From the NCBI RefSeq assembly GCF_006345805.1, contig NC_043007.1, positions 36,890,001 through 36,954,000 of the forward strand: DNA of 64,000 nucleotides. Direction: 5' to 3'. Under the pieces are notes generated by a model. That model made no database searches and was not told the DNA's origin. It worked only from the letters and a program-made list of their open reading frames with translations. Positions within the stretch are counted from its first letter, which is position 1; the number at the start of each line of letters is the position of its first letter. The position numbers and the translations under genes are program-made. This DNA is from Octopus sinensis (taxonomy: Eukaryota). Below are positions 1 through 64,000 of this stretch, in pieces.

Positions 1-26
1 ATGCTGCTAATCACTTTGCCCGGTAT

Positions 27-427
27 ACTCTTTTACTCTTTTACTTGTTTCAGTCATTTGACTGCGGCCATGCTGGAGCACCGCCTTTAGTCGACAAATC
101 GACCACGGGACTTATTCTTTGTAAGCCCAGTACTTATTCTATCGGTCTCTTTTGCCGAACCGCTAATTTACGGGGACGTAAGCACACCAGCATCGGTTGT
201 CAAGCAATGCTAGGAGGACAAACACGGACACACAAACACATACACATACATATATGTATATATACATATATATGACAGGCTTCTTTCAGTTTTCGTCTAC
301 CAAATCCACTCACAAGCATTGGTCGGCCCGGGGCTATAGCAAAAGACACTTGCCCAAGATGCCACGCAGTGGGACTGAACCCGGAACCATGTGGTTGGTT
401 AGCAAGCTACTTACCACACAGCCACTC
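27..427 (-). mobile_element. tRNA-derived SINE, family A
   Basis: Minus-strand head has A-box-like TGGCTGTGTGG and B-box-like GGTTCAGTCCC, followed by the TGGGCAAG core and an (AGTAAAAG)n tail. Near-identical copies lie at 29201, 36220, 54766 and 62012. Confidence 0.9.
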
Positions 428-494
428 GCAAAAAAAAGAAAAAAAGAAAAAGAAAAAAAGAAAAAGAAAAAAAGGAAAATGAAGAAGAAGCATT

Positions 495-1015
495 TCTTTT
501 ATTAGCCAAAAGGGCACAGATGAGGGGGACATCACATAGACAGACAACAATTTACGTGAGGATTTACATAAAGGATGTGGAGAAAGAAATGGAAAAGACG
601 CTGGAATGCGATGAACGTAAACAAAATATGTGATAACCAAGAGAAACTCCAGCTAAGGCCAATCAAGGAACCCCACAGATCCAGGATTACCCTGACCACC
701 AAAGCAAGAGCCCTCTCGCAACTGTTTTTATCCAACTTGCAGGTGCATGCTTACAGTATCTCTAATCCTTTTTTTTCAGTCACCCATCTTTTTACAAATT
801 CACTGGGAGCTAGCACTTCCCTCTCCACCCTCACTTTCTTTTCCAAGTGGAACTTAAAAAAAGCCGATGAAGGCTTGACCGAAGAGGAAGGTGTCTTTCC
901 TTAATCCTTCCAGCCTCGTCCACCACACAACCTCTTTCGCTATAGCCACTAGACAGAGGAACACCGCCTGTCCGGCCTTGTTTAAAGATGGTTAGTGAGG
1001 AGATCTTCACGATTA
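495..1015 (-). mobile_element. L1/Tx1-clade LINE 3' remnant
   Basis: Minus strand reads AVFLCLVAIAKEVVWWTRLEG...(frameshift)FKFHLEKKVRVEREVLAPSEFVKRWV, resembling the Tx1 ORF2 C-terminus as recalled. AATAAA lies near 500. Confidence 0.55.
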
Positions 1016-1518
1016 ATTCAACCGATAGTCATATTCCTCCCACATGCAATAACAGCTGTTCGACATAACTCCACATGTCAGTGCATCATAATTTTACTGC
1101 ATTTAGATTCTGCCAAAGAAATTCTATGGATAAAAAAATTTCCCGTTTTATCGATAGTCCATCAAATCTAAAACAAAAAGGAATCCGATCAAAAAATAAA
1201 AAAATTGAAAATATTCTCCTCAAAATAGATAATCATTTAGCAGAAAATAAGAAACAAGTAACAATAATTTGTGTATTTGAACTGGATATTAAGGGAAACA
1301 AATGAAGTAGCAATAGAAGGAACATAAGAAATAATAGATAGACTAGCATTCCAAGCATTTCACAAGTTAAATTATTCAGCAAAAATATTTTTTCCTTCAC
1401 TCATACAAAAAAAATATTGAAAAGAATCAAGCGATAAATTTTCAATCATTAATCCGCTATTATCTTAGATTTATCAACGTAACAACACTTATCGGACACG
1501 GAATTAGGTTAACAAATA

Positions 1519-1659
1519 CAATAATACTTCACTTTACGAGGGCACGGTTTACGAGACTCCGGTTTTACGAGTATTTACGAGATTTATTTTTTGTTTATGA
1601 GTTTTCGCTTTGCGTGAGTTCTCCGAGTGTGAATTAACTCGTATATTGAGGCATTACTG
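1519..1659. mobile_element. Tigger/pogo-like MITE
   Basis: TA-flanked imperfect TIRs of about 22 bp: TA-CAATAATACTTCACTTTACGAG versus the reverse complement TA-CAGTAATGCCTCAATATACGAG. Confidence 0.6.
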
Positions 1660-2247
1660 TACTTTGTAAAATATGTTCTCTTACGAAAAGATTGTATGAA
1701 ATCGCCTTTATTTTTGCTCTTCTAAAGACTGTTCAAGGAACTTTATGGTATTATGTGTTCCAATGCAAAAATAAAAAGCCTTAGAGAGACGACATTTCAA
1801 AATTGGTTCTAAAATGGCTACCAAAGTTGTAGGCGTACAGTGTATTGTACAATAAGATCTTCCAATTCATGGAGGCTTTAAAAAAGATTTAGCAACTGAA
1901 ACATTTAACTGTTCTTTCTCTGGATTACTATCTCCTTTCTTCATTTTAGTCTTCTGCGTTTGTTTTAGTTTCTTCATTAATATCAGAAGCATTATAACAC
2001 CTTTCTTAGTCTGTCATGTCTTACCAGCTTGACAAGGACGTTTAAATTGATTATATATATAATCTCATGAATAATCACCGAAATTGCGAGGATAATCTGG
2101 TTCTTGACTGAAGATAGAAAACTTCGAATGACTCGTCCTTGTTTTCATTGTATCGTCTAGCTGGATGTTTTGTTGTCCCTTTTTGTATCATTTAGTTGTC
2201 CGGATGTTTTGCGTTCTTGTCCCATCTTGCATTACATATATATATAT

Positions 2248-2776
2248 ATAACAATATAATAAATAAATAAAATATATGCATATATACATACATATATGTA
2301 CATACTTACATCTATATGTATATATACATGCATATATGTATATATATATGAGTACAGGACACCACAAATAAACGTAGAACACAACGAGAACGAAAACATA
2401 AAATCAAACAAGGAAACGGACTTTTTTTTAACAACGAAAAAACAGAGTACAGGACAAACAATACAGGAAAATTCCCCTTCATCAGCTGCCCCTGGTTCGA
2501 CTCAATGCGTACCTCCGAAACACGCATTGAGTCGAACCAGGGGCAGCTGATGAAGGGGAATTTTCCCTGTATTGTTTGTCCTGTACTCTGTTTTTTCGTT
2601 GTTAAAAAAATGTCCGTTTCCTTGTTTGATTTTATGTTTTCGTTTCTCGTTGTGTTCTACGTTTATTTGTGGTGTCCTGTACTCATATATATGCATGTAT
2701 ATATACATATAGATGTAGGTATGTACATATATGTATGTATATATGCATATATTTTATTTATTTATTATATTGTTAT
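2248..2776. repeat. Long inverted repeat (~260-bp arms, 11-nt loop) of a Penelope-like terminal repeat
   Basis: Arm 2248-2510 is the reverse complement of arm 2522-2776 with few differences. The loop is ACCTCCGAAAC (2511-2521). The same family occurs at about 40140-40380. Confidence 0.9.
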
Positions 2777-2839
2777 TATATGACCGAACGCACGCGTTAT
2801 TTCTCTATTTCTCTTCTCCAAGTAAGTTTATATATATAT

Positions 2840-2892
<53 letters not shown>

Positions 2893-2966
2893 CAAATAAA
2901 TATAGGAACGGATGCGATGGGTACACACACACATACACACACACAACACACACACACACACACACA

Positions 2967-3056
<90 letters not shown>

Positions 3057-3603
3057 AAGGAGAGTATGTATGTATGTATGTACAGGTACCGAAACTTTTA
3101 TACGGCAATCTTGGCACCGGAGGTGATCCGGACTTCTGGACACAGGTTAAATATATAACGAAAATATAAAATAAACAGCCAAAAGTAAAAAAAATAAAAT
3201 TGTATAACATATACAAATTAATGCATTTCTAAAGCAGGGTCTGTTTGATGTGGTGTCATATGACGCATACGCCCAGGAAACCAGAACAAACCGACCGCGC
3301 GGCGAACTACTACAACGCGCGAAATTCAAAGCTAGCCAGCTTCAAAAAACGGTGCACATTTTTTCTTCGCTTTCAACAAAGTCACTGCACAATTCATCAG
3401 GCATCCTTAAGAATGGCCCTTAGTCGGCGAACATGTATGTATGTATGTATGTATGTATGTATGTATGTATGTATGTATGTATGTATGTGTGTGGGTGTGC
3501 GTGTGTGCATACGTGTGTACATGAATTTCTTCATTTTTTCCTTTTGCCTCTCTCTCTTATATCTTTCTTCCATTCTTTCTAATAATAATAATAATTATAA
3601 TAT

Positions 3604-3833
3604 AGGACCTTTTGAGCGGGATGGGTTACTCGACCACAAGAAAATTCTAACTGGGCCCCACCTGCAAGGTCATGTGCTGTTTATCTTGATATGAGATCAC
3701 CATGTCGCGCACATATGGTTGTGATGCATGTGCCTGGTGTACCCTTTTCAGACGGGTAGTCATGATGAGTATACTGGGCTTCGTATATTTTACCCCAGTG
3801 TCACTTTGCTCCCATGAACTTCTCTCTCTCTCA
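3604..3833 (+). mobile_element. (AAT)n-embedded non-autonomous element, 5'-truncated copy
   Basis: Matches the 3' half of the copies at 4244, 4853 and 5444. Flanked by (AAT)n on both sides. Confidence 0.8.
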
Positions 3834-3963
3834 TAATAATAATATTAATAATAATAATGATGATAATAATAATAATAATAATAATATAATAATAATAATA
3901 ATAATAATAATGATAATAATGACGATGATAATAATAATAATAATTAGCGCTCTTCGTCTTGAC

Positions 3964-4001
<38 letters not shown>

Positions 4002-4004
4002 TTA

Positions 4005-4216
4005 ATCCTTTCTATTGGAAGCGCACGGCTTCAAATTTGGGGGAAGAGATTAAGTCGATTGCATCGACCCCAGTGCGTAACTAGTACTTAATTTATCAAC
4101 CCTGAAAGAATGAAAGGCAATGTCGACCCCTGCGGCATTGGGACTCGGAACGTGTAGACAGATGAAATACCGCTAGGCATTTCGCCCGGCATCCTAACGA
4201 TTCTGCCAGCTCGCCG
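4005..4216 (-). mobile_element. tRNA-derived SINE, family B (B2 tail)
   Basis: GGCGAGCTGGCAGAATCGTTAG head and GTCGAC...TCGATAAAT..GTACCAGT body on the minus strand. Confidence 0.85.
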
Positions 4217-4243
4217 TCTTAACAACAACAACAATAATAATAA

Positions 4244-4802
4244 ATTGCACTGATGCAGTACCAGTTAGTAGATCTTGTGGCTTCTGATCTTAACTGATTG
4301 GAAGTGTTATCATGTACATTGTTTTGTCTTGGTATAAAAGATGAGCTACAGCAAATATTCAGCTCAATACCACAGATTTGCTTGTCAGTTGTTTGACCTT
4401 AACCAGTTGAGCTGACGATATGAGTTGAGCTGACGATTAGTGGCTGACGATATGAGGCATCTCTGATCATGAGCAGAAGTAGTGGGGGAGCATCATAAAC
4501 ATGTGTTGAGAGGGTTTCTTTGGGATTTGAATAATTCACCTCTGGAAACATGGGTGTTTCGTTCAACATCCTTAAACAACCCTTATTTAGGGACCTTTTG
4601 AGCAGGATGGGTTACTCGACCACAAGAAAATTCTAACTGGTCCCACCTGCAAGGTCATGTGCTGTTTATCTTGATATGAGATCACCATGTCGCGCACATA
4701 TGGTTGTGATGCATGTGCCTAGTGTAACCTTATCAGACGGGTAGTCATGATGGGTATACTGGGCTTTGTGTCACTTTGATAGCATGCACGGCTCTCTCAC
4801 TC
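4244..4802 (+). mobile_element. (AAT)n-embedded non-autonomous element, full-length copy
   Basis: Starts TGCACTGATGCAGTACC and ends CTCTCACTC followed by (AAT)n. Its ends match those of the copy at 23081-23637. Confidence 0.8.
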
Positions 4803-4818
4803 AATAATAATAATAATG

Positions 4819-4852
<34 letters not shown>

Positions 4853-5986
4853 GCACCAGGTACTGGTTCTCATGGCTTCTGATCTTAACTGATTGGAAGT
4901 GTTATCATGTACATTGTTTTGTCTTGGTATAAAAGATGGGCTACAGCAAATATTCTGCTCAATACCACAGATTTGCTTCTCAGTTGTTTGACCTTAACCA
5001 GTTGGGCATGTCCTTTAGTGGCTGACGATATGTGCAACTCTGATCACGAGCTGAAGTAGTGGGGGAGCATCATAGCCATGTGTTGAGAGGGATTATTTGG
5101 GGTTTGAATAATTCACCTCTGGAAACATGGGTGGTTCTTTCAACACCCTTAAACAACCCTTATTCAGGGACCTTTTGAGCGGGATGGGCTACTCAACCTG
5201 AAGAAAATTCTAACTGGGCCCCACTTGCAAGGTCATGTGCTGTTTATCTTGTTATGAGATCACTATGTCGTGCACATATGGTTGTGATGCATGTGCCTGG
5301 TGTACCCTTATCAGACGGGTAGTCATGATGGGTATATTGGGCTTCGTATATTTTACCCCAGTGTCACTTTGATGGCATGAACTGCTTTCTCACTCAATAA
5401 TAATATAATAATAATAATAATATAATAATAATAATAATAATAAGCACCAGGTACTGGTTCTCATGGCTTCTGATCTTAACTGATTGGAAGTGTTATCATG
5501 TACATTGTTTTGTCTTGGTATAAAAGATGGGCTACAGCAAATATTCTGCTCAATACCACAGATTTGCTTCTCAGTTGTTTGACCTTAACCAGTTGGGCAT
5601 GTCCTTTAGTGGCTGACGATATGTGCAACTCTGATCACGAGCTGAAGTAGTGGGGGAGCATCATAGCCATGTGTTGAGAGGGATTATTTGGGGTTTGAAT
5701 AATTCACCTCTGGAAACATGGGTGGTTCTTTCAACACCCTTAAACAACCCTTATTCAGGGACCTTTTGAGCGGGATGGGCTACTCAACCTGAAGAAAATT
5801 CTAACTGGGCCCCACTTGCAAGGTCATGTGCTGTTTATCTTGTTATGAGATCACTATGTCGTGCACATATGGTTGTGATGCATGTGCCTGGTGTACCCTT
5901 ATCAGACGGGTAGTCATGATGGGTATATTGGGCTTCGTATATTTTACCCCAGTGTCACTTTGATGGCATGAACTGCTTTCTCACTC
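4853..5986 (+). repeat. Two apparently identical tandem copies (4853-5395, 5444-5986) of the (AAT)n-embedded element
   Basis: 543-bp units with a 591-bp period that share private variants. They are separated by an (AAT)n array. Confidence 0.9.
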
Positions 5987-6028
<42 letters not shown>

Positions 6029-6044
6029 TACAACAACAACAATA

Positions 6045-6330
6045 AAATCTAGAAATAGAGGTGTCTAAAAACAAACAATTCCTATCATAGTAGGCGCATT
6101 ACGTATGATAAAAAAACATTCAGACAAATACATAACAAAAATACCAGTACTAACAAGTATATTAACATACAGGAAATAGGACTACTAGGTACCGCACGCA
6201 TCCTCCGTAAAACACTTTCAATACAGTAAAAATAAGAGCATCACAACAAACCACAGCACATACCCAAGGCACACAGAGCTGCGCTCGGTTGTGCAGTGAA
6301 AGCACGTGATAAAAATAAGACTACTGAATA
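6045..6330 (+). mobile_element. R4/Dong-clade LINE 3' end
   Basis: IPIIVGAL...IQEIGLLGTARILRKTLSIQ* (stop at 6227-6229), then a short 3' UTR and an (AAT/AAC)n tail. It starts directly after an (AAT)n array. Confidence 0.7.
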
Positions 6331-6479
6331 ATAATGATAATAACAACAACAACAACAATAAGAAGAAGAAGAAGAACAACAACAACAGCAACTACAACTG
6401 TTTCTCACAGACAGTATAGAAAATGGAACATTAAAAGGATGACAAAAAGAAAGACTGCTGTTATAGTAGGACAAGGAAG

Positions 6480-7080
6480 AAAGAAAGAGAAGTCAGTAAT
6501 TATTGACCTATTGCGTGCTTGTGTAGTTTTGCTGGAGAAGGAGACTCTATTGTTAGAGGAGCAAAAAAGATGCAGAAAGAAGTAAGAAAAGAAATTGCTG
6601 ATATGCAGTATATTGAGGTAGGAGTAAGAAAGAAGAATTTAACTGCTGGATCGATAGAATACAAGAGAGGCTTATGAGAATATTCCACCCTGCTGGCTCT
6701 TGCAATGCCTGAGGACACTCGGGATTAACGAGAAGATAAACAGGTTTTGGGGGAAAAGCAATGGGTTCGTGGAAAGTAGAGATAACTTGCGCAAATAAAT
6801 CGTAAGGAAACGTGAAAAATACGCAAGGGAATATTCCAGGGAAATTCGCTCTTTTCGTTACTACGTTACGTTAATCCCTCTGATATGAGGTGTTGAAAAT
6901 CCAGGCCTATCTATGGATTTACCAAAACCAAGGTGAAAATAAATCACCTGCTTTATGAACATGATTTCACACTATACAAAATCCGAAAAAAAAACTTGGA
7001 TCCTCTGAGCCAAACAATAAGAGAATTTAAGAAGGAAATTGGAACGCGGTTTGGGGTAAATAGTTGGGTAGTGTTAATTA
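6480..7080 (+). mobile_element. Degenerate R4/Dong RT remnant
   Basis: Interrupted motifs EQKRCRK..., ...AYENIP..WLLQCL and KVKINHLLY, matching R4 RT domains. Confidence 0.5.
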
Positions 7081-7084
7081 GATG

Positions 7085-7640
7085 GAGGCACGTGGCTTAG
7101 ACGCTAGGATATTCGGATCACGATCGTAAGGCCTTGAGTTCAATTCCCAGCTGCGCATTATGTCTTTGAGCAAGGTACTTTATTTCACGTTGCTCCGGCT
7201 GGTGAAAATGAGTAGTACCTGTATTTCAAAGGGCCAGCCTTGTCACACTCTGTGACTCGCTGAATCTCCCTGAGAACTACGTTAAAGGTACATGTGTCTG
7301 TGGAGTGCTCAACCACTTGCATGTTAATTTTACGAGCAGGCAGTTCTTATTTCTTTACTGCCCACAAGGTGCTATACACAGAGGGGACAAACAATGACAG
7401 ACAAACGGATTACGTCGATTATATCGACCCCAGTGTGTAACTGGTACTTATTTTAATCGACCCCGAAGGATGAAAGGCAAAGTCGACCTCGGTGGAATTT
7501 GAACTGAGAACGTAAAGACAGACGAAACACCGCTAAGCATTTCGCCCGGCGTGCTAACGTTTCTGCCAGCAGAACGAGCAGGCAGTTCCGTTGATCCAAT
7601 CAACTGGAACCCTCGTCGTCGTAACCGACGGAGTGCCACT
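7085..7640 (+). mobile_element. tRNA-derived SINE family D, interrupted by a family B SINE
   Basis: GAGGCACGTGGCTTAG head, CTTGAGCAAG core and CGTAACCGACGGAGTGCCA tail. It is interrupted at 7347-7573. Confidence 0.8.
7347..7573 (-). mobile_element. SINE family B1, nested, 15-bp TSD
   Basis: TSD ACGAGCAGGCAGTTC at 7332-7346 and 7574-7588. Confidence 0.9.
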
Positions 7641-7714
7641 GTTAATTATGAAGAGAAGCCAAAATATAAATTCGATTGGTATAAAATTACCACAAGATGA
7701 TATTGGGTTAGTTC

Positions 7715-7938
7715 ACATTACACCGTAAGAAGCATAGGGCTGGTTTCCCGGTTTCTCTGGCGTATATATATATATATTCCCACTTGGACGGGTCGCCGGT
7801 CCGTTACAGGGTTATTCATTTTTACGAGCTGAGGGGAGCAACATGAAATGAAATGTTTTGCTCAAAAATACAACGCATCACCCAGCCCAGGAATCGAAAC
7901 CACAATCTTATGATCATGAGTTTAACTACCTAATCACT
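7715..7938 (-). mobile_element. tRNA-derived SINE family F
   Basis: Homologous to 19570-19805, with a B-box-like GGTTTCGATTCC on the minus strand. Confidence 0.65.
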
Positions 7939-8390
7939 AGTTAGTTAGTTAGTTAATTTTTTGGCTCAAAGGCAAAAAGCAAGGCCATGTAGGGGGACAT
8001 GGAGTTAAGTACAGGGTGGTGTTCATGTAAAGAGTTCAGGCCACTTGAGGTCAAGGAAGACTTTGAACAAAGCGGTCGTCGGCATCTTCACTATCTCGTC
8101 TGGCAGCTTGTTTCACGGATCTGCAACCCGGACGGAGAAAGCTCCTCTCCTTCGATTGAGATGAAATCGTCGCAGGTAGAGCTTTTCGGAATGACCCCGC
8201 AGCCGACGTTCTGGAGCAGGAGTGAAGAACAGCTCTTTCGAGAGGTTACACTTTCCGCTTATGATGTTGTGAGCGAGAATGAGATCACCACGGCGGCGGC
8301 GTTTTTCTAGAGAATAAAGGTCGAGCGTCCTCAGCCTTTCTTCATAAGACAAATTCTTGAGACCATGAGACCATGAGACTAAGCTATGCA
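7939..8390 (-). mobile_element. CR1/L2-group LINE 3' end
   Basis: GLKNLSYEERLRTLDLYSLEKRRRRGDLI...LRGHSEKL...RRGAFSVRVADPWNKLP, followed by a (TAAC)n tail at about 7939-7955. Confidence 0.9.
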
Positions 8391-8678
8391 CTTCTACTCA
8401 AGATGAGACCATGAGACCATGAGACTAAGCTATGCACTTCTACTCAAGATGATATCAGGTCTTTTTCAGCAAGATGATATTAGTTCGTTGAAAAAGATTG
8501 AGAAGTACGAAGGGTTGCTGCACGACGACAGGATAATAGAAGATGAGACGAGAGAAAAATATCTTCATAGAGTAACAGAAATGAATTAGGAAGGTGCTCG
8601 AAACGAAATTAATTGGAGGGAATCTTATCCAAGCAATGAATACATGGCCCAAGCCGGTATTAAGATACTCCATCCTTT

Positions 8679-10835
8679 TGTAGGCGCAGTTACTTCTCTT
8701 GACAGCGGGTTTAAACAAGCTCGCACTAGACGGTCATGTTCAGTAACGACCTCTCGTTCCTAAACATGACCGTCGTGCTGTTTTTGAAGCACTGCATTCA
8801 CTGTCACACCTCGGCATTGCGGCCGCAGTGAAGCTTATCTCGGCCCGCTTTTTCTGGCCGAATATGCGTCGGTCTACTACTGCTTGGTCACGTGCCTGTC
8901 TACCATGTCAGCGTTCCAAGGTGCATCGTCACGTGAGAGCACCACTTGGGCACTTCTAGCCACCAGACACCAGGTTCCGTCACATACACATCGACCTGGT
9001 TGGTCCTTGGCCGGTTAGTTGCAGATTTACTTATATATTGACCTGCATCGACCTTTTCTCCAGATGGCCTGAAGCCATCTCTCTCGTGGACATTTCCACG
9101 GAAACAGTCGCGAGAACACTCATCTCCGGGTGGATATATCCATTTCTTTACTACCCACAAAGGGCTAAACATAGAGGGGATAAACAAGGACAGACAAACG
9201 GATTAAGTCGATTATATCGACCCCAGTGCGTAACTGGTACTTAATTTATCGACCCCGAAAGGATGAAAGGCAAAGTCGACCTCGGCGGAATTTGAACTCA
9301 GAACGTAACGGCAGACGAAATACGGCTACGCATTTCGCCCGGCGTGCTAACGTTTCTGCCAGCTCGCCGCCGGGTGGATATATCGCTTCGGAGTACCCTC
9401 TAGAATTACCACTGATCGTGGACGCCAATTTGAAGCTTGTCTGTTTCGTGAGCTTTCGAGAGAATGTTCGGAGTTCAGCACATCCACACCACAAGTTACA
9501 ATCCCGCCGCAAACGGAATGGTGAAACGATTCCACCGCCAGCTTAAAGCCGCTATTCGCGCGGCTCCTGATCCACATCACTGGTCGGAGTTTCTCCCCAT
9601 TGTTTTGCTGGGGTGCCGCTCAGCTGTCAAGGATGATTTAGGCTACTCCTCCGCTGAGCTCTTGTATGGCACCACCTTAGCACTTCCTGGACAAATGCTG
9701 GCGCCCGTTGACTTACCGAATGCGTACCCCACATCTTATGTTACTCGACTCAGGTCATTCTTTGCTGATCTACCACCGATGCTTCCTCGCGACCAGTCTA
9801 TTTCTTCTACAGTACTTCCAGATATTTTTACTTGGATTCACGTGTTTGTAAGAAATGATGCCGTCAAGGGACCACTCACGTCTCCCTACAGTGGACCCTA
9901 TCGCGTTCTTAGAAGCACACCGAAACTGTTCCCTGTGGATATTCACGGGGAAAAAGAGACTGTCTCTATCGACAGAGTAAAAAAAGGTCTTTTCCGAAAC
10001 ATTTATGCCACTTGCTGACACACCCATCATTCCACAGACACTGCCACCCACCCCCACGAGCACCACCTCCACTTACTGAAACACCACCTGCACAAGCGCA
10101 TTCTTCACCTTACAGGACACGTTCTGGCAGATCGGTTCACTGGCCGAAGAAATTGTCTCAGACTATTTACATTTCTTAATTTTGCCTCGCCAGTGACTGT
10201 TCCGGAGAATAGACTTATGTTGTTATAGACACCGTATTCATATTTTCTCTCTTTCTGTATCATTGTACATATATACTTTGTTCTATTTGATTGGACACAT
10301 TTCTTTACTGAACGCTTTTTTCCTTGTACATACTTGCATTGTATTTTTCAATTGTTCTGCCATAGTTCGGGTTCTGTGTATCGCACATATTGTTCTCTAC
10401 AAGAACAAACATTTTTTCTGCATGCTTCCTCCAAATTTGTACTTTGCATTGTTCATACAACTGTTTTGCCATGTTTCATTCTTCTGTGCCCTTCTACCGC
10501 ACACGTACTCGGCCTACCTTCCTCTTGATCGAACGCTTCAGGTCCAGGGGGTTCTGTAGGCGCAGTTACCTCCCTTGACAGCGGGTTTAAACAAGCTCGC
10601 ACTAGATGGCGCTTCAGCGGTGAGATTCTGACACGAGGCCTTGCGAATTCTTTTTTTGGCATCTAGACATCGGAGAGAAAAGACATGATCTAGTTAGCTC
10701 TCTTACGACACACCGCGAATAGCAGACATGAGGTAATGCGCAGAAGATCATGGCCTCCACGCATCAAACTCCTTCCATGTATCATTCAACTTATATATAT
10801 GTGTGAGGCTGACATTAAAGATATTTAAAGTTACA
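8679..10835 (+). mobile_element. Internally deleted Ty3/Gypsy LTR retrotransposon (52-bp 5' LTR stub, integrase, 3' LTR)
   Basis: 8679-8730 matches 10555-10606. The putative 3' LTR 10555-10835 runs TGTA...TACA with ATTAAA and is preceded by a purine run. Integrase: HHCC (LHSLSH...WPNMRR...CLPCQRSK), [16 protein letters not shown] and [11 protein letters not shown]. It carries stops and frameshifts, and has no gag or RT. Confidence 0.88.
9141..9369 (-). mobile_element. SINE family B1 inserted in the Gypsy integrase, 15-bp TSD
   Basis: TSD CCGGGTGGATATATC at 9126-9140 and 9370-9384. The integrase reads GWIY on both sides. Confidence 0.92.
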
Positions 10836-11019
10836 GCCTTGTTCTATGTACCGTGTTCCTATCAAATGATATTACAGCCTTCTGAAGGAGTCAACCTTTA
10901 GATGACTCCGCAACCCTGATACATACTCTATCTAAACCTCTATAAAACGGACGACAGGGCCATAGAACGTAGATCGCGCAAAACCCTAAGTAAGTAATAG
11001 TGACAGGCTCTACCTATTC

Positions 11020-12020
11020 AAGAAACGAAGGAGGTGAAGAATAATTAAACGTAGAAGACATTGTTAGTATTGCGATATTGGGTTTGAAAAAGTGTTTTAC
11101 GTTACAAAGAATGAATATTATCTGCGGCTGGAAAAAAAGATACTGAAACAGTAGGAGAATTCAAGAATAGAATGAAGAAAACCATAACGAGTAGCTGGAA
11201 AGAGAAGGAATTACAATGCCAATTCATGCAATATACCGAGGATTTTGGAAGTAAAGCACGTTCGTTGCGGTTGAAGGGCAGAAACCTGATATGAGAAACC
11301 GAATCGCTAATAATAGCTACTCAGGAAGAAGACGTAAGACAGAATATATCAACGATAAAGATTGATACAAGTCAGAGAGGAAATACAGAATCTGTGGAAA
11401 AGAAGACGAAAATATTAACAGTATCTTGAGTGAATGAGAATGCCTAGCACGATAAGAATACAAGCGCTGGCGTGACTACATAGGTAAAAGAGTACATTGG
11501 GATACCAACTGAGTGTGTAGATTCAAAGTAGCAGAAAAAATGGTGTGAAAAAACACGCGCCAGAGGTTGTGACAGAATAAAAATTACAGGGTTTTATGGG
11601 ATTTTCCAATAAATACTGACAATTCAAGAATACCAGGTATGGTTATAGAGAATAAATAAAACAAAGTGTAAGATGAAAGACTTTGCTTATACCATAACGA
11701 TAATAGAATGGGATACCAAAGAAATTGAGAAAATTAAGAAACATACGGACCTAGACAAAGTGATGAATTGTGGAAGACAAGGGCGAAAATTGTTCTTGTG
11801 GTAATTGGTGTATTTAACACAACATTAACACTACAACATAAGAGGCTGAAGGATATTGGAACTGGTATACATATTGGCGGCCTGTACTGAAAAGTGCAAT
11901 CCTGTATTCTACAAGAATACTAAAGACTCTTGAAATTTAAGGAGACTTGTTACCAAATTCCAAGACAATATTCCTGATTATATAGCATGTAATAGATTTT
12001 ATAGCAATAATAATAAGAAT
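11020..12020 (+). mobile_element. Degenerate R4/Dong LINE C-terminal region (zinc knuckle and REL endonuclease)
   Basis: Interrupted motifs ETESLIIATQE, YRICGKEDENI, VLWDFPINTD and KSAILYSTRIL, with a terminal TAA near 11940 and an AAT/GAT tail. Confidence 0.65.
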
Positions 12021-12232
12021 GATTACAATAATGAAGATGACGATGATGACGACGAGGTAGACTACATTGGTAAATAAATAAATGTAAAGATAACTAAATG
12101 AAGCGTGTATTAGTAGGAGAATAGGAATGAACATTCATGTCCACAATATTCAATCATTACAGTAACAATCATTAATTATTCTTTTATTCATTTCTTTCGC
12201 CGGTTCCTAGTCATTGAACTGAAACCGTAACA

Positions 12233-12690
12233 ATGCGACATCTCTCTCTCTCTCCTCTCTCTCTCTCTCTGTATATATATAATATATATATTATATATAA
12301 TATATATATTATATATATTATATATATAATATTATATTACATATATATATATATGTATATATATATGCATATATATACGTATATATATATATGTATATAT
12401 ATATGTATATATATATGTATATATATATGCATATTATATATATATTATATATATATTATATATTATATGTGATATATATATATGTATATATGTATATATA
12501 TATGTATATATATATATATGTATATATGTATATATATTATGTATATATATATATGTATAATATATATAGTATATATAATATATATGTGTGTATATATATA
12601 TAATGTGTGTATATATATTATTATATATGTATATATTATATAATATGTATTATATATGTATATATATTATATGTATATATATATGTATAT
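12233..12690. repeat. Degenerate (TA)n/(TATG)n microsatellite
   Basis: Directly visible. Confidence 0.95.
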
Positions 12691-12694
12691 ATAT

Positions 12695-13111
12695 GATGTG
12701 GAAAATATTCATCAGCATTGCCCAAATGATGTTGGCATCACCTTTAAGGTACATCCAAGGCTTGGACCCGCCCCGTGCCGTCCGCCCCAAACAAAAATCG
12801 CACTCTCATCTCATAACACAATACGGCACAATTATTTCACCTCAATTGGCCCCGCTCTCTTTAACATTACACCGAAAACACATTAACAGAAACTGACCCT
12901 ATAGGGTTCAAGAATCTTTGGACAGATTCCTTCAAGAAATCCCGGATAAACCCCCTACACCCGGATATGTCTCTGTAACCAATAACTCTCTACTTGAGTG
13001 GGCCATAGTGCCCAATTCTGACTTGAATGACTTCACCAGGTGGTGCTATTAAGTTAGACATGGCCTGGGCAATAATGGCCGAAACCTATCAAAGTATCAA
13101 GTATATATATA
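12695..13111 (+). mobile_element. CR1-group LINE 3' end
   Basis: HCPNDVGITFKVHPRLGP...RHNYFTSIGPALFNI...DRFLQEIPDKPPTPGYVSVTNNSLLEWA. The 3' UTR contains GGTGGTGCTATTAAGTTAGACATGGCC. Confidence 0.7.
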
Positions 13112-13135
13112 TAGATATATATGTATATATATATG

Positions 13136-13193
<58 letters not shown>

Positions 13194-13522
13194 ATTATAT
13201 ATATGTATATATATATATGTATATATATATCTGTATATATATATATGTATATATATATGTATAATATCATATGTATATATATATATATGTATATATATAT
13301 ATGTATATATATATATAGTATATATATATGTATATATATATATTGTATATATATTATATGTTATATATATGTATAATATATATATGTATATATATATGTA
13401 TATAGTATATATATATATGTATATATATTATATATGTAATATATATAATGTATATATATATGTATATATATATATGTATATATATATATGTATATATATA
13501 TATGTATATGTATATATATATA

Positions 13523-13564
<42 letters not shown>

Positions 13565-13575
13565 ATATATACATA
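13112..13575. repeat. Degenerate (TA)n microsatellite
   Basis: Directly visible. Confidence 0.95.
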
Positions 13576-13668
13576 ACAGGAAGGTTTACGAAAATAACAA
13601 AGACGAGGCAGGTGGAGTACAAACAAGCAAATGTATTAGTATGGCGCTCAGGATAGAAATAGAACAAG

Positions 13669-13706
13669 TCTTTTACGTTTCGAGCCTATGCTCTTTGACA
13701 GAAAGA
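13669..13706 (-). ncRNA. Minimal hammerhead-like motif in a Penelope-like end (degenerate core)
   Basis: UCUUU-CUGUCAA-A-GAGC(AUAG)GCUC-GAAA-C-GUA-AAAGA. Stems I and II and a palindromic ACGU stem III are intact, but A6 and G8 are altered. Confidence 0.45.
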
Positions 13707-13801
13707 TACACAGAAAAGAAACAAAAGAGAAAAAAAAAGAGAAAAAAATGCGTATATATATACATACATACATACATATATAGATAGGTTTATATATATA
13801 T

Positions 13802-13835
<34 letters not shown>

Positions 13836-14007
13836 ATATATATATATAATATATATATATATATATTATATAAACCTATCTTTATATAGATAGGTTTTGT
13901 TGTTGATAGTCGGCTTGTCAACAGGTTTTGTTCGCAGGCTGTTGTTGATAATAAAATTTGTTTACGTACGTTTTCTCCCTCTCTTTCTATTTCCTTTCTC
14001 TCTCTTG

Positions 14008-14046
<39 letters not shown>

Positions 14047-14628
14047 ACACAACACACACACACACACACATACACATACATGCACATACACACATACGCA
14101 TAGCTGTAGCCAGTGGGGTCAACAGGTTCAAACAAAACCGTCCCCGTTACCCGCAACTCCATGCAAATATAGTCATTATCTAAGATTTATTTTAATTTTA
14201 TGCTTATCGAAAATTTGATGGCCAATGGCGAACCCGAAACCCGTTACCCCATGGTCGAAATCCTGTCCTACCCCTAATACACACACACATACACAAATCC
14301 AAAAAACGGAATGAGAGCGTAACGAACGGCAATAAAAACATACACACAGATAGACGATACAGAAACGGACAGGAATAACCAGAATGGATCATGCGTGGTC
14401 TTCTATTCATCAGTCAAGTTTCCAATTATCATTACAGTTTTAGTCTGTTACACTAGCGACTGTTCAAAATTGGTTGGCCCAAAAAAATCTAATCAAATAA
14501 CATTAATTTTTGGAAGAAAGTGAGCGAAATGACAATACAGACAAGAAAAAATGAGAAAACAGAGAAAATGTTATATGATTATAAATATAAGTAACAATAG
14601 AATATGTATATCTATATATATATATAAC

Positions 14629-14896
14629 TTAGATATGTTTCGACCAAAGATTGGTCCGGGCCATGTCTAACTTAATAGCACCACCTGAAGAAGTTTGTCT
14701 AGATTTCCTTCAAATGTGATGGGATCCTTTTCCTCTTTGATCAGTTTTGGGACAATGTTAATTAGGATAAAACATGTTGAAAAATTTTGTTGCAGTGTAT
14801 TTATGTGTTATGATCCTGAATTGGATAGGGAACATATGGCCTATGGTCCTAGCCTTGGATGAATTAATTCTGAAACTAATGTTGAGGTCGTTTGGG

Positions 14897-14897
<1 letters not shown>
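14629..14897 (-). mobile_element. CR1-group LINE 3' end, same family as 12695-13111
   Basis: Shares GGTGGTGCTATTAAGTTAGACATGGCC...GAAAC and the IHPRLGP motif, in inverted orientation. Confidence 0.7.
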
Positions 14898-14951
<54 letters not shown>

Positions 14952-15319
14952 CACATGTATGTATGTATGTATGTATGTATGTATGTATGTATATTTGATT
15001 GACTGTCTGCAGAAAGAGTGCACGACACCATGGTAAAGATTATAGATTCGGTTTTAGTTAAGTCAATATTTTGTTGCTCTGAGTTTTTCCTGTCGGTGCA
15101 GAGGGTGTTCAGACAAGTCATACATATACATACCTCCCCACGCACACACATATACAGGGTTGGCCAAAAGTTACCCGACAGTAAACCAAAATTCCATAAA
15201 TGGCATTGTGTATATGTATGTGTATATTAATATATATGTATATGTATATATATGTGTATATATATATATATTATATATATATATATATATATAATATATA
15301 TATATATATGCGCAGGGCT

Positions 15320-15525
15320 GTATTTGCCCCCACATCGCTTGTCAGCCTATGCTGGTGTGTTTTGGTCCTCGTAAGTTAGCGGTTCGGCAAAATAGTCCGA
15401 TAGAATAAGTACTAGGCTTACAAAGAAAACGTTCTGGGGTTGATTTGTTCGACTAAAACCCTTTAAGGCGGTGTTCCAGCGTGGCCGCAGTCAAATGATT
15501 GAAACAAGTAAAAGAATGAAAGAAG
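15320..15525 (+). mobile_element. SINE family A, 3' half
   Basis: GCGGTTCGGCAAAA...GGCCGCAGTCAAATGA..GAAACAAGTAAAAGA. Confidence 0.75.
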
Positions 15526-15536
15526 ACACACACTAT

Positions 15537-15567
<31 letters not shown>

Positions 15568-15844
15568 CATACACCTACGAACACGCATATTAGTTCTATT
15601 GAAACATAGACAATCACATATATCTAAGCTGACACTTAGAAGCTACTGTCAACCATTTTCTTGCAAAAGTTAACAAATATGTACTGTACTAGAGAAAAAC
15701 AAAAAAAAAACAAAACAAAGGAACAACAAAAACAAAAAAGGGCTAACGTCACCACCATCACCACCATCACTATCATTGTTACCACCGCTTTCACCTCCAC
15801 CACCACTGCCTTCATCATCATCATCATCATCATCAAACACTTCA

Positions 15845-16069
<225 letters not shown>

Positions 16070-16099
16070 TCACATATATATATATATATATGTAGGTGA

Positions 16100-16137
<38 letters not shown>

Positions 16138-17048
16138 ATATATATATAATATATATATATATTATATATATATATATATATTATATATATGCGTTGCCTT
16201 GATATATATGTATATATATTATATTTGTATTTGTTTGTATGTTGCTCAGGTTTATTTTTTTTATTGGAAGTGAAAAAGACCTTTAGGTCTTTTCTTCCCG
16301 TTTCATTATGAATCTATCATTATTTTTCGTAACTTTGACTCAAATATTTATCAAGTATGTATGTATGTATGTATGTATGTATGTATGTATGTATGTGTGT
16401 ATGTATGTATGTATGTGTGTATGTATGTATGTATGTATGTATGTATGTATGTATGTATGTATGTATGTGTGTGTGTGTTTGTGTGTATGTATGTTTGTGT
16501 GTATGTATGTATGTATAGGTAGCCACTGACTAATGTCTATGAGTGCATGTGTGCGTGTATATGTGTGTCCTGCGTGTATATGTTAGGATGTGCTAAATAT
16601 TTGTACCTTTGATGAAAAAATAAATCACTGTGTGTGTATGTGTGTGTGTGTGCGTGTGTGTGTGTGTGTGCTGGAGCGTGTGTGTATATGCGTGTGTTTA
16701 CGTGCGAGCGCTTTCCAATTTCCAAGCCTGAAGTTGTTATGTGTGTTTCCCCGTACAGGACACTTTCGTCGATTGATAAAACACAAGGCACATGATACGA
16801 AAACTTTCTTGATTCGTTCGTTATCTCAAATAAAGATTTTTTCTCTTTTCTGCTATCTTTCATTCATTTTCTCATTCTCTGCCATTTTCATTTCTTTTCA
16901 TTTTTCGTTTTTGCTTCTTCCTTATAGTTTTTCAAGTTCTATTTCTTTTTCATCTATGTGGTGAACACACCACAGAGCTTCCAAGCGAAGCCATGGCGGC
17001 GAGGGTGGTGGTGCTGCTGCTGTTATTATTGTTTTGCTGCTGCTGCTG

Positions 17049-17098
<50 letters not shown>

Positions 17099-17114
17099 GC
17101 TACTGCTGCTGCTG

Positions 17115-17146
<32 letters not shown>

Positions 17147-17226
17147 TCTACCGCTGCTGCTGTTGCTGTGACTGACGTTGCTGGTGACAATAGGTGCTGG
17201 TGGTGATGTGTGTGCGTTTTGTTTTA

Positions 17227-17286
<60 letters not shown>

Positions 17287-17301
17287 GATATGTCCATATG
17301 C

Positions 17302-17335
<34 letters not shown>

Positions 17336-17419
17336 TACTCTCTCTCACACACACACACACACGCGAACACACACACGCACACACACATACACATACACGC
17401 ACACACACACGTATAATCT

Positions 17420-17945
17420 TTTATCTTTCACCTGTTTCAGTCATAAGACTACAGCCATGCTGGAGCATCACTTTGGAGTATTTTAGTTGAACGAATCGAC
17501 CTCAGTACTTACTTTCTTAAAACCTCGTATTTTTTCTGTCGGATCCTTTTGCTGAACCACTAGCTTACGGGAACGTAAACATAACAATACCTATTTCTTT
17601 ATTACCCACAAGGGGCCAAACACAGAGGGGACAAACAAGGACAGACATAGGTATTAAGTCGATTACATCGACCCCAGTACGAAACTGGTACTTAATTTAT
17701 CGACCCCGAAAGGATGAAAGGCAAAGTCGACCTCGGCGGAATTTGAACTCACAACGTAACGCAGACGAAATACCGCTAAGCATTTCGCCAGGCGTGCTAA
17801 CGTTTCTGCCAGCTCGCCTATACCGGTTGTCAAGCGGTGTCGAGCGCGCGCGCACACATACACACGCAACACACGCAACACACGCACGCACTTACGCGAC
17901 GGGCTTCTCTCAGTTTCCTTCTACCAAGTCCTCTCATGAGGCCTT
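17420..17945 (-). mobile_element. Old SINE A copy interrupted by SINE B1 (17592-17819)
   Basis: The family A body resumes at TACCGGTTGTCAAGC. There is a 5-bp ATACC duplication at 17587-17591 and 17820-17824. Confidence 0.75.
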
Positions 17946-18029
17946 ATATACAGTATTTTATTTGGCATCCTGTTTGTCTCGGGAGAAAATGGAGTTGCGC
18001 ATAAAATAATCTTGTCCGGTTTTTACATT

Positions 18030-18545
18030 TCATGTCCTAATACATCTCCTGCTGTGGCTGTGTAGTCCTAACCTGGACAAACACTCCCTCTGGCAGGTGC
18101 CGCAAATGTAGCGAAGACTTTGCCTGGCTGGTTGTAATGTCATAGTTTCTTGTTGACGTCTTTTCTTGTCTTTCCATTTCTCCTCTCTCTCTATGTCACT
18201 CCTATGTCTTCCCTCTTTTACGGTACGTCTCCAACCTCCACGGTTGCTGGCAACTGCTTCCCAGTTGCTAATATTGATGCCGCAGACCTTCATGTCCCTT
18301 TTGCAAACATCTCTGTATCGTAAGAACAGTATTCCCACAGACATAGTGCCCCCAGCAAGCTCTCCGTAGAGTATGTCCTTGGGGATTCTGTCATCTTTGT
18401 ATACGACTAACATGTCCAAGCTATCTGATACGTCTTTGTGTGAGGAGTGCAAACATGCTTGGTATTCCTGCTTGCTTGAGGACATCTTTGTTGGGGACAC
18501 GATTCTGCCATTTGATGCCAAGGATTTTGTATATATACAGTATAT
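18030..18545 (-). mobile_element. RTE-clade LINE ORF2 3' end
   Basis: ILGIKWQNRVPNKDVL...DDRIPKDILYGEL...LRYRDVCKRDMK...YICGTCQRECLSRLGLHSHSRRC (C-terminal C2H2-like motif of RTE). Confidence 0.9.
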
Positions 18546-18659
18546 ACAAGCTGAATTTGGCAGTTTGCATAAAAGGAAAATGAAACAATATCTGATCCAA
18601 AAATGAAAGCATTTTTAAAAAATCAAAAAAGATCAACTAGATCGTGCCTGGGAGATAAC

Positions 18660-19090
18660 AGTTTACACAAAATAGCCGCCCTCGGCTTCCACCATGACTT
18701 CAAGACGCCTCTAGAACATGGCATGTCTCTGGGAAGAGTTTCGAACACCTCATTAACCAACAGCTCGGTCCTCGTCTTCCAGGCAGTAGAGAGCATAAGA
18801 AAACCTGAAATTGGGGCTGATGTAGTCGTAGAAATTCTCTGATAACCATTTCTGACTCATCCTAAAGTATGGCAAGGTACTGAATCCGGCCGCCATATAT
18901 ATATATATATGACCTTCCGGCAGCGACCATCTCCAGTCAGGGTTTGATTAGTCTCCGTCAGTTTCGCATAGTTGTCTGAATTGAGCCTAAGGCCCTGTTC
19001 AAATGTGTGAGGTGACATGATGTTACCCTCTTTGGAGACACACCCAAAGGGCATCGCAGTTTGGTGAAACTTGGTTATCATGACGTCCAC
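18660..19090 (-). mobile_element. Tc1/mariner-superfamily transposase remnant (catalytic C-terminal part)
   Basis: GCVSKEGNIMSPHTFEQGLRLNSDNY...WRPDSVPCHT...WLSENFYDYISPNF...VMVEAEGGYFV*. Confidence 0.75.
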
Positions 19091-19399
19091 GTCACGATTT
19101 ACAGCCTTTACAATGTTCAAAGAGTATTGAGCAGCAGTGATGGTGTTGGCGTTTTAAAACCCGGTACAAACCATCACGGTACAGTTAACACCTTTTCAAT
19201 TTTCAGAAGGCTTTCAGTCCTTCATGTCAGTGAACTTTTTCTCAGCTGCAACTTTAATCTTTATGCTTTCCAATGCTGTTCAACAATACACGAAACCGTT
19301 CCTAAAAAAAGGAAACAAAAAAATCGTCAAAGTTGGCTCGATGACCATGTATACACACACACACACACACGCACACACACACACATACACATACACACA

Positions 19400-19442
<43 letters not shown>

Positions 19443-19569
19443 ACACACACATACACACACACACACACATACATATACACACTCACACGTATGCACTATG
19501 GCCATATGAATACGTGTGTGTGTGTGTGTGTGTGTGTATGTAAATATAAAATGAAAAAAATAAATGCTC

Positions 19570-19805
19570 CCTTTTAAAGCCTAGCCAGGCTCATGGGCCC
19601 AGTTTTCCCGGTTTCTATGGCGTATGTGTTCCCCAGCTGGACGGGACGCCAGTCCATCGCAGCGTTACTCATTTTTGCAAGCTGAGTGGACTGGAGCAAC
19701 GTGAAATGAAGTGTTTTGCTCAAGAACACAACGGTCCAGGAATCGAAACCACAATCTTACGATCATGGTGCTAACACCCTAATCACTAAGCCACGCGCCT
19801 CCACA
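19570..19805 (-). mobile_element. tRNA-derived SINE family F
   Basis: GGAGGCGCGTGGCTTAGTG head, GGTTTCGATTCC B box and CTTGAGCAAAAC core. Confidence 0.8.
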
Positions 19806-20104
19806 TATGTAAATATATATGTTTGTATATATGTGCATGGTATGTATGCATGCATGATGTGTGTATAATGTGTATATGTGTGCATATATAGTAATGTCAG
19901 TGTGTAGATAACAGATGTACAACGAATAACCATAACGTTGTCGTTGTTAGACATCATTTTTATCACAAAATAATAAACCTATTTAGTGAGGATTATAAGT
20001 AGGTGATTTTAAAAGCTATCATCGCGTTACCATGATGCACTTGCGTGTTTGTGTATGTCCTTTGTGTAGTGAGTGGGCGTGAATGTGTTGTATACACTTA
20101 GTGG

Positions 20105-20485
20105 AAGCACTCCGTCGGTTACGACGACGAGGGTTCCGGTTGATCCGATCAACGGAACAGCCTGCTCGTGAAATTAATGTGTAAGTGGCTGAGCACTCCA
20201 CAGACACGTGTACCCTTAACGCAGTTCTCGGGGATATTCAGCGTGACACAAAGAGTGACAAGGCCGGCCCTTTGAAATACAGGTACAACAGAAACAGGAA
20301 GTAAGAGTGAGAGAAAGTTGTGGTGAAAGAGTACAGCAGGGATCACCACCATCCCTGCCGGAGACTCGTGGAGCTTTAGGTGTTTTCGCTCAATAAACAC
20401 TCACAACGCCCGGTCTGGGAATCGAAACCGCGATCCTACGACCGTGAGTCCGCTGCCCTAACCACTGGGCCATTGCGCCTCCACA
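20105..20485 (-). mobile_element. tRNA-derived SINE family E (shares its 3' half with family D)
   Basis: A box TGGCCCAGTGG and B box GGTTTCGATTCC. The 3' ~190 bp are homologous to 7225-7640 once the B1 insert is removed. Confidence 0.8.
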
Positions 20486-21309
20486 TGTTGCATACACTAC
20501 ATTACACTATACTGCACACACACACACACACACACACAACACACACACACACACACACAAACACACACACTCTCTCTTTCATACACATACACACTTATAT
20601 TTTACATGCAGATTACACTGCGGATCACTTCCTCCATTAGCTATCGACGGCAGTTCACAATGATTCCGGCATCTTGAAACAGTACCCTCATCATCATATA
20701 TACCCTTCAGATTTTAGGCTCTTCCTTTGTCTTATATATCCACACCATATTGTTTTTCCAAGACAATCAAATAGACAACTAGAAACCACCCCCCTACAAC
20801 TTTTTTTTAGTCAAGTCAGAATAAGACCAGGATGTCACTTCGTCGTTGCAATGTCGCTTGAGAACATAAGCGCCTCCTTTAAATCCATCTATACGCCTTC
20901 CAACACTTGTAGCATCATTCAGATTCTGTTTCCCCGTTTTCCTTAATTTACACACCATATTACTTCTATAACTCACCTTATGAAAATAAATAAATAAAAA
21001 CTGAAAAAGAAAATTACCAGTTAGTATTTATCCACATTGCACGATTCTGTCTTACATCAGCAAGGACACCCAAGGAAAGGTTATTCTCCCGGTTGGCTCC
21101 TTTTTCCATAGCATTCTTTAGCATAGCTTCTTTGCTCATCTATCGCCTATGTTGTCCATATGCATTGACTCATTAAACCCAGCTGTTTTAGTCGCACGAT
21201 CTTCTCTAATTTTGCTAAATACTTTGATCGCACTATTTCATCTGCTTTCGCTATTCACTTAGGACACCTATTTGTTCTGTCCCAGTCCTGTGCGTGAGTT
21301 CTACATTGT

Positions 21310-22490
<1,181 letters not shown>

Positions 22491-22985
22491 GAGTGTGAGA
22501 GCAATGCATGCCCTCAAAGTGACACTGGGGTAAAATATACGAAGCCAAATATACCCATCATGACTACCCGTCTGATAGGGCTACTCCAAGCACGTGCATC
22601 ACAACTATCTGTGCTCGATACAGTGATCTTATATGAAGACAAACAGTGCATGACCTTGTACGTGGGGCCCAGTTAGAATTTTCTTCAGGTTGAGTAACCC
22701 ATCCCGCTCAAAAGGTCTCTGAATAAGGTTTGTTTAAGGATGATGAATGAAACACCTGTTTCCAGAGGTGAATTATTCAAGCTCTCAACACATAGCTATG
22801 ATGCTCCCCCACTACTTCTGCTCATGATCAGAAATGTACATATCGTTAGCCATTAAGGAACATGCTTAAGGTCAAACAACTGCTTAAGGTCAAACAAGCA
22901 GCATTGAAGAGAATATTTGCTGTAGCACATCTTTTATACCAAGATAAAACAGGGCATTGCTCCCCCACTACTTCTGCACGTGACC
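22491..22985 (-). mobile_element. (AAT)n-embedded element, partial and rearranged copy
   Basis: Reverse complement of the 4853 unit, followed on its own strand by the long (AAT)n at 22386-22490. Confidence 0.8.
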
Positions 22986-23080
22986 TTCTTCTTCTTCTTC
23001 TTCTTCTTCTTCTTCTTCTTCTTCTTCTTCTTCTTCTTCTCCTCCTTCTTCTCATTATTATTATTATTATTATTATTATT

Positions 23081-23633
23081 GAGTGAGAGAGCAGTGCATG
23101 CCATCAAAGTGACACTGGGGTAAAATATACGAAGCCCAATATACCCATCATGACTACCCGTCTGATAAAGGTACACCAGGCACATGCATCACAACCATAT
23201 GTGCGCGACATGGTGATCTCATATCAAGATAAACAGCACATGACCTTGCAGGTGGGGCCCAGTTAGAATTTTCTTCAGGTTGAGTAGCCCATCCCGCTCA
23301 AACGGTCCCTGAATAAGGGTTGTTTAAGGATTTTGAAAGAACCACCCATGTTTCCAGAGGTGAACTATTCAAACCCCAAGAATCCCTCTCAACACATGGC
23401 TATGATGCTCCCCCACTACTTCTGCTCGTGATCAGAGATGCACATATCGTCAGCCACTAAGGGACATGCTCAACTGGTTAAGGTCAAACAACTGACAAGC
23501 AAATCTGTGGTATTGAGCAGAATATTTGCTGTAGCCCATCTTTTATACCAAGACAAAACAATGTACATGATAACACTTCCAATCAGTTAAGATCAGAAGC
23601 CATGAGAGCCACTGCCTGGTACTGCACCAGGGC

Positions 23634-23637
<4 letters not shown>
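23081..23637 (-). mobile_element. (AAT)n-embedded element, full-length copy
   Basis: Starts AAATGCCCTGGTGCAGTACC and ends CTCTCACTC. (AAT)n lies on both sides. Confidence 0.85.
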
Positions 23638-23709
<72 letters not shown>

Positions 23710-24494
23710 TTCGCTCGTTTAGTACTGAATTTCTCACACATGTGTATTATGTGCTCATAAAGATGTCCTTCATAAATAGAGGGTACAACCACAAGATTGC
23801 TTTCCTCTTCTTAACACTTTTTCGATATGGAGCAGTAGGTGGTGTCCTTCGTATAAACACTCTTCTCGCTGAATCCCTTTTCTGGCTAGCAACTTGTAAC
23901 GGGAGGGAATATGCTCTATCGAAAATATCCCTGTCCGAGGATTGATTGTTAAGTCTCCTACTCCTCACCCAGTCACCAGGTTTCTTGATATAAATGGGGA
24001 TAACTGGAAATATTTGCATCTTTACATTCTGTCTATTTCGTTTCATAAGTGTGTTGTGCTTACATATGACAAAATCTAATATAGTGGAAAGTTAGCTATC
24101 GTTAGCCTGGTACTAAGTTACACTTAAGCCAAACTACTCGAATACATCTACCAAGTTCTTTCTAAATATGTTTATGACATGGTTATTTATATTTCGGAGG
24201 GTTGTTAGTCCATCATTTCAGTACAGTCCTGAGTACTGGAGTGGCGGTGGGAAGACTGTTTTCCAGAAGAGTCAAAAATGAACAAACTCATGTGTTCAGT
24301 TACCTCCATAGCTCTCCATCAGGGTGTCGAACAATAGAAATTGCAGTAGTATAATAATGATTCCTTGGCGTTCATTATTAATTATCTTAATGTCTACATT
24401 TTGATAAATTGTTTCCCCAATCCGGGGCTTTTAGGATGAGAGGTTTACTTATAGATTGATAAAATTCCGCAATGTCTAAATGGATAAATTTTTC

Positions 24495-24958
<464 letters not shown>

Positions 24959-24960
<2 letters not shown>

Positions 24961-25250
24961 AGCAGTATCGCTCAGTGTTGCACGGGTTTGTTTCGACCCT
25001 CTAGAATTGGAATTTTTGAAAAGTAAAAATTTTGCATTATGTAGCTTGTTATTCGTTTTAAGTGAACAGTTTTCTAGTTGAAATACACCGAAAAATGGCG
25101 ACATAGCAGTGAAAAATTCATAAGAAATAGGGATTTTCATAGAAAAAAGTACCTTTTGATGTAAATAATTTTTTGTGTTAACATGGTCCGATTTGAATTT
25201 TTTTCTTCTACGGAAGGAAGAGCAAGCCTTCTATCATACTCTCAATTTTG
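24959..25250 (-). mobile_element. Helitron 3' end
   Basis: CTAGCAGTATCGCTCAGTGTTGCACGGGTTTG is a diverged reverse complement of the hairpin+CTAG end at 51795-51824. The 5' limit is uncertain. Confidence 0.65.
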
Positions 25251-25349
25251 GTCAACTTGCGCCGCAGGGTCTCGCAGGAGATAGTGTTAGTTGAAGGCTA
25301 CCAATCCTGCCATACACAGACAACTTCAGCTTATATATATAGAGATATA

Positions 25350-25395
<46 letters not shown>

Positions 25396-25415
25396 TACAT
25401 TTGTATATATATATA

Positions 25416-25458
<43 letters not shown>

Positions 25459-25550
25459 TACATTTATATAATATATATATAATTATATATATATATATAT
25501 ATATATATAAGTAAGTATATATATGCATATATATATATGTATATATATGC

Positions 25551-25582
<32 letters not shown>

Positions 25583-25713
25583 ATATATATATATACATAT
25601 CTATAGTAAGTATATATATGCATATATATATATGTATATATATGCATATATATGCATATATATATATGCATATATATACTTACCTATATATATATATATA
25701 CATATATATATAT

Positions 25714-26052
25714 GCGTGTATATGGCTCAGTGGTTAGAGCGTCGAGCTTACGATCGTGAGGTTGTGAGCTCGAATCCCGGACCGGGCTGCGTGTTGTGTT
25801 CTTGAGCAAGACACTTTATTTCACGTTGCTCCAGTTCACTCAGCTGTAGAAATGAGTTGCGACGTCACAGGTGCCAAGCTGTATCGACCTTTGTCTTTCC
25901 CTTGGATAACACTGGTGGCGTGGAGAGGGGAGGCCGGTATGCATGGGCGACTACTGGTCTTCCATAAAAAAACAACCTTGCCCAGACTTGTGCCTCAGAG
26001 GGTAACTCTCTAGGTGCAAACCCATGGTCACTCATGACCGAAGGGGGTCTTA
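25714..26052 (+). mobile_element. tRNA-derived SINE family C
   Basis: A box TGGCTCAGTGG and B-box-like GCTCGAATCC. Homologous copies lie at 30242 and 63492. Confidence 0.88.
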
Positions 26053-26077
26053 AGATATGTATATATATATATATATA

Positions 26078-26117
<40 letters not shown>

Positions 26118-26119
<2 letters not shown>

Positions 26120-26253
26120 CGCGGGCGTAGCTGTTTGCTAAGAAGCTTGCTTCCCAACCACATTGTTCCGGGTTCAGTCCCAATGCGCGGCACCTTGGGC
26201 AAGTGTCTTCTACTATAGCCTTGGGTCGACCAAAAGCATGTCAGTGGATTTGT
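26118..26253 (+). mobile_element. SINE family A, 5' part
   Basis: GGCGCGGG..GCTGT head, GGTTCAGTCCC and TGGGCAAGTGTCTTCT. Confidence 0.75.
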
Positions 26254-26381
26254 TTGACCCGTCCTTGTTTTCTTTTTACCGTCTGTCTAGATGTTTTTCG
26301 TTCTTGTCCCATATATATATATATATGTATTGATTAAGTCTTCCTGTTTGTTTTTGCAAAATAGTGGTTTTGTCTCAAATA

Positions 26382-26425
<44 letters not shown>

Positions 26426-26519
26426 TGTGTGTATTTTTCCCTTGTCAACAATTAACACGGAAAAATAGACAAATAGTTACCAGGGTAGCAAAAAATCAAG
26501 TAAAAAGTTGTAACTCCTT

Positions 26520-26950
26520 TATGTCAAGTAACTCTAAAATTAAAAATTCTATATACCAGTGTAAAATTACTACTCGTAATGAAGTATATTTTTATATAAG
26601 AAGCACATGTTCCCAGTTATCTAAAAGAATTTCTAATCATTACTCTACATTTAGGAATAGGAATAAACGTAACAGCACAGGGCTTAGTAAATTAATTTGG
26701 GAACTAAAAGACCACAATAAACAATTTAATATTTAGGTTGGTTGATTCCCTCAATCTCGATACCTTATGACAAGGGCAAGGAATTCTGTCTTCTCTGTAA
26801 TTCTGAAATATTTTTTTTTCTAAAAATGCCCCTTGTATACACGGTTATAGAGCGTGCGTACCGATGTAAACATTGGCAGAAACACACCTTTAGTTCATAT
26901 AAGTGATTTCTATCATTATATATAATTTAAACATTAATTTTCTTCTTACA
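26520..26950 (+). mobile_element. Penelope-like element GIY-YIG endonuclease remnant
   Basis: IYQCKITT...YFYIRST...KRISNHYSTF...TGLSKLIWELKDHN, then PYDKGKEFCLLCNSE. These motifs match the PLE endonuclease C-terminal region. Confidence 0.75.
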
Positions 26951-27598
26951 TTTCCCATTCACTAGATATATATGATCAACTAACTCTGTATCGCCTCTTG
27001 CCTATTATTATTATTATTATTATTGCTTTTGTTATTGTTGTTGTCATTGTTGAGCTTGTTTTTCTTTTAACGCAAATCATCCTTTATCAAGCTGATTACA
27101 ATCAAAGGCGTTCCAGTCGAGACCATCCAATTTTTAAAATTCCAACAGAGTGTACATCTAGGACTACCTATTCTAACAATATCATTTTTTGAAGCACGTC
27201 AATTGATTTGAAGGAGTATTCGCTGCTATCTCTACAGACCATGTATCAGTTACCCGGTTGGAGTGTAGTGTAAGCGATATGGCGTATCAGCCTCGTTCTG
27301 GTCACTCTTTACATGTTATTACTGCTTTGCTTTCAGCTTATCATTTTGTTAGCCTCGTTTCTCTATTGATTTTGATTTTTTTATCTACAAATATATTAAT
27401 ATATATAGCTTTGTTTGTTTGTTTGTTTCCTTCTTAGTTTGATTTTTGTATATGTGGATTACGTATGAGTGTGTATATATATATATCTATTTCTATGTGT
27501 GTGAGTGTGTGTATATGTGTGTATTTGTCTCACTTTTATTAATTATTTCAAACAGTTTTATTGGTGCACATATTATTATTAATGTCATTTTATTATTA

Positions 27599-27640
<42 letters not shown>

Positions 27641-27977
27641 GTTGTTGTTATCAATTTCTCTGAACTACTCCTGTCATCTAACAAAACCAGTTTACTCGTA
27701 AACATGTCATAGCAAGCGCTTGAAATCGTTAAAAAACACCAGTCCTTAGTCAAACATGCCCCGCTCACTGCGTGTTATAGCATTCTCCCACCACCACCAC
27801 CACCACCACCGCCACCACTACCATCGCCGCCGTGCGCCACCACCATAACCACCACCACCACCACCACCACCACAACAGCACCACCAGCACCACCACAACA
27901 CCACCAACACCACCACAACAACACCACCACCACCACCACACTACGACCACCATCACACTTCTTCTTCTTCTTCTTCA

Positions 27978-28026
<49 letters not shown>

Positions 28027-28894
28027 TCTCCTCATCTCCCTGTCTTTCATTTTCAATCTTTCTACACCAAGTATACACTTTTTTACTTATCAATGTATAT
28101 ATATATATATATATATATATTGAATGCTTGCCTTATGTATGAACCTATGCATTAAGTGTAAATAAATGTATTCGCTAATATATGTACACATATATATACA
28201 AATATACACGCGTCTATGTTTATGTGTGTGTGTATGCGTGTGTATGTGCATCTATGAATGTATTTGCCTATATTTCATCCTATGCACCACCGCATATATA
28301 TTTATGCATACAGAATATACATGCTTACATACATAGATACATACATACATACATATATATATATATATACGAAACCGGTACTGAAATGTTCACTATAAAA
28401 TTATTTTAGCATTTTCTATTTTTTACTTGTTTTTTCATATATATATATATATATACTTATGTACACACATACATGCATAGATCTATGTGATTGTTTGTAG
28501 TTATGAAGATATCACACACACACGCGCGCGCGCGCGCTTATATGTCATTCAGAAATAACTTCGTAAACTGTCCGGTGGATAGAACGAAATGAAATTTTCA
28601 CTTTGGCGCTAGGCGCTGTTTATTTTGTTGTTGTTGTTTTGTAGTAACTGAGTTGTACGCTATTCAGAAATACAATTAAGTAAACCACGCTCTCATACTC
28701 ATAAAAATCAACACCAGGTGTTGATTTTGATACTGTTTGGTTCAATCCACCCTTTTCCCCGAAGGTCATAATTTATGATATGATACAATGCCTCATCAAC
28801 AAATTGAGGTTTCAAATTTTGGCGCAAGGCCGGCAATTCTGTAGCAGGTGTTAAGTCGAATACACGGACGCCAATGCTCAACTGGTACTTATCG

Positions 28895-29120
28895 GCGAGC
28901 TGGCAGAATCGTTAGCACGCCGGACGAAATGCTTAGCAGTATTTCGTCTGCCATTACGTTCTGAGTTCAAATTCCGCCGAGGTCAACTTTGTCTTTCATC
29001 CTTTCGGGGTCGATTAAATAAGTACCAGTTACGCACTGGGTCGATATAATCGACTTAATCCGTCCGTCTGTCCTTGTTTGTCCTCTCTGTGTTTAGCCCC
29101 TTGTGGGTAGTAAAGAAATA
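28895..29120 (+). mobile_element. SINE B1 nested in an opposite-strand B2-type copy, 11-bp TSD
   Basis: GGTACTTATCG at 28884-28894 and 29121-29131. The host copy is homologous to the uninterrupted 34070-34225. Confidence 0.88.
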
Positions 29121-29200
29121 GGTACTTATCGACGACCACGAAAGGATAACAGGCAAAGTCGACCTCGGCGGAATTTGAAGTTAGAACTCACTAACACATA

Positions 29201-29608
29201 GGCGTAGGAGTGGCTGTGTGGTAGGTAGCTTGCTTATGAACCACATGGTTCCTGGTTCAGTCCCACTGCGTGGCACCTTGGGCAAGTGTTTTCTGCTATA
29301 GCTTCGGGCCGACCAAAGCCTTGTGAGCGTATTTGGTAGACAGAAACTGAAAGAAGCCCGTCGTATATATATATAAATGTGTGTGTGTGTCTGTGTATAT
29401 GTTTGTGTGTCTGTGTTTGTCCCCCAACATCGCTTGATAACCGATGCTGGTGTGTTTACATCCCTGTAACTTAGCGGTTCGGCAAAAGAGACCGATAGAA
29501 TAAGTACTAGGCTTACAAAGAATAAGCCCTGCGGTCGATTTACTCGACTAAAAGCGGTGCTCCAGCATGGCCACAGTCAAATGACTGAAATAAGTAAAAG
29601 AGTAAAAG

Positions 29609-29610
<2 letters not shown>
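29201..29610 (+). mobile_element. SINE family A, full length
   Basis: Head GGCGTAGGAGTGGCTGTGTGG, with an (AGTAAAAG)n tail running into (GA)n. Confidence 0.9.
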
Positions 29611-29656
<46 letters not shown>

Positions 29657-30012
29657 ACAAATATCAACAAGAAACTTAAAATATTTTTCAATAGAAGCAA
29701 TATAAAAGGCAATTATTGTATCCCCCCAAAATATATAAAATAATTTCGTACCATAAGAATATAAACTCATAACACACTACCAATCGAACAATTCAAGGAG
29801 GAGATAAATGCAATTTCCGAAACACTGATTTGTGTACTTTGGATAATACATGTACGTGTAACTACATTTTATATATATTAGATTAGTAGAACAAAAGAAT
29901 ATATAGTACCGTGTTTTACAGTGCCAAAACAAGAAACCCATTTAATAGCAGATATGACTAACATTTCCAATTATTTTGAAATGCAGTATACTGTACACTA
30001 TATATACATACA

Positions 30013-30228
30013 CAGGATGTTCACGAATTACATTTTGCAATTTGAAAAATTTAGAAATAAAAAATAGGTATCACAGCTGATGCATGCAACCAATGGAGCT
30101 CACATGAAAGTGTTCTGATGTTTCTAATAAATCTTTATTTGTTTGCCTATGTTTTCCAATAAATTCTACTGAGTTATTAATTTTTTTCTGATTTTTTCAA
30201 ACTGTAAAGGTAATTTATGGACACCCTA
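30013..30228. mobile_element. Tc1/mariner-type MITE
   Basis: Imperfect TIRs of about 35 bp: CAGGATGTTCACGAATTAC... versus the reverse complement TAGGGTGTCCATAAATTAC... Confidence 0.6.
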
Positions 30229-30241
30229 TGTATATACACAG

Positions 30242-30580
30242 GTGAAGGCGCATGGCTCAGTTGTTAGAAAATCGGATTCACAATCATGAGGTAGTGAATT
30301 GGATTCCCGGACTGGGCAGTGTGTTGTGTTCTTGAGCAAGATATTTTATTTCATGTTGCTCCAGTTAACTCAGCTGTAGAAATGAATTGCAGTGTCACTA
30401 GTGCCAAGCTGTATCGGTCTTTGCTTTCCGTTGGATAACATCAGTGGTATGGAGAAGGGAAGCCGGTATGCATGGGCAACTACTGGTCTTCCAAAAACAA
30501 TCTTATCCGGACTTGTGCCTTGGAGGGTAACTTTCTGGTTGCAATCCCATGGTCATTCATGACCGAAGGGAGTCTTTACT
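30242..30580 (+). mobile_element. SINE family C
   Basis: Homologous to 25714-26052. Confidence 0.82.
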
Positions 30581-30712
30581 CTTTATCCTATATGTTCTTT
30601 TCTTCTCAAGATGGGCCTCGGCACCTGAAATATAGAGGTTTTATTAAACTTCCCGCATTGTCTGAAGCTTTCTATCTTCTCTTTTTACCTTCTTATGTAC
30701 ATAGACACACAC

Positions 30713-30745
<33 letters not shown>

Positions 30746-30934
30746 ATGTACATAGGGTTATGATCCAAGCTGTGTCCTCGTGAAGCACAACTTCTTATTC
30801 CAGTACCTCAAATATTGATGTTATATTTGTCCGTGATATCCATTAGAGTAGAAATATTTTTTTGCAGAGTTTTTACATATCAAAACAGGAGATCCGTAAA
30901 AAATGTTTTGGTAAAAACTTTTGATTTGCTTTTT

Positions 30935-31116
30935 ATTTGCTAAAAGGAGTTACAGAATTGTACATGTAGGGGAAACATGTAAGATATCTCCTGTTAGAAA
31001 TTCTCCAGACAGAGAATCAAATAGTATTATTTGATTCCCTGTCTGATGAAATTCTTATATAAGGTATTTTACTTGCTTCTCCTACATGTACAATTTTGTA
31101 ACCCCTTTTAGCAAAT
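30935..31116. repeat. Foldback (hairpin) element, about 182 bp
   Basis: Outer arm TTTGCTAAAAGGAGTTACAGAATTGTACATGTAGG and inner arm CAGACAGAGAATCAAATA are both mirrored. Confidence 0.8.
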
Positions 31117-31142
31117 GAAACACATGTAATGGTAAATAAATA

Positions 31143-31325
31143 ATCCTTTCTACCATAGGCACAAGGCCTGAAATTTTGTGGGAGTTGACTAGTCGATTAC
31201 ATCGACCCCAGTTATCGATTGGTACTTATTTTATCGATCCCGAAAAGGATGAACGGCAAAAACTCAGAACGCAAAGACGGACAAAATGTCGTTGAACATT
31301 TTTCCGCATTTAAATTGACTGCAAC
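31143..31325 (-). mobile_element. SINE B2, degenerate
   Basis: CACAAGGCC...GTCGATTACATCGACCCCAG...GGTACTTATTTTATCGA. Confidence 0.7.
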
Positions 31326-32411
31326 CTTTTCTTTTAGCCTTAACTTGAGGTACGAATGACCCAAGATACAAAGATTTTTTTTGCGAAATTTCATGCTTTT
31401 GTATTTTGAGATACGAGTGAAAATTGAGATGCTAATTAATTTCCAGTCACATTTTCCCGCTCGCTAGGAAATTTGAAAACTTTGTCAGCCCTGATTATTT
31501 ATTTTATTTTGTTAGTGAAGGTTTGCTTTCATGGTGGTCTTTATCGATTTTTTAACATGCTCCCCCTTCATCTTCAACAAAGCCGCCAAATTTGCGATAA
31601 TTAATTACCCAGTGCAGCTGCACCTCTGGGTCGGCTCAGAATCTGCAGAGGCTCAGTCAAACGCGTTAAAAAACATACGCGATGGAAAGGCGGATCACAT
31701 TGCTAGTCATGGTATATTCTAGTTGCAATCTATTTTAAAATGAAATGATATGCATACCGAAATAAATATCAAGCTACATCGAAATAGCCTAAAGTTTTGC
31801 ATATTATATTTTTAAGTTAATGTTTCTGCTAAACTAAGTTTAGCATGGTATCACGAGGCACACTGTGAAAATATCCGCCATACTTAAAGCAACACGAGTT
31901 GTGCTATTTTTCAATTTTCACTGATATTTCAGTGATTAAGAACCTTTCAGCTTTCCATTTTACATCGTGGCTTTAACAGAGAGCAATAATCCAAAGACGA
32001 TGTATGCAATCCTATCTGTAAGTCTAAAGTTGGAGCTTGAAAGGAGGTTAGAGGTTGGTGCTTTGATGATTTGAGGTTATGAAGAGCATCATGCTAAAAG
32101 GCAAGTAGTTTCGAATATATGCAAGACCAAGTATGAAGTAGTAGTATTTTCTTTGAAATATATTGCTGATGCAAATGCCTAATCATTATCTATTGGTGCA
32201 AAGAAGCGTATAAACTTCGAAATATATAAATCCAAAAGGAGGCAACGACAACATGATTTATCCATTAACGGCTCTGCGACTCTGCAATCACGGCGTCTGT
32301 GACATAGAAATCCAAAGTGGTGCTGCCAAACTACCTAGGCATATAGGTATAATGAATTCCTAAGTTGGTGATGAATAAATAACCGTGATTCCGAAATGGG
32401 TAATAATATTG

Positions 32412-32622
32412 ATTTCAATTTCTGGTACAAGGTCAGCAAGTTCGGGGGAGGGGGTTAAGTCGATTTCATCGATCCCAGTGGTCAACTGGTACTTATTTTA
32501 TCGACCCCGAAAGGCTGAAAGCTAAAGTTGACCTCGGCAGAATTTGAAGTCAGAACGAAAAGACGGACGAAACGCCGCTAAGCATTTTGCCCGATGCGGT
32601 AACGATTCTGCCAGCTTGCCGT
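32412..32622 (-). mobile_element. SINE B2
   Basis: Full head (GGCAAGCTGGCAGAATCGTT on the minus strand) and B2 tail. Confidence 0.82.
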
Positions 32623-32899
32623 CTTAAAATGAATAATATTAGAATGCGTAATGTAATTATTCTTGTTGAAGCAGGCTGTGCACTAAACGAGGGAATCGAA
32701 CCATTCAAGAAGTGGTTGGGAGATCTAACTAATATGGAATGGAATAAACGAACTCTTAAGAATGAAGACTCTAAACGTGATTGTAAATTAAGGAATATTT
32801 TTCAAGATTTTCCTATGCAAAAGCTGACAGTATGTATTTCTTAAAACTAGTGGAAGCTGTAGTGGGATGATCTGCACGACTGCGGGTTTTGAAAGCCAT

Positions 32900-33600
32900 A
32901 ATGCACTGGGTTCTAGAGCATTTTACTACTCCAAGAAATCTTTGTTCAGCTGGTAATATCTTTAATGACTGGTTTTTCTTGCATTTTATTCCTTCAGCGC
33001 GTAAATATCAACTTTCTGCTGTTGAAGGCGGATTAATTTTTGACGGTGCACCCACTCACTCTGAAGGTTACTGACCTGTCGGTAATGATGGCAAAATAAG
33101 GCGCATGTTCTTCCCCCGCCTCCCTCAATGTTACGTCCACGACCAGCTCAATGGATCAAGATGTAATTGTAACCGATGGAGATAATTGGACGAAATTCTC
33201 GAGATGATAGAAGGGGATAATCTGCAGTCTTAGAGAAGACCCAATTACAAAGAACTTCTAGAACCATTACTTTAAGCCCGTAATACTCAACATAACAAAG
33301 ATGCTGAATTGGCTGAATCGTTAGCACGCCGGGCAAAATGTTTTGCAGCATTTCATCCGTCTTCACGTTCTGAGTTCAAATTCCTCCGAGATCGACTTTG
33401 CCTTTTATTCTTTCAAAGTCGATGAAATAAGTACCAGTTGACCACTGGGGTCGATGTTATCGAACTTGCTGGCCTTGTGCCAAAAATTGAAATCATTATT
33501 CAAATTGTCAGCTTCAAAGAAGGCCCTGAAAAGGACTACCGTGACCAATGCTTGGAAAAACACTTCTGTGCAATGTGAAGGTAGAGGAAGATTTTAAAGC
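32900..33600 (+). mobile_element. Tigger/pogo transposase remnant, interrupted by SINE B2 (33300-33495)
   Basis: FNDWFFLHFIPSARKYQ...LIFDGAPTHS...DGKIRRMF.P...MDQDVI matches the pogo DDE region. Confidence 0.65.
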
Positions 33601-33744
33601 ATTCGATGTAAAGCATTATCATCGAATAACTATTCAGAGGGCAGCTGAAACGGAAGTCACAGAAAATGACGTCAGAACCTGGTGAAGAAACACAAAGCGT
33701 AACCCTGGATCTCAAGTTTTAACAGAAGAAAAGGTAAACGAAGT

Positions 33745-33880
33745 TGTTGTCGTCGGTGGCAGTGGTGACGACGACGACGACGATAATGATGATGTTGACG
33801 ATGATGATGATTATGATGATGATGATGATGATGATGATAATGGTGATGATGATGATGATGATGATGATGGTGGTGGTGAC
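33745..33880. repeat. (GAT/GAC)n microsatellite
   Basis: Directly visible. Confidence 0.95.
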
Positions 33881-34591
33881 AAAGCATTGTCCAAGAAGCT
33901 TAAGCTCTTTTGTCATCCGAGAGCACTTAGATAGCATCACCTAGAACATTGGCTTAATAAGAGAAACTGATATTCAGTAACATTATCAAGATCTTTGAAC
34001 CTCAAGGGAACTCATCCGGTATTAGCGTTAGCAAGCAGATAATTGAAAATCAACTCGTTTTCTTCGAACCACTTCGTCCAATTTCGGCACAAGGCCGGCA
34101 ATTCTGGATCAGATGTTAAGTTGAATACATGGACACCAGTGCTCAACTGGTACTTATGTTATCGACGATCACGAAGGGATAACAGGCAAAGTCGACCTCG
34201 GCGGAATTTGAACTTAGAACTCATCAACATCTATTCGTCCAGTTCAGCTGCAGATGTTAAGTCTGCTGATGATATTGCTGACTCACCAACTGTTGACTTA
34301 GTCCCTCCGCAGCCACCTCGGATTTCCATGTGTGCGAAACAAGAACCAGTGGGGCATCATAGCTTTACTAACTCATAATGAAAAGTTATTACCACTTAGG
34401 AGTATCTTGCAAAAGAGTGTAGAGAGTCTGAAACCCGGGCTGCGCCACACCTCTTGAAAATAAAGTCGATGCTCCAGTTATTTTATATTGAATAACTCGT
34501 GGTTGAAAGCATCAAACTCATTTGCCATCCACCACAAGTAAACGAAACTAAACAATTACGGCATTAACTGCTTTAAAAAAAATTTTACTTA

Positions 34592-35478
34592 CGAGGTAGT
34601 ATCAAAAGGTTCCTCGATTGGTTATGTTTAATAAAAACTTATTTACCAAAGTTTTAACACTATCTCCTTTGAAATAGTCACCTTGTGCAGCAATACACTG
34701 GTCCCAGCGTTCCTGGCACTTTTGGAATCCGGTCTTGAAGTCGTTTTCTGTAAGTGAGTTGAAGACCTATAATTCACTCTGAATCTCAACAGCGATGTTA
34801 AAACAGCGACCTTTGAGTTGCATTTTCATTTTAGGGAAGAGATGGAAGCCCGCAAGTGTTAAATCTGGCGAATAGGCCGGGTGCAGAAGCGATACTATGT
34901 TTTTGGCGAGAAACTCACGAATGAGGAGAGCTCGATGACAGGATGAATTGTCGTGAAGAATCCAATTCTTCGCACTCCGTCGATTCGGTCGCTTTCTCCG
35001 AATGTTCTCCCTCAAACGCTTCAAAACATCGCAGTAGAACTTTCGATGGACAGTCTGGCTCTGGGGGACAAATTCTCAATGTTCAGTACCGCATTTCCAG
35101 GGTGACCCCCGTGGCAGGTCTTCCAGGGTCGTCTTTCCGCTTTTGAAGCACCAATGCCACTCGAAACATTGCGTACGACCCATTGCTTTGTCGCCGTAAC
35201 CTTATCGAAGCAAGCTCAATATCTCTGTAGCAAACTTCTCAAGTTTAATGCAAAATTTTACGTTGGCTCTTTGTTCCTGTCCATGACAAAATCACAGACT
35301 ACAGCATACACGTGATTACAGAAACACAAATTTCACAACTTGCAAAGTAAACACAGCAATGTCACTAAACACACTGTCTCATGAAGGTCACCGTTAACTC
35401 TCACTACGTTCGCAACCGTATGCTGCCAGCTGTTGGCGCGCTACAGAACTAGTCCGGGAACGATTTGATACTACCCTG
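34592..35478 (-). mobile_element. Internally deleted mariner transposon with both TIRs
   Basis: TA-CGAGGTAGTATCAAAAGGTTCC versus the reverse complement TA-CAGGGTAGTATCAAATCGTTCC. Residual ORF: ILHDNSSCH...HPAYSPDL...LFPKMKMQLKG. Confidence 0.88.
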
Positions 35479-35664
35479 TACTTTTCTATTTTTACTTGTT
35501 GGGCCAGTATCAAAGGACAGTGCCCATGGCCTTTGCAAATCCTCCTAAATCACTGAGTGATGTCAATAATGTTCATCTTGAATTTTCATTGGTCAACATC
35601 TGCAAGAAAACCATGAGCCAGGAAGGAATTCCAGAAGACCAACGTTTGGTAATAAAGGACTAGG

Positions 35665-35905
35665 TGTCTTAATGTTTATGTGCGCGTGGGTGGTGGTGGC
35701 CTGAGGGTTTGTACACCAGGATAATGGAGGAAGGAGAGATGAGTGGGATGGGAATGCTTAAATGGGGGTGGGTTAGCCCAGCTAAGTCTGAAGAGCAGAA
35801 GCCATTATAGCAACTGCAGAGAAAGGAGACGGCGCACCTGTTGGCCATAAGTTGGCGCATGTCACTGTGAGTGACCTTATGTCAATCACTCGAGTGGTTA
35901 TTTTC
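35665..35905 (-). mobile_element. CR1/L2-group LINE remnant
   Basis: LYRIQKITTRVI...NRCAVSFLCSCYNGFCSSDLAGL resembles the post-RT region of L2/CR1 elements. Confidence 0.5.
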
Positions 35906-36219
35906 TGGATGCGATATAGGATGTGTGTGTGTGTGTGTGTGCAGTAGCAGTAGCACTGTTTCAAATGCGAGACCAAAATTCATTTGAACATATCACTTGA
36001 GCTTTGTAGAATATCAATAATTGTTAACTGTTGGTGTCTGAAGTATCTGCTGGCCTTGAAGAAGAAGGGCTAGTCGTTAAGGTGAAATCCTAGCTATGTT
36101 GATGATGTGCTTTCGTCTCGAGAAAACCTCGGTGATAGTGAGGGAACCAACAATTGGAGCGATTGTGATGGAAATATCAGGCTGAGTAAAAAGTAAGCAA
36201 CGTTTTGAAATATGAAATT

Positions 36220-36427
36220 CTCTTTACTCTTTTACTCTTTTACTTGTTTCAGTCATTTGACTGCGGCCATGCTGGAGCACCGCCTTTAGTCGAGCAAATC
36301 GACCCCGGGACTTTTTCTTTGTAAGCCCAGTACTTATTCTATCGGTCTCTTTTGCCGAACCGCTTAGTGACGGGGACATAAACACACCACCATCGGTTGT
36401 CAAGCAATGCTAAGGGGACAAACACAG

Positions 36428-36480
<53 letters not shown>

Positions 36481-36645
36481 TACGATAGGCTTCTTTCAGT
36501 TTCCGCCTACCAAATCCACTCACAAGGCATTGCTCGGCCCGAGGCTATAGCAGAAGACACTTGCCCAAGGTGCCACGCAGTGGGACTGAACCCGGAACCA
36601 TGTGGTTGGTAAGCAAGCTACTTACCACACAGCCACTCCTGCGCC
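36220..36645 (-). mobile_element. SINE family A, full length
   Basis: Head GGCGCAGGAGTGGCTGTGTGG and (AGTAAAAG)n tail. Confidence 0.92.
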
Positions 36646-36685
36646 TATTCATTACAATATTTTTCAACAACGCAGAAATTTTATA

Positions 36686-37061
36686 CATGCCGGATCAGAA
36701 GGTTGGTCTCGTTTCATATAGCCTTGTTCTGCGAGATGCACCATCTCTTTGGCAGCTTCGTGCATGCTGCATGCTCTTTCGTAACGAACAGCAGCTTTTT
36801 GAGTCTCAATATGAGCCTCTTTTTCCCTCATCCTTGCATCATAATATGGTCGAGCTTTATCAATGCATGCACCCAGCTTTTTAGACATTGCATTAAGTTG
36901 CTGTGTCGACTCAGAGAGTTCTTGTCGGAATGCTGCCCGAGCATCGTCTAATTCAAGTTCCAAGGCGTTTATTTCTTCAGAGGCTTTGTTTAGTTGCTCA
37001 AGTTCAATCTGAATGCGGGGATCTAAAACCTCGTCCTCCCCGTTAGATAACCATACATCAA
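36686..37061 (-). pseudogene. SH3BP5L: Intronless, doubly truncated SH3BP5-like coding fragment (probable retrocopy; a true exon is not excluded)
   Basis: EDEVLDPRIQIELEQLNKASEEINALELELDDARAAFRQELSESTQQLNAMSKKLGACIDKARPYYDAR...ETQKAAVRYERACSMHEAAKEMVHLAEQG...DPA closely matches SH3BP5L/parcas. It has no stops and ends just before the expected WQEMLNHA. Confidence 0.8.
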
Positions 37062-37840
37062 TACAATCAACACATTTTTGCCGACAAGTTACAAGTTTGT
37101 TTATTCTGGTAATATAAAAATCTGGAGTTTTGGAGCTGATGAACTCTTTGAACGCACTTTCAGCATCGGTTTGATTTTTGAACCCCTCTCGCTGGAAACC
37201 ATCAAGGTGCTTGAAAAAGTGGTAGTCAGCAGGAGAAAGGTCTGGGGAATAAGCTGGGTAGGGAAGAACTTTCTAGCCAAGTTTCCTCAACTTCTGGAAA
37301 CGTGTGAAACGTGTGGTCGGGCATTGTCATGAAGAATGATTGGCTCTCTTTTGTTGACCACTCTGGGACGGAGGAGTGGCAGTTTTTCGTTGATTTTGGA
37401 AATTTCGTGGCAATATGTTTCTGCAGTAATGGTTTTACAGGGTTTTTAAGAATTTATATTGGACGACTCCGGCAGTACACCACCAAACAGTCACCATTAC
37501 CTTCTTTTTGAAGACTTCGGGTTTAGGAACGATTTTGGTGCTTCATTTTGGTCCAACCACTGCGAAGGAGGTTTTTTATTATTGTGCAGAATCCGCCTTT
37601 CATCGCAAGTTACAATACGGTCGAGAAATGGATCGGTCTGGTTACGGAGAAGAAGCGACGAGCAAATTTCATATCTGCGCATTTTCTGATTTTCATTCAA
37701 GTTGTGTGGTACCCATTTCTCGATTTTTATTTTCCGATCGCATGCAAATGGTTGCAGGCAGTTTTCTAGCTAACTTGAAGTTCTTTTGCCAGTTCTCGAG
37801 TGATTTTACGTGGATCTTTCTCAATTACTCTCTTATGATC
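37062..37840 (-). mobile_element. Hsmar1-like (cecropia-type) mariner transposase remnant
   Basis: DPRKITRELAKEL...KWVPHNL...RRYEICSSLLLRN..DPFLDRIVTCDE...YSPDLSPADYHFFKHLD...RINKLV..RQKCVDC. Stops and frameshifts occur upstream of 37273. No TIRs were seen. Confidence 0.9.
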
Positions 37841-38346
37841 AAAAACAAGCCCATACCATTACTAATCCGCCTCCGAATTTGACTGTAGGGATTGTATTCT
37901 TTGGTCTATTATTAGCTGGTCTTGCCAGTTTTCTTACTGTACGCTCCACTAATTACGTGGGCGACCGGAGCGGACTAGAGGGAGAATAGAATTTGTTAAC
38001 AATTACGTATTATAGTACCAACTGAACTCAGGGGGTACATTAAGCTGTGCAGAGATCTTTCTGTACCAATTGCCACTCTTATGAAGGTCAACAATATGCA
38101 CACGGAGGTCGTGACTAATTTGTTTATTTTTACCCATGAAGATGATATTCTCTCTACGGTAATATTGTCAGAACTGATGCAATGGCTATACATGCTCACA
38201 AACGAAACTTCTTGAATTTTTTTTAGAACACTGTAGATATTCTGAAAAAAACCCCAAACAAACAAATTATTTTTATTCAAAATATCTGGAAAATTATTCA
38301 ATTGAGTCAAATGTGTTGTAAACTTTTGCGTTTTGAAGTTCAACTT
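37841..38346 (-). mobile_element. Sleeping-Beauty-like Tc1 element, 5' end with an internal deletion
   Basis: ATG at 38137 reads MGKNKQISHDLRVHIVDLHKSG...LSSVGTIIR, then RSGRPR and PKNTIPTVKFGGGLVMVWACF. A TIR-like GTGTTGTAAACTT...TTCAACT lies at about 38312-38345. Confidence 0.82.
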
Positions 38347-38569
38347 TTTTTCCACATAATATTTTTTCTGTTCATTATTATGTATTTGATGCATTGAATA
38401 TATTACAAACAACTTCATAAATGGTGGAAATTTCATTAACATGCGTTAACTCAATATATGTAAACATGGATTTTTTACTGCGTATATATGATATATAATA
38501 AATACTCAAATACATAGATACATACATATAGTATATATACATATTAATGTTTGTTTTTGTATGCATGCA

Positions 38570-38651
<82 letters not shown>

Positions 38652-38839
38652 ATGAATAGGAATAAAATGGAGTTAACGCAGGTTTAAACAAGTATTTTTT
38701 CTTTCTACATATGTTTCAAAAATTCCACTGATACTTATCAAAAGAATAAAAGGTATAAACAATGCAATCTTTTCGGAAAGGGAAAAAACGAAACTTGTCA
38801 ATACGACATTTTAGCAAAAAATGATGGATTCGTATAGCG

Positions 38840-39400
38840 ATAGACAGAACGCTATTAATATTGTTTAAAAAAAACGTTATATGATATACGTCATAAGTAG
38901 CTAACAGAAAGAGTAGGGATATTATAGTGAATGTTAAATATAAAGGAAATTAAAGTCTAAACTATATATAATGATAGAGACTACTTATATGCACTAAAGT
39001 ATGTTTTGCCAATGCTTACATCTGTATGCTCGTTCTATAACCGTGTTTACTAGTATTTTTAGAAAAAATAATGAAAAATAGCTCAGAATTGCAGAGAAGA
39101 CAGAATTTCTTGCCTTTGTCATATGGTATCGAATTGAGAGGATCAACCATTCCAAATGAAATTTTCATTGTGGTCTTTTAAATTCCAAATCAGTTTGCTG
39201 AGACCGGTACTATTCCGTTTATTTCTATCCCTAAATGTTGAGTAATGGATAGAAATTCTCTTAGATAACTGCTAACGATGTGCTTCCAATGTAAAATTGT
39301 ACTTTATTACGAGTACTGATTATACACTGGTATATAGAATTTTAATCTTAGAGTTACTTGACATAAATTTAATTCTATTGGGATTGACTTCAGATACAAT
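38840..39400 (-). mobile_element. Penelope-like GIY-YIG remnant, same family as 26520-26950
   Basis: 39085-39370 aligns by eye to the reverse complement of 26520-26800. Confidence 0.75.
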
Positions 39401-39515
39401 AACTATATATATATATATATATAGTTGAAATTTGCAGAAAAACAAAAGATGGAGACAGGTGTATAAACAGCAAGCAGGTTTATTAGCTTGACGCTCGGGA
39501 AGGTGAGAAAGTTTT

Positions 39516-39550
39516 TTTTACATTTCGAGCCTACGCTCTTCAACAGAAAG
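39516..39550 (-). ncRNA. Minimal hammerhead-like motif (A6U core variant)
   Basis: CUUU-CUGUUGA-A-GAGC(GUAG)GCUC-GAAA-U-GUA-AAA. Same repeat family as 13669-13706. Confidence 0.45.
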
Positions 39551-40381
39551 GAACACGAGGAAATAAACAGAGAAAATGAAAAAAAAAACATGTGGATTTA
39601 GCAGATATATATATATATATTTTTTTTTTTTTTATATTAATATTATTATATTGAAGATGCGGTACTCTCTCCCTTTGCTTTAACCTCTTCAATCTTTCTC
39701 CCTCCCCCTCCTCCTCTCTCTCGCCGCGTGTCCCCCTCCTCCTTCCTCTTCCTTGCCTATAAAACAAAATTCCTTTACACGTGGTTACCACTATTGAAAA
39801 GACTGCCTCCACGCGCTGCTACTACACTTTCGTCCTGCCAGCAAAAGGCTTCTTCGTTCGTCCCCTTGTGTGGTTAATTTCCTGTATAGTATTCTTGTTT
39901 TTCTCGTTTTGTAACTAATTGTACTTTTTGTACATGTATTTTTATTTTTGCAGTTTTATTGTTTGTCTATGCCAGAAAAGGCTTTTCGTTCGTCCTCTTG
40001 TGTTTGATTTTGTACATGTATTTTAATTTTGCAGTCTTATTGTTACGTCTTGTTTGTGTTCGTACTCATTGTGCCCCGCTGCTTGAAATTTTATTTTAAT
40101 TCTCTCGCAGGAGGCCTATTGGATTAGTGTTCTGTTATGCCTTCGAAACATGCCTGACTCCTCTAGCGACAGCTGATGACGGGGTTTTGTCCTTGTGTAA
40201 CCTGTCCTGTATTTGTTTTTCGTTTCCGTTTTCTTTGTTTTTTGTTTTTGCTTTTCTGTTTCTACGTCTTATTGTGATGTCCTGTACTTCCGTATAATTA
40301 TTTATATATGCATGTATATATACATGTAGATGTAGGTACGTACATATATGTTTGTATGTATGCATATATTTTTATTTATCT

Positions 40382-40416
<35 letters not shown>

Positions 40417-40577
40417 ATGTTTGTTTTTGTGTCAAGAATTACTTAAAAGTTTTGTAGGTAGAGTACGCTTATTAAACTTTTACAAGGTTTGACAGTGACT
40501 TCGAAGTTTGAGCTTGGTAGCTTTCACGTTCGCACGTATACTTACATGCAGATGTATGTATATCTGTCTGTCTGTCC

Positions 40578-40611
<34 letters not shown>

Positions 40612-40739
40612 CTACCAAACCATCAACTAGTTTTTCACATTGTTGCTACTTCACTTCAAGTTCTCTTTTGTTAGCCTTTCTCTCTCTCTTTCTCTTTTAT
40701 CTTTAGTCTACCCCCTCCAACCTTCTCTCCTTCTGAGTT

Positions 40740-41038
40740 GACATCCACCACCACCACCACCACCACCACCACCACAAAAGACAGGCCACTACATCTTTCA
40801 CTCATAAATCACCACCAGAGGCGTCCGAGAGGTGGAAAGGCTTTCATTAATCAATGTTGTGAAAGGAAATATGTCGGTGGCAACGCACATATTGCTGTTG
40901 GTGCTGGTGGCGTCGGGGATGACGGTGGTGTCGGTGATGACGGTGGTGGTGGTGGAGGTGGTGGTGGTGTGGTGATGGTGGCATTGGTGGTGGTGGTGAT
41001 GGTGTTGGTTGTTGGTAATGATGATGGTAATGATGGTG

Positions 41039-41077
<39 letters not shown>

Positions 41078-41225
41078 ATGATGATGATGATGATTATGAT
41101 GATTATGATGATGATGATGATGATGATTATGATGATGATGATGATGATGATGTTATGTTTGTTGGTAGTATTGATTGTTGTTGTTGTTGGTGGTGGTGTC
41201 GGTGTTATCAAGGATAGTGATGGCG
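40740..41225. repeat. (CAC)/(GGT)/(GAT)n compound microsatellite
   Basis: Directly visible. Confidence 0.95.
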
Positions 41226-41739
41226 GTGGTTGTATTGATCGAGAGCCATTGGCAATATAGTTTGTTATTGTGTCGTGGTCAATGTTTGTGTTGCTGTTAA
41301 AGCCCCAGGTCAACCTTAATAAGTATTCCGGTCGTGACCACCACCTCCTTTCAAAGTATGTCGGACTACCTTATCTAATGTGTTCCCCCAAGCTTATATA
41401 AAACCGTTTTGTGCGATTTGACGGTGATTTGGCTGTTATATTTAGCAGGCCATGTGACCACATAGAGGCACTGTCGTCGGCTTTTCTTACAGTAATAGAT
41501 ATTATTGATAAAACTGCTTAGCTCCCGGTTAGCAATGATGGAACTGACTCATTGTCAAGACGTTCCAGTTATGACCATCTCATCTCGCCTTTGCTATTGT
41601 TTATGTCGTAAGCGGTGTTATCGAGTACATTATTCTTGTAAGACGATAAGCAGTTGAGGGAATTCGGTTGCTATTTCTGGCATATCGAGCGACCACGTAT
41701 AGGTTTCTTCATTGATTTGTACTTGTTGTTACTGGCCGC

Positions 41740-41748
41740 AGCAGCAGC

Positions 41749-41790
<42 letters not shown>

Positions 41791-41941
41791 GGTGGGGATG
41801 GTTTTGGTGGTAGTGGTGTTGGTGGTAGTAGTAGTAGCAGTAGTGATCGTGGTGGTGGTGGTATTGGTGGTAGTGGGTGTGGTGGTAGTGGTGGTGGTGG
41901 TAGTAGTAGTAGTAGTGTTGGTGGTTTTGGTAGTAGTGGTG

Positions 41942-41973
<32 letters not shown>

Positions 41974-42001
41974 GGTATTGGTGGTAGTGGTGGTGGTGGT
42001 G

Positions 42002-42046
<45 letters not shown>

Positions 42047-42111
42047 TAGTAGTAGTAGTGTGGTGGTGCTGATGGTGATGGCGGTTACGATTTTGCAGAG
42101 CAGAAACAAAG

Positions 42112-42161
<50 letters not shown>

Positions 42162-42196
42162 CACTGCTGCTACTACTACTGCTGCTGCTGCTGCTG
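41740..42196. repeat. (GTA/GTG)n then (CTA/CTG)n microsatellite
   Basis: Directly visible. Confidence 0.95.
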
Positions 42197-42240
42197 AGTT
42201 GAGAAGTTCAATACAACTTAGTGTTGTGTTATATTTATAT

Positions 42241-42421
42241 TATTATCGCAGCGTTGCCAATAGCGACGGTCCAAACATGACCGAATTTTCTGCGTTTGAG
42301 CATGCGCACAAAAGGTTCCAATCGGTCTCCATATCGCCACGGCTTCCACCCCACCCCCACCCACGTCGTGTTTAAACCTCTTTTAGGAGTTTCTGTTTAG
42401 GTTTGGCCGTTGCTAGGTTAT
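42241..42421. promoter_or_regulatory. Candidate promoter (RFX X-box, NRF1-like, CCAAT and CACCC motifs)
   Basis: GTTGCC-AAT-AGCGAC 42253-42267, GAGCATGCGCAC 42298-42309, CCAATC at 42318, CCACCCCACCCCC near 42347 and GTTGCTAGG at 42409, all within a CpG-rich unique island. Confidence 0.5.
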
Positions 42422-42541
42422 TTATTTATTTACATATTTTTTAAATTTATTTATTTGTTTATGTTTTTGATTTTGTTTGTTTGTTTGCTTATTTGTTTAT
42501 TTCTTTCGTGGCAGAATGAGTTGGAGAGTGAAAGAGGGAAA

Positions 42542-42581
<40 letters not shown>

Positions 42582-42789
42582 AGAAAAGAATGAAAGAAAT
42601 ATAATAATAATATTGGTGGTAGGTGTTTTGGTACTAATAGAGTTGGAGGTGTTGGTGTTGGTGGTAGTTTTAGTGGTGGTGGTGGTGGTCGTGGTCGTGG
42701 CGGCGGCGGTGGTGTTGGTGATGGGGGTTGTTATAGTGATGGTTGTGGGGATGTTAGGTGTTAATTGGAAGGGTGGTTGTAGTGGTAGT

Positions 42790-43170
42790 GATTGAATGGT
42801 GGTGCTTGTATAGTGGTGGTGGTGGCAGTGGTGATGGTGGTGGTAATGGTGGTGGTGGTGGTGGTGGTGGTGGTGGTGATAGAATGGTAGTGCTTGTATA
42901 GTGGTGGTGGCAGTGGTGATGGTGGCAGTGGTGATGGTGGTGGGGTGGTGGTGGTGGTGGTGGTGGTGGTGGTGGTGATAGAATGGTAGTGCTTGTATAG
43001 TGGTGGTGGCAGTGGTGATGGTGGTGGCAGTGGTGATGGTGGTGGTGGTGGTGATAGAATGGTAGTGCTTGTATAGTGGTGGTGGCAGTGGTGATGGTGG
43101 CAGTGGTGATGGTGGTGGTGGTGGTGTGGTGGTGGTGGTGGGGTGATAGAATGGTAGTGCTTGTATAGTG
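42790..43170. repeat. VNTR: 25-bp core GATAGAATGGTAGTGCTTGTATAGT x5 with (GGT/GAT/GCA)n spacers
   Basis: Cores at 42790 (degenerate), 42878, 42977, 43053 and 43145. Confidence 0.85.
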
Positions 43171-43399
43171 GTGGTGGTGGTGCTGCTGCTGCTGGTTGTG
43201 GTGGTGCTGGTCAGTATTACACTGAAATATATCGGCTGATCGATCGGTGAAGTGGGTAAGTTTCTTTGTAAATCGCCTTCGTCGCATTTAACAATCATCA
43301 TCGTCATCATCATCGCTATCATCTGAGTGGAGGTGTCACTCTTGTCACCACTGTCACCACCACCACCACCACCACCACCATCATTGTCACGATCATCAT

Positions 43400-43614
43400 C
43401 ATATCACTATCAGCATCGTCGTCGTTGTCATCATCATGATCATCATCTCACTATCATCATCGTCTTCATCATCGTTGCCATCATCGTCATCATTGTCGTC
43501 GTCGTCGTCGTCGTCGTCATCATCATCATCATCATCACCATCATCATCACCACCATCATCATCATCATCATCATCATCGTCATCATCATCGTCATCATCG
43601 TCATCATCACCACC

Positions 43615-43668
<54 letters not shown>

Positions 43669-43720
43669 GTCATCATCACAACCACCATCATCATCATCAT
43701 CATCATCACGATCATCATTA
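43400..43720. repeat. (CAT/CGT/CAC)n microsatellite
   Basis: Directly visible. Confidence 0.95.
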
Positions 43721-44067
43721 CAGAATGAGTCAACGCTTTACACATGTGCTCCTCTTTGTGTCTGTTTCTGTCTGTCTGTCTGTATGTCTCTCTCTCTTTC
43801 TCTCCCTCTGAGTGCTTTTCTCTTTCTTTCACACAGATGAACTCCCCCACCACTTTCCTTCCCACCACTTTCCTTCCACCACTTTCCTTCCCACCACTTT
43901 TCCTCCCACCACTTTCCCTTTCGCACACACTCTCCCGCCTTTTCATTCTCTTTCCTCTCTGTCTCTTTTCCATACAGCCACACTATTCCTTTCCCCCCTT
44001 TCTCTGTCTTCTTATCCCCCTCTCTCTCTCTCTCTTCCTTTATCTCTGTCTCAGTCTCTACCTCTAT

Positions 44068-44094
44068 CTCTCACCCTCTGTGTCCCTATATCTG

Positions 44095-44137
<43 letters not shown>

Positions 44138-44444
44138 ATCTCTGTACCTCTTTCTCAGTTCGTACCTCTCTCTCTCACCCTCTCTGTTCCTATATTTGTC
44201 TCCCTCTATCACTCTCTGTCCCTATCTTCCAGTATTTATCAAATACAATTCTCCTCCACCTCTCACCCTCTGTGTCCCTATATCTGTCTGTCTGTCTCTC
44301 TCTCTCTCTTTCTTCTCTCTCTCTCTCTCTCTTTCTATCTCTGTACCTCTTTCTCAGTCCGTACTTCTCTCTCTCACCCTCTCTGTTCCTATATTTGTCT
44401 CCCTTTATCACTCTCTGTCCCTATCTTCCAGTATTTATCAAATA
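44068..44444 (+). repeat. Tandem duplication of a ~180-bp CT-rich unit
   Basis: 44068-44245 and 44260-44444 both end ...CCTATCTTCCAGTATTTATCAAATA. Confidence 0.8.
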
Positions 44445-44808
44445 AAATTTTCCTCCACTTATCTCTCTCCTTTCCTCCCTGTCTTGTACTTTTACTTTCT
44501 CTCAAATCACACGCTCCTCTTCACTCATATTCCCTCGCATACTCTCTTTCATACACATGATTTCTTTCTTTCTCTCTTCCTTTCACACACACACACGCAC
44601 ACACACACACACGCACGCACACACACACACAAACACATGTGCACACACACAGAGTGTCTCTCTCTATCTCCACGACTCTCTCTTTCTCTCTCTCACACAC
44701 ATACACATAGTGTCTCTCTCTCTATTACGACTCTCACACACACTGTTTTTATTTTTTGTCTCTCTGTCACTCTCACACACACATACACACTCCCTTTCAT
44801 ACATATTA

Positions 44809-44842
<34 letters not shown>

Positions 44843-44997
44843 CCACTCTCTCCTACTTTCTGAGGTTCTGTTGTAGTTATTTGTGCGTGTGTGTTATCTA
44901 AAATTATATAATAAGGGCAGATAAATATGATAGTCTACACTTCACATCTTTCCGCTGTAATATATTCACGTCAAACTTCTTGTTCTGTGAACACACG

Positions 44998-45034
<37 letters not shown>

Positions 45035-45106
45035 TCACACACATATTCACACACACTGACACACACACACACACTGACACACATATATACATACAAACAT
45101 ACACAC

Positions 45107-45189
<83 letters not shown>

Positions 45190-45351
45190 AATTGATCTGT
45201 CTGTCTGTGTATATAGTTAGTTTTATCACAACTGTCTGACGAGCGAGCACATGAAACTCCGAGCAACAATTTGTGAAGCCTTTCCCGGCTTTAATAAAAT
45301 AGTGTTTTGCTTTACCTTTTTTGGTATCTGTTTCGCTCTCTTACTTGTGAA

Positions 45352-45382
<31 letters not shown>

Positions 45383-45578
45383 TGTGTGTATGTGTGTGTG
45401 TGTGCGTATGTGAGTTTGCATGTGTGTATGTGTGTGCATATATATATATATATATAATAAAAGGGTAAATAATTTTTTCGATGGTTCTTCAGACAACCAA
45501 CAATTATTTACCGGTAGATTTCGGTATGTAAATATGACTTTTAGCGTCGGGAACTTCTGTAGAGTTCAGTATATATAG

Positions 45579-46019
45579 TATATAAGTAAAAGGGCAGGCA
45601 ACAAGTTGCTCTGCCGCATACCGAAAGAATTAGAAATGGCAGTCAAAGACTGTTTATTTCCATTTCCTACAAGTGGGGGCTCCATATACGACATAACCCT
45701 GCGATTCACATACGCAAAATCGGAGTAGCAAATAAACGAAAACAATGCCTTACCGTTAATGGTGAACGTGTTTCTAGATCGTAGGCGAGAAATTGCCTAA
45801 AGTCTTTCTTCAGCACCATCTTCGTTAGATTTATCAAATGCCACCAGCCTCCACCTCTGACCAGGCGTCATCAAATAGTGGGGGGGGGGGGGTGTGCATA
45901 GGTTAAAACTAAGTAAACGACTGAGACCGTAAATTGTAGGAAATGGAAATAAACAGTCTTTGACTGCCATTTCTAATTCTTTCGGTATGCGGCAGAGCAA
46001 CCTGTTGCCTGCCCTTTTA

Positions 46020-46027
<8 letters not shown>
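45579..46027. mobile_element. Inverted-repeat-bounded Penelope-like cassette
   Basis: 94-bp arms at 45579-45672 and 45934-46027 with 1 mismatch, and a 261-bp spacer containing a hammerhead motif. Confidence 0.75.
45758..45820 (-). ncRNA. Type I hammerhead ribozyme candidate
   Basis: GAUGGUG-CUGAAGA-A-AGA..UAGGC(AAUUUCUC)GCCUA..UCU-A-GAAA-CAC-GUU-CACCAUU. It has a 7-bp stem I, a canonical core and a minimal stem III. Predicted cleavage is between 45765 and 45764. Confidence 0.65.
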
Positions 46028-46102
<75 letters not shown>

Positions 46103-46125
46103 AAAACTAAAAAAATATATACAAA

Positions 46126-46260
46126 CTGGGACAAGAACGTGAAACACCTAGAAGACGACACAAGAAACACAGGACGGGACATTCGAAGCCCTCAATCATC
46201 AGTCAAGAACCGGATCATCTTCGCAATTTCGGCTGATTAATCTTGAGATTGCTCCGATCT
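46126..46260 (-). mobile_element. Penelope-like terminal fragment (family shared with 2076-2230 and 26260-26310)
   Basis: GGTTCTTGACTGATGA...CTTCGAATG..CCGTCC...GTTCTTGTCCC is shared among the three sites. Confidence 0.5.
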
Positions 46261-46393
46261 GGGCAGCCCCCAAGGGAATTCTAAGCCAAGCGCATTAGAT
46301 CCCTTGGAAGAAAGCCTCGAATGTATACAACACAAGGAAGGAAAACGGACGATGTACACGAATAAAAATACAAAAATACGTAAATATATATAT

Positions 46394-46488
<95 letters not shown>

Positions 46489-46985
46489 ACGAGCAAAAAG
46501 CCCCCCGTCCAATGGACAGTGCTGAGTTGTCAAACATTTATGCCAAATTTTCTCAAAACAACTTGTCCGACTGTCCCATAGCCCCCCCCCCCTGAAAAAA
46601 CCGATTTAACCTAAATTTGAGACACCAGCAAAAGAAGAGATAAAGATAGACGTTTTTTCTATCCCAAAGAAAAACGATTTTATTCACACAAATATGCACA
46701 AAAATATGCAACCGAAGAATTGTAAGAACCAGTAATGATAAGGCTGTTGACTGGGAGAACACAAACATGGTTTAAACAGTTCTTTTCATTAAAAAATAAT
46801 TAAGTATGCCTTTATTTCAATAAAATTTTTGGTTTTGTTAAACGAAGTTAAAGCAAAAGAAAAAAAAACTTCTTGAGAAACCAAATAGTCTTTCCTTCTT
46901 TCATGCCAAGTTTGAAGAAAATATCTCTTTTGCATCTTACTTTTTGGTCTCTTAAATATACTGCATTTTGTGGCATTATTTTAAG

Positions 46986-47234
46986 CTAGCCGGCTTTTTT
47001 GCGCAAACTGCACCTGCACTTTTCTCGCGTACACGTAGTATCGATCGCAACAGCTGATGTACTTGCACGTACAAATGCACGTTCCCACGGCTTTATCGAT
47101 CGCATTCTCACCTGGAATCGATTTTTGTAATTTTTTCAAGACGTATACACGCCCTGAGCGCAATCGGATGGAGGATGCCCGAGATCCTAGAAGACACACA
47201 GACAGACAGACAGAACGGATTTTATATAATAGAT
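46986..47234 (-). mobile_element. Possible non-autonomous Helitron
   Basis: The minus strand starts A|TCTATTATATAAAA (similar to 51262) and has an (ACAG)n tract. CTAG lies at 46986. No clear 3' hairpin. Confidence 0.4.
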
Positions 47235-47257
47235 ATACACATGCGCGCGCACACAAA

Positions 47258-47309
<52 letters not shown>

Positions 47310-47650
47310 GATCATTTCAGCCTGGTTGCCAATTTTCGAAAATTTCCCCAAAAAATTTATAAAAGTTACAGAGGTTTAAAGTTTGATAATTTTCACTCAG
47401 TCAGAAAACAGGATTTGGAAGCTGTCATTTTGTGCGTGACAGCACGTGTTGTCAACTGTAAACAAAAGGAATATTGGCGGAATTCTGATTTATGCATGCC
47501 ATATAACCCTTCATAACTTTTTCTGCTTCGGGGAATTTTCACAAAATTTTTGCAAATTTGTATTCTACACTCAGGAATTCATATCAAAACAAAAAATTTG
47601 GGGGTGCGTGATTTAAGGACTATTTAGCTGTTATTTTTAGTACATCTACC

Positions 47651-47929
47651 TATTTCTTTACAACCCACAAGGGGCTAAACACAGAGAGGACAAACAAGGA
47701 CAGACAAACGGATTAAGTCGATTATATCGACCCCAGTGCGTAACTGGTACTTATGTAATCGACCCCGAAAGGATGAAAGGCAAAGTCGACCTCGGCGGAA
47801 TTTGAGCTCAGGACGTAACGGCAGACAAAATACGGCTACGCATTTCGCCCGACGTGCTAACGATTCTGCCAGCTCAGCAGACGAAATACCGCTTAGCATT
47901 TCGCCCGGCGTGCTAACGTTTCTGCCAGC
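47651..47929 (-). mobile_element. SINE B1 with a duplicated 5' head, 13-bp TSD
   Basis: TAGTACATCTACC at 47638-47650 and 47930-47942. Confidence 0.9.
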
Positions 47930-49129
47930 TAGTACATCTACCATCACCTCAATGAGTTGAATATATTTGTCAACACGTGCTTTCTCGTTGACAAAATAGT
48001 TCTCATGCTTGACTTGTTACTATGGAAACAGACATGAACGTGACTGTGGCTTACGATTGGCTAAAATTACCCCAAGTTTGCAAACTTTAAAACCTATTAA
48101 CTTTAATTATTGACTTATGGAGAAAATGAATTTCAACGCATTGATTAACATATAAAAGTATATCTTCACAGCCGAATATGAAATCAATTGTAACAGTTGA
48201 TGGGATTGGCAGCCAAGCAGGAAAGATTCATATGTATACAGTACCAGTGGCGGCTTGTGTATAGGCACTGCGGAACTGCAGTACCCACCATTTCCAGTTG
48301 ATATGATCGATAACATTCAATACAATGAGTCCTTTTTTCTTTAATTCTTTCTTTATACTTGTACATTATATAATCCTGAAGCTTAATGTCAGTAGCCATC
48401 TCGTAGTTTACGACAAAAATGCAAACATCCTTGTATAGAACTGTGCACTCCACAGTTCCAGCGACGCGGAGTTTGGCTGTTGTCCCCATGCTCACATATC
48501 CGAGATAGGAAACTTCACGCTAGGGAGAGAGAGTGCTGTCGTTCACGTAGCGCCGGTGAAAGGTAGTGTTTCTTTTTAACTCCGCGTGTGTTGTTCTTAA
48601 AAACGTGTTTACATTCTTGAATGTGATAAAGTATAGAATTAGATTATTATCCCGCTTCCAGCTGCAGTGTTGCTGTCAGGATTTGAAAAATAGGGCAGAT
48701 TCCCCGCCCCCGCCGTATGTTTTGATTTAGGGGGATTTTTCAAAAACAAGGGGGAATTCGCGGCGGTGTTCAGTGAACAAATTAAACACATTACTCGGCA
48801 GTGGCTAAAACACGAACCGATCAAGTTTATGTATAAATATTCTTTTTATGTTTGTTTCCTTTCACACAATATCAAAACAACGGCTAAAATTTTTCTGATG
48901 TTATCTACGAGGCGCCTCTGTACATACACGCACACACACACACATACACACCATGAAATACTCTATTCATTGACAAGGTAAATATAAATCATAAAATTAA
49001 AAATTAATTATAACATTTAAAGAGCATATAATATTAATTCCCTGTTTATTATAAAAGTGCTAACTGCATAGAATTAAATGTATAATTCACCACATAGCTA
49101 ATATTTTAGCACAATTTTCAAGTTAGTGC

Positions 49130-49160
<31 letters not shown>

Positions 49161-50447
49161 TGTATGTATGTATGTATGTATGTATGTATGTATGTATGTA
49201 TGTATGTATGTATGTATGTATGTATGTGTGTATGTGTGTGTAGACACTGTAAGAAGCAGCTGTAATTAACCGATGTCATTCAAAAATTTGGTGAAGCTCC
49301 AAAAGGCATTTTATTTAGTATCATAAGCAATAATTTGATAAAGTTATGATAATTTTCTGATAAATTTATGATAATTCTATCATAAGCAATAATTTTATTT
49401 AGTATCAATAAATAATAATTTCTGCCTTTTAGTTTTTTTTTGTCTGTATCCAATGATGAAGTTTGTACGCGTGTGTGTCACAGTGTATATTCTGGCGATT
49501 GAGTTCACTTTCAGGCACATTTTAATTCACATGAATTATGGAATACTAGCGGAACCCGTGAGTATTTAACTTATTGAGTTATTTCTGAAAACTTTATCCA
49601 AAAAACTTGAAGGCGTAACCTACGTTGTGTCTGTATCAAAAGATAGTCGCTCATTTGCTAATCATTGAAAAGTGAAGGAAATTGGAATATGATGATTACT
49701 TAATGCACTTTATATATACACTTTATATACTTTATGCACAATTTTATAGACTTAATACACTACACTCTCCCACTTTCTCACTCACTCTTCGCATTATCCT
49801 CTTTTCCTCCTTTTTTTCTTTCGCTCTCCGCCTTTCCTTTCAACTAATCACGTGAAGGCGATCCAGACGGGCTAACTAACGGAGAAAAACACTTAGTTAA
49901 AAAAAATACACATTTCACTCACTACCACCTCTTACCCGCTCCTCAACTAATCACGTAGAAGCGCTACGGACGGGCTAAGTAACGGAGTGACAAGGAGAAT
50001 TTTTATTAGAATATACTTATATAAAGAAAATATGTATACATTAGTGTGTATGTTCGTGTGTGTGTCTGTGTGCATGTATGTATGCATGTATCTATGTATA
50101 TATATATATTTGTGTATTTAGGCTACCATTGGTTTTATGTAAATAAAAATATATTAACAATTTTTCAGACCGATCCAAAATGGAGACGAATATCACTCCT
50201 CCATGTGTTCAGGTTGGAAAATTAAGATATTTTTCCCACATGAAACCAATGGTAGTCTTAATACACAAATAAAGAAATTTTATCCACCACTCATTCTCGT
50301 TGTTCGACCTTTATGTATGTATGTATGTATGTATGTATGTATGTATGTATGTGTATGTATGTATGTATGTATGTATGTATGTATGTGTATGTATGTATGT
50401 ATGTATGTACGTATGTATGTATGTATATATGTATGTATGCATGTATG

Positions 50448-50516
<69 letters not shown>

Positions 50517-50660
50517 AATATTAGAGAGTGACCACTATGTGGTTTACTCTAGTGCTAAAAATAGCTCCGCTAATGGTATAGCCACTAAAAGTTGTTTCCA
50601 AGAAGAAATACCGCTACATTTAACGTAAGGTAAGTGAAACACAACGAAAAAATAGATTAA

Positions 50661-50733
50661 CCCTGAACAAATGTTTCATTATTAATGTAATATGCAATTT
50701 TACTTACATAACATCCATAAATCTTCAGCAGAG
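50661..50733 (-). ncRNA. Type I hammerhead ribozyme candidate, copy 1
   Basis: CUCUG-CUGAAGA-[long AU-rich stem II]-GAAA-CAUUU-GUU-CAGGG. Confidence 0.55.
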
Positions 50734-51142
50734 GTTTGTCTTAAATACAATTTATTAAGTCGCATCGAGCGTCAAATACACGCGCGGTTTAATCGATTGT
50801 ATTCGTAGTTATGATTCAAATTTCCCCGCCAAAAGAGCGATAAGACTTACTGGAAACGAGTACTGCATAAAATATTTACTGCAGTATAATTAAATTTATA
50901 AATTAGGGTGAAAATTTGATATTAATTTAATAATACCATCAATTTAACACCAAGTGGCTTAGCACATAAAAACCAAGGGAAAAATACAAATTTATACATA
51001 AATATTAGAGTGACCACTATGTGGTTCACTCTAGTGCTAAAAATAGCTCCGCTAATGGTATAGCCACTAAAAGTTGTTTCCAAGAAGAAATACCACTACA
51101 TTTAACGTAAGGTAAGTGAAACACAACGAAAAAATAGATTAA

Positions 51143-51215
51143 CCCTGAACAATTGTTTCATTATTAATGTAATATGCAATTTTACTTACATAACATCCAT
51201 AAATCTTCAGCAGAA
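51143..51215 (-). ncRNA. Type I hammerhead ribozyme candidate, copy 2
   Basis: UUCUG-CUGAAGA-[stem II]-GAAA-CAAUU-GUU-CAGGG, with a palindromic stem III (AACAAUUGUU). Confidence 0.6.
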
Positions 51216-51261
51216 GTTTGTCTTAAATACAATTTATTAAGTCGCAGCGGAGCTATATATA

Positions 51262-51823
51262 TCTATATATATAAAACTGTAGTTGTGTGAGTGTCTGTCC
51301 CCTTCGATTTAGATTCCTAACTACTCCCACATTTTGCGGTGCAGTTTAACCAAATTCGGGTATCTTATAGTCGTGATTCATATCGAGCCCGTCTGGGTAT
51401 TAGCGCGCGTCTACGATGAGTCTACAATTTAAAAAATAATTTAACATCATTTTTTATTCCATTTTAATGCATAATTTTTCGTGTGTCGATGGCGGCGGAG
51501 TTGGCGTCCACGCTCACATTTGCACCTGTTTGCTTCTCCCCCTTCTTCCCTCCCTCGTGAAGCTGTGGGGAAGGGAGTGTAAGGAAATCAACGTCGTAAA
51601 GCGTTGTCAAGGAGACCAGCGTTCTTTTAGAACAACGACTTCATGGCTTGAAGACACCAAAACAGAAAATGTCTACGATGAGTCAACGATTTAAAAAAAA
51701 ATTTACCATAATTTTTTTTCCATTTTTAATGCATTTTTTGCTATTTTTTTGGCTATAACTCTCTAAAAATGCTTATATAGTTATTTCCCTTACAAACCCG
51801 AGCAACGCCGGGCGATACTGCTA

Positions 51824-51824
<1 letters not shown>
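51262..51824 (+). mobile_element. Non-autonomous Helitron, complete
   Basis: A|TC start, 3' hairpin CCCGAGC-AAC-GCCGGG (51797-51812), CTAG|T end, no TSD. It contains an internal ~70-bp direct repeat (near 51410 and 51670). Confidence 0.85.
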
Positions 51825-51867
<43 letters not shown>

Positions 51868-54765
51868 GTATATGTATATATTCTTTTATTCTTTTACTTG
51901 TTTCAGTCATTTGACTGCAGCCATGCTGTAACACCGCCTTTAGTCGAGCAAATCGACCTCAGGACTTATTCTTTGTGTGTGTGCGTGTGTATGTATACAT
52001 ATATATTTATACTTTATTAAAAAACAGCAAAAAATCACAAAAAAATGTTACTCAGCGTTTCACGTTCCCGTTCGTCGGGCAGTTTTGTTTAGAAACAAAA
52101 CTCTCCGACGAACGGGAACGTGAAACTCCGAGTAACAGTTTTTGTGATATTTTTGCCGCTTTTTAATAAAGCACTTTATTCTACCCCTGGTATTCGAGTA
52201 CTATTAATTTTCCACCTTGTTTTGCATTTATGTGCTTACTCTGGTATGTATATATACACGTATACATATACACGTATGCATAAGGACACCCAAATATAGA
52301 CAATTTTTTGAGTCTAGTTAATTCAAATTATTATTTATAGTTTCAAAATCACTCAATGTTTTAGAATTCGTTATCATTAGGCTCGCCTCTCCACAGCTGC
52401 CTCGCTTAACGTTTGGACTAATTTTGATTATTATAGCACACATGTTCACTGTAGTAATGGTTCCGTTGCAAAAATTCCATACTAAAGATTCCATACAAAT
52501 GTACGTTATGTTGATTGAAGAATCTTTTTGCAATGGTTATTCCTACTAGTTTAAAACATGCATTTTATATATGTCTATTTTTACTGCTATCAGTTATTTG
52601 CCCATAAACATTTTTGCCTTACAGATTTGAACACTTCTACATTCATTCTAATAATAATTTCTACAACACATCTGTCTTACTTTGCAAAACACGAGAATAT
52701 CTACGGATATTATCCCAAACTCATTCATGTAAATTAGCGTTAATTGATAATGCAAATTAAAATATGTTATATTCTATGTAAAGATTTTGTACCATTTCAA
52801 ACCTTTACTTACAATCCACCTGCTGTCTATATACTTATTGAATTATTGTACTAACAAGATCGGAAGATTCCTATTTTCTGTCAGTATGTAAGAAACAAAA
52901 GGGAAAAATTTTTAATAATTTATCATTGTTATTATAACTGAAAATAATTCTCACAATAGCCTACAAAATTAATTAAAAGAGAGGAAGAGAGAACGTGAGA
53001 TGTAAAGAAAGACGAGAGGAGACGAAAGAAGAGAGAGAAAAGAAAGACAGAAAGAAGGAGGGAGGGGCAAAGAAAGACGGCAAGAAAGATGTTCACAGAG
53101 ACGATAATGTAATAGAAAAAATCTTTACGTAGAAACTTTTGTGTTGAGTTAAAATAAAATCAGTGGACAGTGGAAACCCAAACGAAGAGGACTAAGGAAG
53201 TAATTCTTGTATAAGACTACATTAAAACCTTAATTATTCAGCCATGTCTCCATTATCCATTCTCAGTTACTTCATTTTCGAATCTGATTCGGAACATTAG
53301 CCGAATTAATCTAATTTCATAAAAGTCGCTTCCTCCCTGGTCAAAGAGAACTTAAGAAAAGCCATGGGGAATGGGAATGTCTCCAAGGCCTCTAGCGATT
53401 AAATTTTAAATAGGTTGTTGTTGTTGTTTATCTCCAAGTTATCTCTGATCATGCTAACCTATGAACATAGGAATTCCCGTCATGACCATCCCGACTTTTA
53501 GTTCAAGCACGGGCACCCTAGACAACGTTAGTCAATATTTCCATCTTTTAAAGAAAGTAGAGTGATGTTTGGAGATTTGGCTGCTATTTCTACCAGGTTG
53601 AGTGACCACATAGAGACTCCCATGTCCGATCATTCATAAATGTGTAAATAACTAGATGTATTCATGTATAAGACAGTAAGGTGTGATACAAGGAGAGTTT
53701 AGCTGCTTTTTCTAGCAAGACAAACAATCACTCAGAGGACAACTTACTGGTTTGTTAAATCGGTCGTTAGTGTTGTTTAACTCCAGGCCAACCATAATTC
53801 AATAGACATATGATCAAAACAGTTCCAGCCTTGCCGTAAGACTACGTTATGGAGTGTGTTTCTTTTCTAAAGAGAGATTTAACAGCTATTTTAGCATATC
53901 TAGTGACTATATAGAAGTCCACACATGTCATTTATCAAATCAGCATTTGTTAAAATGAGGAGATAACTCATGTCTTCTTCCTGGAGATCGTGAGTAATTA
54001 TTTGGAGGGATCGGGATGTCAAATAATTTTATTCTAACTATTGAGAAAAATAAAATAACAAATTCAATTCTTTAGTCTTGACATAATGATAAAACTGGAG
54101 CCAGGAAAATGATTGAGTTGATAGCTAGAAATAATTAAAGGCCAAAAATATTATCTGGATTTATCGATTTGGAGAATATGTCGCTAGACTATTTTTCTTA
54201 GACAGGTATGGTGGAAGTACTAATGATGATAGTGGCGGTGATGGTGACAGTGGTGGTCGTGATGATGGCGGTGGCGGTGATGGCGGTATCGGTAATGGTC
54301 GTCGTTATGGTTGCGGGAGTGGCAGTGGTGGTAGTGGTGGTGGAAGTGGTGGCGGCGGCGGCAACGGTGTGATGACGGTGGAGCTGATGGTCGTATTTGT
54401 GGCGATGGCGACGGAGGTAGTGGTGGCAATGATGGGTCAATGGGGAAGATGGCGGTGATGGGTCAATGGGGAAGATAATTTAATGGCAGAGAAAGAGCGT
54501 GGAATTGGGAGACAAAATGATATTTTTTTTACTTTCTTAAAACATTGAAAGGAATATTTCTTCATTCGTGACGCTGTCTAATATAATTTAATAATGGTAA
54601 AATTGAGAACTGGAAATTAATTGATCCGAAAGAGCAGGATAAAAATTCCCGTGTGGATACAATAATCAGCAGAGTTCTTTGGCAGTTTGTGAATAGATGA
54701 TATATTGCAAGGGGCTCGGATTTCTAGCACAGATTTAAGGAAGGAAATAAATATATAAATATATA

Positions 54766-55175
54766 GGCGCAGGAGTGGCTGTGTGGTAAGTAGTTTGCTA
54801 ACCAACCACATGGTTCCGGGTTCAGTCCCACTGCGTGGCATCTTGGGCAAGTGTCTTCTGCTATAGCCTCGGGCCGACCAAAGTCTTGTGAGTGGATTTG
54901 GTAGACGGAAACTGAAAGAAGCCTGTCGTATGTATGTATATATATATAAGTGTGTGTGTATATGTTTGTGTGTCTGTGTTTGTCCCCCTAGCATTGCTTG
55001 ACAACCGATGCTGGTGTGTTTACGTCCCCGTCACTTAGCAGTTCGGCAAAAGAGACCGATAGAATAAGTAGTAGGCTTACAAAAGAATAAGTCCCGGGAT
55101 CGAGTTGCTCGATTAAAAGCGGTGCTCCAGCATGGCCGCAGTCAAATGACTGAAACAAGTAAAAGAGTAAAAGAG
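54766..55175 (+). mobile_element. SINE family A, full length, 14-bp TSD
   Basis: TATATAAATATATA at 54752-54765 and 55176-55189. Confidence 0.92.
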
Positions 55176-55252
55176 TATATAAATATATAAAGAAAGAAAC
55201 AATACACAAATCCATGCCTATATATTTGTACCAATATGGAAAGAAAGATTAA

Positions 55253-55712
55253 GGCGGCAAGCTGGCAGAATCGTTAGCACACCGGACAAAATGCTTAGTG
55301 GCATTTCGTCCGTTTTCGCGTTTTGATTTCAAATTCTGCCGAGGTCAGATTTGCTTTTCATTCTCTCAAGATCGATAAAATAAGTACCAGTCGAGAACTA
55401 GAATCAATGTAATCGACTTATACCTATTTCTTTACTACCCACAAGGGGCTAAACAGAGAGAAGACAAACAAGGACAGACAAACGGATTAAGTCGATTATA
55501 TCAACCCCAGTGCGTAACTGGTACTTATTTAATCGACTCCGAAAGGATGAAAGGCAAAGTCGACCTTGGCTGAATTTGAACTCAGAACGTAGCGGCAGAC
55601 GAAATAGCGCTAAGCATTTCGCCCGGCGTGCTATCGTTTCTGCCAGCTCGCCGCCTAATCGACTTATACCATTTCCCCAAACATGCTGGCCTTGTGCCAA
55701 AATTTAAAACCA
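55253..55712 (+). mobile_element. SINE B2 interrupted by an opposite-strand SINE B1 (55425-55655), 15-bp TSD
   Basis: TAATCGACTTATACC at 55410-55424 and 55656-55670. Confidence 0.9.
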
Positions 55713-55830
55713 AAATGGAAAGAAAGAGTGGGGAAATGTTCAGGGACTTTTGCCGTATGAAATCCTAGTGATGACATATGATCAAAAAAAGGTCCAACCG
55801 TAACTATCTTGCTCTTTTGAGGAAAGTAAG

Positions 55831-55882
<52 letters not shown>

Positions 55883-56721
55883 AGGTGTACGAGGTTATAA
55901 GAGATAATGGTGTCATTGAGACCCAAAGGTGTCAGGTAATGCTGAATAAGTGCCATGGAACTTAACTGTGGTCTGTCTATAGCACACACACACAGAATAC
56001 AGGTTTTGTGTCTATAGAAGAATGGATTATTGTTGTCTTTTGAAGGCGGCGAGCTAAAAGAATCGTTAGTGAGTCGGACAAAATGCTTAGTAGTTTTTCT
56101 TTCAGTTCTTTACGTTCTGAGTTCAAACCCCGTTCATGGGATCGACTAACCCTTTTCCCCAGATTGAGTCTATATTAGAAATGATTATTGTTGTTTAGTC
56201 TGAGGGATACTGTAATCGAACAGAGATCTATGATAACTTATGATCAACGTCAATCTAGCCGTGATCATCTTAGTTTTTAGATTGTCTAATTTATTCTTTC
56301 TTATTCAAAACATTCTTGAGTATCATTTGAAAGAAATTCATTGGCTGTTATTAACAGTTCCATTGTGCTAAGGTCATAGAGTATCTTATACGTCAAGAAT
56401 ATCAAGCCATTTCATTCGCATAAGAGCTTATTCACTGACTGTAATTAAAGTCAGAAGGAAAATGAATTTTATGGTCCTTAAGTGTAAAGTAAGGTATGTA
56501 CACGGAGAAGCATTTCATACAAATTTCTATTTTTTGCTGAGAAGTTGTTTATTTACCTTCTAAGCTTATTGAGTTGTAATTACTGGAACTAGTAAAATGT
56601 ATGTATGGAGTATAGAGTGTGTGGTGCTATTTATTTCATATATATTTTGTTTTCCTTGCGAATATGAATTAGCTCACCAGAATGTTTCATCTTCCTCTCT
56701 GTCAGTATAGTGTATGGTTGC

Positions 56722-56817
<96 letters not shown>

Positions 56818-56882
56818 GTCTACCTACCTACCTACCTACTACCTACCTACCTACCTACCTACCTACCTACCTACCTACCTAC

Positions 56883-56951
<69 letters not shown>

Positions 56952-56952
56952 A
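56722..56952. repeat. (CTAT)n/(CTAC)n microsatellite
   Basis: Directly visible. Confidence 0.95.
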
Positions 56953-57074
56953 CTACCTACTCAAAATTCTCGTCTGATAGCGCCGGTCAACCAAAGTTCT
57001 CTCCCTTATATAACAGAAAAACCTCGATCCGATCTGATTCCATCTTATGGGAATATTTTCAATTTCACAAGACG

Positions 57075-57640
57075 GGGAGCTGGTAGAATCGTTAGCACGC
57101 CGGGCGAAATGCGTAGCCGTATTCCGTCTGCCGTTACGTTCTGAGTTCAAATTCTGCCGAGGTAGATTTTGCCTTTCATCCTTTTTGGGATCGATAAATT
57201 TAAGTGCCAGTTACGCACTAGGGTCGATATAATCGACTTAATCCGTTTATCTGTCCTTGTTTGTCCTCTCGGTGTTTAGCCCCTTGAGGGTAATAAAGAA
57301 ATAGGTATTTTGTCTGCCGCTACGTTCTGAGTTCAAATTCCGCCGAGGTTGACTTTGCCTTTCATCCTTTCGGGCTCAATTAAATAAGTACCAGTTACGC
57401 ACTGGGGTCGATATAATCGACTTAATTCGTTTGTCTGTCCTTGTTTCTCCTCTCTGTGGGTAATAAAGAAATAGGTATTTCGTCTGTCTTCACGTTCTAA
57501 GTTCAAATTCCGCCGAGGTCGACTTTGCCTTTCATCCTTTCGGGGTCGATTAAATAAGTACCAGTTACGTACTGGAGTCGATGTAATCGACTGGCGCCCT
57601 CCCGCAAAATTTTGTGCCTTGTGCCTAGAGTAGAAAAGAA
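57075..57640 (+). mobile_element. Head-to-tail trimer of SINE B units
   Basis: One headed unit, then two headless units joined at AAAGAAATAG|GTATTT (about 57304 and 57474). The last unit has a B2 tail. Confidence 0.85.
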
Positions 57641-57933
57641 TATTTTCAAACTCACCGCTCCCGACCACTCAGAATCGACTGTACCAGTGTTTCACTAATA
57701 CTATGCATCACATTTGAAGTTGCTTGAAAATACTCGGATGTTACTCAGAGGCTTAGAAAGGGAGGTAATTATAAGTTATCCCCTTAAAAATATTTACTTT
57801 ACATTCTGGTTACTAGCTAAGCGAACACTCTCACACATACGTACACACGCACCCACCCACATACATACATAGATGTCTATGTGTATCTGTGTATACATAT
57901 ATACTTATTTTATAGATATATACTATATATATA

Positions 57934-58002
<69 letters not shown>

Positions 58003-58009
<7 letters not shown>

Positions 58010-58620
58010 TGCCCCCTCGTTATCAAGTATGGCCATTGCACGAAGCTTAACTGTTATTGGTGCTGTGATTGAATGTGACTTTTATTTGCTTTTTAAGGCT
58101 ACAGTCAGCCATTCAGTTGAGACTCACAGTACCATCAACAATCATGAACAATGTTCTTATCGTGCAATGCCCGTGCAAGAAGATTTTTTAAAAGTGAGGA
58201 AAGGCTGTGCACTGAGTCAATCCCACTCACTAAGCAACAGCAGTCATAATCCGAAAAGAAGAACAAGTCAACATCATCGGTAACCACTGAGCTGCAGGTT
58301 TTATGTCGGAGTTATCCCAGTTACCTGAGTTACCTTCTCCTAGAATGATGCCCTAACAAAGGCTAGGAGTCCTTCACTCCCAATGGCTTAACCGCGCGAT
58401 CGGGTATTCAGTCCGATTATTTCTATGTCCCCGCGTATGATACAGCCTTAAGACATTTATTGGATGGCCGTTGACTCTCAAGAGTTCCTCTGCCCTTTGA
58501 CGGGTTTTGTTTTTCATCCCGCAGGGAGTCCAATAATCACCCTCCTCACCAAGCAAGCTTGGTGGGGTTGCCGGTTTAGTCGCCGACGGCCCGACCATGC
58601 AACAGGTTGTACTGGGTTAT
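58003..58620 (-). mobile_element. Probable LINE-derived non-autonomous repeat (RTE-like ends, unverified)
   Basis: GC-richer block bounded by microsatellites. The resemblance to RTE-type termini is from memory only. Confidence 0.3.
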
Positions 58621-58639
58621 ACATACATACATACGTATG

Positions 58640-58678
<39 letters not shown>

Positions 58679-59515
58679 AATTAACGTCTCCACACTATCC
58701 ATTTGTAATAACAAAGTATGAACTTTATTACATACCATGGACAAGAAGTCTTTCTACCCTTTCTACACACCACTTTCCTTGGATAACAGAACTGCACTGT
58801 AGCATCCAACATATATTTTTATTTCGTTTTTGGATTTGGTTTGCAAGATTTTTTATATGAGTTCGTGTATTGAAGCACATTCTGCTGTGTCTGAGGAGAG
58901 TCATTTTCTTTTTGTACCTTATGATTTAACATATTTCTTATTTTTATTTTCCTAAAATTTTCGTTGCGTCTTGCAACCTTTTCAATAGTCTTAACTCTGT
59001 CCGTTATTTACACTGCTGTGTAATTTGAAATTTTTTGACTTTTTCTGTTTAAGAATGTCGTTGAGTGATAGATTGTGTGACATTTCTCAGAGGAAGAAAC
59101 ATAGTATCACGTTGATCAGTTAGTAAATGCCCTGTCAAGCACAAGTATGGAAATACTGTAGCCTACGTCTCAAAGAGAATCTCCACATCTGCTACTCTAA
59201 GATTATGTTAAATACAATAGAATGAATTTATTTCGAAGAGGAACACCTTTATATATAACAGATTGCAGCTGAAGATGTAAAGCATATACATCGCTAGAGC
59301 TATTCTAGCACGCTTTGAACATTCTGGTGCACACAGTCGACCGACGGCCCGACTGAACAAGGCTGTGGTTAGAGAATATAATGCCCATTGGTTTCACATA
59401 AAGCATCATATAAAAGATTTTGACCAATCCAAACACTGAGTTGTATTGAGCACTTTCATATTTTTATAACTTAAAAATCCGATGTATGCACTTGTGCGTA
59501 CGCGTACGCCTGTGC

Positions 59516-59608
<93 letters not shown>

Positions 59609-60241
59609 ATATGAGACAGAATCCAAAGAATCTGTGTCGACAAGACTTGTATCATTTAGTAAAATCGACACAAAAGCCAGTTTTTTTCTAACATAGCCAA
59701 CAGTTATGAAGAAGGACTCGATCCGAAACGTTGGATTTCACTTCCACAGGAAGTTCACTGTACTTAACACATGCACACACACACACACACATACGCGCGC
59801 GCACACACATACACACACACACACACACACGTAAATATGTCCGCTTGCGTATGTGTTTGCATGTGTGTATGTATATGCATGTACGTATTTTTGTGTATGT
59901 ATGTATATATATGTATGTGTATGTGTATGTGTATGTATGTGTATGTATATATATATATGTATGTATCAGTATTGTAGGTGTACGTTCATGTAGCAGTATT
60001 TGTGTAAGTGTATTCTGTCCCCGGTTCGCGGATACTGCAATCCCTCCCCCTAAATATTATTTCCATAGTTATTATTGATTCCTTTCAATTTCCACTAGAC
60101 AATGATGATGAAGATGATGATGATGATGATAAAAATGATGATGATGATAATGATGACGATGAGGATTATATTAATAATAATAATTTAAATAATAAAAATG
60201 ATACATACATACATACATACATACATACATACATACATACA

Positions 60242-60272
<31 letters not shown>

Positions 60273-61169
60273 TGGAGATTTTGTTGTGCCGGATTAGGAA
60301 TCAGACATCCATTGTGAATGAGATGTGTCAGGTGTCTTAAGCAACTGACTGAATGGTGTCTAGAGAATGAATTATTTATTATTAGCATATAAGATATGAG
60401 ATAAGTGCTTTGTTTCGACTGACATTTTCATTTAAAGCTGAAACCGCCAATCTGATATAATACGATATCTGACGTTGTAGTGTAGACCAAGTAGACCTAT
60501 GATTAAAGATGTTCCAGCGATGATCGTCTTGTATTCTTTTTTAAACATTTTTTTTTATATCTCGGACTATGTTATTAAATGAGACTTTCTTTGTGTTTTG
60601 TATTCTTTCGATTTAGAAGCGAAAGTGAAAGTAATTGATCACAAAGTGAAAGTAATTGATCGCAAAGCGTAAGTAATTGAAACTGGAAAATTTCGTTAAC
60701 AAACGGCATTAAATGCCAATGAAATTAAAATATGAATGTTACTTGAATTATCTGTATAATTAATGCATTCTTCCCTTTTCGTTTGGTAATATTTCGGTTT
60801 ATGATCACAAAGTGAGAGTAATTTTGATGGAATTACCTATAGTGTTAAGGGAGGGGGGCGACAGGTTAACCTGGTACACGTAGTAGTATCGTTTGAATGT
60901 ATGCTGGAAAGCGATCGCCAAGGTGTTGGTTGGCCTGTTCCGCCTATGCAAAGAGCAGCACAAAGTTTGCATATGATACAATATATACGGTTGGAAGATG
61001 TGCAACAGAAGTTCTACAAAATATGATATTGTGATTTCAGCTCAGTGATGGTTGTAATATCGTTAATATAGGGGCAGATTGTTTGGTAGTTTGAGACTGG
61101 ACACTCTGGAGGTCACCGAGGTTCCTATATTTTTTGGCAGTTCGGATGGGGGGCGACGTGGTGCGGGAA

Positions 61170-61700
61170 ATCACCACCCACTTCAGCACTACAGGCCATT
61201 CCATCTCCGTACACTATGGTGGCACATTTTAAATGAAATCGAGAGAACAAAGTTTCATACTTGAACTTATCACCATGTTATCAACTGGTTTAAATAAACG
61301 TTTCTCCTTTCACGTCCACACATCTTCTCAATTCATTAACCTCTTTATTACACTTCAGCTTCCTTCTCACTCCATCTTTACCCTTTACCTCACCCTCGTC
61401 TTCGTCCGCTTCTACTCATTTAATTCCGCTTTTCTTCTACTACTCTTTTTCTCTCTCCTACTACTTCGCCGTCACGTACAAAATTCCCGTGGCCCTGTGT
61501 TCCTTTTCAGTTGCAGTTAGTTTTTTCTAACTTAAAGGATATAAAACTCCACTCTCCCTCATTAACTTCTCTCCTGTCAACTTTGCCTTGAAAAAGAACT
61601 CTGTCCGAAACGTTCGATTTTCCACTCGCAACGGCAAGTTCACAGAACTCTTTTTATTGATTTTACTAAATAATATAAGTCTTACAGTCACGAACCAATA
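61170..61700 (+). mobile_element. Penelope-like 3' end (GIY-YIG C-terminus plus a degenerate hammerhead)
   Basis: HFSTTGHS...REQSFILELITMLSTGLNKRFS matches the PLE RE..I..L.T..P.GLN motif. A decayed CCTTGAAAAAG..GTCCGAAACGTT lies at 61586-61614. Confidence 0.6.
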
Positions 61701-61794
61701 GCAATGTATATGGCGTCTCTTTTATCATATATACATATACATACATACATACATACATACATACATACATACATACATACATACATACAAACAT

Positions 61795-61828
<34 letters not shown>

Positions 61829-61836
61829 TACCCCCA

Positions 61837-61880
<44 letters not shown>

Positions 61881-62011
61881 ACGAAGGTGGCGATGCGCAT
61901 TATAAAACCAAAACCACTTATTTCTTGCATTACAGTTAGTGACAAATGAATTTTTCCTTTTGGTTTTATTTTGCGTCTAGCTACCTTTATTATTTTATAA
62001 TGTTCGCATTA

Positions 62012-62431
62012 GGCGCAGGAGTGACTGTGTGGTAAGTAGCTTGCTAACCAACCACATGGTCCCGGGTTCAGTCCCACTGCGTGGCATCTTGGGCAAGTGT
62101 CTTCTGCTATAGCCTCTGGCCGACCAAAGCCTTGTGAGTGGATTTGGTAGACGGAAACTGAAAGAAGCCTGTCGTATATATGTATATATATATGTGTGTG
62201 TGTTTGTGTATGTGTTTGTGTGTCTGTGTTTGTACCCCTAGCATTGCTTGACAACCGATGCTGGTGTGTTTACGTCCCCGCCACTTAATGGTTCGGCAAA
62301 AGAGACCGATAGAATAAGTCCTGGGTTTACAAAGAATAAGTCCTGGGGTCGATTTGCTCGACTAAAGGCGGTGCTCCAGCATGGCCGCAGTCAAATGACT
62401 GAAACATGTAAAAGAGTAAAAGAGTAAAGAG
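62012..62431 (+). mobile_element. SINE family A, full length
   Basis: Head, core and (AGTAAAAG)n tail as in the other copies. Confidence 0.92.
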
Positions 62432-62871
62432 TACCATTTTGCTGAATCAGCCAGTGATTCATAATGTAAATACTATACACTGACAGTCGGGATTTAGCCA
62501 AATCATTCAGCGATGACGTAGTCACCACTAATGAGATTTAATTTTAAGTGAAGCTAGGCTAGTATGGTGATCTCACTTGCTGTGGGGCGGTTATCTCTCC
62601 TGTTAGTGCATAGACAGTTGCTTTTTGCGGCTGTAAGGGTTTTTAATCTTATTTCTAGCAATGTAGATGCTGCACCGTTAGTCACCATTAGTGACAATTG
62701 AATTTTTCCTTTTTGCTTTATATAGCCGCCTTCATTATAGCCGCCTTTATGTATAGCCGCCTTCATTATTTTATACATACATACATTCATGCATACTTAC
62801 ATACGTACGTACACATACATACGTACGTACATACATACATACATACATACATACATACATACATACATACA

Positions 62872-62904
<33 letters not shown>

Positions 62905-63491
62905 GTATATATATATATATATTTAGTTTTATATGCATACGTATGATGACTTCCGCTCAATTTCCTTCTACACGTACACACATATGCACATACACACGCA
63001 TGCACACATGCTCGCACGCACACACTCATCTTTCTTTAAGCAATATTTTATTTCATTTTTTACTGTGCAGTCTTCCATTTTTTCTTAAATCATTGACGTC
63101 ATTTCCTTCCAAATCGATCTCTTCGCGCTTCATTAACATGATTTCTTGTCAATGTACAAACCCCTGTAAATAATAAATAATTTTGAAATTACTTTTATTT
63201 ACAACTGTTTTTTTAGTAGTTTCAGAATTTGTTTGTTTTTCGTATATGTTTTATTGTTTTATGCGAAACTTTAACCACATCCTTGTATCTTATTCGAGTG
63301 TCTAGCCCGTCTTCTTGTACCGTTAACAGGTTGTGGGTCAAATTTTTTGTCTTTGTAACCGAATTTTGTACCCTTCTAAGACATGCCAAATCATTGGCAG
63401 TTTCGCTCCGATGCTAGGCAGCTTGGCTTTCTGTAGGACAGGGGTCGGAAAACTTCTCATATCATTGACCCTTTCAACGAATAGTAGTGAA

Positions 63492-63800
63492 GGCGCATGG
63501 CTCAGTGGTTAGAGCGTCGAGTTTACGATCGTGAGGTTGTGAGTTCGAATCCCAGACCGGGCTGCGTGTTGTGTTCTTGGGCAAGACACTTTATTTCACG
63601 TTAGAAATGAGTTGCAATATCACAGGTGCCAAGCTGTATCGGCCTCTGCCTTTCCCTTGGATAACACTGGTGGCGTGGAGAGGGGAGGCCGGTATGCATG
63701 GGCAACTGCTTGTCTTCCATAAACAACCTTGGCCGGACTTGTGTCTGGGAGGGTAACTTTCTAGGAGCAATCCCATGGTCAATCATGACCGAAGGGGCTC
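63492..63800 (+). mobile_element. SINE family C
   Basis: A box TGGCTCAGTGG 63498-63508 and B box GTTCGAATC 63543-63551. Confidence 0.9.
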
Positions 63801-64000
63801 TCTCTTAAAGTATAGTAAATAACTTATTGATCCCAGTCACGTAAATTTCTAAAATAACATTAAAAAGTATAATTAATAATAAAAAAATTTCTTGATATAA
63901 AAGCAATAATTCCATCGTTCTTTTTTCTCGTTACTACTTTTTTAATATTTAAAGAAATTTTAAAGCGGCAAGCTGGTAGAATCGTTAGCGCGTCGGGCAA

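What the first reader, a model, noticed from the sequence alone, without database searches (positions are those of the whole stretch)
36664..37272. Mariner transposase C-terminus fused in frame to intronless SH3BP5L, forming a 202-codon open frame
Seen by manual translation: the minus strand is open from 37272 to the stop at 36664-36666. It reads KVLPYPAYSPDLSPADYHFFKHLD...RINKLVTCRQKCVDC|IDVWLSNGEDEVLDPRIQIELEQL...DPA|CIKFLRC*. The ORF track missed the first 103 codons for lack of a start codon. The SH3BP5L part is undamaged while the upstream mariner is decayed. There is no poly-A and both ends are truncated. An SB-like Tc1 5' end, the mariner and SH3BP5L are all co-oriented. Known: SH3BP5/5L are Rab11 GEFs. 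As recalled, vertebrate genes have introns after LDPRIQ and twice more in this span. Inference: a spliced-mRNA fragment captured by template switching or break repair, possibly an incipient TE-host chimeric gene. Alternative: a symmetric phase 1-1 exon 37022-36687 (TTTTAG...T|GTATAA, 336 bp) that could be spliced.
Basis: partly seen in the sequence, partly recalled or inferred. Interest (0 to 1): 0.8.

Follow-up and report, generated by a model that had tools for sequence, protein, structure and literature searches.

The report
Dead SH3BP5L retrocopy fragment beside mariner relic
A 360-base intronless piece of the SH3BP5L gene, copied from spliced mRNA and cut short at both ends, lies next to a decayed mariner transposon in an octopus-type genome. 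The long open frame across the two is most likely a by-product, so this is an ordinary processed pseudogene fragment.

Summary
The minus strand is open for 202 codons (37272 to the stop at 36666-36664). It is the longest open frame in the window that is not low-complexity.

The upstream 70 codons are the tail of a decayed mariner transposase. About 119 codons are SH3BP5L (Pfam SH3BP5, E=2.5e-45).

The intronless claim is now shown by comparison, not recalled:
- An octopus-like genomic contig (L001) carries the same coding sequence at about 97% identity. There it is split by a 256-nt intron and preceded by another intron.
- A more distant cephalopod-like contig (L003) has introns after LDPRIQ, ELELD, AKE and ATMKV.
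- The window piece therefore joins four parental exons seamlessly. It begins inside exon 1 and ends 31 nt before the end of exon 4. This rules out the single-exon alternative.

Nothing supports a working chimeric gene:
- A TAG lies directly upstream, and there is no ATG in the first 128 codons.
- Only half of the Rab11-GEF domain is present; one of the two Rab11 contact stretches is missing.
- There is no poly-A and no target-site duplication, and no other SH3BP5 exon lies in the 64 kb.

In-frame fusion has a one-in-three chance. The excess of synonymous differences against L001 (6 of 8) is probably divergence between species in the parent gene.

Verdict: a young, truncated processed pseudogene fragment among transposon debris. 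Interest is low.

The parts
38138..38482 (-). 5' terminal region of an SB-like Tc1 element. It has an outer CAGT...GTTTACATA-type repeat and an inner copy (aaaagtttacaacacat). No matching right inverted repeat occurs anywhere in the window.
   Evidence: Sequence read. The blastn-short search for a right repeat found nothing. The resemblance to the Sleeping Beauty IR/DR is from my own knowledge and was not tested.
37844..38137 (-). Tc1/SB-like transposase remnants. The N-terminal HTH (MGKNKQISHDLRVHIVDLHKSG...) is followed by stops and an internally deleted piece (...KNTIPTVKFGGGLVMVWACF*).
   Evidence: PF25787 HTH_SB, E=2.1e-13; three-frame translation.
37049..37828 (-). Decayed mariner transposase relic. 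It lacks its 5' end (the HTH_48 region and the ITR) and its 3' end (the last ~6 codons, the stop, the 3'UTR and the ITR). At least 4 frameshifts and at least 3 in-frame stops lie upstream of 37272. The last 70 codons (37272-37063) are open.
   Evidence: PF01359, 61 bits. tblastn of P0037 residues 111-334 aligns in two frames with stops. All close relatives end ...WQKCVDCNGSYFD*. The end coordinate is uncertain (37063-37047).
37055..37061 (-). Possible 7-nt imperfect tandem duplication (TTGATGT after TTGATTGT) inside the mariner tail. Without it the sequence reads GATTGTAATGGTT, identical to mariner relatives (C-N-G). With it the frame shifts by +1 into the frame of the SH3BP5L part.
   Evidence: DNA of relatives L005 and L006 compared by eye. 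The gapped extension did not improve the alignment score, so this is an inference only.
36686..37046 (-). SH3BP5L-derived intronless fragment. It comprises the end of parental exon 1 (to 37009), exon 2 (37008-36946), exon 3 (36945-36817) and 131 of the 162 nt of exon 4 (36816-36686). It has no stop or frameshift.
   Evidence: Pfam SH3BP5, E=2.5e-45. L001 exons 152-280 and 537-698 match the window with the 256-nt intron absent. L003 supplies the intron positions. The start coordinate is uncertain by a few bases.
36664..36685 (-). Read-out of the frame into unrelated DNA (CIKFLRC plus TGA). The parent reads WQEMLNHATMK here.
   Evidence: Codon-by-codon comparison with L001.
36646..36685 (-). 40 nt of unassigned sequence between the SH3BP5L break and the SINE. 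It is not poly-A and is not detectably mariner 3'UTR or ITR.
   Evidence: Local alignment to the 3' ends of L005 and L006 is no better than shuffles: 190 of 500 and 496 of 500 shuffles reach the observed score.
36220..36645 (-). Full-length copy of a ~430-nt SINE-like repeat with an internal (TA)n/(TG)n tract. It is co-oriented with the other parts and is a neighbour, not shown to be part of the same event.
   Evidence: Four other copies in the window at 87-91% identity. The alignment defines both ends. No clear target-site duplication.

Best explanation
What it is:
- A young, non-functional processed pseudogene fragment. A cDNA copy of spliced SH3BP5L mRNA, about 360 nt, runs from roughly codon 12-15 of exon 1 to 31 nt before the end of exon 4.
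- It sits immediately after the broken 3' end of an older, already decayed mariner relic.

Why the frame is open for 202 codons:
- 119 codons are recently derived from a conserved coding sequence.
- The adjoining 70 mariner codons happen to be free of lesions.
- The two happen to be in phase, possibly through a 7-nt duplication.
- The frame then runs 7 codons into flanking DNA to the first stop.

Shown: the mRNA origin, truncation at both ends, the greater decay of the mariner, and the absence of a start codon and of half the GEF domain.

Inferred: how the ends arose. My split is:
- about 45%: an ordinary LINE-mediated, 5'-truncated retrocopy inserted into the mariner tail, followed by one deletion that removed its 3' part, the poly-A and the end of the mariner;
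- about 40%: a cDNA fragment captured during repair of a double-strand break in the mariner relic;
- about 15%: reverse-transcriptase template switching.
For: - Intron loss. L001 (Logan SRR11869391) holds two exons separated by a 256-nt intron with ttccag/gtcagt boundaries. The window matches them back to back (36945-36817 and 36816-36686) with 8 differences in 258 nt.
- L003 shows introns after LDPRIQ, ELELD, AKE and ATMKV.
- Truncation inside exons. Homology stops at 36686, where the parent continues GG CAG GAA ATG... for 31 nt.
- No other SH3BP5 similarity in the 64 kb: the next best tblastn E-value is 0.011.
- Age order. About 8 disabling lesions lie in the ~630 nt of mariner upstream of 37272, against none in the 361 nt of SH3BP5L. 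At the mariner rate about 4.5 would be expected, giving a Poisson P of about 0.01 (my arithmetic).
- No function. There is a TAG at 37275-37273 and the first in-frame ATG is codon 129.
- The Pfam match covers profile positions 2-121 of 231. The fragment aligns to human SH3BP5 residues 38-149. Rab11 binding uses residues 39-67 and 240-262 (PMC6138693).
Against: - The canonical hallmarks of LINE-mediated retroposition are absent: there is no poly-A tail and no target-site duplication.
- 6 of the 8 differences from L001 are synonymous. If L001 were the parent in the same genome, this would argue for purifying selection on the copy. With about 75% of random changes expected to be nonsynonymous, the binomial P is about 0.004 (my arithmetic).
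- The parent gene of the window's own genome was not available.
- Expression was not testable.
Confidence: 0.85

Rival explanations
1. An incipient or functional chimeric gene. In this reading the mariner tail and the SH3BP5L alpha1-alpha2 coiled coil are expressed together, or as an exon spliced into a host transcript, and are kept open by selection.
For: - A 202-codon frame without lesions, longer than in any of 30 shuffles.
- 6 synonymous against 2 nonsynonymous differences from L001.
- The alpha1 Rab11-contact stretch is retained.
- AG and GT dinucleotides at 37023-37022 and 36686-36685 could in principle act as splice sites.
Against: - A stop lies directly upstream and there is no ATG for 128 codons.
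- Half the domain and the second Rab11 contact stretch are missing.
- In-frame junction has a 1-in-3 chance.
- The synonymous excess is expected if L001 is a sister species and the differences lie on the constrained parental branches. None of 10 window ORFs is in the protein collection that holds L001's sample.
- No protein matching the copy's own sequence was among the hits; the closest was 84% identical.
Confidence: 0.05
2. A genuine exon of the resident SH3BP5L gene, or an ancestral cassette exon at 37022-36687, with the mariner lying in the upstream intron.
For: - A pyrimidine-rich stretch with CTAAC and TTTTAG precedes 37022.
- The GTATAA at the break looks like a donor site.
- In one relative (L004) exons 1-3 are fused, so intron content varies in the family.
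Against: - In the near-identical octopus-like parent (L001), two introns interrupt this very span and exon 4 continues 31 nt past the supposed donor.
- Similarity to SH3BP5L starts at least 16-24 nt upstream of the TTTTAG (EDEVLD).
- No further SH3BP5 exon is found in the 36.6 kb downstream or the 27 kb upstream.
Confidence: 0.03
3. An assembly or library artefact, such as a cDNA-derived read or a chimeric join placed among repeats.
For: - The piece is flanked by repeats (mariner and SINE).
- It is intronless and has abrupt ends.
- No read data are available.
Against: - The copy differs from the only available parent sequence at 8 of 258 positions.
- It is joined to unique, non-repeat sequence on the 3' side, the 40 nt at 36685-36646.
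- The mariner has no other copy in the window that could mislead an assembler.
Confidence: 0.05

Closest known systems
Processed pseudogenes / retrocopies of host mRNAs made by LINE reverse transcriptase
   Same: The copy derives from mature spliced mRNA: three intron positions are removed exactly. It is 5'-truncated, sits away from any other exon of the gene and lies in transposon-rich DNA.
   Different: There is no poly-A tail, no 3'UTR and no target-site duplication. The 3' end is cut inside the coding sequence, so a later deletion or a non-canonical insertion route is needed.
cDNA or filler fragments captured at double-strand breaks (endonuclease-independent insertion, as described in yeast and mammalian cells; from my own knowledge)
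   Same: A short fragment truncated at both ends, without poly-A or duplication, replaces the missing end of a pre-existing element.
   Different: No junction signature (microhomology, untemplated bases) could be established, because neither the mariner consensus nor parental exon 1 was available.
Transposase-host fusion genes such as SETMAR (mariner transposase fused to a SET domain)
   Same: A mariner transposase sequence and a host coding sequence lie in one open frame.
   Different: SETMAR keeps a whole transposase joined by splicing, has a start codon and is conserved and expressed. Here the transposase is a 70-codon tail of a decayed relic, the host part is half a domain, and there is no start codon.
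SH3BP5 / SH3BP5L Rab11 guanine-nucleotide exchange factors (structures 6DJL, 6IXV)
   Same: The fragment aligns to human SH3BP5 residues 38-149 (E=1.3e-24). It includes the conserved LDPRIQ...LN stretch of helix alpha1, which contacts Rab11.
   Different: Helices alpha3-alpha4, the second contact stretch (240-262) and the whole C-terminal region are absent.

Membership tests
Processed pseudogene / retrocopy | Parental introns are absent and exon-exon joins are exact | tested here: met
   The L001 intron 281-536 (256 nt) and the intron before L001 152 are absent from the window. The joins fall at 36946|36945 and 36817|36816. The third join, 37009|37008, is placed by homology to L003.
Processed pseudogene / retrocopy | 3' poly-A tract | tested here: not met
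   The sequence after the break at 36686 is TATAAAATTTCTGCG...; the 3' CDS, the UTR and the poly-A are all missing. I therefore file it as a truncated mRNA-derived fragment, not as a canonical complete retrocopy.
Processed pseudogene / retrocopy | Target-site duplication flanking the insert | tested here: not met
   No repeat of 9 nt or more between the downstream flank and the upstream junction regions, apart from one chance 9-mer. The SINE flanks show none either.
Processed pseudogene / retrocopy | Located away from the parental locus | tested here: met
   tblastn of 19 SH3BP5-family proteins finds only 37038-36673 in the 64 kb. This holds only as far as the window reaches.
SH3BP5/SH3BP5L Rab11 GEF (functional member) | Complete four-helix GEF domain with both Rab11 contact stretches | tested here: not met
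   The Pfam match covers profile positions 2-121 of 231. The fragment aligns to residues 38-149 of 6DJL chain B. The contacts are residues 39-67 and 240-262 (PMC6138693).
Mariner (Tc1/mariner) transposon | Transposase similarity | tested here: met
   PF01359, 61 bits. 1243 homologues at E<=0.001 for the 82-residue tail. P0037 aligns over residues 111-334.
Mariner (Tc1/mariner) transposon | Intact transposase ORF and terminal inverted repeats (an autonomous copy) | tested here: not met
   There are frameshifts and stops. The N-terminal ~110 residues and the last 6 residues are missing. No ITR was found, and the mariner has no second copy in the window.
Domesticated transposase-host fusion gene (SETMAR-like) | Translatable ORF with an initiation codon covering both parts | tested here: not met
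   A TAG lies at 37275-37273, and the first ATG in frame is codon 129, inside the SH3BP5L part.
Domesticated transposase-host fusion gene (SETMAR-like) | Expression, conservation across species, and purifying selection on the fusion | not testable with these tools
   No reads, no genome of the same species and no orthologous loci are available. The pairwise 6 synonymous: 2 nonsynonymous count against L001 cannot be assigned to branches.

The most novel reading that the evidence does not exclude
The fragment is a very young lineage-specific retrocopy that is transcribed, for example exonised through the AG at 37022 and the GT at 36685 or read from a neighbouring promoter. In that case it would yield a short alpha1-alpha2 coiled-coil peptide that retains one Rab11 contact stretch, a possible decoy or dominant-negative born from a transposon-host junction.
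Probability: 0.04. Interest if true: 0.5.

Novelty: new member of a known kind. Interest (0 to 1): 0.15.

Why it matters
It matters little beyond annotation. It documents a recent mRNA-derived insertion in a cephalopod-type genome, which means reverse-transcriptase activity has acted on host mRNAs there. It also warns that long stop-free frames spanning a transposon relic and a gene fragment can arise by juxtaposition alone. It should be masked or labelled as a pseudogene so that it is not predicted as a second SH3BP5L gene or as a SETMAR-like fusion. If transcripts across the junction were found, it would become a modest example of gene birth from transposon and host pieces.

Tried and rejected
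- **Junction peptide search.** Searching the big protein collection with the junction peptide, to find parental exons 1-2 or a second copy of the fusion, gave no candidate. An earlier attempt failed on the E-value limit.
- **Mariner family consensus.** A search with the mariner tail found nothing above 66% identity. The 50%-cluster library gave only distant relatives. So the consensus, and with it the exact junction, could not be derived.
- **Same-species test.** An exact look-up of 10 window ORFs, to learn whether L001's sample is the same species, found none. This is weak evidence because start-codon choices may differ.
- **Literature.** A search for the run accession SRR11869391 gave no paper. 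A search for octopus retrocopies found nothing relevant.
- **Tc1 repeat and duplications.** Searches for a Tc1 right inverted repeat, and for target-site duplications around the whole mosaic, found nothing.
- **The 40 nt at 36685-36646 as the mariner's own 3'UTR/ITR**, which would have proved insertion into the mariner: similarity to L005 and L006 is no better than shuffles. Rejected.
- **The 7-nt duplication at 37061-37055.** It is attractive by eye but not supported by alignment score. I keep it only as an inference.
- **RNA searches of the SINE and neighbourhood.** ARAGORN found no tRNA. Rfam gave only sub-threshold microsatellite matches to miRNA families.
- **Co-orientation** of Tc1, mariner, SH3BP5L and SINE as evidence for one chimeric cDNA: the chance is about 1 in 8, so it is not significant.

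Full report
**1. The observation**

A TAG at 37275-37273 closes the frame upstream.

The mechanical ORF list shows only a 99-aa TTG-started part, 36664-36963. Among all stop-to-stop frames of the window this is the sixth longest. The five longer ones are microsatellite or low-complexity translations. None of 30 shuffles of the window reached 202 codons; their maxima ranged from 110 to 198. The frame is real and not a chance product of composition.

**2. What the pieces are**

- *SH3BP5L part.* Pfam finds SH3BP5 (PF05276) at residues 82-200, E=2.5e-45, covering profile positions 2-121 of 231.
- *Mariner part.* The upstream residues belong to a mariner transposase. The frame-corrected translation of 37828-37063 hits PF01359 at 61 bits. 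The 82-residue tail has 1243 homologues at E<=0.001.
- *Mariner decay.* An intact 340-aa relative (P0037) aligns over its residues 111-334 to 37727-37063. The alignment needs two frames and contains stops. Three-frame reading shows at least four frameshifts and at least three in-frame stops upstream of 37272.
- *Mariner ends.* All close relatives end ...WQKCVDCNGSYFD*. The window stops matching at CVDC, so the last ~6 codons, the stop, the 3'UTR and the terminal repeat are missing. The N-terminal ~110 residues are missing too.
- *Tc1 part.* Further upstream lies the 5' end of an SB-like Tc1 element (PF25787 HTH_SB, E=2e-13). It has stops and an internal deletion, and no right inverted repeat exists anywhere in the window.
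- *SINE.* Forty bases downstream of the SH3BP5L part begins a complete ~430-nt SINE-like repeat (36645-36220). Four other copies lie in the window at 87-91% identity.

**3. The intronless claim, tested against a parent gene**

The first protein search returned short ORFs called on genomic contigs of animals. One of them (P0006) lies on contig L001/L002 from Logan runs SRR11869391 and SRR11869390.

L001 contains two SH3BP5L exons:
- exon 152-280, preceded by ...cttaaattccag and followed by gtcagt;
- exon 537-698, preceded by tttccag and followed by gtgaag;
- a 256-nt intron between them.

The window matches these exons back to back, at 36945-36817 and 36816-36686, with the intron exactly absent. 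Only 8 of 258 nucleotides differ.

A more distant contig (L003, ENA ERZ26696912) gives the structure of the whole region. Exon 1 ends after LDPRIQ (cag|gtaaat). Exon 2 encodes VELEKLNKASEEINRLELELD. Exon 3 runs from DARASF to AKE, and exon 4 from AHLETQ to ATMKV.

The window segment therefore joins the end of exon 1, exon 2, exon 3 and most of exon 4. It can only derive from spliced mRNA. Its ends lie inside exons:
- At the 3' end, identity stops at 36686, where the parent continues for 31 more exon bases (WQEMLNHATMK).
- At the 5' end, similarity reaches back to about S-N-G-E-D-E-V (37046). This resembles SSNSED in L004 and SGSDDFEDE in L003.

No other SH3BP5 similarity exists anywhere in the 64 kb.

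The span is not one exon in the octopus-type parent. They also dispose of the alternative 'symmetric exon'. The TTTTAG is just the codons for V-L-D inside the homologous stretch, and the GTATAA lies at the truncation point, not at a parental exon end.

**4. The junctions**

DNA of two mariner relatives (L005, L006) reads GATTGTAATGGTTCTTATTTCGATTAA at this point. The window reads GATTGTA-TTGATGT-ATGGTTATCTAACGGGG.

If the seven bases TTGATGT (37061-37055) are an imperfect duplication of the preceding TTGATTGT, the mariner continues through AATGGTT. The junction with SH3BP5L then lies near 37049-37046, and this 7-nt insertion is what brings the two parts into one frame. The gapped extension does not raise the alignment score, so this is an inference. 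The junction is safely bracketed only as 37062-37044.

The 40 nt after the 3' break resemble neither poly-A nor the 3'UTR/ITR of L005 or L006 above chance; 190 and 496 of 500 shuffles scored as well. No target-site duplication was found.

**5. Age and selection**

The mariner carries about eight disabling lesions in ~630 nt. The SH3BP5L part carries none in 361 nt. At the mariner's rate about 4.5 would be expected (Poisson P about 0.01; my arithmetic). The cDNA piece is therefore younger than the mariner relic.

Against L001, six of the eight differences are synonymous and two are not: K to Q at 36900 and A to E at 36825. If L001 were the parent in the same genome, this would indicate constraint on the copy.

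L001's species is unknown, however:
- None of ten window ORFs is in the collection that holds L001's sample.
- No protein matching the copy's own sequence turned up; the closest hit was 84% identical.
- The accession is not mentioned in the searchable literature.

The simpler reading is that L001 is a sister species. The synonymous differences would then lie on the constrained parental branches.

**6. Function**

The fusion frame cannot be translated as such. A stop lies directly upstream, and the first ATG is codon 129, inside the SH3BP5L part.

The fragment corresponds to human SH3BP5 residues 38-149. The GEF domain is a V-shaped bundle of four long helices. It binds Rab11 through residues 39-67 of alpha1 and residues 240-262 of alpha4 (PMC6138693). 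The second contact stretch and helices alpha3-alpha4 are absent.

In-frame joining has a one-in-three chance. Co-orientation of the four elements has a chance of about one in eight.

**7. Mechanism**

The mRNA origin and the truncations are shown. The route is inferred. Three routes fit:
- a normal 5'-truncated LINE-mediated retrocopy inserted into the mariner tail, then one deletion that removed its 3' part, the poly-A, the duplication and the end of the mariner;
- a cDNA fragment captured in the repair of a break in the mariner relic;
- template switching by reverse transcriptase.

I weight these at about 45, 40 and 15 percent. The orthologous site in a sister species and a mariner consensus would decide between them.

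**8. Comparison and verdict**

This is a truncated processed pseudogene fragment beside transposon relics. That is a well-known kind of object in animal genomes, here in a new instance. It is not a member of the functional SH3BP5 family, not an autonomous mariner, and not a SETMAR-like fusion gene by the one feature that could be tested (a start codon). Interest is low. The residual novel reading, an expressed chimeric or exonised peptide, gets about 4%.

Noticed in passing
window 36220-36645, 62010-62431, 54749-55177, 26-427, 29198-29610 (partial copies at 15265-15523, 26115-26252, 51879-51976): A ~430-nt SINE-like repeat family with a conserved head (GGCGCAGGAGTGGCTGTGTGGTAAG...GGTTCCGGGTTCAGTCCC), an internal (TA)n/(TG)n tract and a GTAAAAGAGTAAAAGAGTA tail. 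Copies are 87-91% identical. ARAGORN does not call the head a tRNA. One copy (54749-55177) has an AT-rich flanking duplication.
   Followed up: partly
L001 1-43: The intron upstream of parental exon 3 in the octopus-like contig starts with the tail of the same SINE family (79% identity to window 51917-51875). This is what places L001's organism close to the window's.
   Followed up: no
window 34671-35099 (minus strand): A second, different mariner-like transposase relic, co-oriented. It shows 29% identity to P0037 residues 194-339 and includes an 85-aa ORF...HPAYSPDLTLAGFHLFPKMK...
   Followed up: no
L004 453-773 (ENA ERZ23499240 scaffold): In another mollusc-like sequence the SH3BP5L exons 1-3 form one uninterrupted exon from the ATG to AKD, followed by a GTGAGT donor. 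Introns 1 and 2 of L003 are absent there, so intron content varies within the family.
   Followed up: partly
window 40675-44900: A 4-kb block of low-complexity, homopolymer-codon-like sequence gives the longest stop-free frames of the window on both strands, up to 354 codons.
   Followed up: no
window 38925-39367 and 26518-26964: Another dispersed repeat, 82% identical and in inverted orientation. It was not identified.
   Followed up: no
window 9464-10018 (+) and 18030-18521 (-): ORFs that by eye look like a retroelement integrase C-terminal part and a LINE-type ORF2 C-terminus with a Cys/His motif. They were not scanned against any library.
   Followed up: no
window 36415-36490 and 38553-38632: (TA)n tracts give sub-threshold Rfam matches to the mir-297 and mir-1277 models (30-38 bits against gathering scores of 81-90). 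These are composition artefacts.
   Followed up: yes
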